Shown in pieces: positions 1-64,000 of a stretch of 64,000 nucleotides of DNA. The position numbers and the translations under genes are program-made. Source of the DNA: Amoebophrya sp. A120 (taxonomy: Eukaryota; Protista; Dinoflagellata); NCBI GenBank assembly GCA_905178155.1, contig CAJINV010000010.1, positions 1,502,094-1,566,093 of the forward strand, written 5' to 3'. The notes beneath the pieces were generated by a model. It saw nothing but the letters and a program-made list of their open reading frames with translations. It had not been told where the DNA came from and searched no databases. How positions within the stretch are numbered: the first letter of the stretch is position 1; every line of letters begins with the position of its first letter.

Positions 1-3000
1 AACAGGAGGAGGAACTGAAGAGCATTCTCGACGAATTTCTCAAAAAGCAAAGCACGGAGAAAGCCGAGTTCGAAGCGAGATTGAAAAAGCTGAAGCAATT
101 GAAATCATCCGCGGAAGAGGATTTGAAGCTGCAAGAAAGGGCGAAAAAGCGACGCAAGCTGCAGAAGCAGGTGAATTTACTTGTGGAGAGGGAGAGGAGT
201 GGCTTGGAAGAAGAGAAGGCGAAAGAGGAGGAGCAGCTGAAAGTTGAATTGGCAGAACTAGAGAAGGAATGGGAGGAGAAAGTTAGGGTTCTTGCAAGTA
301 GTGAAGACGCAGCTGGAAACAAGGAAATCCAAAGCGGTGAACAACAAACTGCTGCTGCTGCTGTCTTGGAGGCCTTGCAAGACAAACTACTCTCCTTGCA
401 GAGCGAGGTCGACAGTTTGAAAAAACAAAAGGAGGCGCTAGAAACCGAGTTAGTAGAGAAGCAGTCTGGCATCGCGACATTGGAAGAGGAAAAGAAGTGC
501 AAAAGTGCAGCTGGCGAAACAGAACAATCGGGACCTCCAGCTGCCCCACCTCCACCACCACCTCCCCTCCACACAACATCTTCCACAGACAAGAAGGCAG
601 AGGAAAAACTAAACCAGCTCAAAACCGCAATAAACAAGTTGGCATTAACCGCGGAGGAAATTTCAGGGGCGACGGCGGATTCGCTTCTCGCTTTGTCCAA
701 CGAGTACGCCGATGTATTGGAGCAAGGTCTCTCTATTTCCGCAGCTGCGGCGGCCGCTGCAGAAACTACTACAGAATCCACTGCGTCCACCGGTACTAGA
801 AGTCAACCGCTAGATTTCGAATCCGCATCCGTCCACTCCCTCGAGCAAAAACTTCAAAAAGTCAACGACCAACTCGCGGACCAGGAGGAAATAACAGCCA
901 CGATTTCTGATTCCAACAAGGAGTTAAAAGATAGCCTTATCACGAGTACCAGCAACGAGCACAAGAAGCTCCTCGCCAAGCACGAACAGGAGCTCACCGA
1001 CACGGACACGCTGTTGAAGCAACTGGAGTTGGAAAACTTAAAACTCGCCGACCAGCTGAAGTCCATCGAGACGAATACGCATGAGAACAAATCGAAAATT
1101 TTCTCCGAATTGGAGGAAGAGATGAAAGAAATCAACAGGAAGAGATTACTTGTCGAAGAGGAGAAAAGACAGCTCACCGCTGAATTATCCGACCTCGACG
1201 AGAAAAAGCAAAATCTCAAGGACACCATGTCGAAGTTGAAGGAAGAAATGTCGGCGTCAAACCAGAATTTGGAGCAAAACCAAAAGGAAATGAACGAAAT
1301 GCAGGAGTCTCTGCAAACGGTGTCCATGCAAATTGAGCTGACGAAGCAGAATCTGAAATCTTTACAGGAGGAAGACAGGTTGGACTTGGAGATTTTGCAG
1401 AAGGAGTGCGGAGACGCCGAGGTGGTGGTCGAGGTGGATTTTGAATCTGGGTTGGAACCGGAGCTGGAGAGACTGATTGAAGAGGCGAAGCAGGGAGAAG
1501 AGAGCGGTAGGTCTGTACTGTACGATGGTTGAGAATGTGAATGTGATGCGTGATTTTGATCAAATTCAGTGTACTTTGTCCTTCAACACTCAGAATCCCC
1601 GCTTGTTTTGAATCCTTATTCTAGTACTAACGCCCCTTTCAGATATACACTTTCACTTTTTATTTTTCAATTTCGCAGGAGCCAGCGGCGCACCCAAATC
1701 CCCCACACGACCACCTTCCGGTATCAAATCTCCGAAGCAAAAAACGACGACAACCTGGTCCTACGTCTACCACAGCGGGCGAAGGAAGGGCTACTGGGTC
1801 ACCCAGGAGACGTTGGAAAGGAGCAAGATGGCCGCTGGAGACAGCGATGATAAATGTAAATCAGCGAAACCGAAGATGTTGACCAAGCGGCTCCACGAAG
1901 ACTTTGAGTCTGGGTTTAAGAAGCTGCAGGAGGAGGAGAAAACGGCAAAAGAGGTCACGACAAAGACGAATTCCGAGGTGGACACACTACAGGCAGTATC
2001 AAATGCAAAAATGTCTGAGTGTGGAAGATTGCCAGGTTTGTCATGCGTATTTTGCATGACCCGGGATGTCTGTAATGCATGACCCAGCAGCGCAGATTTT
2101 TAGAGGGCTTCCTGATGCCTATTCCGCATGAGAAATGGGTTTCACTGTCCACGGGTGGTGTTGCGGGTAATCCTGGCGAAAGCCAAAAACCGGCAGAAAA
2201 TGGGGCCACGGAAGAGCTCTTGCTGGACATTACCAACATTTGCCCATGCAGAGCCGTCCTCTTGCCGGACACAGCCAACATCTGTCCGAAACAGCCTAGG
2301 GCCAAGACGACACCGTGAGGACGACCACAGGGGGTTCGTCTCAATGAAATGAAATGTAGCACAAATCAGACTCCTCTTGCTGATCATGCAATACAGATTT
2401 TTTTAGAGTTCAGAGTTCGCATCACAATTTCCAACCTTTCAGACCCAGACATTTTTGCATTTGACAGGCGGAATTCCTGCAGTTCCGGCAAACGACCGCG
2501 ACAGCACTGCAGATCAACTCGAGCCTCCGTATGATTTTATCAAAATTGTACGCTGATCATCTTAATATGACTCGATTTGTTGCTCCTTTGATATGCTTGT
2601 GTTTGTGAATGCGATGAAGATTCGCAGCATGTAGTTGATGGGTGCAAGAAAGAACCTCCGCCGTTTAGAGAAATAAACACACAACATCACCCTTACTCCA
2701 GGCACCGCGCTCGAAGAGCAGGAAAAGCAGCAAACCCGGCTCCGGTACGATCTAGAATTACTCGAGATCGAGAAAGAGCAGGAAGTCAAACGGAAGGAGG
2801 AAAACGTGGACCAGCAGCAGCACTTACTCGACGAAAAATCGATAAAGGAGTCCGAGGAGCAAGAGCAGGATAGGATTTTAGAAAAATTAAAGTTCGACAT
2901 CCAAAACGAGGAGTTCCAATTGCACAAGGCCACCGCGAAGGGCGGGACGGGGAGCAGTGGTTCGAACGGCATGATCTCGACGGAACTGATGGATGAGGAG

Positions 3001-5207
3001 AAAAAAAAACGGGAAGTCACCAGGCTCCGGGAGGATTTGATCCCACCGTTAGAGTTGGCGGTGCAGGCGCTGCGCGGGGAAGTTCGAGAGCAGGAAGAAA
3101 GGAATTACCTCGCTGAAGAGCAGTTTGATTCCGATTTTGACGGGGACGATGATCTGGGGAGCTCCGCTGGACGGGGAGAGGGGCTGAATGAGGATATGGA
3201 AGGTAAAAAAATTATTCTTCTTTATTGTCTGTCCACATAATTAATAGGCGTCGGGGAATGTAATTACGGAGATGACTTTGAAATATTATTTGAAAACTGG
3301 TAACTCGCGCTTCGCGTTCGCTATTGCGGGTTTTCAATAACAAACGGATGCCCTTTTTTGCCCGAGTGCCTGTATTTAGCGGACCAATTCTGGTGACCCT
3401 GTTACGATTGCGCCGTCCATATTTCAATCGCGCGGCTAGCACAACTGGAAGTGCGCTCGGTCGAGCTCTCTCCACCCACATATCTCTACCGGGCCGATCT
3501 TGCCATGTGGTGTGTGTGTCTGCAGGCACTGAAAGAGACCAAGCATCGTCCAGCACCGGCGCTGCGATGCTTGAGAGAGGTCAGCAGCAGTGTGGGCTGG
3601 TGCTCTGAATGGCCACCCGACTGCCGGTCGGCGCCGACCGTGACTGAGAGGTCCGGGTCCGAATCCCGGAACGCGCATTTTTTTCTCAGCGATTCTGGAG
3701 ACCCTCTCCTCCGCTTTCCGGATGTTGCAGTGGTTCCCTTCGCTCAGTGGTACTAGGGCGCCTGCTCCACCCCCTGTTTCAACTATAAGAAATTGCAAAG
3801 TCCCCGGGGGTCGTGGGCGCGGGTTCGATCCCCACAGGGAGCGCTTTTTGCTGCGATCTTGTTTCCACAGAACAAATACAAGTGCCTTGAACTACTGGTG
3901 CCATGTGTTTTCAAGAGCCTGCCTCAGAGCATTGCTTTTCAGCGTAAATAGAATCATGCGAGTTGTTGTTTTGCCCGAATGTCTGTGTTTAGCACAGCAA
4001 TTCTGGTGACCCTCTCTTTGGCTTGCGCAGATGTATCACAAGTTCCCTTAGCTCAGTGGCAGAGCGCCCCCATCACTTGATTCAACTTTCGATTGAAAAG
4101 CAACTTCGGGGGTGGGCGCGGGTTCGATCCCCGCAGGGAACGCTCTTTGTTGTGATTTTTGCACAAGAAGTACGTTGAATTACTGCTGCCATGTGTTTCT
4201 ATGGACCTACCGAAGAGCATTGCATGCTTTTCAGCGTAATAACAGAGCGAGGAGGTGTTGTTTTTGCCCGAGTGTCTGTGTTTAGCACAGCAATTCTGGC
4301 GACCCTTTCTTTGGCTTACGCGGGCATATCAATAGTTCCCTTAGCTCAGTGGTAGAGCGCCCCCATCACTTTATTCGACTGCAATTCGAAAATGAACCTC
4401 GGGGGTGGGCGCGGGTTCGATCCCCGCAGGGAACGGCATTTTTGAATGTGTAGCAAGAGAAAGACACTGGGGTCGGTGTGTTGCATCACAAGAAGTTTGT
4501 AATTTTTTTTTTGCGATATTTATCTAAAACACGCTCTACCTACGACAGACAACAACTCCAATTCCGCTGGGCACAACTCCTCCATCGGGGACCGGCAATC
4601 CATGAAAACCATCACCGACATCCGCGAATCCGGCCTGTACCAAAACCACACGCTGCTTACCAACCGGAAGAAGAAGCTGCTGAATCGCCTGCCGATCCAG
4701 GCGTACACCCTGCACCCGGAGCAGGCGAACAGTGACATCTCGCAGTTGAAGCAGCAGGTAGAGTTGTTGGATAAAAAGCTTGTCGACCAGAGAAACAAAA
4801 TCCAGGAGCAATACAGCGAAATCATAGAGAACAAGAAGAAGTTCCGGCAGATTCAAGGATTGTATTTGACCCCTACAAAGGAGATGGAGTACGTTCAAAA
4901 CGTGTTCCGTCGGTTTATCGCGACCATGCCGCCGGACTCGCAGTGCAAATCGCTGCTGCCCGTCATGTACAAATTCTTCCAGATCGATCCACCACAACTA
5001 CAAGCGTCGGTCATGGGAACTGCGGGTGGAGGAGGAGTTGCTGCACAAGCACAAACTGCGCCCAGCGCTGCTGGGGCTGGCGGAACTGCGGCGGCTCCGA
5101 ATAGCGGCACCACGACGGCAACGACGACGCCGGTGGTCAGTACGGTGACGAGCGGAGAGGATGTTTTGATGAATTCCAGTGGAGGAGGCGAAGCGGCGAA
5201 GGTGTGA
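1..5207 (+). CDS. GRIP-domain golgin-like coiled-coil protein, 5' end outside window. Introns 1507-1678 (GT-AG), ~1996-2470 (introner), 2529-2701 (GT-AG), 3203-4548 (GT-AG, hosts tRNA-like cluster)
   Basis: E/K/Q/L-rich coiled-coil ORFs 81-1532, 1813-, 2806- and 4602-5207 join in frame with phase-matched splice sites. C-terminal EMEYVQNVFRRFI...LLPVMYKFFQI resembles the GRIP consensus (EYLKNV...LLPVI). Confidence 0.8.
1997..2466. mobile_element. Introner family A
   Basis: TIR TATCAAATGCAAAAATGTCTG / CAGACATTTTTGCATTTGACA; DR GGCAG/GGCGG. Confidence 0.85.
3355..3400 (+). promoter_or_regulatory. Conserved upstream element of tRNA-like gene 0 (TTTGCCCGAGTG..TTTAGC..AATTCTGGTGACCCT)
   Basis: Same motif precedes all four tRNA-like genes; GACCCT ends at 3400, 3705, 4013 and 4306, i.e. 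29, 27, 28 and 28 nt before G1. Confidence 0.65.
3430..3677 (+). ncRNA. tRNA-scaffolded structured RNA (248 nt) with a 177-nt insert in place of the anticodon loop; probable Pol III transcript
   Basis: 5' half GCGCGGC-TA-GCAC-AACTGGAA-GTGC-G-CTCGGTCG; 3' half TGACTGAG-AGGT-CCGGG-TCCGAAT-CCCGG-AACGCGC-A, followed by T7. Two acceptor mismatches and a TCC T-loop. The insert has several helices and no T4 run. Confidence 0.65.
3678..3684 (+). terminator. Pol III-type oligo-T terminator
   Basis: TTTTTTT immediately after the discriminator base of the 248-nt RNA; T5 runs also follow the copies ending at 3843 and 4435. Confidence 0.55.
3733..3843 (+). ncRNA. tRNA-like gene copy 1, degenerate, expanded anticodon region
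   Basis: Acceptor GTTCCCT/AGGGAGC, D arm GCTC..GGGC, T arm GCGGG-TTCGATC-CCCAC, T5 downstream; homologous to copies 2 and 3. Confidence 0.6.
4042..4142 (+). tRNA. tRNA-like gene copy 2 (101 nt), 36-nt anticodon region; nominal CAC anticodon with 29-nt intron, or extended arm with apical CT-TTC-GA loop
   Basis: Perfect acceptor GTTCCCT/AGGGAAC, D stem GCTC/GAGC, stem CCCCC/GGGGG, variable loop TGGGC, T arm GCGGG-TTCGATC-CCCGC, G73. Confidence 0.7.
4335..4435 (+). tRNA. tRNA-like gene copy 3 (101 nt), same body as copy 2, apical CT-GCA-AT loop
   Basis: Cloverleaf stems identical to copy 2; inner hairpin TTCGA/TCGAA; T5 at 4439-4443. Confidence 0.7.
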
Positions 5208-5924
5208 TGCAGTTGTGCAGCAGATGAGGTTTTTTGTTCCTCTTCGCATGCTATGTATGGCTATGGATAAAACAAACAACTCCGATTTTGTACCTGAACA
5301 CGGTTAAATCCTTTGAACGAACACGAAGAAGAAGTTCTTGAAGTACGGCACAGCTCTTTGTTGATCCCCCGGAGCACGACCGTTATGAAGTGCAGAAAGA
5401 TGTTGAGTCGCGAAAGATCAGTCCTCCAGATGAAACGTTCGACATGATGTTCTTCACATGTGCGACGTATTTTGACGCGGCCACGCGCAGATTGTCTTTT
5501 TGAGAAGAGCACAGCTTGGAGCGGCATCGTGCTGTAGTGTAGTAGGTAGGAACTGTGAATGCGAGTAGTCGTGCTGCACATGAAGATACTTCCATTTTGA
5601 AGATGAAGCTGCAGCGAGGTATCTTCTACAGAGTCACTCCGTAATTTCTGCAGCGTCGTGATGTAGAATTTCTATCTTTGAGTCAAATTGTTCTTGCTCA
5701 CACGTGTGTAAGTAGGTACCAGGTGCCTGTGATATAATAACGTAGTTACCTCCTGTTTCGGTATTGGTGCCAAAAAGAGCCTTAGCAAGAAAGGAATAGA
5801 CAAGAGCTTTTCCTCAAAGAACTTTTCAACGTATAGTACGGACACTTCATGACGCATTCTCTCAACATGGTGTGACTTCTCTAAAGTATTCAACCGCAAG
5901 GACAAAAACCAACCGCAGCCTCCC

Positions 5925-8900
5925 ATGGCAGCTGCCCTCGCCAGCCCCTCGTCCCCGTCCACCCCGGTGCACTACATGACCCGGGGCGCGACCTTCCCCA
6001 CCCCCGGCCGCCCGGACCACTTGCTCTCCTCCATCAGCCGGGACCTGGTAGATCCGAGTGTGTTGAGTTCTCCGGCGCCGAAGGGAGTTGTTGCATCATC
6101 GAGGACGAGGAGCAAGGATCATTTGCTTTTGCAGAATAACGATCCGAAAAGTATGAGGACCAGCACGAGGAGATCCGGGTCCCGGCCAGGTTCAAGAGGA
6201 GCTCAAGCTGAACTACTGGAACAAACAGCAACTAGACGTGGATCATCTTCCTCCGCGAGTAGACCCTCACGAGAGAGGGACTACGAGCAGACATCAGCTA
6301 GGCCGTCTGCCGCGGGATTGAAGAAGACAAGCAGTCGGTACTCCACTGCCGCCGGCCGAGATTCGGATCATATGAGAACAGAGCAAGAAAGACGATCCGG
6401 AGCATCGCAACAGCGCTCATCAAAAATGAAAAGTGTAGCAAAGACGAGTCAATCACGACCTAACACATCTACTTCCAACGCGAGGGTTTTATCGAGGAAA
6501 GAAAGCGCGGTTGCACCTGCAACCACAATGCAGAACGCGGCTGGGCGACGATCAGCAGCTTCGAAAAAAGCTACAGTGTCGGAGCGGTATTCGAAATACA
6601 GTGGGAGGCTAACAAGAAACGATGATCACGGTGGTGAATCAGCAGGCAGTGAAGATGCTAGCAGTTCGGAAGTAGCGCAGCAAGAGAGTTTCGAACAGGA
6701 GCACGATTCTACCATGCTGGAGGATGCTGGCGATCTCACGGTACAGGAGCAATTGGAAGCAGATGGCAGCGTCGTCGACGAAAACACTCTGTATGTACGC
6801 GACAGCAAAGGCCGTTTTGTCGAAGTAGAGGTCGCAGCTGCAGCTCCTACTACCGCGAGACCACAGAAGACCAGCAGATCGTCCGGAGCAAGTTGTAAAA
6901 GTGTGAACAAAATTTCAACTGTTTCTTCCAGCAGATCATCCCGTAGGTCCACCACTGCGACGACTCCAAGGACCGCATCTCACACCAGTCCCGCCGCGAC
7001 CACGCCGGGGACTGAAGTCGTGGAGGGGATGCTGGTCGTCCGTCCGTCTTCTAGTAGAAGAAGTGCTGCAGGAGCTGAAAGCAACAACAAGAACAGCAAA
7101 AAGCTTTCCTCCAAAGAATTCTTTGCGGAGACGGTGCAGAGAACGGTCTCCGCGATCAGCAACGCACTGGAGCAGTCGATTGCTGGGAAGGCGTATCAAA
7201 TGTAAAAATGTCTGGGTCTGGAAGAATGCAACTTGTCATGCTAAATCTGCAGCGTGCAAAAATCTGTGTTGCATGATTACCAAAAGCCGTCGAGTTTTGA
7301 CCAAGTCGGGAGGCAGTTTCTCATGCAGGATAGGCATGAGAAAGGTCGCCCAGAATCTGTCATGCTGGGCCCTCCATTCCAGACCTCATGGGTCATGGAA
7401 AAGCTGCATTACAAATCGCGCACTCTTCCAGACCCAGACACTTTTACGTTTGATACGGCGAGCGTCGTGAATGCTGGAGCTGGTTGTAGGGGGAGCGGCG
7501 TGTCAATTCCGTCTTCTGTCGCCCACCTGCCGGGAGAACAAATTCATCCGGGCAGTGCAGTAAGCAGGAGTTCTGTAAAGCCTCCGTCTTTCCGCGGATC
7601 TGTCATCCCAGCCGCTATGCCGGGCATGGAGGACGATGAAATGATCACCGGCGATTTTGGTGACATACAAAATTATGACCAGCGGCAGAGCGAGGTAGCT
7701 TTACCAAATGAAGAGGAAACCAGCTTCCTCTACGACAAAAGTGGCCGACCGGTGATGCCGTCACCTTTTGGTGCCTCTACTGCAGGCGCCACTTATTCTG
7801 CGCACGGCAATGGTGGTCGATCCAGTGCTGCAGCGGGCTTCCATCGAGATCTGGGCTCCACGGTTCGAAACTCGGTGGCCACATCAACTCCATCACCTCT
7901 AACAACCGGTGCCGCGGCTTCACTTTTCTCCGGACAGCAGCAGAAACGGTTGTCAGGACCGGGTAGTACAACTGCGCGAACGCTGAACCAACCGACAATG
8001 TTTGGAGCTGAACCGCAGGAACAGGAAAGCTTATTGACATCGATGATTGGAAGCCATCGCGTGCGGGGGTTCTACGGTAAAGTCATGATCGTGTTTGTGT
8101 TGATTGGTTGTCCTTCTTGTTTTGCATGACAAAGTTGAACGGTATTGCTTTCGGAGCATAACAAACTGAAACCGAGTGAAGATTTCCACACATGCCTATA
8201 GGTGAAGACGTCGACTGGTGCAAGCCATACTACATTGTGGATGAGGAAAGCTGCGCGACTAACATGCAGCCCCCGTCCCCCGTCCAGCTAGATTTCAATG
8301 CGAGCAATTTTGTGAAAAATGTGGAAAGTTATAGACAGAACCAGGATCATCTCCCTTTCACAAAAAGCTACACGACATTCACGACTTCCAGTAGGACGAA
8401 CCAACCGCAACAGCGGCAGCAGCAACACCAATCTGCGCCTTCGGTGAAGATGCACCCTCCGGCGCATGCGCAACCACCGCCGCCACAGCGGACCTGGTCG
8501 AGCCAGACACTGTTGGCAAGCAACACTCATTTCAACACGAATCTTGGTCAGCAGCAGGAAAACGAGATGTTGGTTGCGAACGATTTCAGTAGCAGAAACA
8601 GTGGCCAGGGTCAGAGTATGAATGTAAAAATCCCAACCCCACGCACCGTCTCCTTTGCGGAGCGACATCACAGTATTCTACCGGATAATTACGACCAGGA
8701 GAGCGGGAGCGGGAGCGGCTCCATGGACGGATTTAATATCTTCGACGAGGCCGAGCTGCAGGCGAGGATGCTGAAAAGGGACAGCATGGCCTTGAACAGT
8801 GGAAGATTGATGATGGCGTCGGCTGCGTCTACGTCTGGACCAGCTGTGTCGACTTCGACAACCACTTCTTCACGATCAAAGCTACCGAATAAAGCTTGTT

Positions 8901-10284
8901 CATCGTCTTCATCAAAGCGGAAAAAACGCGAGAAAACGGAAAAGCGACAGCACAGGAGAAAGAACAGAAAGCATCGCAGTTCTTCGAGAACAAGTTCGGG
9001 CTCTTCAACTTCGTATGAGGACGAAACGGACGATGGCAGTCGGAGAGGTACGAAACGCGGTGACAGCGACAGCGACGGTGGAAGATCGATGAATAAACCC
9101 ACTTTAACTCGGACAAAATCTTCCTTCAATAGTTCTTCGTCGAATCTGTTAAGTCAACAACAAAATCAGCAGCAGCAGCAGGAATTTCTTCAACAACAGC
9201 TCCCCCCGCAACGCCTCTCCACCCAGGATTTCCGGTCGCCCGCGAGTAGCTTTGGGGATGAAGAGCGGAAACTCATCGAGCATGGCGTAGTGAAGGAACC
9301 GAGTTTAATGGACGGGATGGGTATGCGATAGCAATACAAATTTCCCATATACGACGTACAGAATGCATGACAAATTTTGTCAACTTCGAGGATGTCACTT
9401 GTCATGCTGAATAGAATTGAAAGGAACTTTTGTCATGCAGAAGCCTTTGGTCATGCTTTTTGTATGCGAGGCGATGGGTTACCCGGTCGGCAGAGCCGAT
9501 CCACAACGAACGAAAGAAGCCGCATCTGTTTTAGTTTTTGTACGTGACCACGTCGTGTGCGGGAAGTTCTCTCTGCATAACAGTAGACTTACTGTTTGGC
9601 GGGAATGAGGAGGACGAAGGAGGTGATGACGGCTTGAAATTTTCTGCGCAAACAAACTCTACTTCAAAGAAAGCGCCTTCTTCCAGTAAAAACTCCGCGC
9701 TGAAGAAGCGAAAGCACGGCCAAGAACATCAACTCCAGCAAGGTCGTCAAAGTGGTCAAAATCGAAAGAATAAGTTCCGGAACAAGAGTTACAACCGAAC
9801 CAGTGCTAGTAGTCGTGCCGCAAGTAGGCGCAGAAGGAGACACAGATCCGGGGGAACGAGCGGAAGCTCGGTGTCGCAAAGGAGACCACGACGAAGAAGT
9901 ACAAACAGGGACGATAAAGACAAGGATCGAAGTGGCCGGAGAGGTGATAGGAAGAAGAAACACATCAAGACTGCACCTCCTTCGAGAAGACACCGGTCGG
10001 GCAGCACATCTGGGGACGGGGAAGTTGTAGAGGGTGAAGATTTGTTCGAACAAGATGCTGAGGCTCATAACGAAATCACGTCTAGTCGGGGAAGCTCGCG
10101 CTCCACATCAAGATCACGATCAGCCTCGTCACGAAGCGGCCACTCGTCGAAACGGTCCGATGAACGCGGGGGCGGTGGAGGAAGAAGGAAAAATCACAAG
10201 CGTTCGGACAGAGATCGGCATAAGAACAGAAAGAAAGCCAAGCGGAAGCAGGGCTCGCAGGAAGAGGAAGAGGATGAAGAGTGA
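5925..10284 (+). CDS. Large S/R/K-rich low-complexity protein of unknown function. Introns ~7193-7459 (introner), 8077-8201 (GT-AG), 9321-9583 (introner, GT-AG)
   Basis: ORFs 5925, 7254, 8192 and 9538 join in frame (GKA|SVVN, FYG|EDVDW, DGM|VDLLF). Confidence 0.7.
7194..7455. mobile_element. Introner family A
   Basis: TIR TATCAAATGTAAAAATGTCTGGGTCTGGAAGA; DR AGGCG/CGGCG. Confidence 0.88.
9322..9579. mobile_element. Introner family F, decayed DR, now GT-AG
   Basis: TATGC...GCATA ends; flanks ATGGG/ACAGT; ends related to 61780-61932. Confidence 0.65.
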
Positions 10285-11295
10285 GGACGGCGGGTTTGGC
10301 AACCACGCTGCTGGGCTTCATAATTTCTGAGGTCATTACACACACATGGAGCAAAGTGCCTTTCTTGCAGCTGATTCTTCTGTAGAACCAAAGAAGCCCG
10401 TGCTGTCTGTTTCGACGAACACTATGTTGACAAATTCGTTTCCGATTTAGAGGAATTCCTTTTCAAGAGAAAGACTAAGACCTGAGGTGAAGTTCCTCAT
10501 TGTCGAGTTTTTTCGGTATACAAATGAACACTAATAGCGATGAAGATGTTGTTGATGTCTGACTTCTGCTTTGTCAAGTCCTCAGCTATTTTTTCGTAGG
10601 TGGATCGACTTCAGTACGGAGTAAATCAAAATGAAGAAGTTGCCCAGCTAGAGAATAACAAACTCCGACTGGCACCCCGTTCAGTTGTGTCACCATGCAA
10701 GTGGCCTACTGGTGTTCCTTTACTTTGTTCTGCCCTAATGATGTTTAAGCGCAAGTAAAAATCGCAGTCAGCAGTGATTCGGTTCTTGTCATAATCGGTA
10801 GGATTTGTTTCGGTATCAAGAAGACCGTTCGTTTGGTCTTATGAGATGAAAGTGTAGCACTTTACCTACAAATTCACGACGACGAGTAGACAGCATTGAA
10901 TGTTGAACTTCATAGAGGTCCAGGTAGTTCTTCTTCTTCGTTTGAACAACTCAGAGTCCTCATGACATCGTGATGCAGAAACAATCCACAAAATTACTAG
11001 GCCTACGTAGAACTCCAGAGGAGTAATCGTAATTAGATCTGCGTCCTCGCAGCTACCCTCGGCAATTGGTGACTGCCGGATCAAGTGCTAGAACTAGTAG
11101 TGCATCACGATTTTACAACATGAAAAAGCAGAACGGCGCTGCGAAGTGAATGCACTGAGTAGAAGCTTAAACCTTTCCGGAGTATATGTAGCTCCTGTTG
11201 GCTTATTTTCACTTATTCAGCTGTTGGAACTGACTCCGCCTCCAATTATCGGCCCCCGTAGCTAGTTGTGCAACAGCACATCAAAAATCACGATC

Positions 11296-14200
11296 ATGTC
11301 CTTCTTCTTCACGTCCACTTTTCGTCACCTCCCGCAAACCGCCCTCCGGCTCACCGGCGCCACGACCGCGGTTTCTTGTGAGGAAATCCGGAAGGGGGAA
11401 GTGGTCAACTGGTCAGGTACCAGGAAATCCGGCAAGAATGCCGAGACGGTTGTTGTGGAAGATACAGAGGATTTGGCGACATTTATGGAGAAAAGAAAGC
11501 AGGAACTGCTGAGCCAAAGACTGTACTCTCCGTCGTACCGCAGAAGTCATCAAAGTGGCACGACAATCACGAACCTCGCGGATGCCATCCCGCGGCAGAA
11601 TTTCCTCCGACCTCTAGGTGCGTGTTTGAGTCCGAACGGAGCAGGATTGATCGCTGTGGAGGAGGAGGAAATACTGAAGAACATCAAAGCGGATGAAAAT
11701 GATTTCACATCCAGCAATACAAACTCCCCTTCAACAACAACAGCACCCGCTGCTCAAATGTTGTCCTGCGAAAAACTTCGGGACATCAAAATCGACAAGG
11801 AAAACATGACCATCACTGTTGGTGCGGGCTGCACGGTGCAGGAGGTGTTGGAAACTTTGGATGAGCAGAATTTGACTCTCTCGAACTTCTCCTCTGTCAC
11901 CGACCAAACCATCGCAGGGTGGACGCAGGTTGGAGCGCACGGAACGGGGGTGTACGATTCAACGGTAGATGACATGGTGGTTGGTATTGAGGTCGTCACG
12001 CCGAGCAGTCACGGGGTCGTGAAATTGGACAAGAAACAGCTGGAGGGAGAACTTTCAAAAGCTACATCCTCTAGTAATGCAACGGCCGGATCCACTACTA
12101 CTGCACTTTCTTCCTCGTCTTCTCAACTCGCGTCCAAACTCGAGGATTTCTACCATCTGCGCTGCGGCCTGGGTTTGTTCGGCGTGGTTTCCTCCCTGAC
12201 GCTGAAGGTGGTGCCGAAATTTCAGCTGAAAGAGTCAATCTACGTTTTGACCAGGAAAGAAGTGGTGAACGGGCACCGGGAGCGGATCAGGAGACACCGG
12301 CTATGAATTGCAAGAGCATCGTACTAGTACAAATTGCATATACAGATTTTCTCAGCGTGAAAAATTGAATTTGTCACTCTGTTTTACCTTGCTGGAAAGA
12401 AAATTTGTCATGCATGCCTGCAAGTAGTACGGGTACGAAACTTTTGCACAGGATACCGGCACGTCAGGTACCACTGGATCCCCTGGACAGAAGACGTGGT
12501 GGTCACGGTGTGTGATCCAGTGCTGGGGAATACTTCAAGTTCTGGCTCCAATATATCGACTGCGAGGTCACTGGAAAAAATGCAACCTGACAGTGAAGAA
12601 GACGACGCAGAGGAATCTTCCTTCGCGCCAGAAAGGGAGTCGTATCTGACAAAACTGTATCCTGTGCAAAAGTATCGCACTCGTACAAATGCAAGTCTTG
12701 CATTACAAATCTTGTTTTCAAGGGCAAGGCAAATCCGCATTACAAATTTTATTTCTAATGCTGAGGACGAGATTTGTAATGCATTTATACGAATACGATA
12801 CTTTTGCAGTTCATAAACTGAACGAAAAAACCAACACGATCGGTGCTTTAGACACAGCAACCGTGAAGGAGGTGAACCAGATATCAAACAAAAAGGTGCT
12901 ATACATTAACGGTTTCCAGAGGTTGCAGCTATGCACGACAGATTTTTCCTAGAATGCACGGCATGCAATACAAATTTAGGCTCCCTTTCTAATGCGGTCC
13001 TGCATTACAAATTCCGTTAACGTTAACGCTTTTTCCTGTGATACCAAAAAGAAGCACAGTTTTGGCGGAATTTGGTGCAGAAAAGGGGAAAACGGTTTAC
13101 GGAGGAATTGAAGAGCCAGGACGTCGGAGGCGGTGGGTATCATTTCTACGGTGAGCCGTTGTCGAAAACAAGCAACAACAGAAATTCGCTATCGCTGAGG
13201 AATCGGTCTGCAAGGTCCGGCGCTCAACAAGACGCCCTATTCTCTGATTTCGACCCGAGGTCTTCTCATTTTCATTGGAACATGGACACGGCGGCGACGA
13301 TAAGAAATTCTTCTTCATCTTCATCCGCCTCCAGATCTAGCACGACGTCAGCCAAAGGAGCCAACACTTTCAATTGCAAAGCCCTTCAGAGACAAGCAGA
13401 CTCCAAAGACATCCTCGGTTTCCAGTGCGGAGGATCGCAGCACGTCATGGAGATTTGTTTCAAAGTGAACGACAAAGACTTCAACTCCCCCATGACCAGT
13501 TTCTCCCGGCCGGAGCACAGTCTGGACAACGATCTCCACTACATGCTGGAACTGCTGGATATGGCGTTCGCAGACGTTACATTCTCAACTGTTACATGAA
13601 ATTTGTAATGCAAGAATGGCAAAAGTGAAGGGGAAAAGATTGCGCCTTTTGCATTACAGGTTTGGGGCCGATTGTCTTTGTCATGGTATCTAGCGCGTCA
13701 AGAACGTGTCATGCGAAGCAGCTTGGTTATGTAGATGTAGATGCTGGTCGTGCCAATTTTGCATGACAAAGTCATGTAACAGCTGAGAGTGTAATGTTTG
13801 AGAGTCCCATACTGGAAAAGGTGGAGCGGCAGGAAATCGCCGCGCCGTCCCCAATCGAACAGAGGTGGACCAAAGCGTCGAAGAGCTACCTGTCCCCGTG
13901 CTACAGCGAGAAGGACAGCGATATCTTCACGTGGATTGGCGTGATCATGTACCGGGTGACACCTTCGCCAGATGCAGTTACAGCAACTCCAGCACCGGCG
14001 GGATCCGAATCCGAATCTTCATCGGAGGACCACCATGCGGTAAAAATGCAATCAGATTCATCCAACCAGGAGACGTCCTCGATATCAAATGCAAGTCTGT
14101 CTGGGTCTGGAAGATTGCAAGTTTGTCATGCTTGTCTCACATGACTCTTGACTTGAACCTGTAATGCACTTGACAGGAAATAAAGAGCCTCTTGCCTGTC

Positions 14201-14641
14201 ATGCAAAAATGTAGTTTGTCATGCGGAAAGCGAAACACAAAGGAGCCCAGAAACTTGTCATGCGTGGCTGCCTATTGGAGTGTCCTCGCAATTCATATTA
14301 TGAATTGCGAGGACACTCCAACCATATTTGCGAATTTATGACATAAATTAGCATCACAAGTTTCCAGACCCAACCATATTTGCGTTTGATAGTCGAGAAC
14401 GTTAGCCGATATCGAAAACTACTTCAACTACTACGCGGGACAGCACCTCGCTTTGTGCCTCCGGTATAATGGGGTGGTGCATTGGGGCAAGATGCCGCGG
14501 TTTTTCGAACAAGATTTGTACCCGTTGGCGAAAGCTTGTGTGAAGAAAAGATTTGGGGAAATGAATTTAGAAAGCGTCGGGATGGTTCGCAGGAAATACG
14601 ATCCACTAAAAATGCTCGGAATGGCGCCGTGGGAGTATTGA
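11296..14641 (+). CDS. GLDH: L-galactono-1,4-lactone dehydrogenase (FAD-linked aldonolactone oxidoreductase), 5 introner introns
   Basis: Motifs NWSGT, RPLGACLSPNG, GWTQVGAHGTG, RCGLGLFGVV; after splicing HRHVRYHWIPWTEDVVV, VNQKEAQFW, APSPIEQRWT, VHWGK. N-terminus resembles a mitochondrial presequence. Confidence 0.9.
12302..12455. mobile_element. Introner family D
   Basis: TATGAATTGCAAGAGCATCGTAC / GTACGAAACTTTTGCACAGGATA; DR CCGGC. Confidence 0.88.
12658..12815. mobile_element. Introner family D, opposite orientation
   Basis: TATCCTGTGCAAAAGTATCG / CGATACTTTTGCAGTTCATA; DR AACTG. Confidence 0.88.
12882..13043. mobile_element. Introner family E
   Basis: TATCAAACAAAAAG..TTAACGG / CCGTTAA..TTTTCCTGTGATA; DR CCAGA/CCAAA; homolog at 62322. 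Confidence 0.85.
13560..13811. mobile_element. Introner family B
   Basis: TATGG..CTCAACTGTTACATG / CATGTAACAGCTGAG..CCATA; DR CTGGA. Confidence 0.88.
14083..14391. mobile_element. Introner family A containing a 47-bp palindrome
   Basis: TATCAAATGCAA..GGGTCTGGAA / TTCCAGACCC..TTGCGTTTGATA; DR CTCGA/GTCGA. Confidence 0.85.
14275..14321. repeat. Perfect palindrome, 23-bp arms, 1-nt spacer
   Basis: TTGGAGTGTCCTCGCAATTCATA-T-TATGAATTGCGAGGACACTCCAA. Confidence 0.95.
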
Positions 14642-15668
14642 AGAAATGACGGTTACCGGCGAATCTTCAGAATTTTTTCTTGACTTTGAGACTAATACGC
14701 GTGGCACTGTCCTCCTATCTACTGAAGGCTACGCCGGCGTGTTTGTGTAGTGTTGCGAGTAGAACAAGTACTAGTTTCAGATCTAACCGAAGCGGCTGCG
14801 TCTCGTACGGTTTCGCTCGCGATGAGCATTGAGAAGATCTGGAACTGTGATACCTACGCCGATCTGGATTAACGCTGATCTGGATCAGGATGCTGAAACT
14901 ACGTGGAATCGTAGTGCCCATGGTCCTCTTCAGATCCCCACTACTTCCAACTCGAAAAGTAGTACCAAGAACGCTGCAGCAATACAGAATGTAAAATCGT
15001 CTTATTTGGACGAAATTTATTCGGGATGTTGCATTCTTCCTGTAAGGGATGATCCTCGTTCACACGAACCGAAGTTCTTTCTCCGGCGGTGCTGCTGTGG
15101 CGACTTGGTACAGAAAAGTCAGGACGATCTAGAAATTTTGAAGCTGATCATACGTGTTGATCTTGCCTTCTACAGGTTTTGACTTTTCCGATGCCCTTAG
15201 TTCTTCTCGAAGAGAATGTTCCGATCAAGATCTTGTGAAATTCATGGCATAGTAGATAAAAATAAAAAGAAAAACGAAAGCAAGATTATGTATAGAATTG
15301 GTTCTCTGTGTCTTCAAGTTCAGTCAATCGCATTCATTGAATTGCTGCGTACCAATATTTTTTGCGAAGAAGCCCGTGCTTACCGACATCAGAAGCGACG
15401 GAATTGGTCTAGGAGCTTGTGCTTGTGGTGGTTCATCATTTATTTATTTCGTTTACATTTTTTCCGTGTTGGTTGGACTTGCAGTAAAAGAAACATATTC
15501 AATCATCTGTGGTGTCAATAATAGACATAGACGAGTTCCACCTGGAGGACGCTCTTGCGTTTCTTATCGACCGTTGCCGGCACCGGCTACAGCTAAATCA
15601 AACCGAGGTCGCTGGACAAAGCCCCTTAACCACCAGCAGCAGCAAGCAGAGTACTTAGTGCAAAAACC

Positions 15669-18113
15669 ATGTCGAGCGCGACGCCCTCGACGTCAGCCGG
15701 AAGTAGTCCTCGGCGTGAAGGAGAAGAAGAAGTGGACGAGCGCGTCATCGGAGGTGCGGAAACGCTAGAGGAGTTTCTTCGTGCAGTTCGTGAGGATGAG
15801 TGGAAGCGCGTGCGGGAAATTTCTTGTCCGAGAAAGGGGGACCTACTGCACAACCGGTGGCTTCATGTCCGCCAAGATCACGTAAACGGACTTTTGACGG
15901 AACTTTCGAAGCGCGGTACGCATGTTCCTCATTCAATTTACTTTGTGCTTGCGGAATTGCTTTCCAGCATCTACCGTGATCGCGATTATGCTGGCAGGAG
16001 AGATTTTATGTGTGTAACGTCGGCGCTTGACAGCGAACTAGCGGGCTGGCGGTTGCTGCTGAAGATTTACGACAACGATCCCCATCCGCCTGACCTTAAC
16101 AAAATTCCATCCACCGAGAGTGTGCCCTGCAGACCGTTTATGGTTAATTGCATATCTGCGATTTGGCAACCGAGACGCGGCCGCTTTGTCAGCCGATCGT
16201 ATTTGGACGATCACCTCGGGCTTCGCTTCGAAGACGTGATCAACGAATTTTCAGCACGAGGCGTCCGGATCACCGCGAAGTTCCTTAAGGTGTTGATGAA
16301 CATGATTACCGACCAGGAGCTGAAAGACATGATGAAAAACCCAACGCTTGATCAACAACAACAGCGCGATCCGGTTAAAGAGGTCCGGCGGTTGTGCCTG
16401 CACACCGCGGACTTGCTGACAAAGGGCTTAGCGCCAGAGCGTGCAGCGGAAGTACTGAGTGCGGCAGTGAAAGACGTCCCCTACCATGCTCCAGAGTTTT
16501 TGGCCTTCGACCAGCATCTGCTTCGTGCGTTTGTGGCTCGTGGCGCAGCTGTCCCGATCGGGCTCTACCAGACGATTCTCGACGCAGAGGGTCAAGATGG
16601 TAACCAGCTTTTCTCGCGGATCGCTATCGAAGTTCCCGAGCGTCCGTTCTACAGTGTGATGGAGTATCACTTCGTTCGGATCTTCGATGAGATTGATCCA
16701 AGTCCGCCTGATCTGAATGAGCCCGTGCTGAGCAAGTCGATCTGCATGATATTGCGTGCGTGGCTGCGCTGCTTCTGCAGAGGCGAGGACGACGAGCAGA
16801 TGATAATCAGTCTGCTGTCTCGCTTCGTGGCGCGTGGATTTCGCGTACCGCACCACCTTTACCTGGGCATGGCGCAAGAGAGAAAAGCCTCTATTCTGCT
16901 GCCGGTTTTCGACGAGAATCCGCACTACCCGGACATCACTGCAGTAGACGACGAGTATGGGACGACCTCCACTCTGGCGCATTTCTTTCGCGACGACTAC
17001 GACACCATGCTGCAACTTCTGCAGAGGGGTGCGCGCTGCCCGAAAGATCTCGGCCTGCGAGCACGGAATGAACCAGGTTCTATGGCCCGACTGGCAGAAG
17101 ATTCGCAGAATGTGCACACGGCTTTCATGACAGAGCATTTGAAGACTTGTTTGAAAGCGGCGAAAGCCGCTTTGCAAAGTCAACACGTCAACTCCAGCAA
17201 GACTTCTTCGGGGGCCAGCAGCGAGTCCGCCTTAGATAAGGAAGCTTTTTTATCAAAGGTGACGACGGCACTGCGCCACGACCTTGTTGTTGATCGTTTG
17301 ACGAGAACCGTTCCACGTGCCCAGGGCAGGAGCATGGCACAAATCAGGGAATCGATTCGTGGTGCCGTGGATCGCTTCTACACGACTCTTGCGAGAACCT
17401 ACGGAGGAATGATTTGCACCGGGCCGGAGGCGCTTTCGGTCGTGTATCAATATCTGGTCTTGCACGGTCAAGATGATAACTCCGAGATGAATCACGACGA
17501 CGCAGTTTTTCTCCTGTGCCAGCAACTCCTTCAGTCCGCCTCAGAGTACGGCTGGGACCTTCCGGCCTGTGGGCCCGGAAGCATCGCGATGATTCTGACT
17601 CTATTACAGGCACGAGTGAACCTAGCAGAAGCTTCTGAAGATTCCGCCCCGCTGCCTGCGGACATGCAGGAATTCGAGAAACTTCTCCTGACGCAGCAAA
17701 TTCAAGATCAAAGCTCAGTGAAAGAAGAAGCACGCGCCCGGCTGCTGGAATACTGTCATCGCGGTGACATCCAGATCAAGAAAATCTACGACGCAATAGC
17801 ATCAGGTGAAGAGGGCAGCTGCACTTGGGGAGTGAATTCCCTTCGCGGTTTGTTTTTCCAAGCGTTACAGGCGGAGTTCGCGCATTTGTTTGCAAAAGTA
17901 GTTCCTGAACCGGATGAGGATGGGTTCGCTGCCATGACAACAGATGCTGGACAGCTGTTGCAGACGGTCACTGGAATTGCGGAGACATTCACAAGAACCC
18001 TGACTCAAGAATGGACGAACGTGCCGGAGTTGCTGGAGCCATTTCTTGATGAACAGGACGAGCAAAGTATATACTGCAGTTCACATCGCAGGCTTTTCCT
18101 TTTGTGTGCTTGA
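15669..18113 (+). CDS. Intronless 814-aa protein: degenerate ankyrin-like repeats plus C-terminal DSQNVH...C-x-P-G domain (paralog A)
   Basis: Single long ORF; repeated PPDLN/PDI and F(V/S)ARG/LLQRG motifs; close paralog at 20817. Confidence 0.8.
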   Translation: MSSATPSTSAGSSPRREGEEEVDERVIGGAETLEEFLRAVREDEWKRVREISCPRKGDLLHNRWLHVRQDHVNGLLTELSKRGTHVPHSIYFVLAELLSSIYRDRDYAGRRDFMCVTSALDSELAGWRLLLKIYDNDPHPPDLNKIPSTESVPCRPFMVNCISAIWQPRRGRFVSRSYLDDHLGLRFEDVINEFSARGVRITAKFLKVLMNMITDQELKDMMKNPTLDQQQQRDPVKEVRRLCLHTADLLTKGLAPERAAEVLSAAVKDVPYHAPEFLAFDQHLLRAFVARGAAVPIGLYQTILDAEGQDGNQLFSRIAIEVPERPFYSVMEYHFVRIFDEIDPSPPDLNEPVLSKSICMILRAWLRCFCRGEDDEQMIISLLSRFVARGFRVPHHLYLGMAQERKASILLPVFDENPHYPDITAVDDEYGTTSTLAHFFRDDYDTMLQLLQRGARCPKDLGLRARNEPGSMARLAEDSQNVHTAFMTEHLKTCLKAAKAALQSQHVNSSKTSSGASSESALDKEAFLSKVTTALRHDLVVDRLTRTVPRAQGRSMAQIRESIRGAVDRFYTTLARTYGGMICTGPEALSVVYQYLVLHGQDDNSEMNHDDAVFLLCQQLLQSASEYGWDLPACGPGSIAMILTLLQARVNLAEASEDSAPLPADMQEFEKLLLTQQIQDQSSVKEEARARLLEYCHRGDIQIKKIYDAIASGEEGSCTWGVNSLRGLFFQALQAEFAHLFAKVVPEPDEDGFAAMTTDAGQLLQTVTGIAETFTRTLTQEWTNVPELLEPFLDEQDEQSIYCSSHRRLFLLCA

Positions 18114-20816
18114 TCGATCGTACTTATGTTTTTGATCGTGAAGAAGTATTGCTTCTGAAGATCCAGATGAGATGAACATGAGGACCGCATTTCAACGACA
18201 ACAGTCAAGAAAGCCACCCTTTACAAAATAATTACAGGCGGACCAGAGTCCAAATTGTAGTAGAAGAAAGCACACGGTGGAGGCGAAGGAAGATGCTCGC
18301 GGGCGGGCGAAAGAAATTATTGTGTCCTGCGAGAGCTGCAGATAACGCCGCTCGTGAAGATGATCGGAAAAATTAATAAAATTATGTGCTGAAGCTGAAC
18401 GCTCGGATGGAGAACAACTGTAAGAAGAATCATGAGCACCACAGGCCGGAAGCGGAACTTCTTCTTCACCTCCTGGCGCCTTTTCTCGATTTTCGGGAGG
18501 AGCAAAGTAAGTACTTCTACTACTGCACTGCTGAATGTAGATTCGCTCGATCGGTCGGCACTCTTATATATTTTATTAGATTTCTTCATGCAGCTCCAAC
18601 TTTGCAGATGACCATCATGATGAAGATGTACAGTAGCGGGTACTTAGCGCCGAGCCGCTGTATCGAAGAAGAAGAACCGGCACTCGACGTGCAAGAGTAA
18701 CTTATTCATATTTATGCTGAAGCTTAAATCAACATCGCAGGTTTTTGAAACGCCTCGGGCCAGTCTCCGGAACAGGATCCAGATATGCACCAGCATAGTA
18801 CCGTCGGTGCGTCAGCGAGGAGCGCTGTTGCACGAGTATCTGCTCGGGGTCGATGAAGTGCTGATGCTGTGAAAAATAAGAATCTTCATGTATGTTCTGA
18901 CGTAACTAACTGCTCGTCTCAGACGCAAACTCAAAATTGAAACGGGTAGTCTGCTGGTTCTTGGTCGATTTACCTCTATATCTATTCTCATTCCGTAGCA
19001 CCAGCCGCAATGTAATTTATTCCGCTTTACATACCTGAAAATTGATGTAGATGAAAGAGAGACTTATCGATTTGCTATATATTTTCGCACTCTTTTATTT
19101 TATAGCCATGATTTGGAACACGAATAACTACAATTGCATGAGATGAAAAGCGATTGGAAAAAGCTCGCTCAGCGGCATCTGCCGCTGGAGGTCACGCACA
19201 ACAGAAGAAAAAATTGAAGTAGCGTTACTTTATTCGAGATCGTTTTTTTTTTTTACGTTTTTATATCGAGACAACAAAAATCCGTATTTCTTGCTAAACA
19301 AAACTCACAGTTCAAGGCCCAAATAGAGTTTTGGTTTTCATTTCAACACGTGTCCGCTGTCCAAAAGAGAGTCGCTCGGATGTCGATACCCTTCCGAAAA
19401 AGTGTTGAGAACCAAAGAAAAGAACTAAACTCTATGAAACAAAAACTATTATGTGTATGTCGCTCGTCGTGTATGATTTAATTCGAACCGCACACGGGGG
19501 AGGAAATACAAACAAATAGATGCATACGACCGATGACTATGTTTTTCTGAAGACGATGAACGGTTCTCCGAAAGTCTACAACTTGAAGAAGAACACAAAA
19601 ACCGCACGACAAATGAGATTTTTATTTTGGAAAAACAATGAAAAAAAGATAAAATAAAAAAAGAGCGTGATGACGAGGACAAGGCGAGTCTAAAGATGAA
19701 GGTAGTTGGGGGGACCAATGTAGTGCCCTGTATCTCTTGTTCACCGCTTCGAGCGAAGGAGCCGACTTTTAGTGCCATTAAGTGCGTCAACGACTGAGGG
19801 AATTAATTTTCGATCTCGATACTAGCAGGTCCGTGTCGAAGATCTGTCTCGAAGATGTGCGCGCAGAGTATATGACTGTCAGTGAACCGAACCACGACAG
19901 TTCTTCTTGATGATGAACAATGGCAGGGCTGCCGGACGTCTTATGCGAAGTTGGAGATCATTTGCGTGGAATAGATATGGGTGCAGTTGTAGTCTCAAGG
20001 CGAGGACATCACATTCCTGCGTCGCCCACGATCCGTGGTAGCATTTCATTCAACTGAAGTGAGACTAAGACGTGGCTTCTAGCACCAGTCGAGTAGACCC
20101 AAAGGGATCATTTGTAGTTGGTGCTTGATCAGCTTGCCACGTGGTGTGTACGATTGGATACGAGCTGCAGTGGAAAGTGAGCAACTATGCATGGTCATGG
20201 ACTCCACCTCGCATGGTCGATCGACAGCAATATTATCTTGCAACTCTTCACGACTCCATGGAAACGCAACAAGGTCTTGGTCAATATTATTTTGCTGTAG
20301 CTGTGTTTCACTTTAAAGCGCGCCTACTGCAGGTACTACACCAATGTGTGGAGATATCCCTAGTACTACTTGCAGGTGTTTCACAATCACTTTTTCATTT
20401 CGTATTTCTACTTTTCAGGCCATCGCACCGAAGTCCACCAGATGGAGTTCGAAACTTTTCCAAAAACTCACAGTAAGCAACTACCTCGCGGTTTTTGTGA
20501 AGACGGTATCACTTTTCACCTTCACAACGCTGATTACCCATACCCATTAATATAATTTTTTTTTTTTCTATTGATCTATGAGATACTACTGGCATCCTAG
20601 CACCTGTTATTGAACAGGACGAATGGCCGGTAGTTTTTGCGACATCGTGGTAGGCATTCGTTTCTTTTGATTGAAAATAGAGATCAGCACGTTTGGATTC
20701 ATCTGGCCACATCGTCGTGCGGCTCCTTTTGCCACAACTAGCCTACTTATTTTGTTGTAGCCTCAACATCTATAATTGACGAGAAAACCACTGAAGCTTC
20801 ATCTTTCGTCGAAAAC

Positions 20817-23261
20817 ATGTCAACCGCAGCGACACCTTCCACATCGGCCGCCAGTAGTCCTCGGCGTGATGTAGATGTTGTCGACCAACGCATCATCGGA
20901 GGTGCGGAAACGCTGAAGAAATTTCTTCAAGCAGTTGATGACGATGATCAGGAGCGCGTGTCGAAAATTTGTAAGGAAAAGCCTCGTGGTCCTGGTCGCA
21001 ACGCAGACAAGGGGTCTCAGGTCCGCCAAGATCATGTAAACGGACTTTTGACGGAACTCTCGGGGCGCGGCACGAAAGTTTCGCATTCAATCTACCTTGT
21101 GCTCGCGGAATCGCTTCGCCGCATCTGCGATATTCGCCTTTATGGCACCGGACGTTGTACGGATGGTATAAAGTCGGCGCTTGACAGCGACCTAGCCGGT
21201 TGGCGGTTACTGCTGAAGATTTACGACAACGATCCCCATCCGCCCGACCTTAACAAAATTCCATCCACCATTTTGGTCAATCCGCTGCAGTGCAGACCGT
21301 TTTTGGTTAATTGCATACCTGCGGCCAGAGACCCATCCCTCCTCTTCTTTGCCAACCGAACGCATTTGGACGATCACCTAGCGCTTCACTTCGAGGACGT
21401 GATCAGCGAATTTTCAGCACGAGGCGTCCGGGTCAACGGGGAGTTCATTCAGGAGTTGCTGGAGTGGATCACCAAGCAGGTGCAGCTGCAGGAGTTGAGA
21501 GACATGATGAAAAGCCCAAAGCTTGATCAACAGCACGACCCGATCAAACAGTTCCGGCCCTTATGCCTACACGCCGCAGACTTGCTCACTCAGGGCTTAG
21601 CGCCAGAGTGTGCAGCGGAAGTACTGAGTGTGACACTGAAAGACATCGCCGCAAACGGCTCCTACCGTGCTAGAGGCTTTTTAGCCTTCGACCATCATCT
21701 GCTTCGTGCGTTTGTGGCTCGTGGCGCAGCTGTCCCGATCGAGGTCTACCAGCTGACTCTCGCGGCCGAGCATCAAGATGTGGACCGTGCGCTCCTTCGC
21801 TCGCGGATCGCTATCGAAGTTCCCCAGCGTCCGTTCTGCAGCGTGATGGAGTATCACTTTTTCCGGATCTTCGACGAGATTGATCAAAGTCCGCCCGATC
21901 TGAATGAGCTCGTGCTGAAAAAGATTATCTGCCAGACGTTGTCGCAGTGGATGAGGTACACGAGCGACGAGCAGATGATAATCAGTCTGCTGTCTCGTTT
22001 CGTGGCGCGTGGATTTCGCGTACCGCACCACCTTTACTTGGACATGGCGCAAGAGAGAAAAGCCTCTATTCTGCTACCGGTTTTTGACGAGGATCCGCAC
22101 TGCCCGGATATCAATTTATTTTGCGAACGTGAAGCTGAAGGCCACACGGGGACGACTCTAACGCTTTTCTTTCGAGACGACTACAAGACCATGCTGCAAC
22201 TTCTGCACAGGGGCGCGCAAAGCCCGAAAAACCTCGGCGTGGAAGCACCGAGCGACCCGGATTCCATGGCCCGCCTAGCTACCGATTCGCAGAATGTGCA
22301 CACAGCTTTCATGACGGAGCATCTGAAGGCTTGTTTGAAAGCGGCGAAAGCCGCGTTGCAAAGTCCACATGTCAACAGCGAGGCTTCCTCGGCGACCAGC
22401 TTGGAGTCCGGCTTCGATCCGCAAGCTTTTTTATCAAAAGTCCTGACGGCACTGGGCCAAGAGCTTTTTGTTGATCGTTTGAAAAGAACCGTTCCGCGTG
22501 CTCAAGGCAGAAGCGCTGCAGCTATCGGGGAGATGATTCGTTTCGCACTGATTCGCTTCTACACGACGGATCTTGCGAGAAACTACGGAGGAATGATTTG
22601 CACCGGGCCCGAGGCGCTTTCGGTCGTGTATCGATACCTGGTCCTGCAGGCTCAAGATGATAAATCCGGGATGAATCACGATGATGCAGTGTTTCTTCTT
22701 TGCCAACAGCTCCTCCAGTCTGTGACCGAGTACGGCTGGGGCCTCGCGGCCTGTGCGCCCGGAAGCATAGCGATGATTCTGACTTTATTGCAGGGGCGCG
22801 TGAAACTAGCGACAGCTTCTGAAGATAGTGCTCCGCTACCTGCGGACATGCAGGAATTTGAGAAACTTCTTCGAACGCAGCAGACTCAAGATCAAGACGC
22901 AGTGAGGGAGGAAGCACGCGCCCGGTTGCTGGACTACTGTCGTCGCGGTGACATCCAGATCAAGAAAACCTACGACGCAATTGCATCGGGTGAAGAAGGC
23001 AGCTGTACTTGGGGAGCGAATTCCTTGCGCGGGTTGTTTTTCCAAGCGCTGCAGGCCGAGTTTGCGCATTTGTTCGCGAAAGTCGTTCCTGAGCCAGATC
23101 GGTATGGATTTGCTGCCATGACGACAGAAGCGGGCCAGCTGTTGCTGACGGTCTCTGGAATTGCGGAAACTTTCACACGAGTCATGACTCAAGAGTGGAC
23201 GAACGTGCCGGACCTTCTGGAGCCGTTTCTCGATGAGGGCACTATCGCGCCCGCACAGTAG
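20817..23261 (+). CDS. Intronless 814-aa protein, paralog B
   Basis: Long ORF, colinear with 15669-18113 and sharing long identical stretches. Confidence 0.8.
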   Translation: MSTAATPSTSAASSPRRDVDVVDQRIIGGAETLKKFLQAVDDDDQERVSKICKEKPRGPGRNADKGSQVRQDHVNGLLTELSGRGTKVSHSIYLVLAESLRRICDIRLYGTGRCTDGIKSALDSDLAGWRLLLKIYDNDPHPPDLNKIPSTILVNPLQCRPFLVNCIPAARDPSLLFFANRTHLDDHLALHFEDVISEFSARGVRVNGEFIQELLEWITKQVQLQELRDMMKSPKLDQQHDPIKQFRPLCLHAADLLTQGLAPECAAEVLSVTLKDIAANGSYRARGFLAFDHHLLRAFVARGAAVPIEVYQLTLAAEHQDVDRALLRSRIAIEVPQRPFCSVMEYHFFRIFDEIDQSPPDLNELVLKKIICQTLSQWMRYTSDEQMIISLLSRFVARGFRVPHHLYLDMAQERKASILLPVFDEDPHCPDINLFCEREAEGHTGTTLTLFFRDDYKTMLQLLHRGAQSPKNLGVEAPSDPDSMARLATDSQNVHTAFMTEHLKACLKAAKAALQSPHVNSEASSATSLESGFDPQAFLSKVLTALGQELFVDRLKRTVPRAQGRSAAAIGEMIRFALIRFYTTDLARNYGGMICTGPEALSVVYRYLVLQAQDDKSGMNHDDAVFLLCQQLLQSVTEYGWGLAACAPGSIAMILTLLQGRVKLATASEDSAPLPADMQEFEKLLRTQQTQDQDAVREEARARLLDYCRRGDIQIKKTYDAIASGEEGSCTWGANSLRGLFFQALQAEFAHLFAKVVPEPDRYGFAAMTTEAGQLLLTVSGIAETFTRVMTQEWTNVPDLLEPFLDEGTIAPAQ

Positions 23262-24469
23262 AACGACTGAAGCTGGCGCGAAGCCGAAGTCATCGACATA
23301 CGTATATCAGGAACATTTTACCACCCAGAAAGCCGGGACCGAGTCTCGGTCTTTCTTCCATCTGTACATGAAGACCCACGCAATGTAGATGTCGCCCACC
23401 ACCACGACCACTCACTGAAGAAGCTATATGTAGCTGTTGCAATTTTATATCAGAATGTTGGACCTGGAACTGCTAGTGCTAGAGTACGAATAGCTCCACA
23501 CTTTTTATTTCGTCAACCTCATTCACAAGCCTTCAGCTTCATCAACCATCATTCCCATCATCTTTTTTTTGCTCTAAATACGCAACTTGAAAAATAATAA
23601 GGAGCTCAGTCTTGATATATACCATGCGCAATAATACCACAGATGGCCTTCGGGTCTACAATTTTTTTTATATCGAGGCGCCATGGACGTTCCGATTACG
23701 TACCCATTTAGGGCACAGCTAGCTACATAGCAAGTAGGTAGAACATCTGCTAGTCCTAGTACAGCCACGAAAACGAAAAACGACAAAACCATTATTAGAA
23801 AAATCAGCGATGTACGAAAAACTAAAACTCCGCGTGTCTTTCTTCAATCCGTAAGCGAAACTGTGGGGTGGACACGTTGACGGGAACGAGCTCGCTCTGG
23901 TTTCTTTCCTGTCAATCCACGTCACTTTTTTTGCGGGGCATGTGGATAAGGAAGTTAAGGAACGAATGAGTTTCGCTGCACTCCTTGTTGGGACAAACTA
24001 GACTACACGGCTTCGTGCTAATATTATGCCTTCAGTTTCTCCTGGTACGTAAGGTGTAACTGGAGTAACTCTTTTGAAACTAGCAAATTGCGACGAGCGG
24101 GGGCATAGGAGGTGAACACGGACGACGAGCGAGGAAAAATGTGAGAGAGAAAAAGGGTCGGCATATCTGTAGCACAGATATGATCGTCACAGGCGACCGC
24201 ATCAGTGAGCCATTTTGAGAGCATGTCAGAACGGCAAAATCGATCAATTTTCTTCTCCCTGAATGAGTTGATGTTGTAGTGATGAATTTTGTTTTGCCAG
24301 CAACCTCAGAGAGAAATAAAGTAGGTTTTTTCTTGAGCGGCCAGCCTTCCGACATTTTTCTGGAACTTTGGAAACTGAAACAAGATTCATTTGTGCAGAC
24401 AACGAGACCACGACACGGGGTTCAAGCCGTACTCCGCGGCTATTGCTTTTGTTAGACGTACCTAGGCCA

Positions 24470-27357
24470 GATCCAGAAGCAGAATCCTATACGCGCTCCT
24501 TGTCCTGACCTGGTGCAAGATCTGCTGTTCCTGTTCAACACGAAAAGATTAGAGGTGGACCGCGACAAGAAGATGATTCTCACCGTTTTTCAGGTCGGCT
24601 TCATCGTCTGGTCGTCCTTCTTCTCCGCATGCGTATCGCCAGAAAAAAAAACCATCCACATGCACATCCAAGTTGTCATGCGAAAGCCGCAAGATTCCCT
24701 GTATTTGTCATGCAAAAAATGGATGATATTCATGCGATGGATTTTTTTCTCATACATAATGCGTCTCCCAGTTCTACTCGCCGGCCACCCTTCCCGGCCG
24801 CCATCTGCAGAAGTTCCTGACTGAAATCATGTTGCAGTGCGGCGGGCTATCCTGTGCAAAAGTATCGCACTCGTATTCTTGGAGTCATGCATTACAAACC
24901 TCTTTACTAAGGTAAGTCCGCATTACAAATTTCATTTCTCATGCTGAGGAAATTTGTAATGCATTTATACGAGTGCGATACTTTTGGAATCCATACGGGC
25001 CAATCGAAAACGACTTTCGCCGGGAGTTTTCTCCCCCGCACCCGGGCTGTTCCTTCGCGGTGTTGTGCGCCAAGGGGGATCTGTTCATCGTGTTTATTAT
25101 CAACTGCAAAAATGTCTGTGTCTGGAAGAATGCCAGACTTGTCATGCAGGTTTTCCATGACCCATGAGGTCTGGCATGTAGGACCTAGCATTGCAGATTC
25201 TGTGAGAGTGCCATCATGTCTATCCTACATGAGAAACTGCCTCCCGATTAGGTCAAAAGTGGACAGCTTTTGGTAATCATGCAACACAGATTTTTGCATG
25301 AGTCAGATTTAGCATGACAAGTTGCTTTGTTCCAGACCCAGACATATTTGCATTCGATATTCATGGTTTTAACCATGCCGGTGTTGTACGCGGTCCACTT
25401 CTGTTGCTTCCGGTGTCTGCGCTTCGTGAAACCCCGGGTTTCCACCGAATTGCAGCAGGCCTGGGAATACCAAATGCAAATATGTCTGGGTCTGGAAGGA
25501 TGCAACTTGTGATGCTGACCTTGGATTCTACAAAAATCTGTATTGCATGAACAGCAAAAGCGGTCCAGTTTTTGTCACGGCGAGAGAGCATTTCTCCTGC
25601 GGTATGGGAAACAGGAAGCCCTCACAAAATCTGCGATGCTAGGGCATGCATCACAGACATCAGAAGTCATGCAAAATGTGCATGACAGACCTCGCGTCAA
25701 TCTTCCAGACCCAGACATATTTGCATTTGATAGGGACCAAGCGAAATTGCAGTGGGAACGGCAGAGTGGAGGAACGTCTGTCACTTCTTCCGGGAACGCA
25801 AGTAGTCGGGCCAGAGCGGCAAGCGCATCCGCCGTGGTGACCTCCGCAGCGACTGCTGGAGCGGGCACTGGAGGGGGAGCGAGACTTGCGACTTCAGGCA
25901 CTGCTACGACAACATCAGCCGCAACAACGTCAACCGCCGGGCGGGGACAAAACGCAACAAGCAACACTTCCTCGTCATCTGTCAGCTACTACAACGGCCA
26001 ACTCTTCATTCCGCTGACCGGAGGAGGATCTTCAACCTCTTCTCCAAACGGCAGCACGTCTGCCACCAATAACAGACAACTCACGATTGAGATCGAGCCC
26101 AATACCGAGATCCGGGGCTGGAAAAACGAAATCAACAGGAAAATTGACGACTTGAAGCAGGAAGTCGCGAAGCTGACGCACCGAATGCTGTTGCAGCAAT
26201 CCGAGTAAGCAATGCAACAGCATCGTACTAGTATAGATTGCATTTAATGCAATCTTATGCTGAGGAAATTTGTAATACAAATTTCCTCAGCATAAGATGC
26301 GGATATAGCTTGAGAAGGAAATTTGTAATGCATGAGTGCGATCAACATTACTACGAGTACGATACTTTTGCACAGGATACCGAGGTGCTGTATGAGGAAA
26401 TCGAGGTGATGGCTGGGGGGCGGGATGGAGGTGCAGCTGCGGTTCTGGCGGACCAAGATAGCGAGTTTGTCGACGTTTCGGAGCGGACGCCCGCTTCTTC
26501 GCGGGAGGGCGAGATTGGAGCTGAGAGGGAACAACAAGGCGAAACAACTACTACACACGACGAAGATGCAATATTGGCCACTACCGCCAGTGGTGAAGTT
26601 ACAACTTCAAGACGAGAACATCAACATCATCTGCAGTCGCGTGTGGTCGGCGCTGAAGTGGGTACTAGTTCGCTGTCCCCGATGAACCTGGCCGACGAGG
26701 AGAATTACAACAACAATCCCTACACTATGGGATCGTCAAATGACGTCGCCTTCTCAATTGTTACATGAATTTGTGATGCAAAAGCACCATCAGCATCGAC
26801 GCGACCAATGACTACTTCGCATGACAAATCCTCGAAGGGGGCTTAAACAGCATGGAGATCTGTGGTGCCATCACATTTGTAATGCCAGAAATGCAACTGC
26901 AAGCTCCCCCCTTGCGCTTTTGCATCAGAAATTAATGTGGCAGTTGAGTTCGTAACGCTTGAGAATTCCATATACACCTTCCGGTGCGTCGCCTGCCTGT
27001 CCGACCGTCCCTGTGTGCTTTTCAAGGAGTGCCGACACCTGGCGCTGTGTGCGCATTGCGACGACCGGATGGAGGCAGAGCAGGATATGCCGTGTGAAAG
27101 AATTCGTACTGGTAGTATTAAAATTGCACGACAGTTGTATCAAGTATCATTCTTGTTTGGCATGAGTATGAGAAATCAAATTTGTCATGCTATCGTTGGC
27201 AGGCTGCGACCACAAGATCTATCGTGCATCTTGATTCATTGCAATTATTAGTACTGTAAGTACATCAGTAATTTAGCAATGCATACAGAATGATCCGAAC
27301 CAGAAATGCCCGCTGTGCCGGAAACAAGGAACAAGATTTCGGGTTTTTTACGGCTGA
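24470..27357 (+). CDS. Membrane-anchored C3HC4 RING (IAP/LOG2-type) E3 ligase-like protein with 7 introner introns; true start probably upstream (candidate ATG at 23810)
   Basis: Spliced product has hydrophobic segments (ILTVFQVGFIVWSSFF; LFIVFMVLTMPVLYAVHF), a short coiled coil and CVAC..PCVLFKECRHLALCAHC..KCPLCR; stop at 27355-27357. Confidence 0.75.
24634..24758. mobile_element. Introner-like intron
   Basis: TAT..AGAAAAAAA / TTTTTTTCT..ATA; DR ATGCG. Confidence 0.8.
24848..24995. mobile_element. Introner family D
   Basis: AAAAGTATCGCACTCGTA / TACGAGTGCGATACTTTT; DR CGGGC. Confidence 0.88.
25098..25359. mobile_element. Introner family A, inverted relative to 7194-7455
   Basis: Same 262-bp length, interior is the reverse complement of the 7194 copy; DR TTTAT/TTCAT. 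Confidence 0.88.
25468..25732. mobile_element. Introner family A
   Basis: TACCAAATGCAAATATGTCTGGGTCTGGAAG / CTTCCAGACCCAGACATATTTGCATTTGATA; DR GGGAA/GGGAC. Confidence 0.88.
26206..26379. mobile_element. Introner family D containing a 45-bp palindrome
   Basis: TAAGC..GCATCGTACT / AGTACGATACTTTTGCACAGGATA; DR CCGAG. Confidence 0.85.
26253..26297. repeat. Perfect palindrome, 22-bp arms, 1-nt spacer
   Basis: TCTTATGCTGAGGAAATTTGTA-A-TACAAATTTCCTCAGCATAAGA. Confidence 0.95.
26726..26972. mobile_element. Introner family B
   Basis: TATGG..CTCAATTGTTACAT / ATGTGGCAGTTGAG..CCATA; DR TACAC. Confidence 0.85.
27086..27285. mobile_element. Degenerate introner inside the RING finger
   Basis: TATGC...GCATA; DR CAGGA/CAGAA; removal joins the final CPLC pair. 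Confidence 0.75.
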
Positions 27358-28440
27358 TTTTGATCCGGGGGGTGCAACACGAGATCATGATGGAGCACGC
27401 TATTGTATCGATGACTGTGGCGTCTACAACGCGTCGAGCACAAGTGTTTACGTGACTTTGTCGTCGACAAGCTGTCCTCAGGGCCACGGTCTGACAACAG
27501 GAACAGAAACAAACGCTGATCATCTTCTGATGCAACAATAAAGGGACATCATAGACGGAAGAACCGAAAAATCCTCATGTTGCACACACAACTTTTTCAA
27601 TTGTCTACAATTATCGCATGACCGACAAAGGTATGGCCAAGATTCGTCGAACATGCTTGTTGCTTATGTTGATTTTTTCAGTATTTTTTCACTTTCATCA
27701 TGTAGTAAGAATGCACAGAGAACAAAACTATGATGAGCTAGGGCTAGTGTGGTCAAGAAGTTGCGTGATATACAGGCGTCAAGTCATCTAAAATACTCGA
27801 CCTCAACCGCCGTTCGATGTTGATTTCAACAGTCGTAAGTAGCGGAAGTAGCTGAGTTTTGCCATCGTCACGATGAAGACAGACTGCGTCCATTCGTCGT
27901 GGTGGTAGCTCCCTTGAGTGTGTGCCCGGAGCTGCGTACCAAAAACAAGTCGTGACACACTTGGAAGTCGTCTCGCATCGTCGGTCTTCATTCATTTTCG
28001 CGAAGCGTTAGATGTAGTGGCCTTATCTTTTGAAGCATGCAAATATCTACTTCCACCGACTGAAAACGCACTCGTCAAACCTCGAGCGTCGACGTTCCGT
28101 TCAAATATAGTCAAAGTTCGTGACTAGAGCGATTTGAGAGTCCTAAAAGCCCGACCAAAACGCAAATCGCTTCTCGTTGCAAATGGCCTGAACTACTTAA
28201 AGCAAGTGTGCACTTGCTTCATGGAAAAAGAACGGCACTTGTTCGGTTTTTTGTGTATCTTTGCCTGCTTTGTCGTATCTCTTTGTTTTCGCTCCTTCTG
28301 TTGCAAAATTAATGAGTTTTTTGTCGACGTCCTGGTGCATCAGCATCTACGAGTAGAACTAGAAAAATAACCCGTCACTAGATGACACTTTTCTTCCTTT
28401 TGTGAGCGCGGACGAAAAATTGTTTCGATTTTATCATAAA

Positions 28441-31400
28441 ATGAAGAAGGCAAAAGTTGCCGGCCCCACTAGTTCTTCTTCCACCTCCGGCCCTATCTCC
28501 GGTGGAAATAGCAAGAAGAAGGCCGCAACAGCGGGAGGCCGGACTGCTGGTGCACACAGAAACAAAGTGCACCACGCGGGGAATAAGCCGAAGCTGGCGC
28601 GCAACGCATCCCACGTCGACCAAGAAAACAGCTTCTCCGACATGGACATCGAGGACTACCTCGCGTCCCTGCAGGAACAGGAAAATGTCCGGAAGGCGAC
28701 ACTCGCGAGGGGAAAGCAGCTGCAGCAAGAGGAACAACACGACGCCAGAAAAGCGCGGCTGGACCAGCTTTCGCGGCCGGAGCCGAAATTCAAAATCGGG
28801 GACAGAGTGCAGGCGGTAAACTGCTTCGGCAGCGACGCGGCGCGCTCGTACAAGGCGAAGAAAACGGTGCGGTATGGTGTGGTGACGAAGTTGCACGAAT
28901 TGAAATTGGACAAGGACGAGAAAAAGTTTCTCCCTATCGTCTACGACATCGAGGAGGTGGTGGTGATTTGCCAATCAGCCGATGTTGAAAAGACTTCCTC
29001 GAAGACAGGAGGAAGCAAGAAGAGCATCGAGGGCAAGGAAAATGTAGTTGCATTTGCGAGCAGTGTTGAAGAAGTCAATACTGCGGGTGGATGCGGAAGT
29101 ACTACTACTACTAGCAAGAAGGGAAATATTAATATTGAAGCAGTACATGACTTAGACGCAGTCGAGAAGTACCTTGAGAGCCAAGAGCCCGTGCATGGAC
29201 CGAAGCCCGCGGTACTGCAGGCGAAGGAAATCGACGTTCAATTTGCCAAGAAAAATTTCGCCGGATTCCAGTCGGTGCAAGAGCTCTTGGTAGGTGGAGC
29301 AAGCGGGAACACTATGCCGAATCATCTGTCCGCCTCATCCGCATCTACGTCGAGTAGCAGCAGTAGCGGTGCAAACCAAAATCACGACGGCATCTTCAAC
29401 TCCTCTGGTTTCGGTGACCGGTCCTCTGGTGCACACCAACAAGAACCTCTGCCACAGATTGTCTCGATAGACGATGTCACCTGCGTCGCGGGTCTGCAGA
29501 AACTGCCGAAGGGGACGAGCTTGTGTGTGCCGTCGTCGTCGCGAACAAAAAGCGATGGTACAAGTAGCCCCAAATGGGTGCGGGCGACGACGGTACCGGC
29601 GTCGGAGCAGCCCTACCGCGGTTGGACGATGGTGACGGTTCCCGCTCGGCAGGAGAGCGACGGCACCTACTGTTACAGCGAGCAGCGCTACCTGCCCAAC
29701 CACTTTTCCTTCCCGAACGAGGCCTGGGGAAAGACGAAGCCGTTCGCATTTCCCCTGCACGCCTGGGTGCAGTTTGTAAAACCGGCGGACCGCAAGTTGA
29801 AAAACCCGGAGTGGGTGGTGGGCCGCGTCGAGGAGCACTGGTACGAGAACAAGTACCAGATGCTGGTCAAGGGTATCACTAGCACCTCTGTCGGTATGAA
29901 AGTATCATCTTCTAAATTTTTGGATCATGATCATCAGACATCAGAAACTGCTCCGGCCAGCGCCGTCTTTCGCGGAGATTTGAAGCTGGGGAACGAGCGC
30001 ATGTTCATCCGACCGACAAATCCGGCAAAGCACGTGGACACCAGTCGGTTTCTCGCTACGGACTTCGAGAAAGAAGCTGAAAGTACTGGTGGAACTCCTG
30101 CTCGTCCCGCCCAGAAAACCAACGCTTCTTCGTCCTCGTCGTCTTTGAGGACCAGCAACGAAGCTGCAGCTGCAGCCGACCCCACGATCATGCCAGAAAA
30201 AGCTGATGACGACGAGAACCTGGCTGTTGAAATTCCGATCGCGCGGCTCACCTTCGCACACGCGCGTCCGGATCAAATTCCGTACACGCGGGAGATCACG
30301 CAACCGCAGAAGTTGACCAGTTATTTCCTCGAGCTGGCGCACGACATCACGTACGGCGGGAAGCAGCAGAAATTTGGGAAGAACAAGACCATCGCGATTC
30401 CGGCTGGCGTGCAAACCGCGGTGAAGCAGTACTACGACGTCTTGACGAAGGGATCCGGTACAAGGTTTGCAGCCGATGAGGTGTCATCAGCCCCAACGCC
30501 AATCTTGAAGCAAAACCACGACAAGAACTTTAACGCAACTACAAGCAAATCGCTGATCACCATCGATTGCGGCACCATCAGGGAGCCCCGTTTACTGCCC
30601 ATCGAGGATCGCGAGCCCGCGCTCCCTTTGTTTCGCTTCGCCAACAACACGGACCTTCAGTTGCAGGCGTTGAGGCAGTCGTACTCCTCCGACGCGGCGC
30701 TGGCGAGCGCCGGTTTTTCGGAAAACGTCGTGCCGTTCCACGTGTTGCCGGATTTTTCTTTTGTTAGCAACGTCGGCCTGAGCTTCTCGGTCAAGCTGAA
30801 GGTCGACGAGAAAGTCCGCCAGGAAACACTGTCCATGCGCGGCGCGCAGGGTATCTTCAGCGTCATGCTGCACGACAGCTTCAGCGCCAAAGCCGCAGCG
30901 AAAATCACCCGGACGATCAAGTTGCTCCCGGACCCCGAGCGCCCGGCCTACACAACCGGAACTCGAATCGTCATGGGCGTGGCGGAGGACCTGAACCGGA
31001 AACCCAGCCAGAACTTGCTGAAGCAGTTGTACTTCCAGCAGCCCCAGAAGAGTGTGACTGGTTTAGGACTTCTTGGAGAACCACAGCAGGGGGGCGGCAC
31101 AAGAAGTAGAGCTCCTTTGAGTATTAAGAAGGACAGTTCTTTCTCCGACAGAACAAGCAATCTGTACGGGGAAAGTAGCGACGACGAGGAAGATGAGGAC
31201 GAGTCGCCGGCGTATGCTTACCACGGGGGCAAGAACACCTACACGACCAGTAGCCGGACTTACAACAATTTCAGCTCGAGTTCTTCCTCGTCTTCCAACA
31301 TCGCGCAATCGCCTAGTGCATCAACTTCCGCCGCCGGCTTCCAAATCCCGGACAACGGGCACGACGAGCCGGCGAAGCCGCCGAAGAAGTGGACGCAGGA

Positions 31401-34400
31401 GAAACGGCACCAGCTGCGCACCGAGCAGCGGAAGGCGCTGTCCTGGATGCTGGAGCGGGAAAACAACCCCACCGACGTGGTGATCTCGCAACGGAAAATC
31501 ACCTCGCCCATTTTGTCGGACGACGACTGGTTCCGGCGCCTGACCTGGAGCAAGTGGGCGATGGAGTTCGAGGCTAACTACTACTACAAGGTGAACGGGG
31601 GAATTCTGGCCGACAAGGTCGGCTTCGGCAAGACCGCCACGATGCTGTCCCTGATCGCCCGGCAGCAAGACGCGGAGCGGGGGAGGGGAGCTGCAGCCTC
31701 TAGTACAACTTCGGCGAACAAGAAGGAGATGATGGATCATATTCCGGAACACGATAAAGGAGCCTTTTTTCACGCGCCGAACACAACGTTGGTTTTGGTT
31801 CCGAGTCATCTCATCGACCAGTGGTCGCAGGATATGGAGAAAAAAATTATTGGTGTGGTCGAGGTGGAAGTGAAGTTTGTTATTGTTTCATGATAGTTTG
31901 TAAAAACATCATCATCAACTTCATCTCAATGAAAGATATTTTCGTGCTGCTTCTGCATGACTGAGTGAAGAGTGCACACGTCGAGCAGGCCTGTTCAGAC
32001 AGAAAAAACTTCACTTATGCTTCTTGACCCACAATCAAATTCGCTTCCATACCCGAAGTAGACAAGTTCGTTTCCGCTTACAACTGGAACGTTTTGGTGG
32101 TGAAGGACGTGCGGGGCCTGTCCTACAACACGGTGCGCGAAATCGCGGAGTACGATTTGATTCTTTGCAGCTACCACTGCCTCTACTCCGACACCTACGG
32201 GCGGCGCGTCGAAGACTTTCTCTCCGGGGACAAGAAGCACACCCCCGACAGCATCAAAAACCCCGAGCGGGGCTACAAGCCGAAACCCGCAGCGGCAAAC
32301 CGACCGTACAGCCTGCTGAAATTGAAAGCCGAAACCAAGAAATTCATCGCGGACTGGGATTCCGGGGACGATAGGAAATGTCAGAAGTACCTGCAATCTC
32401 GCTGGTTCCAGAACAGCGAGGGCTTGAGTGCCAAGCGGGCGAAGGAGTTTTGCGAGAACGTGACCGGGACCGGCGGTGGGGAACAACAACAAGCGGAAGG
32501 ACCCGAAGTTACAGTTTTAAGCGGGAACAAAAATCAAGCAAAGCAAAAGCAACAGGTGGTCTCGAGGAAAAGGTCCTCGTCGCACTTGGATCTGCTGTTT
32601 CCGGTTCTGGAACAATTTTACTTTCGCAGGGTAGTGTTCGACGAGTACCACGAAACGGAAGCGAAGCGCGGCAAGACGCAGGTGCTCATGTGGTTACGGG
32701 GCCGGTCCCGCTGGGGCATGACGGGGACCCCGAGTGTGGAGACGATCGAATCGGTGAAAACCACGGCTGGGCTCTTCAACGTCGACGTCCTGGCCAACGG
32801 GGCGCGGGGCGAGTGGCTCTCCGCGGACGGGCTCCAGGTCCCCGAACACGCGCCGGCGCACGTGCTGGAAGGCTACAGGGGGGCACAGCGGTCGTTGGCA
32901 GCCGGCGCCGTATCCGAAGCAAAGTCTTGAAGCAAAGAAGCGAAGTATAGAAGATGGATTTGCATGGAAATTTGTGATGTGTTTATTTGTGAACTACATG
33001 GGCCCAGAGGTTCCAGCTGTGCTTATTTCTGCTAACCTTCTTCAAGATCAAGATTTTGCTAGCATATTCTTGGAAGTCGCAGCAGGCCGCGAAGGCCCGG
33101 AATAACCCGAACAGGTGCTTCAAAGAGCCGTGCACCAGCTCCGTTCTGTGGTACAACTGCCAAAACTTCGTGAGTGAATGCATTCGGCAAAACGCAACGA
33201 ACTCCTGTGTCGATGAGATTGAAACGGTATTGTATATTTTTCTAATGTGCTGACGACGAAAACGAATGACGACGAAACAAGGAAAAAGTGCATGATTCAT
33301 AGGTAGAGTTCTTCTTGTTCTTCCGATCGGCTAAATTGGTATCATCTCTTCAATCCTTCACCCACATCAGCTTGCTAGTACCCCCCCCTAAGAAATAAAC
33401 GCAATACAGATCCACCACGACTATGCGGTACAGTTCACTCCGGCGGAACAAATTTTCTATCTGAACACCCTCTCCGAGACGGCTTCCAGCGGAATCGACG
33501 TTTCGAAGAAGGAACTTTCCGAGGGTGTGCTGCGCCAGTGCCGGACGCTACTGGAGCGGTGCTCGCACTTCGCTGCGGGGGAGCAGGGGTTGTCCAGTGG
33601 TGGTGCTGGGTCGCTTAATAATACCGCGGAGGAGGAGCTCGAGCGGAAATTGGAGGAGGCAGAAGACGCTGTAGAGTCGGCATTTGAAAATGCCACGCTG
33701 CTCGTCACCCAACTGGAGCTGTTGCGGCGCGTATTCGTGCTGTGCAGTGGAGAAGTAGGGGGACCAGGAGTTCTTGTTGGACAGGGCGACTACAACGAAA
33801 GCCAGATCAACAAGCCAACAAAACTGGCGGGACAGGCAGGAGGAGTTGTAGATGGAGCTACTACTACAAAAACAACACCGCTAATACGGTCGTCAGCCTC
33901 GTCATCTACGTCATTGCGCGGTGGAGGTACGACTACGAGTCATTTTCCCACCAGCACCGGTGGTACATTCGCACTGAAACTGAATAAAGCATCATCTTCT
34001 CCCTCTCGTCGTTCTTGCAAGGAGGATATCTCAACATCGTGGACGATCACCGGTCGGAGTTTCGGAGTGCAGACCGACGCAAATATGGATCCGGGCGACG
34101 AAGGATTAGCCGTTGATAAAGGAGGTGCTCCACCTTTGTCTACTTTGGTGGCCTCGGACAATGTGCAAAGAAGTACTTCCTCTCCGTCCCTTGCTGTCAG
34201 CAAATCACTGAAGATGAAGCGACAGAGCAAGGGCAACTTCGTCGTCAAGGGGGACAATTATATCAACGAGTCGGAGATGGCGAGCGAGAGTTTCGGCTTC
34301 CAGCCAGTGTCTCGTCGGAAGGCGGCGACTAAAAAGTTGTCAAAACTACTTGGACCTGCAGCGCCCTCGTCCTCCTCGGGATCCTCTGTCGCGGACGCGG

Positions 34401-37248
34401 AATCCGCTCACACCACAACGTGGCACTACTGTCTCGTGCCCCGTGCCAATGTCGCAATTCAAACTGATCAAGATAGCGGAAAGCTGCTGAAAAATAAAAA
34501 GGAGTGCTTTTTAGAGAGCACGACCCAGAGCAATGCAGCTCAGAACTACGCCACGAATGATCAGGAAGAAGACGACGACGTTGATGCAGCTCTCTCACTC
34601 GCGGTGGTAGTTGCTGCTCCGCCTTCGAAGCGGCGCAAGAAGGACAAAAGTGCGGAGGACAACAAGAAGCCAACATCAACAAAAACTGCAGAAACAAATT
34701 TGAGATTGAAGAGCGAGAAGGCGGATGGAACAAAAGCGAAAGCCAAGCAGGGTTCCTGCAAACCCAACTCGAAGAACAAAAACAACCGGAGCAAAACGTC
34801 CTCCGAACAAGAAGACAACAAGGATCTGAAAGCTGCTGCTGCTCTCGCCCCAACTTGTAGCTCCTCGTCTCCGAAGACCATGCAGTCATCTCCGTCTGCG
34901 GTCACCAAAATCGAGCACCCGCCGTTCCTGAGCGAGAAAGTGCAAGACCTGGTCAAGAAGATTTCGTTGCAGTACATAGGAAAGCCGTACGGACAGGAGC
35001 TTCAGACGCTGTTCCGAACCGCAGCGCAGTCATCAACTTCCACTGAAAAGCTGCTCCACGCTGCGGGTTGTCCTGGTGCTAGTACGACGGCGAACATCAC
35101 AATCTTCCCAAAGATGACATCAAGTGCTGAAAGTGACAACGAAAGGAGAAGCGAATTTTTCCGAAAAATCCTTGTTAACGGCTTGGAGTCAATGCGGAGC
35201 ATCGTGAGGCGTGCTAAGGCGCATGAACGATCGTCACAGCTGGCTCTGGCAGCAGCGGCAAAACAACGAGCCACTGCTTCTGCTGTTGCCGGAAAGAACA
35301 GAAAGGCCGATGGAGAACAATTGAAGATCGATGGAAATGACAAAGCAAAGAACACCACCGCAAAAGCGACGAAGCCGGCTAAGCAAAACAGGAAGAGCGC
35401 CACATCGAAATTGCAAGCGAAAAGAACAAGCACAAAAGATGCGAAGCAAAATAGTACGGCCCTCGTCAAGAAAACTGCGGTGAAAGGTAAATCTAATAAA
35501 ATCAGCACCACAACATCATCCTGTTCATCCACATCCACCTCTAATAAGAAAGCTGTGCTCGTCGTCGGCGTACCGACTCCCGCGAAGGCAGGCGTACAGG
35601 GGAAGAAGAACAAAATGAAATCTGTTGCCGTACCGCTAGCTGCCGTTCTGAAAGTCCCGGAGAGGAAAATGATGAAGAACGACTCATCGAACAGTGCATC
35701 CTCGTCGGCAGGAGGGGCGACGTCATCTTCCGCGAACAGCAGCAACAAGCCTGCTCCACCTCCCAATCCGGACTGTGTCAAGCTGAGCAACGTTCTGGCG
35801 ACGGCTCACGAGTTGCAACAAACCATCGTGCGAGATTTGGAGAGGACGCTTTCCACAATGTACGAGAGGGCTGCGCCCGTTGACTTCTGCTCCGCGGCCA
35901 ACGCTCTATTCACCGGAGCGGAGGAGGACCTCATCTGCGGCGGCTGCGACGCGAGCTGCGCGGACAAGCCCTGGGGCCGGGCCGGCTTTGCGGTGACCAA
36001 GTGCGCGCACCTGTTTTGCCGACCCTGCTTGCTCGAAAGCGTGAATCGCGAACAGAAGTGCCCGGAGTGCGGTGAAAGGCTGGACACGCTGCTGCCGCCG
36101 AATGTCTATGTCGGGCCGAAGACAACAGCTGGTGCTAGTACTTCAAGCTGGAACACAAAGATAAAAAATGGAGGTACTAGTCAAGCGGTACTACAGATGA
36201 GCCAGAATTTGGGGCGGGTGGCCAAGTCCAGCACGGGCGGAAACTCAACGAACGATGCAAAGTTGCTGGCCGTAAAGAAAGCGTCTGTGGTGGGATGGGC
36301 TTTGTCGGAGGGAAAACACACGAAAATCTGGGAAGATGACCCCGGACGATACGCTTCGCTCAGGAATAAGGTAAGACATGCTACGTTCGGTTTTGATTCA
36401 TGTCAAAGTATTTCATAGTCTTCGACGAGCTCTAGAATTATCGATGATCCTGAAGATCATCATCGTGTGTTTTTATTCGCCCCACAACAACGAGCGTAAG
36501 TACTCGGCAATGCAGTAGCAGTCGTGCTCCAGCAGCACAAATAAAGAGGACCGACCTGTGAACTAAAAAAATTTCGTTTCACCCTGCTCAGGTCAGCAAA
36601 GATTCCGACATGTTCTTGGTGCCGCCCCCGAGCGCCGCTAGGTTTCTTGTCGGAGAAACTGTCTCCACGACCTCTCTCCGTGGAGGTCCGTCTTACCACC
36701 ACTTTGGGTCCAAGATTCAGAAGATCTGCGACGTCCTGGTGCGCATCCGCGACGAGTCGCCCGAGGACAAGGTGATCGTGTTTGTCCAGTTCCCGAGCAT
36801 CCAGCAGAAGTTGGCCTCCGCGTTTGCCTACTACGATTTCAACTTCATGGAGCTCTGTGGCCCGGTGCACAAGCAGAACCGGATCATGAACTCGTTCAAG
36901 TTCGACGCCGTCTCGGAGTACGGGCCGAGCCCGGACATCTTGCTGCTAAACATGTCCACGGCGGCGAGCGGATCCGACCTCGTCCGCGCGTCCCACGTGC
37001 TCCTGGCCCACCCCTTTGTCGGGAAAACGCCGGAGGAGAGCGCCGCCTACGAAGAGCAAGCGGTCGGCCGCGTGCGGCGCATGGGACAGCCGAAAACCGC
37101 GGTCGAAGTGCACCGCTTTTACACCGCGGGCACCGTGGAAGAGCCGCTGCACCAAAGACACGTGGCTGGACAGGCTGGAAAAGGAAAGAATGGGGGGAAC
37201 GAGGCAAAGCAGCGCGGGGGGCGTGGTGCGTCGCTGGAGTGGATGTGA
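28441..37248 (+). CDS. Rad5/Rad16-like SNF2 helicase with RING finger (paralog 1). Introns ~31832-32055, ~32910-33070, 33227-33409, 36371-36591
   Basis: GGILADKVGFGKT, TLVLVPSHLIDQW, RRVVFDEYH, RWGMTGTP, RING CGGC..KCAHLFCRPC..CPEC, KVIVFVQF, YEEQAVGRVRRMGQ. Confidence 0.88.
31833..32051. mobile_element. Degenerate introner
   Basis: TATGGA...TCCATA; flanks CAGGA/CCCGA; removal gives DQWSQEVDKF. Confidence 0.75.
32911..33066. mobile_element. Degenerate introner
   Basis: TAT..GCAAAGTCTTGA / TCAAGATTTTGC..ATA; flanks CGCCG/TTCTT; frame restored by removing element+5. Confidence 0.75.
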
Positions 37249-39039
37249 GGTGCTGGTGTGAAGCCTTTCGGGGTTAGTTCCAGCAGGACCTTGACATCAA
37301 TGGAAATTCTAGGAAAAAAAAACAAGCATTTAGATAAATTTAGATTTGATACTCGAGTTGGAAAGGCGAAGGCGGAAAGCGTCGGCCTTTACTTCTGCTG
37401 TTGTTGGACTTTTTTATGCTAAAAATCGCGGCCGTGAATCTCGTCCTTGTGACATGATTCTTGCTGCAGTTAGGTTCAGGACTAGAACTGTAGTAGATCA
37501 CATCCAGGAATCTGAAATGCACAGAAGGGCGTTGACTCCAACAGAGTTTTTTTTCTCGATGTCGACGCTAAAGCTGCGCATTATAGTACTCGACACAAAA
37601 TAGAACTTGTTTGTGGTCTAGTAGGCCACGTCGACCACCGATTTTTTTTTTAATTATGGTACCCCTGATTCGTCTTGTTCGAAGAGCTTGTTTATCATTG
37701 TCGAAAGTGTTTGCGTGTGTAGCCTCTAATGCTCTACTAAAGCACACATGTGGAAAAAAATGAACTCTATTTGCTACAGTAAACCAGTACTTAAATGTCT
37801 GAACAGAGGCAGTAGATTGATGAAGTCCATGCTTTTTCCTTTCGTCATCTGAATCTGTGACGATTAGCATTTATCATTCTAGCTAGGCCGTTGTCCTAGT
37901 ACTAGATTAATTTTCAGTGATATGCTATCAGGGTCAGTTCTACCGCTGGAGCTTCAAAGGCTGCTAGTTTCTGTTTCTCTGCTTTATTCTCTTGCTGTCG
38001 AACTTACATTTTTGCTCCTCGTCTACTGTTGCTTTTCTTACCCCGCAACAGAGGAAGAATAGCAGTACCGTCATATTAACAGTAGAACTACAACGTCAGA
38101 CATCTACCAGTACTTTTTTTGCAGTACTCGGAATCGGATAGAAGCAAAAGGGTTGTCGCGGTGATGTTTTTCCTTGACATTTTGCAAAAAGTGAAAGCAG
38201 CTGGTGCTTCTCCCATTATTTTCGATGAGTTATTATTTGAACTACTTTTCTATTCGACAAGGTTTATAGAGTCGAATATCAAGGTACACTGTGCCTCAAA
38301 ACTCAATACGGCGGTCGCACACGAAATATTTTTTTCTGAGTCTCTGGACAGAAAAAGGACATCAAATTGAGTCTGGAAGAGGGTCTGATAGCAGAAAAAA
38401 GCCGTTTTCCTAGTGTGATTGTTTTCATCTGCTAGGTGCTCTAGGAGCGGGAAGATAAGCAGAGCAGGATGTCAAATGGAAATCGGGAAGAAATCCCTGC
38501 CCATTTGATGAAGATGAACTTGTCTTCCGTCATTGAAGTGGCGATTTTATTTTTCAATTATACACTTGTCACCTATTTTCATTTTGAGGGTCCGTGAGAG
38601 TTTGTCCTGAAGTCGAGTGCGCAAACCAACGCCGGAGGAAGAACATACATAGCATGTCGATGTTAGGAATCGAGTTGGAATTCCAACAAACTGTATAAGT
38701 AACTAACCATCATGGCATCGGTCGTTTCACACTTGTGTAGTTTCAATCAAGGTCGTGAGTTTTTTATGTGTTGGTTCTTGCTGACGTCGAGGAAGTTTGG
38801 ATGGAGGAGAGACGATTTCACAGTCTGCGTGTGAGTGGTTTTTCATTTTCGCATGTTTCCGTTTTTTTTTCTGCATTGTCTACATGGGAAACAAGAATGA
38901 TCGTTCTTCGAGCATTAATTCTGTCCGTTGATGACTATAGATTTTTGATAAAATTTAGTCTCTTTTCTAACGAGAAAAATCCTCAATTAGAATTACATTG
39001 CTTCGATGTATACAGAAAACAGTTTGATCTAAAGTCAGG

Positions 39040-42000
39040 ATGAATCCGAACAATTTCAATTTGCCCACGGGGAACGGTGGCACCCCAGGATTTGGTTCTT
39101 CAAGCTCAAGTAGTTCCTCTTCCGCGAACCTTCACGCTGGGGGACATCAGGTGGCCAACCACTCCGCATTCCTTGGCCAGCTTAGTCCGGCAGAGCAGCA
39201 GTTGTGGCATCAGCTCACCGCCATCCTCGCGAATCCGCAGGGACGCGGATTGATGGACCTGACACCGGCCCAAGCGCAACAGGTGTTGCAGAGCCCCACG
39301 CTTACGAACTGGTGGGCGCAGCAAGTGCAAGAAAATAGAAATACACCACCAGGAATGCAACTCCGCTATCAAGGACAACACCAGCAGCAGCTGACGCAGC
39401 AACAACAGCCTGCGTGGCAGAATTCCGCCGTCCAGCAACAGCAGTTTACGCAGCAGCAGCAACAAAGTCATGCTGTAGCGCAGATTGTACAACCCAAGTT
39501 TCAAGTCGGGCATAGAGTCGCGTTATTGTGGTCGAAATTTGGAGGTCAGTACAGAGTGCTGTTGAATTTTGTTCCGTGATCGCGGGCTCTTTTCCACGAA
39601 GGAAACGGATTCTTGATCTATGTATGCTACGGACCATCTACATTTTTGATTCGTAGAAGCTCTTCAAACTACAATGCTTCGTCATTCATTGAAAATGAGA
39701 CCTTCATCAACATAAAAAACCAGGCATGATACAAGACCGCACTAACGGAATCGTAGTCGAGGTTTTCGCAGCACCATCCGCATCACGAATTCCTGGCGAC
39801 GTCAAGTACTGCTACACGATTGAAAAATGTGAAGTGCCGTATTCCTACGACTTTACGCACAACTTCAACTCGGAGACCGCACTGGACAAAGTGCCACTGC
39901 TGACCCCGGTTCCGGAGGAAAAGTTGTCCCTGGCGCAGTTTCCGGGTTTTCCCCTTGCGGAGCAGTGCCGGCCAGGCACGGTGGGGTCCTTGAAGCAAGT
40001 TGCAAGCGGTAATGGCGGGAGCGTCGAAATACTGTGTCTGGTCTGCGGGCATTGGCGCTTGGCGCGAGTAACTACTTCAAACCAGCCGCACTTGGGATTC
40101 ACCCAGGCCCAGATTGTCGAGTCAATAACAACATCCAACGCCGCATTCTTTCAGTACCTGCCAAACCACGCCGCTTTTCCGAGTGCGATTTGGAAGCACG
40201 TGCCGTCGGTGCCCAAAGCAAAGTTCGCGGTGGGTGATAAAGTCTGTTTTCGCGGATACAACACGACCGACACAAGATTATGGAAAGGCCTCCAGCGCGG
40301 AATCGTTTGTCAAGTCGGGACAGCCAACACGAACACCCTCGACGCGTCAGCAGGTAAGTACGAGCGCAGTTACCAGGTTGAGGCTATCGAGACGAAGAAA
40401 ATAAAATCAGTCTGTTCTTTCAGAAAGCCCTTTCTGTCAGAAAGCACCGCCCTAAGCGGCGACTCCGATCTGTGTACCGCACCGGCGTCCTGGTCTGTTT
40501 CCGTGCTGGAGAGCGTGCTCTTCGAAGACAGTACATTTGGGGCCACATCATCAGACGATCTGCAGAGCGAGGGCAACACGGTCGGAGCACTACGGCAGCA
40601 GCTGGCAAGCTCATCTTCAGGATCATCTACGAGCTCAACCAATCTCGACCCGGGACTCACATCGTCGCGCATTAGTCCAGTGCTGGTGAGGATCACTGAC
40701 CCGGCCTCCCGTATGGAGATGAACTGTTCAACTTCGCCGTTGTTGGCCCAAGTTCTCCTTATCTTTGAATGTTGACATCAAATTGAAATTCGTGATATTT
40801 GCATTAGTGTCCTTGTATTGACCGCACATGGAAGAAATAGAAACTTCGCCCGCACTGTTTGTTGCCATAGACTCTAGTGACTTCGCCATGTTTTTATGTT
40901 TGGTTTCATTTGATAGGCAACCGCAACGGTGGATTTCTTTGGCGTGATAAATTCCAATACTAATCCGCCTTCTTGGCATGTCGCGTACCTGTGTGGCGTA
41001 TCTTCGCAGCTGAACAAATACCAGACCTGTTTTGAATTGCCGCACAAGCCAAATAAACCGGGCGCCGGTCCCGGCTGGACAAAAAGATACTTTGATCTAC
41101 CCAACGATACTCCGTTCCCCGGGCCTCTTGTGAAGGCCGTCCCGGAACCACAGCCGCCGCTTTTTGACGTCGGGCGGAAAGTTTGCTTTCGCCGGAGTTC
41201 TTGCAACACAAATCGCGAGGTCTCTACGAAGCGCACATCACATCCCGAGTACTTCGGTATAATCGACACCATAGTGCCGGAGGAAGCATCGCTTTCTGAC
41301 TGCCAGTTCACTGCTGATGGGACTCGGCGCAGCAGGGAGTACAGGGTAGTGCTTGTTGCTTATGAAGATCTCCGCTACAACGAGGAGAACGCGCTTCCTT
41401 ACTACCTACGGGTCCTCGAGGAAGATCTGCAGGCACATGATTTTCAGGGCTTCGATCGGCCGGAGCAGTGCGCTGGCGGCACTGTCGGGGCTCTTCGCTG
41501 GGCTGAACGCACGATCAGTACTACTCTTCCAGGGCACCGGACCCGCATCTTGATGAACTGGAATCGCGGCGGTCCCAGGAGCGGTGCTTCTCCCAACTGG
41601 CTCCCTGCGGAAGTCTGCCCGGAGTCTGCCCAGCCCTTTCGTACGCACACGAAGTTTTCGTCTTACCAGGGGAATCACACACAGTTCCTTCCGAACCACT
41701 ACCCCTTCCCACCAGCCGGCGACAAGAACAAGTGCAAATTGATGCTGCCGAAGTTCTCGTTTCCTGTCGGCGCTTTAGTCGAGTTTTTGAGCGACGACTC
41801 TGCGTCATGGCTCAAGGGCGAAGTTGTGTGCCATTGGCGGAACAACGAATTCCTGATGGTGATCGCGAGGGCAGACGGCCGCGGACAAGAGAAGAAATTG
41901 GCGAAAGGCGATGCTGGTCTCGAAGACGGGGTCCGGCCACTGTCCTCCGTTGTGTCGGCGGGTGCGTCAGCAACGACAGACCGGTTTGCCGTAGACGATT

Positions 42001-45000
42001 TCGGCAGGATGGAGAAAACAACTTCTTCGTCACCAAATTTCTCCAATCAAGCGCCAGCAGGAAAAGACGACGTAATGAAGGATAAGGAGGTGATAGAACA
42101 AAATCCATTCGGACCATCGCCGTGGATTGCAACTTCAGGGGCTGCTGCAGATCACGACATGCATGCGGACGCTCACCGATTAAAAATGGAGCCCCCGAAG
42201 ATGTTCTTGAAGTACGACCAACAGACCGATACCATGGTGATTGCCGAGTTTTCATTCGCGCACAAGACGCGACGGCGAGAACCATTTCAGCGCATTTTGC
42301 AAAGCGAAGAGGAAATCGGTGAGTATGTGAAGAACTTGCAGCGGGATAATTATGCGTTGCAGCAGCTCGCAAATGCACCACCAGAAGTTGTTGCTGTTTC
42401 ATCAGTTTCCGTGCCATCATCATCTTCTTCTGCCCTGCCATCTTCATCTTTGCCGATGGAAAATGAAATATCAGAAGCAGTGGCGACTACATTTGAGGAG
42501 TACGCCTCGATGGTCATGAACGGGCGGGCGAAACAAGCCAACTACACCAACGTCCCGTCATCTCATGACCCCAGCAGCAGCTTTCACTCTGTCTCCCTTG
42601 GGCACCGCCAGCACAACCAGGAGGAGCAAGGAAACAACTACGAGGAGCCTGCCTTGCCTTTGCGTCGCTACCCTGAACTGCCAGGAAAGCCGACGCGGAT
42701 GACTGTCAAGACGGCTCTGGCAAAAAACTCGAGCACTACGGTGCTGCGGAGGTTTCATAACCACCTCACCGCAGGGGCACCGCGCGAAGCCGCGCCAGAC
42801 GTGTTGGAAGGCGTAGAGCTCTGGATCGAGATTTCGGAGACAGGCTTCAAGCGCGTCGAGAAATTCCTCGCGAAAAACCTCAAGCCGGTCCTGGACGCGA
42901 TGGCGGAGAAGAGTTTCAGCAAAGCGGACAAAGTAGAGCAGAGATTGCGACTCCTCCCACTTGTTTCAAGTAACCGCAAAACGAAAGCTGCGCCCGCGGC
43001 AGTGAAGGCCGGCGAGCTTGTGGAAAAGATCGCAAACAACAACGAGCGAGCACGTATTGACCTCGAGATAAAGCGGCAAGGCGCAACCTTGTTCAACCAG
43101 CATTACAAACGACACCCACTCAAACCAGTTCCTCAGAACATGCTTGCCAAGCTGATGAAGCTACAACCAGCGTCGGCTAAAGAACGGCAACGGCTCGAGG
43201 ACCTCCTTCCTGCCGCACTGAGTACCAAGCTCGCCATCCCAAACAACGCGGATACGCCAGAAGCACCGGCGCCGAAGAAGTGGACGGCAGACCCATCGTT
43301 GCAACTCCGCCCGGAACAGAAGCAGGCGTTGGCCTGGATGATACAGAGGGAAAATTGTCCAGAGACATTCACTATCACCCAGAAAAAAGCCGTGGCGCCG
43401 AAGATTTTTAGCAGCTGCTACAGTACATGTACAACCAACAGCAGCACCAACGGCGGGTCCCCGGCAGCTGCGGGGCAATTTTTACTCGAGTTTGAACTGA
43501 CCTACCAGTACAATCTCAATGGCGGCATTTTGGCCGACAAGGTGGGCTTTGGCAAAACGGCCACCCTTCTGTCGCTGCTGGCAAGTCAGGAAGATCTGGC
43601 AATGGGGCGACAAGGAGGCTCCTCGGATGCGAGAAAGGGCAGGGACTTGAAGGAAAACGAAAAACAAGCGAAAATAACAAGCAAGCGGAAAACAAACAAC
43701 AACAAGAAGAAGAAGGAGCAGTCGGGGCTCATTGCACTACCAGACATGTTAGCAGAAGATGAAGATCAGAAACGCAAACGACCCGAGGACGATGCTGACC
43801 AACAAATGCACAACATCAATCATGACAACACTGCGCCATCCAGCCCGTCTCCCCATGACCTCATTGCCCGCGAGTCCAAGGCATTTTTCCCGGCCCCGAA
43901 AACAACACTGATTCTGGTCCCCAGCCACTTGATTGACCAGTGGTTATCCTGAGTAAAAACGACTCTATTTGCACACAAGATCAAGAAAAAAAGACGCTTA
44001 TTTCGCTGTGTAGTACAGGGTCAAGAAGATGATCATGTGGGTTTTTTTCCCGGTAGATGCAAAAAACAAAAAGATCTCCTAACAAGCTGATCATGAGCAT
44101 GACAAGTTTTGTACGTTGAACTACTCGTCTGTAAATTAATATTCGAGTCGTTGTTGTACGGGATAAATTTCCAAAGAAATCCAGAAATTCTGCACGAGTT
44201 ACAAGTGGTCAGTGCTTGTGATGAAGGACGTGCGGGGGATAACGACGCGGAGCGCAAAAGAGCTGGCAGGATATGACATCATCCTGTGTACGTTTCAGTG
44301 CCTGTACTCCTCCGTCTACGCCAAGCGCGTCCTGGACTTTCTGGACAAAGACGACACGGGTGGCCGGACGCTCGGCCCAAACGCGTCCTACAGTGTGCAG
44401 GACCTGCGAAAAGCAACCGCGGACTATATTCAAGCCTGGGATGATCATCAGCGCGGCAGTGCCAATGCTGCGGCGGGTGCCAATCCTGCTGCGGACCAAC
44501 TGAAAGCGACCCGCACGTCCTACTTCGAGTCGCGATTTTTCAAGGGCAGCGCAGGACTGACGCAGAACAAAATCAAGAGCTTGGTGCAGGGCAACGGTGG
44601 TCCAGAGGGGGTTTTGAAAAAATCGAAATCCGAAGACCTGCTGTTTCCGGTTTTCGAGCAGTTCTTCTTTCGCAGAATTGTCTATGACGAATTTCACGAA
44701 GCGGAATGCATCAAGGGAAAGACAGGAATTCTGATCGGGTTGAAAGCGGTTTCGAAGTGGGGACTTTATCAAGTGGAAGCGCAGTGGTTCGATGCAGTGT
44801 TTGCCTTAACCTCCAAAGCTTGGTGGCGAAGATCTACAACTCTTGTCTGGTGTTATAATGTCTTGACAAAGGGCTACGGCCATGGCGTATGTCTATGTAG
44901 TCATAGCTACCCCGCCCAAAATTCTACTCTTGTCTAGAAACGATGCGCATTATTTGCCTGAAGAACCTTGTTCATCATGACGCAGCCCCCTATCGTCCTG

Positions 45001-48000
45001 GCACGCTTCCTTTGGAGAGTAGGGCGAGGGCCACCACTTTTCCACTTGATACCCCAACTGGCACCCCCACGGTGGACTCGGTCCAGAATACCAAAATCAC
45101 TGCCGGGGTCTTCGGCATCGATATCATCGTCAACGGCCTCCAACCGGGCGCCGACTTTACAGAAAAGGGCCCACAGTTCGGCCACGGCAAGATGCCCCCT
45201 CCCGAAATCCGTGCAATTGAGGACAGGGACGAGAGGCTGCGAAAGACTGCGGAATGGAAGCAGGAGCAATGTTGGAGAGCATCAAGGGAAGGCGATCCGA
45301 GCAGAGTGTTGGCCCCGCCGTGTGTCTCTCGGGTGCTCCATATGGCGTTCTCAACTGTTCCATCCTCAACTGTTACATGGGTTTGTGATGCAAGAACTGC
45401 AACAGTAAATGTAAAAGTGAATGTGAAATAGGGGGCCTTGCGGTTCTTGCATGACAGATTTGGCAAAGATTCTCAGGCTCTTGGGCTCGTCGGAAATTTG
45501 TCATGCGAAGCAGCTTGATCGTGTCGATTCTGATTGCAATTCTGCGTGACAGAATGTAACAGTTGAGCACGCCATACTCCACGAAAACGCGCAGGGCTTC
45601 ATCAATGCCTGCATTCGGCAGAACTCCGAAAATGCGATGGTCTCCAGCATCAAGCAGGTACAACACGCAGTCTATGAGAGTGCACAACCCCGCCTCCCCC
45701 TCAGTGGCATGAACGGCAATACAAGCGTCCCCAAGACTGCCGGTCCTGCATGAAAAAATTGCATTGAAGCGCAGTGCGATTGATTTGGGCTGCCAGGAGG
45801 ACTTGTCGTCCAAACAGTGCCAAAAGGCACAGCCTGCATTTCTTTGAGGATATCTTGCATGACAAAATGTCAGTGCGGGTGCGAGCGGGGGGTTGTGCAC
45901 TTTCACAAGGTCGCAGTGGAATTCACAGCTGCCGAGCGGGCACTCTACGTCGCAACGGAGGCGCAGCTTTCAGCAAGAAACGGGATTGACGTTTCCGCCA
46001 GCCAACTCTCCGAACCTGTGCTCAACCGGTGCAGCCAATTGCTGCAGCGCTGCTCGCACTTCTCCGCAGGAACAAACGCCGCAAGCCCGGCTGAGGAGAT
46101 GAAGCGGCAGCACAAAACGACAAAAGCAGAGATCGCCGCGCAACTGGTAATTGCAAAAGCGGCTGTTGCGCAGCTAGAGCTGTTGCGCCGCGCGTGTGCA
46201 GGGGGACAGGTGGCAGGTCACGGCGGGAATGATAAAGCGGTGAATAGAGCAGGGGCTAGAGGGGCTCCGTCATCCTCCCTCTCGGCCGCACTAGTCGCGG
46301 CTCCTGTTCCTGGTCAGCTTGCCCGGGCAGTGAAAAGAACAACCAATAAAACAGCAACATCTTCAAAGTCATTCGCATCTTCCTTTTCGGTCCCAGCTAG
46401 TGGTAGCAATGTGGAGGTCTCTTTGATGAATATCAAATCCTCTTCCAAAGCAAAGGGCAAAGGAAAGCAAGCTGCGGCTGCGGAAGACAAAAGACAAAAT
46501 GCTGCAGAGAAACAACAAGATGAAGATCGTCCTGAAGACGATGAAGAGTTGAGTGAAGAAATATTAGTCCTCAGAATCGAACCAGCTGCCAAGAAGCGAA
46601 AGGGACAGGAGGGAAATGCCCTCCTTCCGGGCTCAAATACTGATGCAGGCAACTACAACAAGATGAAAAACAAAAGCACAAGTAGTACCGAAGGACAGAA
46701 CCATGATCAAGAAAACGAACCAACGCCACCCGGCGATCAAGCAATAAATCTCTTTGCTCGCCGCCCGATCACGAATGCAGCAGCAGCCTCTTCGCCCCTC
46801 GTTTCCTTCTTGACAACCCACTGCAGCTCCGTACAGGAAACCTTCGCCTCCTTCTTCGGACACACATCGGAGTGTTTGAAACTTGGCCAGGACCAGCTCT
46901 GGAAACTCCTCTACGAGCAGGTATGTGGCTACAAAGACGAGAAGCTCGCGTCGCTTGCCTTTCCGCCGGCGCTGGAAAGCGCAATGAACGCAGCGTACGG
47001 AGAGGATGCGGAGGTTTTCCAGACACGCAAAGAGTTTCTGGTTAAAACAAGCACGACTTCTGGCACAGCTGTTGTGGTGCAGCAAAATGTTGCGCAACTG
47101 CAACGACCAGCAGCACAACTACAGGATAAAGACGCGGCGAAGCAGCAGAACAAAAAAGTTCCTTCTTTGTTGGATTTAGCGACAGCTTCGGTCTCCAATG
47201 AACTACAGGAAGACATCAAACAGCAACCTTCGAATCGTGGAAACAAGAAGGCGGATCCAGCTACTACTCAAGCAAAAAATAACGGGAATAAAGCGGCGAA
47301 CATGAAGAAGATGAAGAAGGCTGTGGAAGAAGTTCCGAGTCCAGTGAGAGGCGGCGCAGGTGGGGCCTCTTCATCCCGAGCAGCAGAAATCGCTGATATT
47401 AAAAACACAACTACAAGCAAAACATCCAGTAAACAAGCGAAAAATGCCACACCGTTGCAATTGCTGACTAAGGAGCAGCTTTCTGTGTCTACCGAGATTG
47501 CCCAGGAGCTGAAGAACACCTTCGCAAAGATGCAGGACCACGCCCGATCCTACGATTTTCTTTCCACCGCGATGCATCTCTTCACTGCGCCAGACTCGGA
47601 AATTCGTTGTTCCGTTTGCAACACAGAAGTGAACCCGCTTCTCGCCGCCAAAATCCGCAGTAGTTTCGCCGTGGCGAAATGTGGGCATCTTTTCTGCAAA
47701 GCGTGCTTGAAGACGCGTGTGCAGAGTGAAAAAAAGTGCTGTCATCCAAACTGCCAGCAGCCGCTAGCCACACTGGAACCCCCGGATGTGTATTTCGGGC
47801 CAAAGAATGTGAACAGTGATGGCAGTGCGATAGTGGCCGCCGTTGCGGGAGATGATAACGAAGCTGGTGGTCGTGGTGAAGATTCGTCTCTCGCGTTCGG
47901 CGGTGGTAGTAGTTCGTCATCTTCCGAATCTTCATGTGATGAAGAGTTGGATGACCACGACGACAATAACAACCCTGCTCTTGCAAAAAAGCGGCGGCGC

Positions 48001-48594
48001 ATCGAGCCAGCAAACCAAAAACCATACCGCCAGCTCGCGAAGCTTCGCAAACCGGTGGAAAGCGCCTCGCTGAAGGCTGTGCCTGGTGCAGTCGTCATCG
48101 CCCCGGGAAGTTTTCACCACTTCGGGTCGAAAATCGAGGCGGTTTGCAAGGAACTGCGCCGGATCAAAGTGGAATTTCCGGGCGAGAAGGTGATTGTCTT
48201 CGTCCAATGGGCGGGGATCGAGAACAAGCTGGCGACGGCGTTCACAAAGTACAACTTCAACTACATGCAGCTCCATGGAGGCAGCTACAAGCAGAACAGA
48301 ATCATCAACAGCTTCAAAGAAGACGCATCTTCCGAATTCGGCGAGTCCCCGGAAATTCTGCTGCTGAGTTTGGAAACCCAAGCAAGCGGGACCGACTTAT
48401 CACGGGCAAGCCACGTCTTCTTGGTCCACCCGATGTTAGGGCGAACCACCGCAGAAGCGATGGCCTACGAACAGCAAGCGACAGGGCGGGTGATCCGCAT
48501 GGGGCAAAAGCGGACGGCGCACATCTACCGCTTCTACACGCGTGGCACCGTGGAGGAGAAACTGCACTTGAAGGCAAGGCAGGCACCTTGCTAG
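39040..48594 (+). CDS. Rad5/Rad16-like SNF2 helicase with RING finger (paralog 2). Introns 39545-39723, ~40752-40916, ~43944-44169, ~44766-45055, ~45340-45580, ~45670-45909
   Basis: GGILADKVGFGKT, LVPSHLIDQW, RRIVYDEFH, spliced KWGLTGTP, RING CSVC..KCGHLFCKAC..CCHPNC, YEQQATGRVIRMGQ. Confidence 0.88.
43945..44165. mobile_element. Degenerate introner
   Basis: TATCC..AACGACTC / GAGTCGTT..GGATA; flanks GTGGT/AATTT; removal gives DQWSKEIQKF. Confidence 0.78.
44767..45051. mobile_element. Introner with TIR TATCAAGTGGAA
   Basis: Perfect 12-bp TIR; flanks GACTT/CCCCA; removal restores SNF2 motif III WGLTGTP. Confidence 0.82.
45341..45576. mobile_element. Introner family B
   Basis: TATGGCGTTCTCAACTGTT / AACAGTTGAGCACGCCATA; DR CTCCA. 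Confidence 0.88.
45673..45907. mobile_element. Introner family C
   Basis: TGAGAGTGCACAACCCC / GGGGTTGTGCACTTTCA; flanks CAGTC/AGGTC. Confidence 0.8.
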
Positions 48595-51500
48595 TCGGTG
48601 CGTTCCAGCAGAGACGCATGCTCCGGAGCAGCACAATTAGAAACTCGCGCGATTATTTATGCATTTGTACTAGCTTGACCCACTAAAAATCATTCAAATT
48701 CTGTACTGAAGGAGACCTTCCAACGACGATCGCCCTTGTTCTGTTGATGTATTACGAAGAACTGCGATCAGCGGTAAGGGTCCACCCTGAACAAGATCCA
48801 CTACAACCAAGCTGGAAGAGTCATCTCGTTAGTCGTTACGCAACAAAATCCAGCTTCAGATTAGATAAACAATATATGACTGGGACTACATTCTGAGTTG
48901 TCAATCTAGTCCAAAGTGCTGAATGAAAAAGAACAGCTGTTATGGACAAATTGTCGCTGATTGCGACAAAGAGTTTTTCGGTCTCGTGCCCTTACTTGTT
49001 CTTCGTAGGCGGGATGGATGCTCGTAAGAAGAACGTGCTCTTGGAAAAAAACTGAATGGGGTCAATAAGATATCATGTTCTGACAGGGGAATGTGAGTCA
49101 GCGTTTTTGAGTCGACGACTCGGGATTGTAGTCGGTTTTTCGGCCTAGAACGAGAGTGGGAGGGTCGTCTTCAGTAGGAAAAATGCCTGGTCGTTTGAAA
49201 CAACATTGACACGCGTGTGGTAGATCGCTCCGTACCAGAAACTTCGAAAACTCTGCATCATCTAAAGTTCCTGTAGAAGAACAATTCTGCAATTCAAGCT
49301 ACGCAAGAAATGTGATGCCTGCATTAAAGACATAATCGCCACAAGTAGAAGCTACAAGCTGTTTGCTTTTCTTCTTTCGAAGAAAGCTAAGGGAGCGAAA
49401 GAGATTGGCTTCTACTCCAGCAAAATAAAAGCCAGTACGAGCGAAAACTTTGCTTTCCGTGCAAACTGTAGCTAGCTGCCGATCTGCATCTGGTGTCGGC
49501 GCACCACTGACAATCATTGAAATAGAAACTGAATCTTCTACTGCGGTAAGTACATTGTAGCACCACACAAAAGCTGCAGAAGCAAAGATGGGGCGTCGTG
49601 GTCCCAATGCGCGCTGCCGGAAGCGCGTGACAAGCGCTGCGCAGTGGTTGGCGTTACCCCTGACCTTCCCGGGGGAGGATCACTTGAGTATCTATATAAG
49701 TATCTTTTTCTGATGAAGATGGTTTTTGGAAGTGCATATTGTATATTGAAGAGATATTTTGAAGAGACACATGGCAGGCCGCATGTTAAATAATGCTCCG
49801 TGTGCTAGTTTTTCTGCACCAAAGGAAATCCGCAGACGAAAAACAAAAAGAAACTACATAGGAAGAACGAAAATTAAAGGTTGGTGCGTCAATGCTTACG
49901 AAAATTTGCGCGGCTCGCAGAACATCCCACCCCCCGTGAATGAGGACGATGGCGCGGGTATCTCAGTGAGCGATGTCGTGCATGCGGATGGATCGGTACT
50001 GGGTATGCATTTTTTTTCACGAAATAATTCATGTAAGTACAACGAAGTTGGTTTGCGTTTCTTGTGTTGTGAATGAGATTCATTTTTTTTACATTTCTGC
50101 ATCTACAACACTCTTGGTTGATTGAAGATACGTTGCTCCGCTACAAGATAGAACGCTAAGACAAACAGACTTCCGTCTTGGAGAAGGACAAGGAATCGAT
50201 GGGGAAAACGGAGAGCGAAGAGGCGGCGAAAAGAAAGCAGGGAAGGGAGAAAGAAGAGGAACACCAAAAGCAAAAGCCGAGTCCGTCGCAGTCACGACAA
50301 CGAGCCGCGCTGGGAGCCGCGCTGCAGAGAAACCTGGCAGCAGCAGCGGAACAAAGGCAGACCGTACATGAGGAGCGGCTCCGAGCGAGCGGTGCTGCTA
50401 TGCTCAATTTTGGACGTACGTGTCAGTCCACCCCGTTTCGCCTGCGTGATCTCTACGTATGATTATCATGCTGATAATTTATTTGTATGCATTGTAACGC
50501 CAACGGTTTCCTATTCGTAAGTATGTCTTTTATGCCGGGCAACCCTCGTCTGCGGAGGTACCACGCCTCCACTATTTACTATAGGTTTCCCGTTGTAAAA
50601 ATAAAGGAAGAAGCCAGCAAATGTCAAGCAGCATAGTTTTCGGATGCGGAACTAGCACAGGCCGCCAGTGCTAGGCGTTGCAGGTTACGGGTACCAGCAC
50701 ACGCGGTCCTACTCTTCACAAGCATACTACATCTGGCCGCTGTGCGGATATTGGCAGAAATACCAGAGCAACAAGGAAACAACCAAGCCCAAGGCGGCCA
50801 CGTAGCCTATCGCTATCAGCCAGCCCCACCCCGCTAGAAGAAGCCGCGCTCTCGAAACCGCAAAGCGCTGGCGAAAGAAAGCGCTACACACCAGCACGTG
50901 AGCCCGCGCAAATGAATCAAATCTCATTTGCAGCAACTAAGGAAATCAGAATGAACCTAAGCGTGTGACTCAGTATGATTTGATATGAAGCTACCAGCAC
51001 GAAGCCGAATTGCAATTTAGAAAATATTCAAAGTCTAGATGTGATGCTGCACGATGAAAATCAAAATGCAAATTCATGTAATCTCTCAGCGCGTAGAACT
51101 ACCGACAGAGAAAGTTAGTTGCTAGCACCTCGAGCAGTAGTTGTTCGGTTCATGACAAGAACCCCTGGCAGCGCTAGCGCACTCACGACCAATTTAGATT
51201 TTAGTGCCTCGATTTAGGTTTTCCACAATGTATAATGCAATTTGTTGAAGCTTGAGGACAAGCTCCAGCACCAGCAGCCCCACCGCCATCGGACGTGAGT
51301 AGAAATAAAAATAAAAACATCTTCGCACACGTTGCTGCTCGTGTGATGAATTGATTCCGCTTCTACAACATGAGGTCCACCTGCACTCGCATTCATGATC
51401 GTTCTGTCGCCTGTTTATTCTGTCTTCGCTATTCAGAAGAGGAGAGAGAGAATTCGACGGGCACAGGCGGAGAAATTTTCTTCCTCGTATTTCTGTCACT

Positions 51501-51732
51501 GTATTGGTTATTTATTTGTGCCCTCGCTATTTGTCGTGTTGCCCTGAAGTCGTCAACTCAATAATATCGACTATTGCCATTCCTTCCCTGCTGGTGCAGC
51601 TTCTTTGGTTTCACTTCGTAGAGTGTCATCTCTGTTCCATGTCGGTGATCAACATACGAAACATTTTCAAACCAGCACTGCTCGCAATAACGGAACAATA
51701 GCATCAAGAACAGAAGAAAATCCACGAACACA

Positions 51733-54700
51733 ATGAACTCCCATCCTCATCTCCCCACCACCTCTCCGATCTGGAGCCGGCACACGCGGGCCAGCTATTA
51801 AAGTGCACAACTCCCCCTCCCCCTCATTTGCCATGTAAGATCCGAAATCCAGCATCTGTACCTTGTGGCATTCTGTGCATGACAGATTCCGGAAGCCCAA
51901 AGAGTACTGCACTAGGAGCGGCATGAATTTGTTCATGCATAGGCCCCACGCGTGCTGGTGTTTGTGCTGCTGTTCATGCCATATTAATGAGGGGGAAGCG
52001 CAGTTGTGCACTCCCATACCAGCGCTTCGAAAACGCGAATCAATGAGATCGAGTCCGTCCTGTACCACCCGCCAGAGACGCGGGCCATCGATGCCGGCGT
52101 CATGTGGACGCATGGGTTGCGGGCAGGTACTATTTCTCGTAATTCAATTTCATAAAACATGGTCGGTTACGGCTTTCTGAAACGATTGTAGTTTTGGAGG
52201 ATACTTTAACTTTTTACATCATTTGTTTAGCACAACTCTTGGGTGTCGTACAGCAAGACGGGCGACCACTATAGGAAGAAGTAGGACATCTTCGTGAATA
52301 TTTGTGTATCTCCACCTCTGAAACTGAACAATCCACCTCAAAATATTAAACAGGCACTACCGCCCTGCCCGCATTCCCGCCCCAGCAACCGCCTTCAACG
52401 AAACCCGGACCTGGAGGGGGCACTACACAGCACAGTACTGGCAAGAATCACCTCACAGGAACAACGACGAAAGATTCCACCTCGAACCCACCCAACACGA
52501 CGTTCCTCAAAACCCTCGCGAGCTACTCCTTTCATCTACCGGTAAACCGCAGTCGCAGTAACCCGACCACCCCAAGAAATTTCAACCAATCGAGCATCCG
52601 GCTTTCCGTTCCGTACGAAAGGACGCCAAGTCTGTCGGAAATCGTGCGGCGTGGAGATCATGTATCCTGTGTAAAAGTATTGTACTCGTAAAAATGCATT
52701 ACAAATTAAAATTTCCTCAGCATGAGAAATAAAATCTGTAATGCGGATTTACGTCAAGAAAAACATTTGTAATACATGACTGCAATACGAGTACGATACT
52801 TTTGCAGTTCATATCATGCCACTGAGGACAAATTCAAGGCGACCAATAGTACGCCCAGAAGCAGCAGCAAGCCGAAATTCAACACGAGCTTTCACTTCGA
52901 CAACCGCGTCGGCGGGGCTGGTACTGGACCGTTTCCAGTTACTGGAAGATCAGTTACTGGGGGAACTACATCAGGGAACAAATCTTCAAAACTCGTCACT
53001 GGCAGCACAAATCTGTTCTGCAACCCACAAAACAATAGCGGAACATCAACCCGAGCGCCGTCGGTGGTGCTCGCGGAGCAAGCTTTCAAAAGGTACCAGG
53101 ACAACAACTATTTGAAAGTGCAAGGGCAGCAAGACCAGCATCCCGGACTGACATTTCAGGTGGACGAGCAACAATCTACAGCACTGAATAAAACCCCGAT
53201 GTCTGCGCGCGGCGCCAATCCCGCTCAGCCTCAGAGAAATAGCAATAAGCCTGACTCTGCCACCAAATCCCCGTCGACCTCTCGGAGCCCGCGGCGGAGG
53301 TCTTCGTCCGCTTTTCTTCGTTTCCCCGAGCCGCTGCAATCGCCGCAGAAAGTCGGAGGAGGAGGTACTAGTGCAGGAGAACAAGGGGCTACTATCAAAA
53401 CATCCTCTCTAGTCATGAAAAGTCCGCGCGCACCAGGCAGTGCTGGACACAAGGTCGTGGCCAAAGCTACCGCACCAGGAGTTGCGGCCCCTAGTACGTC
53501 GGGAGCCACCACCACACGAAGTCGCTCGCAGTCTGCGTCACCGAAGAGAAGTTCTGCAGCAGGCAAGGTAGCCGCACAGAAAGCCGCCCTCCGTGCGTCA
53601 TCGTCGTCGTCGAAGAAGCAAGCTCATTTGATGGAGCTGCACGAAGTTCCGCTGTCGACCAGAATTCCCACCGTTGAGGTCGAAACGGTTACTGTCTCCA
53701 CCTCCCAACAACCGCCAACGAGCGCAAGAGGATCTACTTCTCCCGGGATGAAAATGAGTCAGCAATTGCGCGCGCGGTCCCAGGACCTCCCACCTGCATC
53801 AGCTAACGTCACCAGGAAGCAAATGTTCCTCCAGCTCAACGCGAGCAGGATGGGAGTGCAGGCTCCAAGTATCAATCTCTTGCAGCCGACGAGGAGCTTT
53901 TTACGGAAGCGTGGAACGACGAGTTCGAATTCGCCGTCCTCGAAGGGCGCGACGGCGCACACACAGACGACTAAAAACACCTCCGAGGACCACCAAAACG
54001 CGACCAAGAACCTTGTTGGCGCTCCTTTTCAACCCCCTGCCCGGAACAATACAAGGACTGGAGCTAGTCATCCTTCGGCGTCTTTGCAGGAGCCTCCGAA
54101 CAAGAACTACTTGAAGGTGAAGATAGGTCAAGGTCTGCCGGATCATGCGAAGCAAACGTACCTCTTCGCACCAGAACCTGCGGGGACAACAAAAGTAGCT
54201 GCCTCTGGCAGGCAAAACACAAATAATCCCTCTCCGCGAAAGTCCTCTTCCACTACTCCTTCCGTGAAACTCCTTTCCGCGAAAAGTTTCTTCCTGAACC
54301 AAGCCAACGCCAGGACGGAGTCAGTGGTCGAAGTTGGGGTTGAGCGAGTTGGTGGAGATGCTGCTTGTGGTGCTGGTTCTACTGCTGCATCTCGCTCACC
54401 CTCTAGAAAAGGGAAGTATCCTTCTGCAGTAGACAACGCTTCGAGCAAAAGCAACTCTGCTTCTCCGAAGCGGTCCCGCTCCGGTCCGGTCCTCGTAAAC
54501 GAAGAAAACAACCCGCCTCAAGTGCCGCTTTCTGCCCGCGCAAACAGCATGCTGTCGACTTCAAGCAAAGGGAGTTCTGTTGGCACAAACAAAAACGGAG
54601 GCGGTAGATTCCTACAAACGACATTAAGAGCGACGACGACCGGCACAAGGACCACTACAACTTCCACCCGCGCGCAACAGGTAGAACGAAGACTGAAGAT

Positions 54701-57700
54701 CGCAGAGGAGTTACAGAACCGCAAGAAGGAGATGTCGGCGAGCAGGGTGAGGTTTCAGGACGTTCTGGACGAATTGGAGGAGGAGGAGCAGAATTTCAAA
54801 TTCGTCGCTGAAAACAATCAAGACCATCAGGATAGCAGCGCCTCTCCAACCAGGTTGACCTATCCGGACACGTCGCTCTTGAGCAAGACGAAGCTAGCCG
54901 GGCACAACTACTTGCCGGTGAAGAGGAAGAAGAAACGGAGCACCACTGGGTCAACATCTGCGGCGAAAAACAAAACAAATTCTTCTTTTGATTCCAGCAT
55001 GATGTCTAATGTTGGGTCGGTTTTTCATCAGAACGTGAAGCGTACTGCCGGCGGGAGCTGGAATGCGGATACAAGAATCCGGGATTCCGGGCTGTTCGAG
55101 GACCGACACTGGAATGATAAGAGGACAAGGGCGGCTTCGAGGGAAAGAGCTCGAGTTGGACAACCTGCGGGTGGCGGTGGTCCAGCGGGAGCCAGCAATG
55201 CGTTGATCGTCCGCCAACCGAAATCTGGAATAGCAGGTGGAACACATCTTCAACCCAACAGCAACAGTGGCCCAGTTGCGAACAAAACTACCCGGCCGCG
55301 CCCTACACGAACGGATGCGCGGGCGCAGCAACAGAAGCACGTGAATGGCGAAGCGGGACGAGAACACACAGAGTCAGAGGAAGACGCTGCTGCGCTTGCT
55401 GAGGACAACACTGACGAGGATAATTTCGACGCTCCTAAACAAGAACAGTCGCTTTCGGACCAGCAAGTCAACATTTCCTCGAATTTGACTTCCAACACGA
55501 ACTCCCGATCCCACATTACTCCAGCGGATTCGGTTATGGAGAATCTCTTTCTCAACAACCGCAGCTACGCCGAGAGGCTGTCGACGGAGCAAAGAATGTT
55601 TGAAAACATCATCACCGCGGAAGACCAACAGGCGGAAGAAGATTTGTTGCGGTATTTGCGGAGTGTCGTATGCATTGCAAAAGCATCGTACTAGTGTAAA
55701 TCGCAATACAAATTTTCTCAGAAGCAAAAATGAAGTTTGTAATGCTGATTTGGCTAAGAAACAAGAATTGTCGTGCGTGATTGCAATTAGTACGAGTGCG
55801 ATACTTTTGCAGAGCATATGTCGGGTCTTTGAACGATTTGGAACTGGAGGAAATTCCGGTGGAGACTGAGGAAGGTCCCAAAGGTGGTCGGCAGGGAAAG
55901 AACCACAGTAGTCGGATTTCCACAACGACCAGAGCCGCACCTGCGCCGCCGATGCTTTACTATCCAGAACAGCAATTATCCTTAACCAGCAAAGACAACC
56001 TTCTCTCTGTCGGGGCAGCAACGGAGTTGCTGGAGCCCGCGTTACCGTGGAAGTCCGAGGTAGTTTCGTCGAAGGGATCGGAATTGGTGCCGGAGTTTCC
56101 ATCAAGCAGTGGAGATCTTCACGATTTTTTGAAATACAGTGTCGTGAACCTGGTGAACCCTTCGCTAAATACTGAGGAGAACTCCTTCTCTGTCATGCTG
56201 GTGGACAAGGAAGCAAGTGTGAAATCGATTGTGAAAGAGGCTAGTGGAAGTGCTCGGGCGAGACAGTTAGTGCGGACGAAACCCGAGGCGATAGTCCCTG
56301 CTGCTGTGCCTTCGCGGGAAGATGAAACCGATGATCAGGCGGATCAAAAAAACGATGACAGCTACCACACCACCGAGGATATCCTCGCAATTGCGAAAAC
56401 CAGTCGACAGGGCAGTCCGGAAGAAGATCCTGAGGAGAAACAAAAACCAGAAAATTCCACTTACGGCAGCTCATACGTTCGCGCAGCTCCAGGAAACAAT
56501 TTTGACCAGTCTGATGTAGATGCTCTTGCAGCGGTGGACGATGGTGCAGTGCAGCAACAATTGTCCGGCAGCCACACTTATCAAATGTAAAAATGTCTGG
56601 GTATGGAAGACGCCCAGAAAAGCGCCGCAAGTGCATGCTTTTTATTTGCGTGAGATTTGCGCGAGATTTGCGCGAGATTTCCAAAAATATTACGAATCCT
56701 GCCAGATCCTTCGGGAAACTTTTTAAGGCGAGAACCGCCTCCGTGAGTATTTATTTTCAAGTATGTCAGCCAATAACTATACCAGAATATTAATAATATT
56801 GCCAAATCGGGCAGCTTTTTGAGGCGAGAACCCACTCCCTGAATATTTTCAAGTATATTCGCCAAGAAATATTCCAGAATATTCATAATATTGCCAAATC
56901 GGGCAACTTTTTGAAGCGAGAGCCCACTCCCTGAATATTTTCAAGTATGTTCGCCAATAAATGGCGCAGGATATTAATAATATTGCCAAATCGGGCAGCT
57001 TTTTGGGGCGGGAACCCACTCCCTGAATATTTTCAAGTATATTCGCCAATAAATATTCCAGAATATTAATAATATTGCCAAATCGGGCAGCTTTTTGAGG
57101 CGAGAACCGACTCCCTGAATGTTTTCAAGTATATTCGCCAATAAATATTCCAGAATATTAATAACGTTGCCAAATCGGGCAGCTTTTTGAGGCGAGAACC
57201 CACTCCCTGAATATTTTCAAGTATATTCGCGAACATGCCTCAAAATATTCACGGAGGGGGTTCTCGCCTCAAAAAGCTGCCCGACGGATTTGGCAATATT
57301 CCTATTATTTTTGAGCGGGGTAACAACTAGGGCAACTAACTCGGGATTGTAAGTGCGAAAGTTTTTCTATATAGCGACACCTCTGACCGGAGCCGACGAC
57401 TCCGGTTAGAGGTGCGCTTTGAAAACGTCCTAGCAACATATGCAATTCGTGCGGTTTTGTGCATAATTTTTGCGCTTTCGGTAAAAAACTCGCTTCATAG
57501 GAAAGCGTGTGAAATTGTTGGGCTTCATAAATGTTAGCTTCACGGCAAGCAATTTTCGCCATGACAAAGCAGGCACCGCCTGCGCTGCAAAGAAAGCGAA
57601 AACGTTGCCCCGCCGAGAATTTTCAAAAAAGGCCCCAAGACGACAAATAGCATGCACAAAAGCACAAAACTGCACAAGGAATTCCTGCTGTAACGAACCG

Positions 57701-59914
57701 GCTGTGCGCTCGCCGGCCCTTGCCAGCACGAGTTGCCTGCTCGCTACTGGCCGCCACGAGTTACCTGGCTAGCTAGGCAACTCGTGGCGACCAGTCTCGG
57801 CCGCTCGAAAAACTTTCGCACTTAGAATCCCGAGTTAGTTGGCCTAGTTGTTACTCCGCTCTTTTAAATCTCGCGCAAATCTCACGCAAATAAAAAAGAC
57901 GCACTTCCGGCGCTTTTCTGGGCGTCTTCCATACCCAGACACTTTTACACTTGATAACACTTCTTCCTCAACAGCTGGCGGCACTGGCAACCGCCCCAGA
58001 CCCTTCCCCGGCATGGGCGCTTTTCGGAAAGTGAAGGAAAAGCTGAGCGATTCCTCCGCTTCCCCGGTGAAAGTAAAGAACAGTGCTATGGCTCCGCCAA
58101 GACCAGCACCATCGAGTGTTCATGTTGTATCGCCTTCGAAAAGAACAAGGGCTGCGGGTACCGCGGGTGCCACCACCTCCATTCAAGTACCGTCGACGTC
58201 GAATTCTAGTACACGTGGCAGCAAGGAGTCTTCGTCTACTCATCAAGCTACCAACATGATTCCCAGCACGACCGCCGTGTTCGCAAGCAAGATGGGCGGT
58301 AAAAAAGTAGAACTCGCATGTGAAGAGAGTGCTGTTGGTGTGGTTGCGGAAGTTGTAGCTCCTGATCAAACAGCAGAAGAGGAAGCAAAAACCTCTGCGC
58401 GCGGGAGAAGTTCGTCCGCTTCGCGAACAACTACCCGGCGTTCGAATGATTACCCTCGACGACAAAATCGCGCTTCTAGCTCGCCGGTGAAGAGGAACGA
58501 AATGAATAGGAGTGGCGAAGAAGGACATCCAGTTCATCAAAGCAACGCAAACATCAACCCCTTCGACCGCTCCGCGCGAACAATGGGAGCTGCTACAGGA
58601 GGAGTCTCCTCAGCGGTGTCGAAAACGAAAGCGCGAATCCCCCGAAATCCGCAGAAGATCACTACTCCGACTTCGGAGAACACGAAGCCGCTGGCGTTTT
58701 TAGACAATGCGGAGAGCAGCGCCAGGCAGCCTTTGGCGAACATGGGTTCAACATTTCGTAGCAGTTTTAACGGACCACGAAGACCACGCAGTAGAAGTCG
58801 GGGAAAGGAGCCGGCCTCTTCTACGACAACCCCCGTAACAAACACAGTCGCCGCGACGACGCCTAGTGTCGCGAATGGTAATGCCGTAGCAAATCCAAAT
58901 CGGGGTCGACATCAAGTCGCACATCCGAGGAAGAATCCCTTTTCCTCAGCATCGTCCACATTAACTACTACATCCGGCGAAGGAGGAGCTACCAGTGCCG
59001 CTTCAACCAAAATCAACGCAGCAGAATATCTGGAGAAGAACAAAAACAAAATTCCCGCGAGAGTGATGGTCGGGATGAGACAGGGTGAGGAAGACCAAGA
59101 CGCGGACAAGATGAAGATCGAGTTCGATCTGAAGCACGAGGAGCGAAGCCACAGCGGTATGATAAATAAAAGCGTTGAGGAGCCAACGCATCCTGATGAC
59201 CCCACTTGCGAAAACACGGCGACAATTGTGGTCGAAGCTGGTTTGGTGTCGTCGCATGCCGAGAACTATCTCGTTGCGGAACTTGGCGGTGGTGCTGAAA
59301 CTGAAAGTAAAATCAACATGCACCGACAAAATGCCAGAACAGAAACGCACGAGCCAGCGGTCGTACAGAGGATGTTGAACGAGGATGAATTCTCCAAAAA
59401 CACTAGCAAAACTTCATCGACATCTTCCCGAGCTGCAGCCCACAGCACTCACGGTAAAATCTTGAACCAGCAGCAGCAGCTGCAGCAGCAGTATCGTCAG
59501 CAGGAGCATAGTGTTAATTATCCACCTCCTGCCCGGACCCGGACCCCCTCCCTCTCCACGACAACCTTCATCCAGCCGCAGCCGAATCAGACCATCATCG
59601 CGCCGCCTCTGCACGTCCCGAACTTAATCTTAAATGCGCAAATCTCGCAAATGAACAACGCGGACAAGATGCAGCGGGGGCTAAGTGTGCCACCTCTTTT
59701 GCGGGGGATTTGGAACACCAACGGGGGTGCTTTGTCCGATTCGACGACGCCGAGGGCGGGAGCAACGGGATTTCAACCACCGGAGCGGATCATCTCAGGC
59801 TGCACCTCATCGGCTTCGAAATTGTCCAGCTCTATTCAGTCTGTATCAAAAAGTAGCGTTGGAGGTGGTGCGGCTACGGCTTCTATGCCTCCTCGGGGGG
59901 TTTTGTTGCAGTAG
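51733..59914 (+). CDS. Very large S/T/P/R-rich, probably disordered protein. Introns ~51795-52022, 52127-52353, ~52662-52817, ~55668-55822, ~56578-57960
   Basis: ATG at 51733; every junction joins in frame (RAS|ASK, LRA|GTT, RGDH|ATE, LRSV|GSL, GSHT|SSS) into ORFs 52776, 55781 and 57848. Confidence 0.72.
51796..52018. mobile_element. Introner family C
   Basis: AGTGCACAACT / AGTTGTGCACT; DR CCAGC. Confidence 0.85.
52663..52813. mobile_element. Introner family D
   Basis: TATCCTGTGTAAAAGTATTGTACTCGTA / TACGAGTACGATACTTTTGCAGTTCATA; DR TCATG. Confidence 0.88.
55669..55818. mobile_element. Introner family D
   Basis: TATGCATTGCAAAAGCATCG / CGATACTTTTGCAGAGCATA; DR TGTCG. Confidence 0.88.
56782..57229 (+). 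repeat. 92-bp tandem repeat, ~5 copies, plus a degenerate copy upstream and an inverted partial copy at ~57241-57300
   Basis: Units CCAGAATATTAATAATATTGCCAAATCGGGCAGCTTTTTGAGGCGAGAACCCACTCCCTG... start at 56782, 56874, 56966, 57058 and 57150. Confidence 0.92.
57313..57861. mobile_element. Nested MITE-like element, 55-bp TIR, TTTT flanks
   Basis: GAGCGGGGTAACAACTAGGGCAACTAACTCGGGATT..GTTTTTC at 57313-57367 mirrored at 57807-57861. Confidence 0.85.
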
Positions 59915-61041
59915 TCGGGCGCGTGGTGCGCGTGCGCACAAGCTTCAGTTTGAATCGAAAAATAGAAGAGTAGTAAAAATGACGGGTGTAAGTTTTCTTG
60001 TCCTCGTCGGAATGACATGGTATGACATGAAAAATATACAAAATCAATGCAGAATGTGTGTGCCGTCAATACTTTAGCAGTACTCACTTGTCTTACCTCT
60101 ACTTCCCATCAGGAGGAGCGTGATCGCTTTTACACGGAGAGAAGAAAAACTACCGGCATTGAGGCTGGCTAAACTAGTAAGCGTACCAACCCGGTGTCCT
60201 CGTCCATGGTACGATATCACACAACGATGAAGAAGAAGCACAGCGTATAAAAACCGTAGAAATGCTTGTCCCTAATGTACGATGAGTAAACAAGGCAGCA
60301 AATGAGACCTAGAACTGGAAAAGAAATGAAGTTTAATTCGTATGTGAAATTAATGAAAGGGCGAATGTTTTGGAAGTTTTACGTTTCATTTGGTATTGTA
60401 ACTTTTTCCCGCGGGCGTGATTCACACACTTCTCCACTGCGGAGTTCGCTGCCGGGGGAGGTGGCTCCTTATCTCATCTGAGCACTGCTCAATTTTGCTG
60501 CGCTGCACTGTAACCGTTCCCTTGTGGTGACGCCTGTATGCGTTCTTGATGTTCGATCTTTTTCATTTCCACGAGACTTGTATCGTGAAGCTTTTACGCA
60601 AGATCGTTTTATCAAGTAGGGATCATTGGTCAACCCGGAGCCACCAGGGCTTAACTTTCACTTTGTGAAGATCTACAAGCTGCAGCAGCGGTAGAAAGGC
60701 GAAGCAATGAAAATGATACATGGTAGATAATCGCGTGCGATCTTACTGCTCTATCGTGGACCACGTGGTGCTGAAGTAGATGCTTCTATTGAACTACTAG
60801 CATCGCTTTGAACAAAACCACAACAAGGACCTTGATGTCCTGCTCCGGTGCTGTCTCTCGTAGAAGCTGCACAACCACGACCACCTACGGCTCCTTACTG
60901 TGTCACGTGATGCGGAAGTTGTCGTGGTAAGTTTAATATTTGCATCTGATCTCGTTCTCGATAACCGTACCACTAGCTACTCCTCAAAAATCTGACGTTC
61001 AAATTTATTGAAGATTGTTCCAAGGAAAAACTATCCAAAAA

Positions 61042-62598
61042 ATGACGTTCCGGCAGGAGGACAGCGTCCATGAATGTTGCGACCCGCGAAACGTGTGGTG
61101 CCGCTGCTTTTTCCCTATTTTCGCGGTTTGGGCCTACCAGGGTTGCGACAGCCACTGCGACATCTGGGCCGCGCTTTGCTGCCACTGGCTGTTTATCTTG
61201 CGCAAACGTATCGTACTCGTCGTAGTGTTCGCAATTAATACGCATTACAAATCTACATGCTATTAATAAGGTAAATCAGCATGACAAATTCAGTCTGTGA
61301 TGCTGGATGAGCTAATTTTTTGTATTGCAACACTAGCTACGAGTGCGATACTTTTGCACAGGATACTGTTCACGTGCTGCTGCTGGAACTTCAAGAAGCC
61401 CCAGAAACGGTGGAAACCCTTGCCGCAGCACGAAAATTCCTGCTGTTGCTGCTACTGCCACCCGAAGAACGCCTGCTGCCGTTTTTGTTTTCCCGGTCTA
61501 GCGGTTTTTGCTTGGCAGGGCTGTGACAACCCCGTGGAATTGCTCGTCGCGCAATTCTATGAATTGCAAAAGCACTATCGTACTACTCGTAGTAATTGCG
61601 TGTACGCATTACAAATCTCTTCAGGTAAATCACCATTTACAAATTTAATTTCGTAATGCTGGGCAAATTTGTGATGCAATTTATACTGGGTAGTACGATG
61701 CTTTTGCGTTGCATATTGTCGCAAACATGCTGGTCCCGTGTTTATCGAATATCTACGCCTGTGCGATCTGGAAGCCCCATATCCACAGTAAATTTCCCGT
61801 ACACGTACAAATGTGGTTTCTGCATGACAAACTTTTCTTCCAATCCTATTCAGCATTACCAGTGGCATGCTCGTCCAAGTTGGTAAAATTTGTCATGCAT
61901 TGTGTACATGTACAGAAAATTTGTATTGCATACCCCAGGAACGGCAGAAGATTTGGGGTGTTGAAACCGGTACTGCTTCCGTGGTCGGAGCACCAATTAC
62001 AGTGGTGAACACTTACGGGGCAGCGCCGCCGCCTGGGGGGTAAAAATTTTTATATCGCACTTCTTAGTTTCATCAAGTAGAACGTTCTTCTGATGTACTG
62101 ACGTAGATACTACCTGCTGTGCTGGGTTGATGATTATGATACGAATTTCAATACACTTGCTTCTACTAATGCGCAACAACCAGCGCAAAGAAATAGTACT
62201 GATCCTGTTTTGCAGTAATTATGCAGTCTGTCAACCAATAAAATCAACAAAACACCATCTTCGCAGTCCCGCCCCACCGATTAACTACGGACACAACCCG
62301 AATGCGCCCTACTTCCAACAATATCAAAGGAAAAAGTGTTTATACGTTAACGGTTTTCACAGATGGCAGTCATGCATATACAAATCTTGCCTTCCATGCA
62401 TGCTTCGCAACACAAATTTGCGCACCTTTTCTGATGCATCGCTGCGTCACAAATTCCGTTCACGTTAACGCGTTTTCTGCTGATAAACAACCCAACATGA
62501 GCATCAGCGTGCAGGGGGGCGCCGGCGGAACCGCGCCGAGGTACCCAACGATGCAGCCCGGAATCAATTACGGAGCGACGAACAACATGGGGGTGTGA
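61042..62598 (+). CDS. Small Cys-rich membrane protein with two Pmp3/RCI2-like units and a Pro/Gly/Tyr tail; 4 introners plus GT-AG intron 62040-62266
   Basis: Spliced repeats CCDPRNVWCRCFFPIFAVWAYQGCD / CHPKNACCRFCFPGLAVFAWQGCD; all junctions in frame to TGA at 62598. Confidence 0.7.
61194..61365. mobile_element. Introner family D
   Basis: TATCTTGCGCAAACGTATCG / CGATACTTTTGCACAGGATA; DR CTGTT. Confidence 0.88.
61558..61715. mobile_element. Introner family D, decayed DR
   Basis: TATGAATTGCAAAAGCA / TGCTTTTGCGTTGCATA; flanks AATTC/TTGTC; frame restored by removing element+5. Confidence 0.8.
61780..61932. mobile_element. Introner family F
   Basis: TAT..AAATTTCCCGTACACGTACA / TGTACATGTACAGAAAATTT..ATA; DR CCCCA. 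Confidence 0.85.
62322..62485. mobile_element. Introner family E
   Basis: Homologous to 12882-13043; DR AACAA. Confidence 0.88.
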
Positions 62599-63561
62599 AG
62601 AGCAGAAGTCGAGGACTTTGTCTCCGTGTTGAGCAGGTGGCGGTAGTACTTCACGAAAAAAGAAGACCACCGATAATATTGCGGGAAAAGAACAACAAGC
62701 AAATAGCTGTACTATACCTGTTGCTCTATCGACCGGTACTCGTTTGGTCTCTACCGCAGCAATCAAAGAAGCAACTACTTCTCCTGCTAGGAGGTTGTAT
62801 TTAGAACACAGATGGTGCGGTGGAACAGAATGAACCACTCGTTTATACTACAACGAGAACATCAGTAAGAACATCATGAATGCACAATTTATTCAGGACA
62901 GTCGCTTGTTGCTCAACATTTTTGCGCTTTGCAACTGCTGATTTGAAGATGCCAACTACAGCAACATGTGGAAGCTTTCACATTTTTGCCGGTGATGATG
63001 AATACTTGATGAAGTACTGCGCTGACAAAAAATGACTTGAAGATGTGGACCAGTGGACAATTATCTATTAACATTGACGAGTCGATTTGCTGAAAACGCA
63101 AATCAGCTGGACCTACAGTTTTGCGCACTAAGTATTTTTGCTCTTTTTTTGTTGGGGAGGCAGCGCTGGCACCGATGTTGGGGAGGAAGAAAAAGGATTG
63201 TACGTAGGGGCTGCTCCTGCAAAAGTGGAACTACAAGTTCTCGAAATGATATTTCATCTCCCAACATAATCTTGAAAAAGGAAACCTGAGATCGGAGCTT
63301 GCCTTTGACGATCAGGACAGCAAAAGTAGACAGGATCCAAATACGATGGAGGTATTTCGAGTGAAGGGGGAGAAGATGCCGGCGCATAGGTCCTCTAGAG
63401 CGCACCCAGCAGCAGCCGACTGAGCGAAGCTGGCGCCGTCCGTGTGCGAGCGGTTCCTTTTGCAAGCAAAACTGAAGATGAGACGTATTTTATTTTTCAT
63501 CCTGCTAAGTTAGCTGCTGGTGCAGCCTCAGTCTTCACTGTTAATCTGACACTTCCAAACC

Positions 63562-64000
63562 ATGCGACGACTGGTGGCGTTTATTTTTGCTTTCCTTTTC
63601 GCCGGTGCTGTTGACGCCGTCCAGCTTGTGCGACTGACAGGCTCGGGCAGCGATCATGCGATAAGGACCGAAGATCACGCCGACAACAAACTCGCCGCAG
63701 CCACACCCTCTACCTCCGACAGCACGACGAGAAAGAAGAAGACCATCGTTCCATCGACTGCGTTGGACAGCAATGACCAAGCGAAATCCTTTTACCATTT
63801 CGACTTCCAGCAGCAGAAATGGGTGGAAACGGCCTTCCCGGGAGCGGAAAGCTAGCATGTGCAAAACAAGTTGATGTATCGTACTCGTATATTAAATGTT
63901 GCCAGTCTTGCATGATAGATCTAGTTCATTTACCTGAATCAGCATGACAAATTTTCCTTTCGGATGTCATGCGAAATACACTACTACGATAGGACGATAC
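63562..64000 (+). CDS. Probable secreted protein, first exon; interrupted by an introner and continuing past the window
   Basis: Signal-peptide-like MRRLVAFIFAFLFAGAVDA; the apparent stop lies at the start of a family-D element. Confidence 0.55.
63853..64000. mobile_element. Introner family D, cut by the window end
   Basis: TGTGCAAAA..GTATCGTACTCGTA left end, GCATGACAAA motif, ..ACGATAC at the window end. Confidence 0.65.

Follow-up and report, generated by a model that had tools for sequence, protein, structure and literature searches.

Vault RNAs are encoded by small multi-copy Pol III gene families with A and B boxes and upstream elements, and combine a conserved terminal stem with a variable central domain within about 90-140 nt that lack a full cloverleaf. 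The layout of such a family, and of families of similar tRNA-derived Pol III non-coding RNAs, resembles that of the genes described here, from which they differ in size and in the cloverleaf. (A search for the major vault protein gave no PF01505 match, but control genomes were also silent and genes in this genome are split by many introns.) In tmRNA, a tRNA-like domain is retained while a large structured domain takes the place of the anticodon arm; tmRNA differs in being bacterial or organellar and in having pseudoknots, G3.U70, and a conserved reading frame for a tag. We reject it as an identity for the locus, where ARAGORN is negative for tmRNA and G3 pairs with C70, not U70. Engineered tRNA-scaffold RNAs, which are artificial, carry a cargo on an extended stem at the anticodon loop, as here, and an archaeal tRNA-Trp intron that includes a box C/D RNA likewise splits the anticodon loop of an extended stem, but has conserved C/D boxes and a bulge-helix-bulge motif, neither of which was found here (the latter by inspection). 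The genes for tRNA-Sec, U6, and 7SL are like the present family in their T-run terminator, in internal sequences resembling A and B boxes, and in having the same upstream element about equally far from the gene; tRNA-Sec differs in its defined UCA anticodon and its lack of an insert, and the Rfam tRNA-Sec model matches other loci, not the gene studied here. Nuclear intron-containing tRNA genes are alike in having an anticodon arm interrupted at the canonical position 37/38, exons that form a cloverleaf, and an insert unconstrained in sequence and length. Their published introns range from 6 to 133 nt in eukaryotes and from 11 to 129 nt in archaea (PMC4090602), whereas the inserts here range from 108 to 334 nt and occur in genes with no conserved anticodon, C33 and C37, a buried 3' splice site, an external promoter, and a variable discriminator.

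The genome of Amoebophrya sp. A120 has been described in a paper that does not discuss its tRNA genes (PMC7789003). In the window, by which we mean the whole 64,000-nt stretch analyzed (C10:1502094-1566093), direct reading of positions 3300-3800 confirmed two halves of a tRNA shell, an insert between them, and a T7 terminator, preceded by an element shared with other genes:

3354-3399, + strand: predicted upstream promoter element (T-run, GCCCGAGTGC, TTTAGC, spacer, TTCTGG, TGACCC)
3430-3460, + strand: 5' tRNA half, nucleotides 1-31 (acceptor, U8 A9, D arm with the A box, G26, 5' anticodon-stem strand)
3461-3643, + strand: insert of 183 nt between the 5-bp anticodon-stem strands
3644-3677, + strand: 3' tRNA half (3' anticodon-stem strand, AGGT, T arm with the B box, acceptor AACGCGC, A73)
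3678-3684, + strand: T7 run, Pol III-type terminator, by direct reading

The 5' acceptor strand, GCGCGGC, lies at 3430-3436 and is followed by U8 A9; the D arm at 3439-3454 reads GCAC / AACTGGAA / GTGC, with GG in its 8-nt loop; and the anticodon-stem strands are CTCGG (3456-3460, after G26) and CTGAG (3644-3648). Downstream are the variable loop AGGT (3649-3652), the T arm CCGGG / TCCGAAT / CCCGG (3653-3669), the 3' acceptor strand AACGCGC (3670-3676), and A73 (3677). Both tRNA halves, from T8A9 and the D arm to A73 and the T7 run, thus lie where the original prediction had placed them, and the two acceptor mismatches that it reported are real (G6.A67 and C7.A66). Its 177-nt gap is correct between the strands of an 8-bp extended anticodon stem (3456-3463 / 3641-3648), but is 183 nt when counted between the 5-bp strands. 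The insert ends are semi-conserved across the family (the first 6 nt, UCGAGC, as positions 32-37, and the last 2 nt, G at -1 and A38), and the remainder of 3461-3643 is found in this copy alone. So is a U55-to-C change in the T loop, which reads TCCGAAT here against YTCGART in all other copies. The gene had been proposed to be something other than an ordinary tRNA, and this holds, as does its lack of a known family: 3430-3677 has no Rfam match even at E = 10. With ARAGORN the outcome was divided, since default settings report nothing at 3430-3677, and no tRNA or tmRNA in the window, but a tRNA with an intron appears there when introns are allowed. An open reading frame on the minus strand at 3439-3798 matched no Pfam family.

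When the 248-nt gene was used to query the 115.5-Mb assembly, its halves matched elsewhere and its insert did not; with pattern searches and fetched loci added, the family comprises at least 14 genes including this one, plus one sister gene, or about 15 loci in the genome:

C10, window 3430-3677: this locus
C2: five members in a 2.5-kb cluster
C10, 1.055 Mb: three members in a cluster
C10, 2.749 Mb: one member
C11, C19, C4, and C18: one member each
C3: the sister gene, with a perfect 7-bp acceptor stem in which pairs 6:67 and 7:66 are intact

Every copy has its insert at the identical position (108-334 nt), and in most paralogues a T4-T7 run lies within 5 nt of the discriminator. Judging from these sequences, the locus is best explained as one of a family of genes that is lineage-specific and arose from a tRNA gene. 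The conserved upstream promoter indicates duplication at the DNA level rather than the spread of a tRNA-derived SINE, and the insert is unique in the genome, so the concern that the gene might be a high-copy SINE or dispersed repeat does not apply. Searches of metagenomes for homologues gave no match to the 5' half and only chance matches to the 3' half (bacterial coding DNA and unrelated tRNAs).

Upstream of every copy is an element of about 45 nt consisting of a T-run, GCCCGA, TTTAGC, a 6-8-nt spacer, TTCTGG, and a short pyrimidine-rich box. In the present gene TTTAGC (3375-3380) and TTCTGG (3388-3393) are separated by 7 nt and followed by TGACCC, and TTCTGG lies 36 nt from nucleotide 1, a distance of about 36 nt being found in the family genes examined. 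The core pattern has 200 matches in the genome, compared with 59 for a reversed control, and 3' of such matches Rfam identifies U6 snRNA (106 and 99 bits), SRP RNA (96 bits), and tRNA-Sec (64 bits, an assignment also made by ARAGORN), while the arrayed ordinary tRNA-Gly(GCC) and tRNA-Lys genes have no such element upstream. Its presence at U6, SRP RNA, and tRNA-Sec and its absence from tRNA-Gly and tRNA-Lys point to an external promoter, and the family genes are predicted to be external-promoter (type 3-like) Pol III genes. The upstream element, together with the T-run terminator, bears out the earlier assignment to a Pol III-type gene. The further idea that the tRNA shell serves as the promoter is no more than half correct: family genes do have A and B boxes, at 200-390 nt from each other, but the promoter appears to be mainly external and U6-like. 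The element also occurs, whole or in part, at intron-containing tRNA genes that adjoin the locus:

3733-3843, + strand: degenerate copy of the neighboring intron-containing tRNA of Val(CAC) type (22.7 bits with RF00005, under the cut-off), with only the proximal half of the promoter
4042-4142, + strand: Val-like intron-containing tRNA (Rfam, 54 bits), upstream element at 3989-4011; conserved loop start AUCAC and 29-nt intron; used as the comparison gene within the locus
4335-4435, + strand: second copy of the Val-like intron-containing tRNA (Rfam, 52 bits), upstream element at 4282-4304

Thirteen genes were aligned (alignment A1) and scored for the cloverleaf and two extra pairs. In the cloverleaf, 91% of alignment cells are paired, and eight stem pairs have changed on both sides with pairing kept. 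The sites of compensation include 13:22 in the D stem, 28:42 and 29:41 in the anticodon stem, and 49:65, 50:64, and 51:63 in the T stem. The covariation score of 0.257 compares with 0.136 in shuffled alignments, none of 500 shuffles reaching 0.257, and slid controls score 0.08 or lower. The shell is about 90% conserved, while leaders, flanks, and inserts in these units have diverged nearly to saturation; when paralogous units are compared, alignable sequence is confined to two segments, one from about -100 to +40 and one over the last 45 nt or so. The conserved part is thus the tRNA shell, as had been claimed, and its recurrence in the paralogues and the sister gene, with compensatory changes in its stems, removes chance as an explanation for it. 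On this comparative evidence the shell appears to be under selection and the sequence of the insert does not. The acceptor stem has only five standard pairs and two mismatches, G6.A67 in 12 of the 13 genes and C7.A66 in 8.

The family RNA is not a decoding tRNA, because its anticodon is not conserved, it has C at both 33 and 37, its discriminator varies, and its two acceptor mismatches are fixed. Positions 32-37 have the consensus UCGAGC, with C33 in most copies and C37 in nine of ten; G34 is almost invariant, 35 and 36 vary, and position 73 is A, G, C, or U among the copies. With introns allowed, ARAGORN reads nine different anticodons in ten family genes, and on inspection no register in which the flanks can be joined gives a conserved 7-nt loop. 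Compared with RF00005, the genes have the cloverleaf but lack a 7-nt anticodon loop in which 33 is U and 37 a purine, have no single anticodon or constant discriminator, and, for the gene at 3430-3677, do not score above the gathering threshold. A role as primer tRNA for retroelements was considered and rejected, sites complementary to the 3' end numbering 23 against 24 for the control.

The inserts are a different matter from the shell. The most similar pair, those of copies c and e, are 65% identical, about the level of the non-promoter leaders, and the other inserts cannot be aligned; in both sequence and length, the divergence is close to the neutral rate. No k-mer or motif is shared among inserts above shuffled expectation, an alignment of related inserts by structure is not meaningful, and the inserts have no common inner anticodon arm in the form of a 5-bp/7-nt hairpin. 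Direct repeats such as those at the ends of the genome's non-canonical introns were not found at the insert ends by inspection. Consistent C and D motifs were also not found in the inserts, and we reject a box C/D cargo. Searched against the genome up to E = 10, the insert of this copy matches only itself, which rules it out as a repeat, an introner, or an antisense guide. Taken together, the inserts are rich in GC and somewhat more structured than expected: their GC content is 56-66%, compared with 49% for spacers nearby and 31-34% for the introns of the two Val-like genes in the window, and their mean fold z score is -1.65, compared with -0.49 for 36 random genome windows. The absence of TTTT, correctly reported for this insert, extends to all 11 inserts examined (2356 nt), but 13% of shuffles lack it as well, so it is not significant alone. 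This copy is among the least structured (insert z = -0.78 and whole RNA z = -1.48, relative to dinucleotide shuffles), and the description of its insert as a structured payload is unsupported here. The helices listed for it are complementary as claimed, but 3472-3480 takes another partner in the minimum-energy fold, and as a specific cargo the payload fares no better, no insert sequence or motif being kept in any paralogue. With no conserved motif and with structure no better than shuffled, the insert of this copy looks like a spacer or intron rather than a cargo.

Our best guess, held tentatively and at somewhat less than even chances, is that the insert is retained as a structured arm of free sequence on a non-decoding tRNA shell. 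Pol III would transcribe the gene from an external promoter of the U6, SRP RNA, and tRNA-Sec type and stop at the T-run, and the cloverleaf shell would allow RNase P, RNase Z, and CCA addition to trim and stabilize the transcript. The insert would prolong the anticodon stem through pairs 32:38 and 33:-1 and then continue as a GC-rich, fast-evolving, branched arm. Retention of the arm would give RNAs of about 250-400 nt, in which the sequence of the arm would be unimportant as long as the shell and some long, stable arm were there. Transcription, end processing, and retention of the insert are all steps that we infer from the genes. Three raw-read RNA runs under the same species label have no reads on 3200-5200, mRNA included, and hence provide no test, and a run of transcript contigs covers only the neighboring mRNA, from 4547 onward.

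The alternative that we take most seriously, possible but doubtful, is that the insert is a giant intron at the canonical position 37/38, removed by the tRNA splicing endonuclease and a ligase to leave a tRNA-like RNA of about 72 nt with a UCGAGCA loop; the external promoter would then make up for A and B boxes that lie so far apart. An intron would explain why the insert sits exactly at the canonical intron place, and the conservation of 6-9 nt on its 5' side (through 32-37) and only 2 nt on its 3' side (A38 and -1) is the pattern expected of an intron at 37/38 and counts against retention, as do the near-neutral drift of insert sequence and length and the lack of a shared motif. The genome also has genes for two proteins in which a tRNA-intron endonuclease domain is present, the adjoining genes with the same promoter are intron-containing tRNAs, and ARAGORN, when it may call introns, accepts 9 of 11 members. 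The state of the 3' splice site argues for retention. Pairs 32:38 and 33:-1 form in 97.8% of alignment cells, and C-G has taken the place of U-A in member g as well as in the two genes that were identified last; because these pairs form a covarying helix, the canonical 3' splice site is buried within it. With the cloverleaf enforced, positions -1 and 38 have an unpaired probability of about 0 in 11 of the 13 genes, whereas in the Val-like pre-tRNAs nearby the loop and 3' splice region are 0.75-1.0 unpaired. Inspection of 13 copies found no bulge-helix-bulge motif and no pairing between anticodon and intron, inserts of 174-334 nt exceed the published ranges (PMC4090602), and the GC-rich composition of the inserts differs from that of the AT-rich Val-like introns adjoining. 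Splicing would, in addition, leave a loop with C33, C37, and a Watson-Crick 32:38 pair, which is not a working anticodon loop. The GC content, mean fold z score, and lack of TTTT in the inserts were also counted in favor of retention.

The genes may be decaying or inert relics of tRNAs whose shells are alike through shared ancestry or gene conversion, and the fixed acceptor mismatches, the variable discriminator, and the missing anticodon all fit such decay. We consider this unlikely for the family as a whole: the shell has stayed conserved while leaders, flanks, and inserts approached saturation, eight stem pairs have changed on both sides and still pair, and promoter and terminator are retained in copies dispersed over six contigs. 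Some individual members may nevertheless be decaying, given the weak structure (z = -0.78) and U55C of this copy and the broken acceptor of copy c. At the other extreme, the strong form of the original prediction would have each copy carry its own functional cargo, such as a guide, a small-RNA precursor, or a snoRNA, on a tRNA scaffold. The architecture does resemble that of engineered tRNA scaffolds, the inserts as a class are GC-rich and over-structured, and a long insert has been kept in every copy, but box C/D motifs are inconsistent, k-mers are not shared, this insert matches nothing else in the genome at E = 10, and related inserts diverge as if neutral, which makes such a cargo improbable. 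Quite unlikely as well is a natural class of tRNA-scaffold RNAs in which stable Pol III transcripts of 250-400 nt combine a processed, non-decoding shell with a functional, copy-specific structured arm; such an arm might, for example, serve in protein binding or have as its target transposons or the parasite's unexplained non-canonical introns. The role in the genome's non-canonical splicing that had been raised as speculation found no support. It is extremely improbable that the genes encode true decoding tRNAs with a common body and, after loss of the intron, different G34 anticodons (GAG, GAA, GAC, GGU, GUG, GGG, and GAU). The near-invariance of G34 beside variable positions 35 and 36 would suit this reading, but C33 and C37 break the near-universal rules of U33 and a purine at 37, the discriminator does not follow the putative anticodon, a Leu anticodon would sit on a class I body, and mismatches interrupt the acceptor stem.

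If the RNAs are made and the insert is retained, the family would be nature's equivalent of engineered tRNA scaffolds; if they are made and the insert is spliced, it would contain the longest tRNA-type introns known. The family provides a concrete set of 15 loci. Its predicted external Pol III promoter, now defined for a syndinean dinoflagellate, can be used to find other small RNA genes, which is useful in a genome in which U1 has been reported as undetected. The arrangement of small RNA genes in the window recurs at least once, the family gene on C19 likewise preceding a Val-like intron-containing tRNA.

The element that precedes the tRNA-shell family (genes with a tRNA-like cloverleaf and an insert in place of the anticodon loop) recurs across the Amoebophrya sp. 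A120 genome, for example at the loci L014, L018, L020, L026, L042, and L048, and lies 5' of the genes for U6, SRP RNA, and three tRNA-Sec. It is the predicted external Pol III promoter of this genome, and it could serve as a handle for locating missing small RNAs. The same external promoter is shared by a set of intron-containing Val-like tRNA genes, two of them in the window, where a degenerate copy also lies.

Window 3733-3843, + strand: Val-like tRNA, degenerate copy
Window 4042-4142, + strand: intron-containing Val-like tRNA
Window 4335-4435, + strand: intron-containing Val-like tRNA, further copy
Locus L009, contig C19: intron-containing Val-like tRNA

These genes in the window and at L009 have G73, introns of 29-45 nt, and a conserved loop start, AUCAC, which reads as a putative Val-CAC-like anticodon. 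Their inner hairpins look like intron structure rather than second anticodon loops, because the C19 copy is not alike in this part.

The promoter element also stands before three other kinds of sequence. Genes of 190-270 nt (L029, L030, L041, L045, L046, and L104) have in common a GTAGCGTGTCGAG-like block and a terminal stem (5' ...CGGGTAG..., 3' ...CCGYGC) followed by a T-run, and one of them agrees with the tRNA-shell family at 14 of the 15 nt that open the gene; they may be RNase P/MRP-like RNAs, and an Rfam gathering scan of L029 gave no match. Other loci (L015, L017, L019, L021-L024, L027, and L028) are arrays in which a unit recurs in tandem every 125-150 nt or so, each unit consisting of the promoter element and about 75-100 nt of G-rich sequence ending in a T-run, with no Rfam match in the arrays scanned (L015, L019, L022, and L028). 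At L034, L035, L037, L044, L047, and L049, satellite arrays directly follow the element; one such array consists of dozens of copies of a 15-mer.

The tRNA-shell start is also resembled, with one mismatch in its first 15 nt, by GCGCGG(G/A)TAGCACAAG in a dispersed repeat (L099, L101-L103, L105, L106, and L113), which at these loci has no Pol III promoter. A conserved GCAAATATGTCTGGGTCTGGAA block stands 5' of this sequence, and the repeat is probably a transposon end.

In window 4547-5200, a transcript contig begins at 4547, and its first 46 letters have no match in the window, which suggests that an exon or leader from further upstream is joined at that position.
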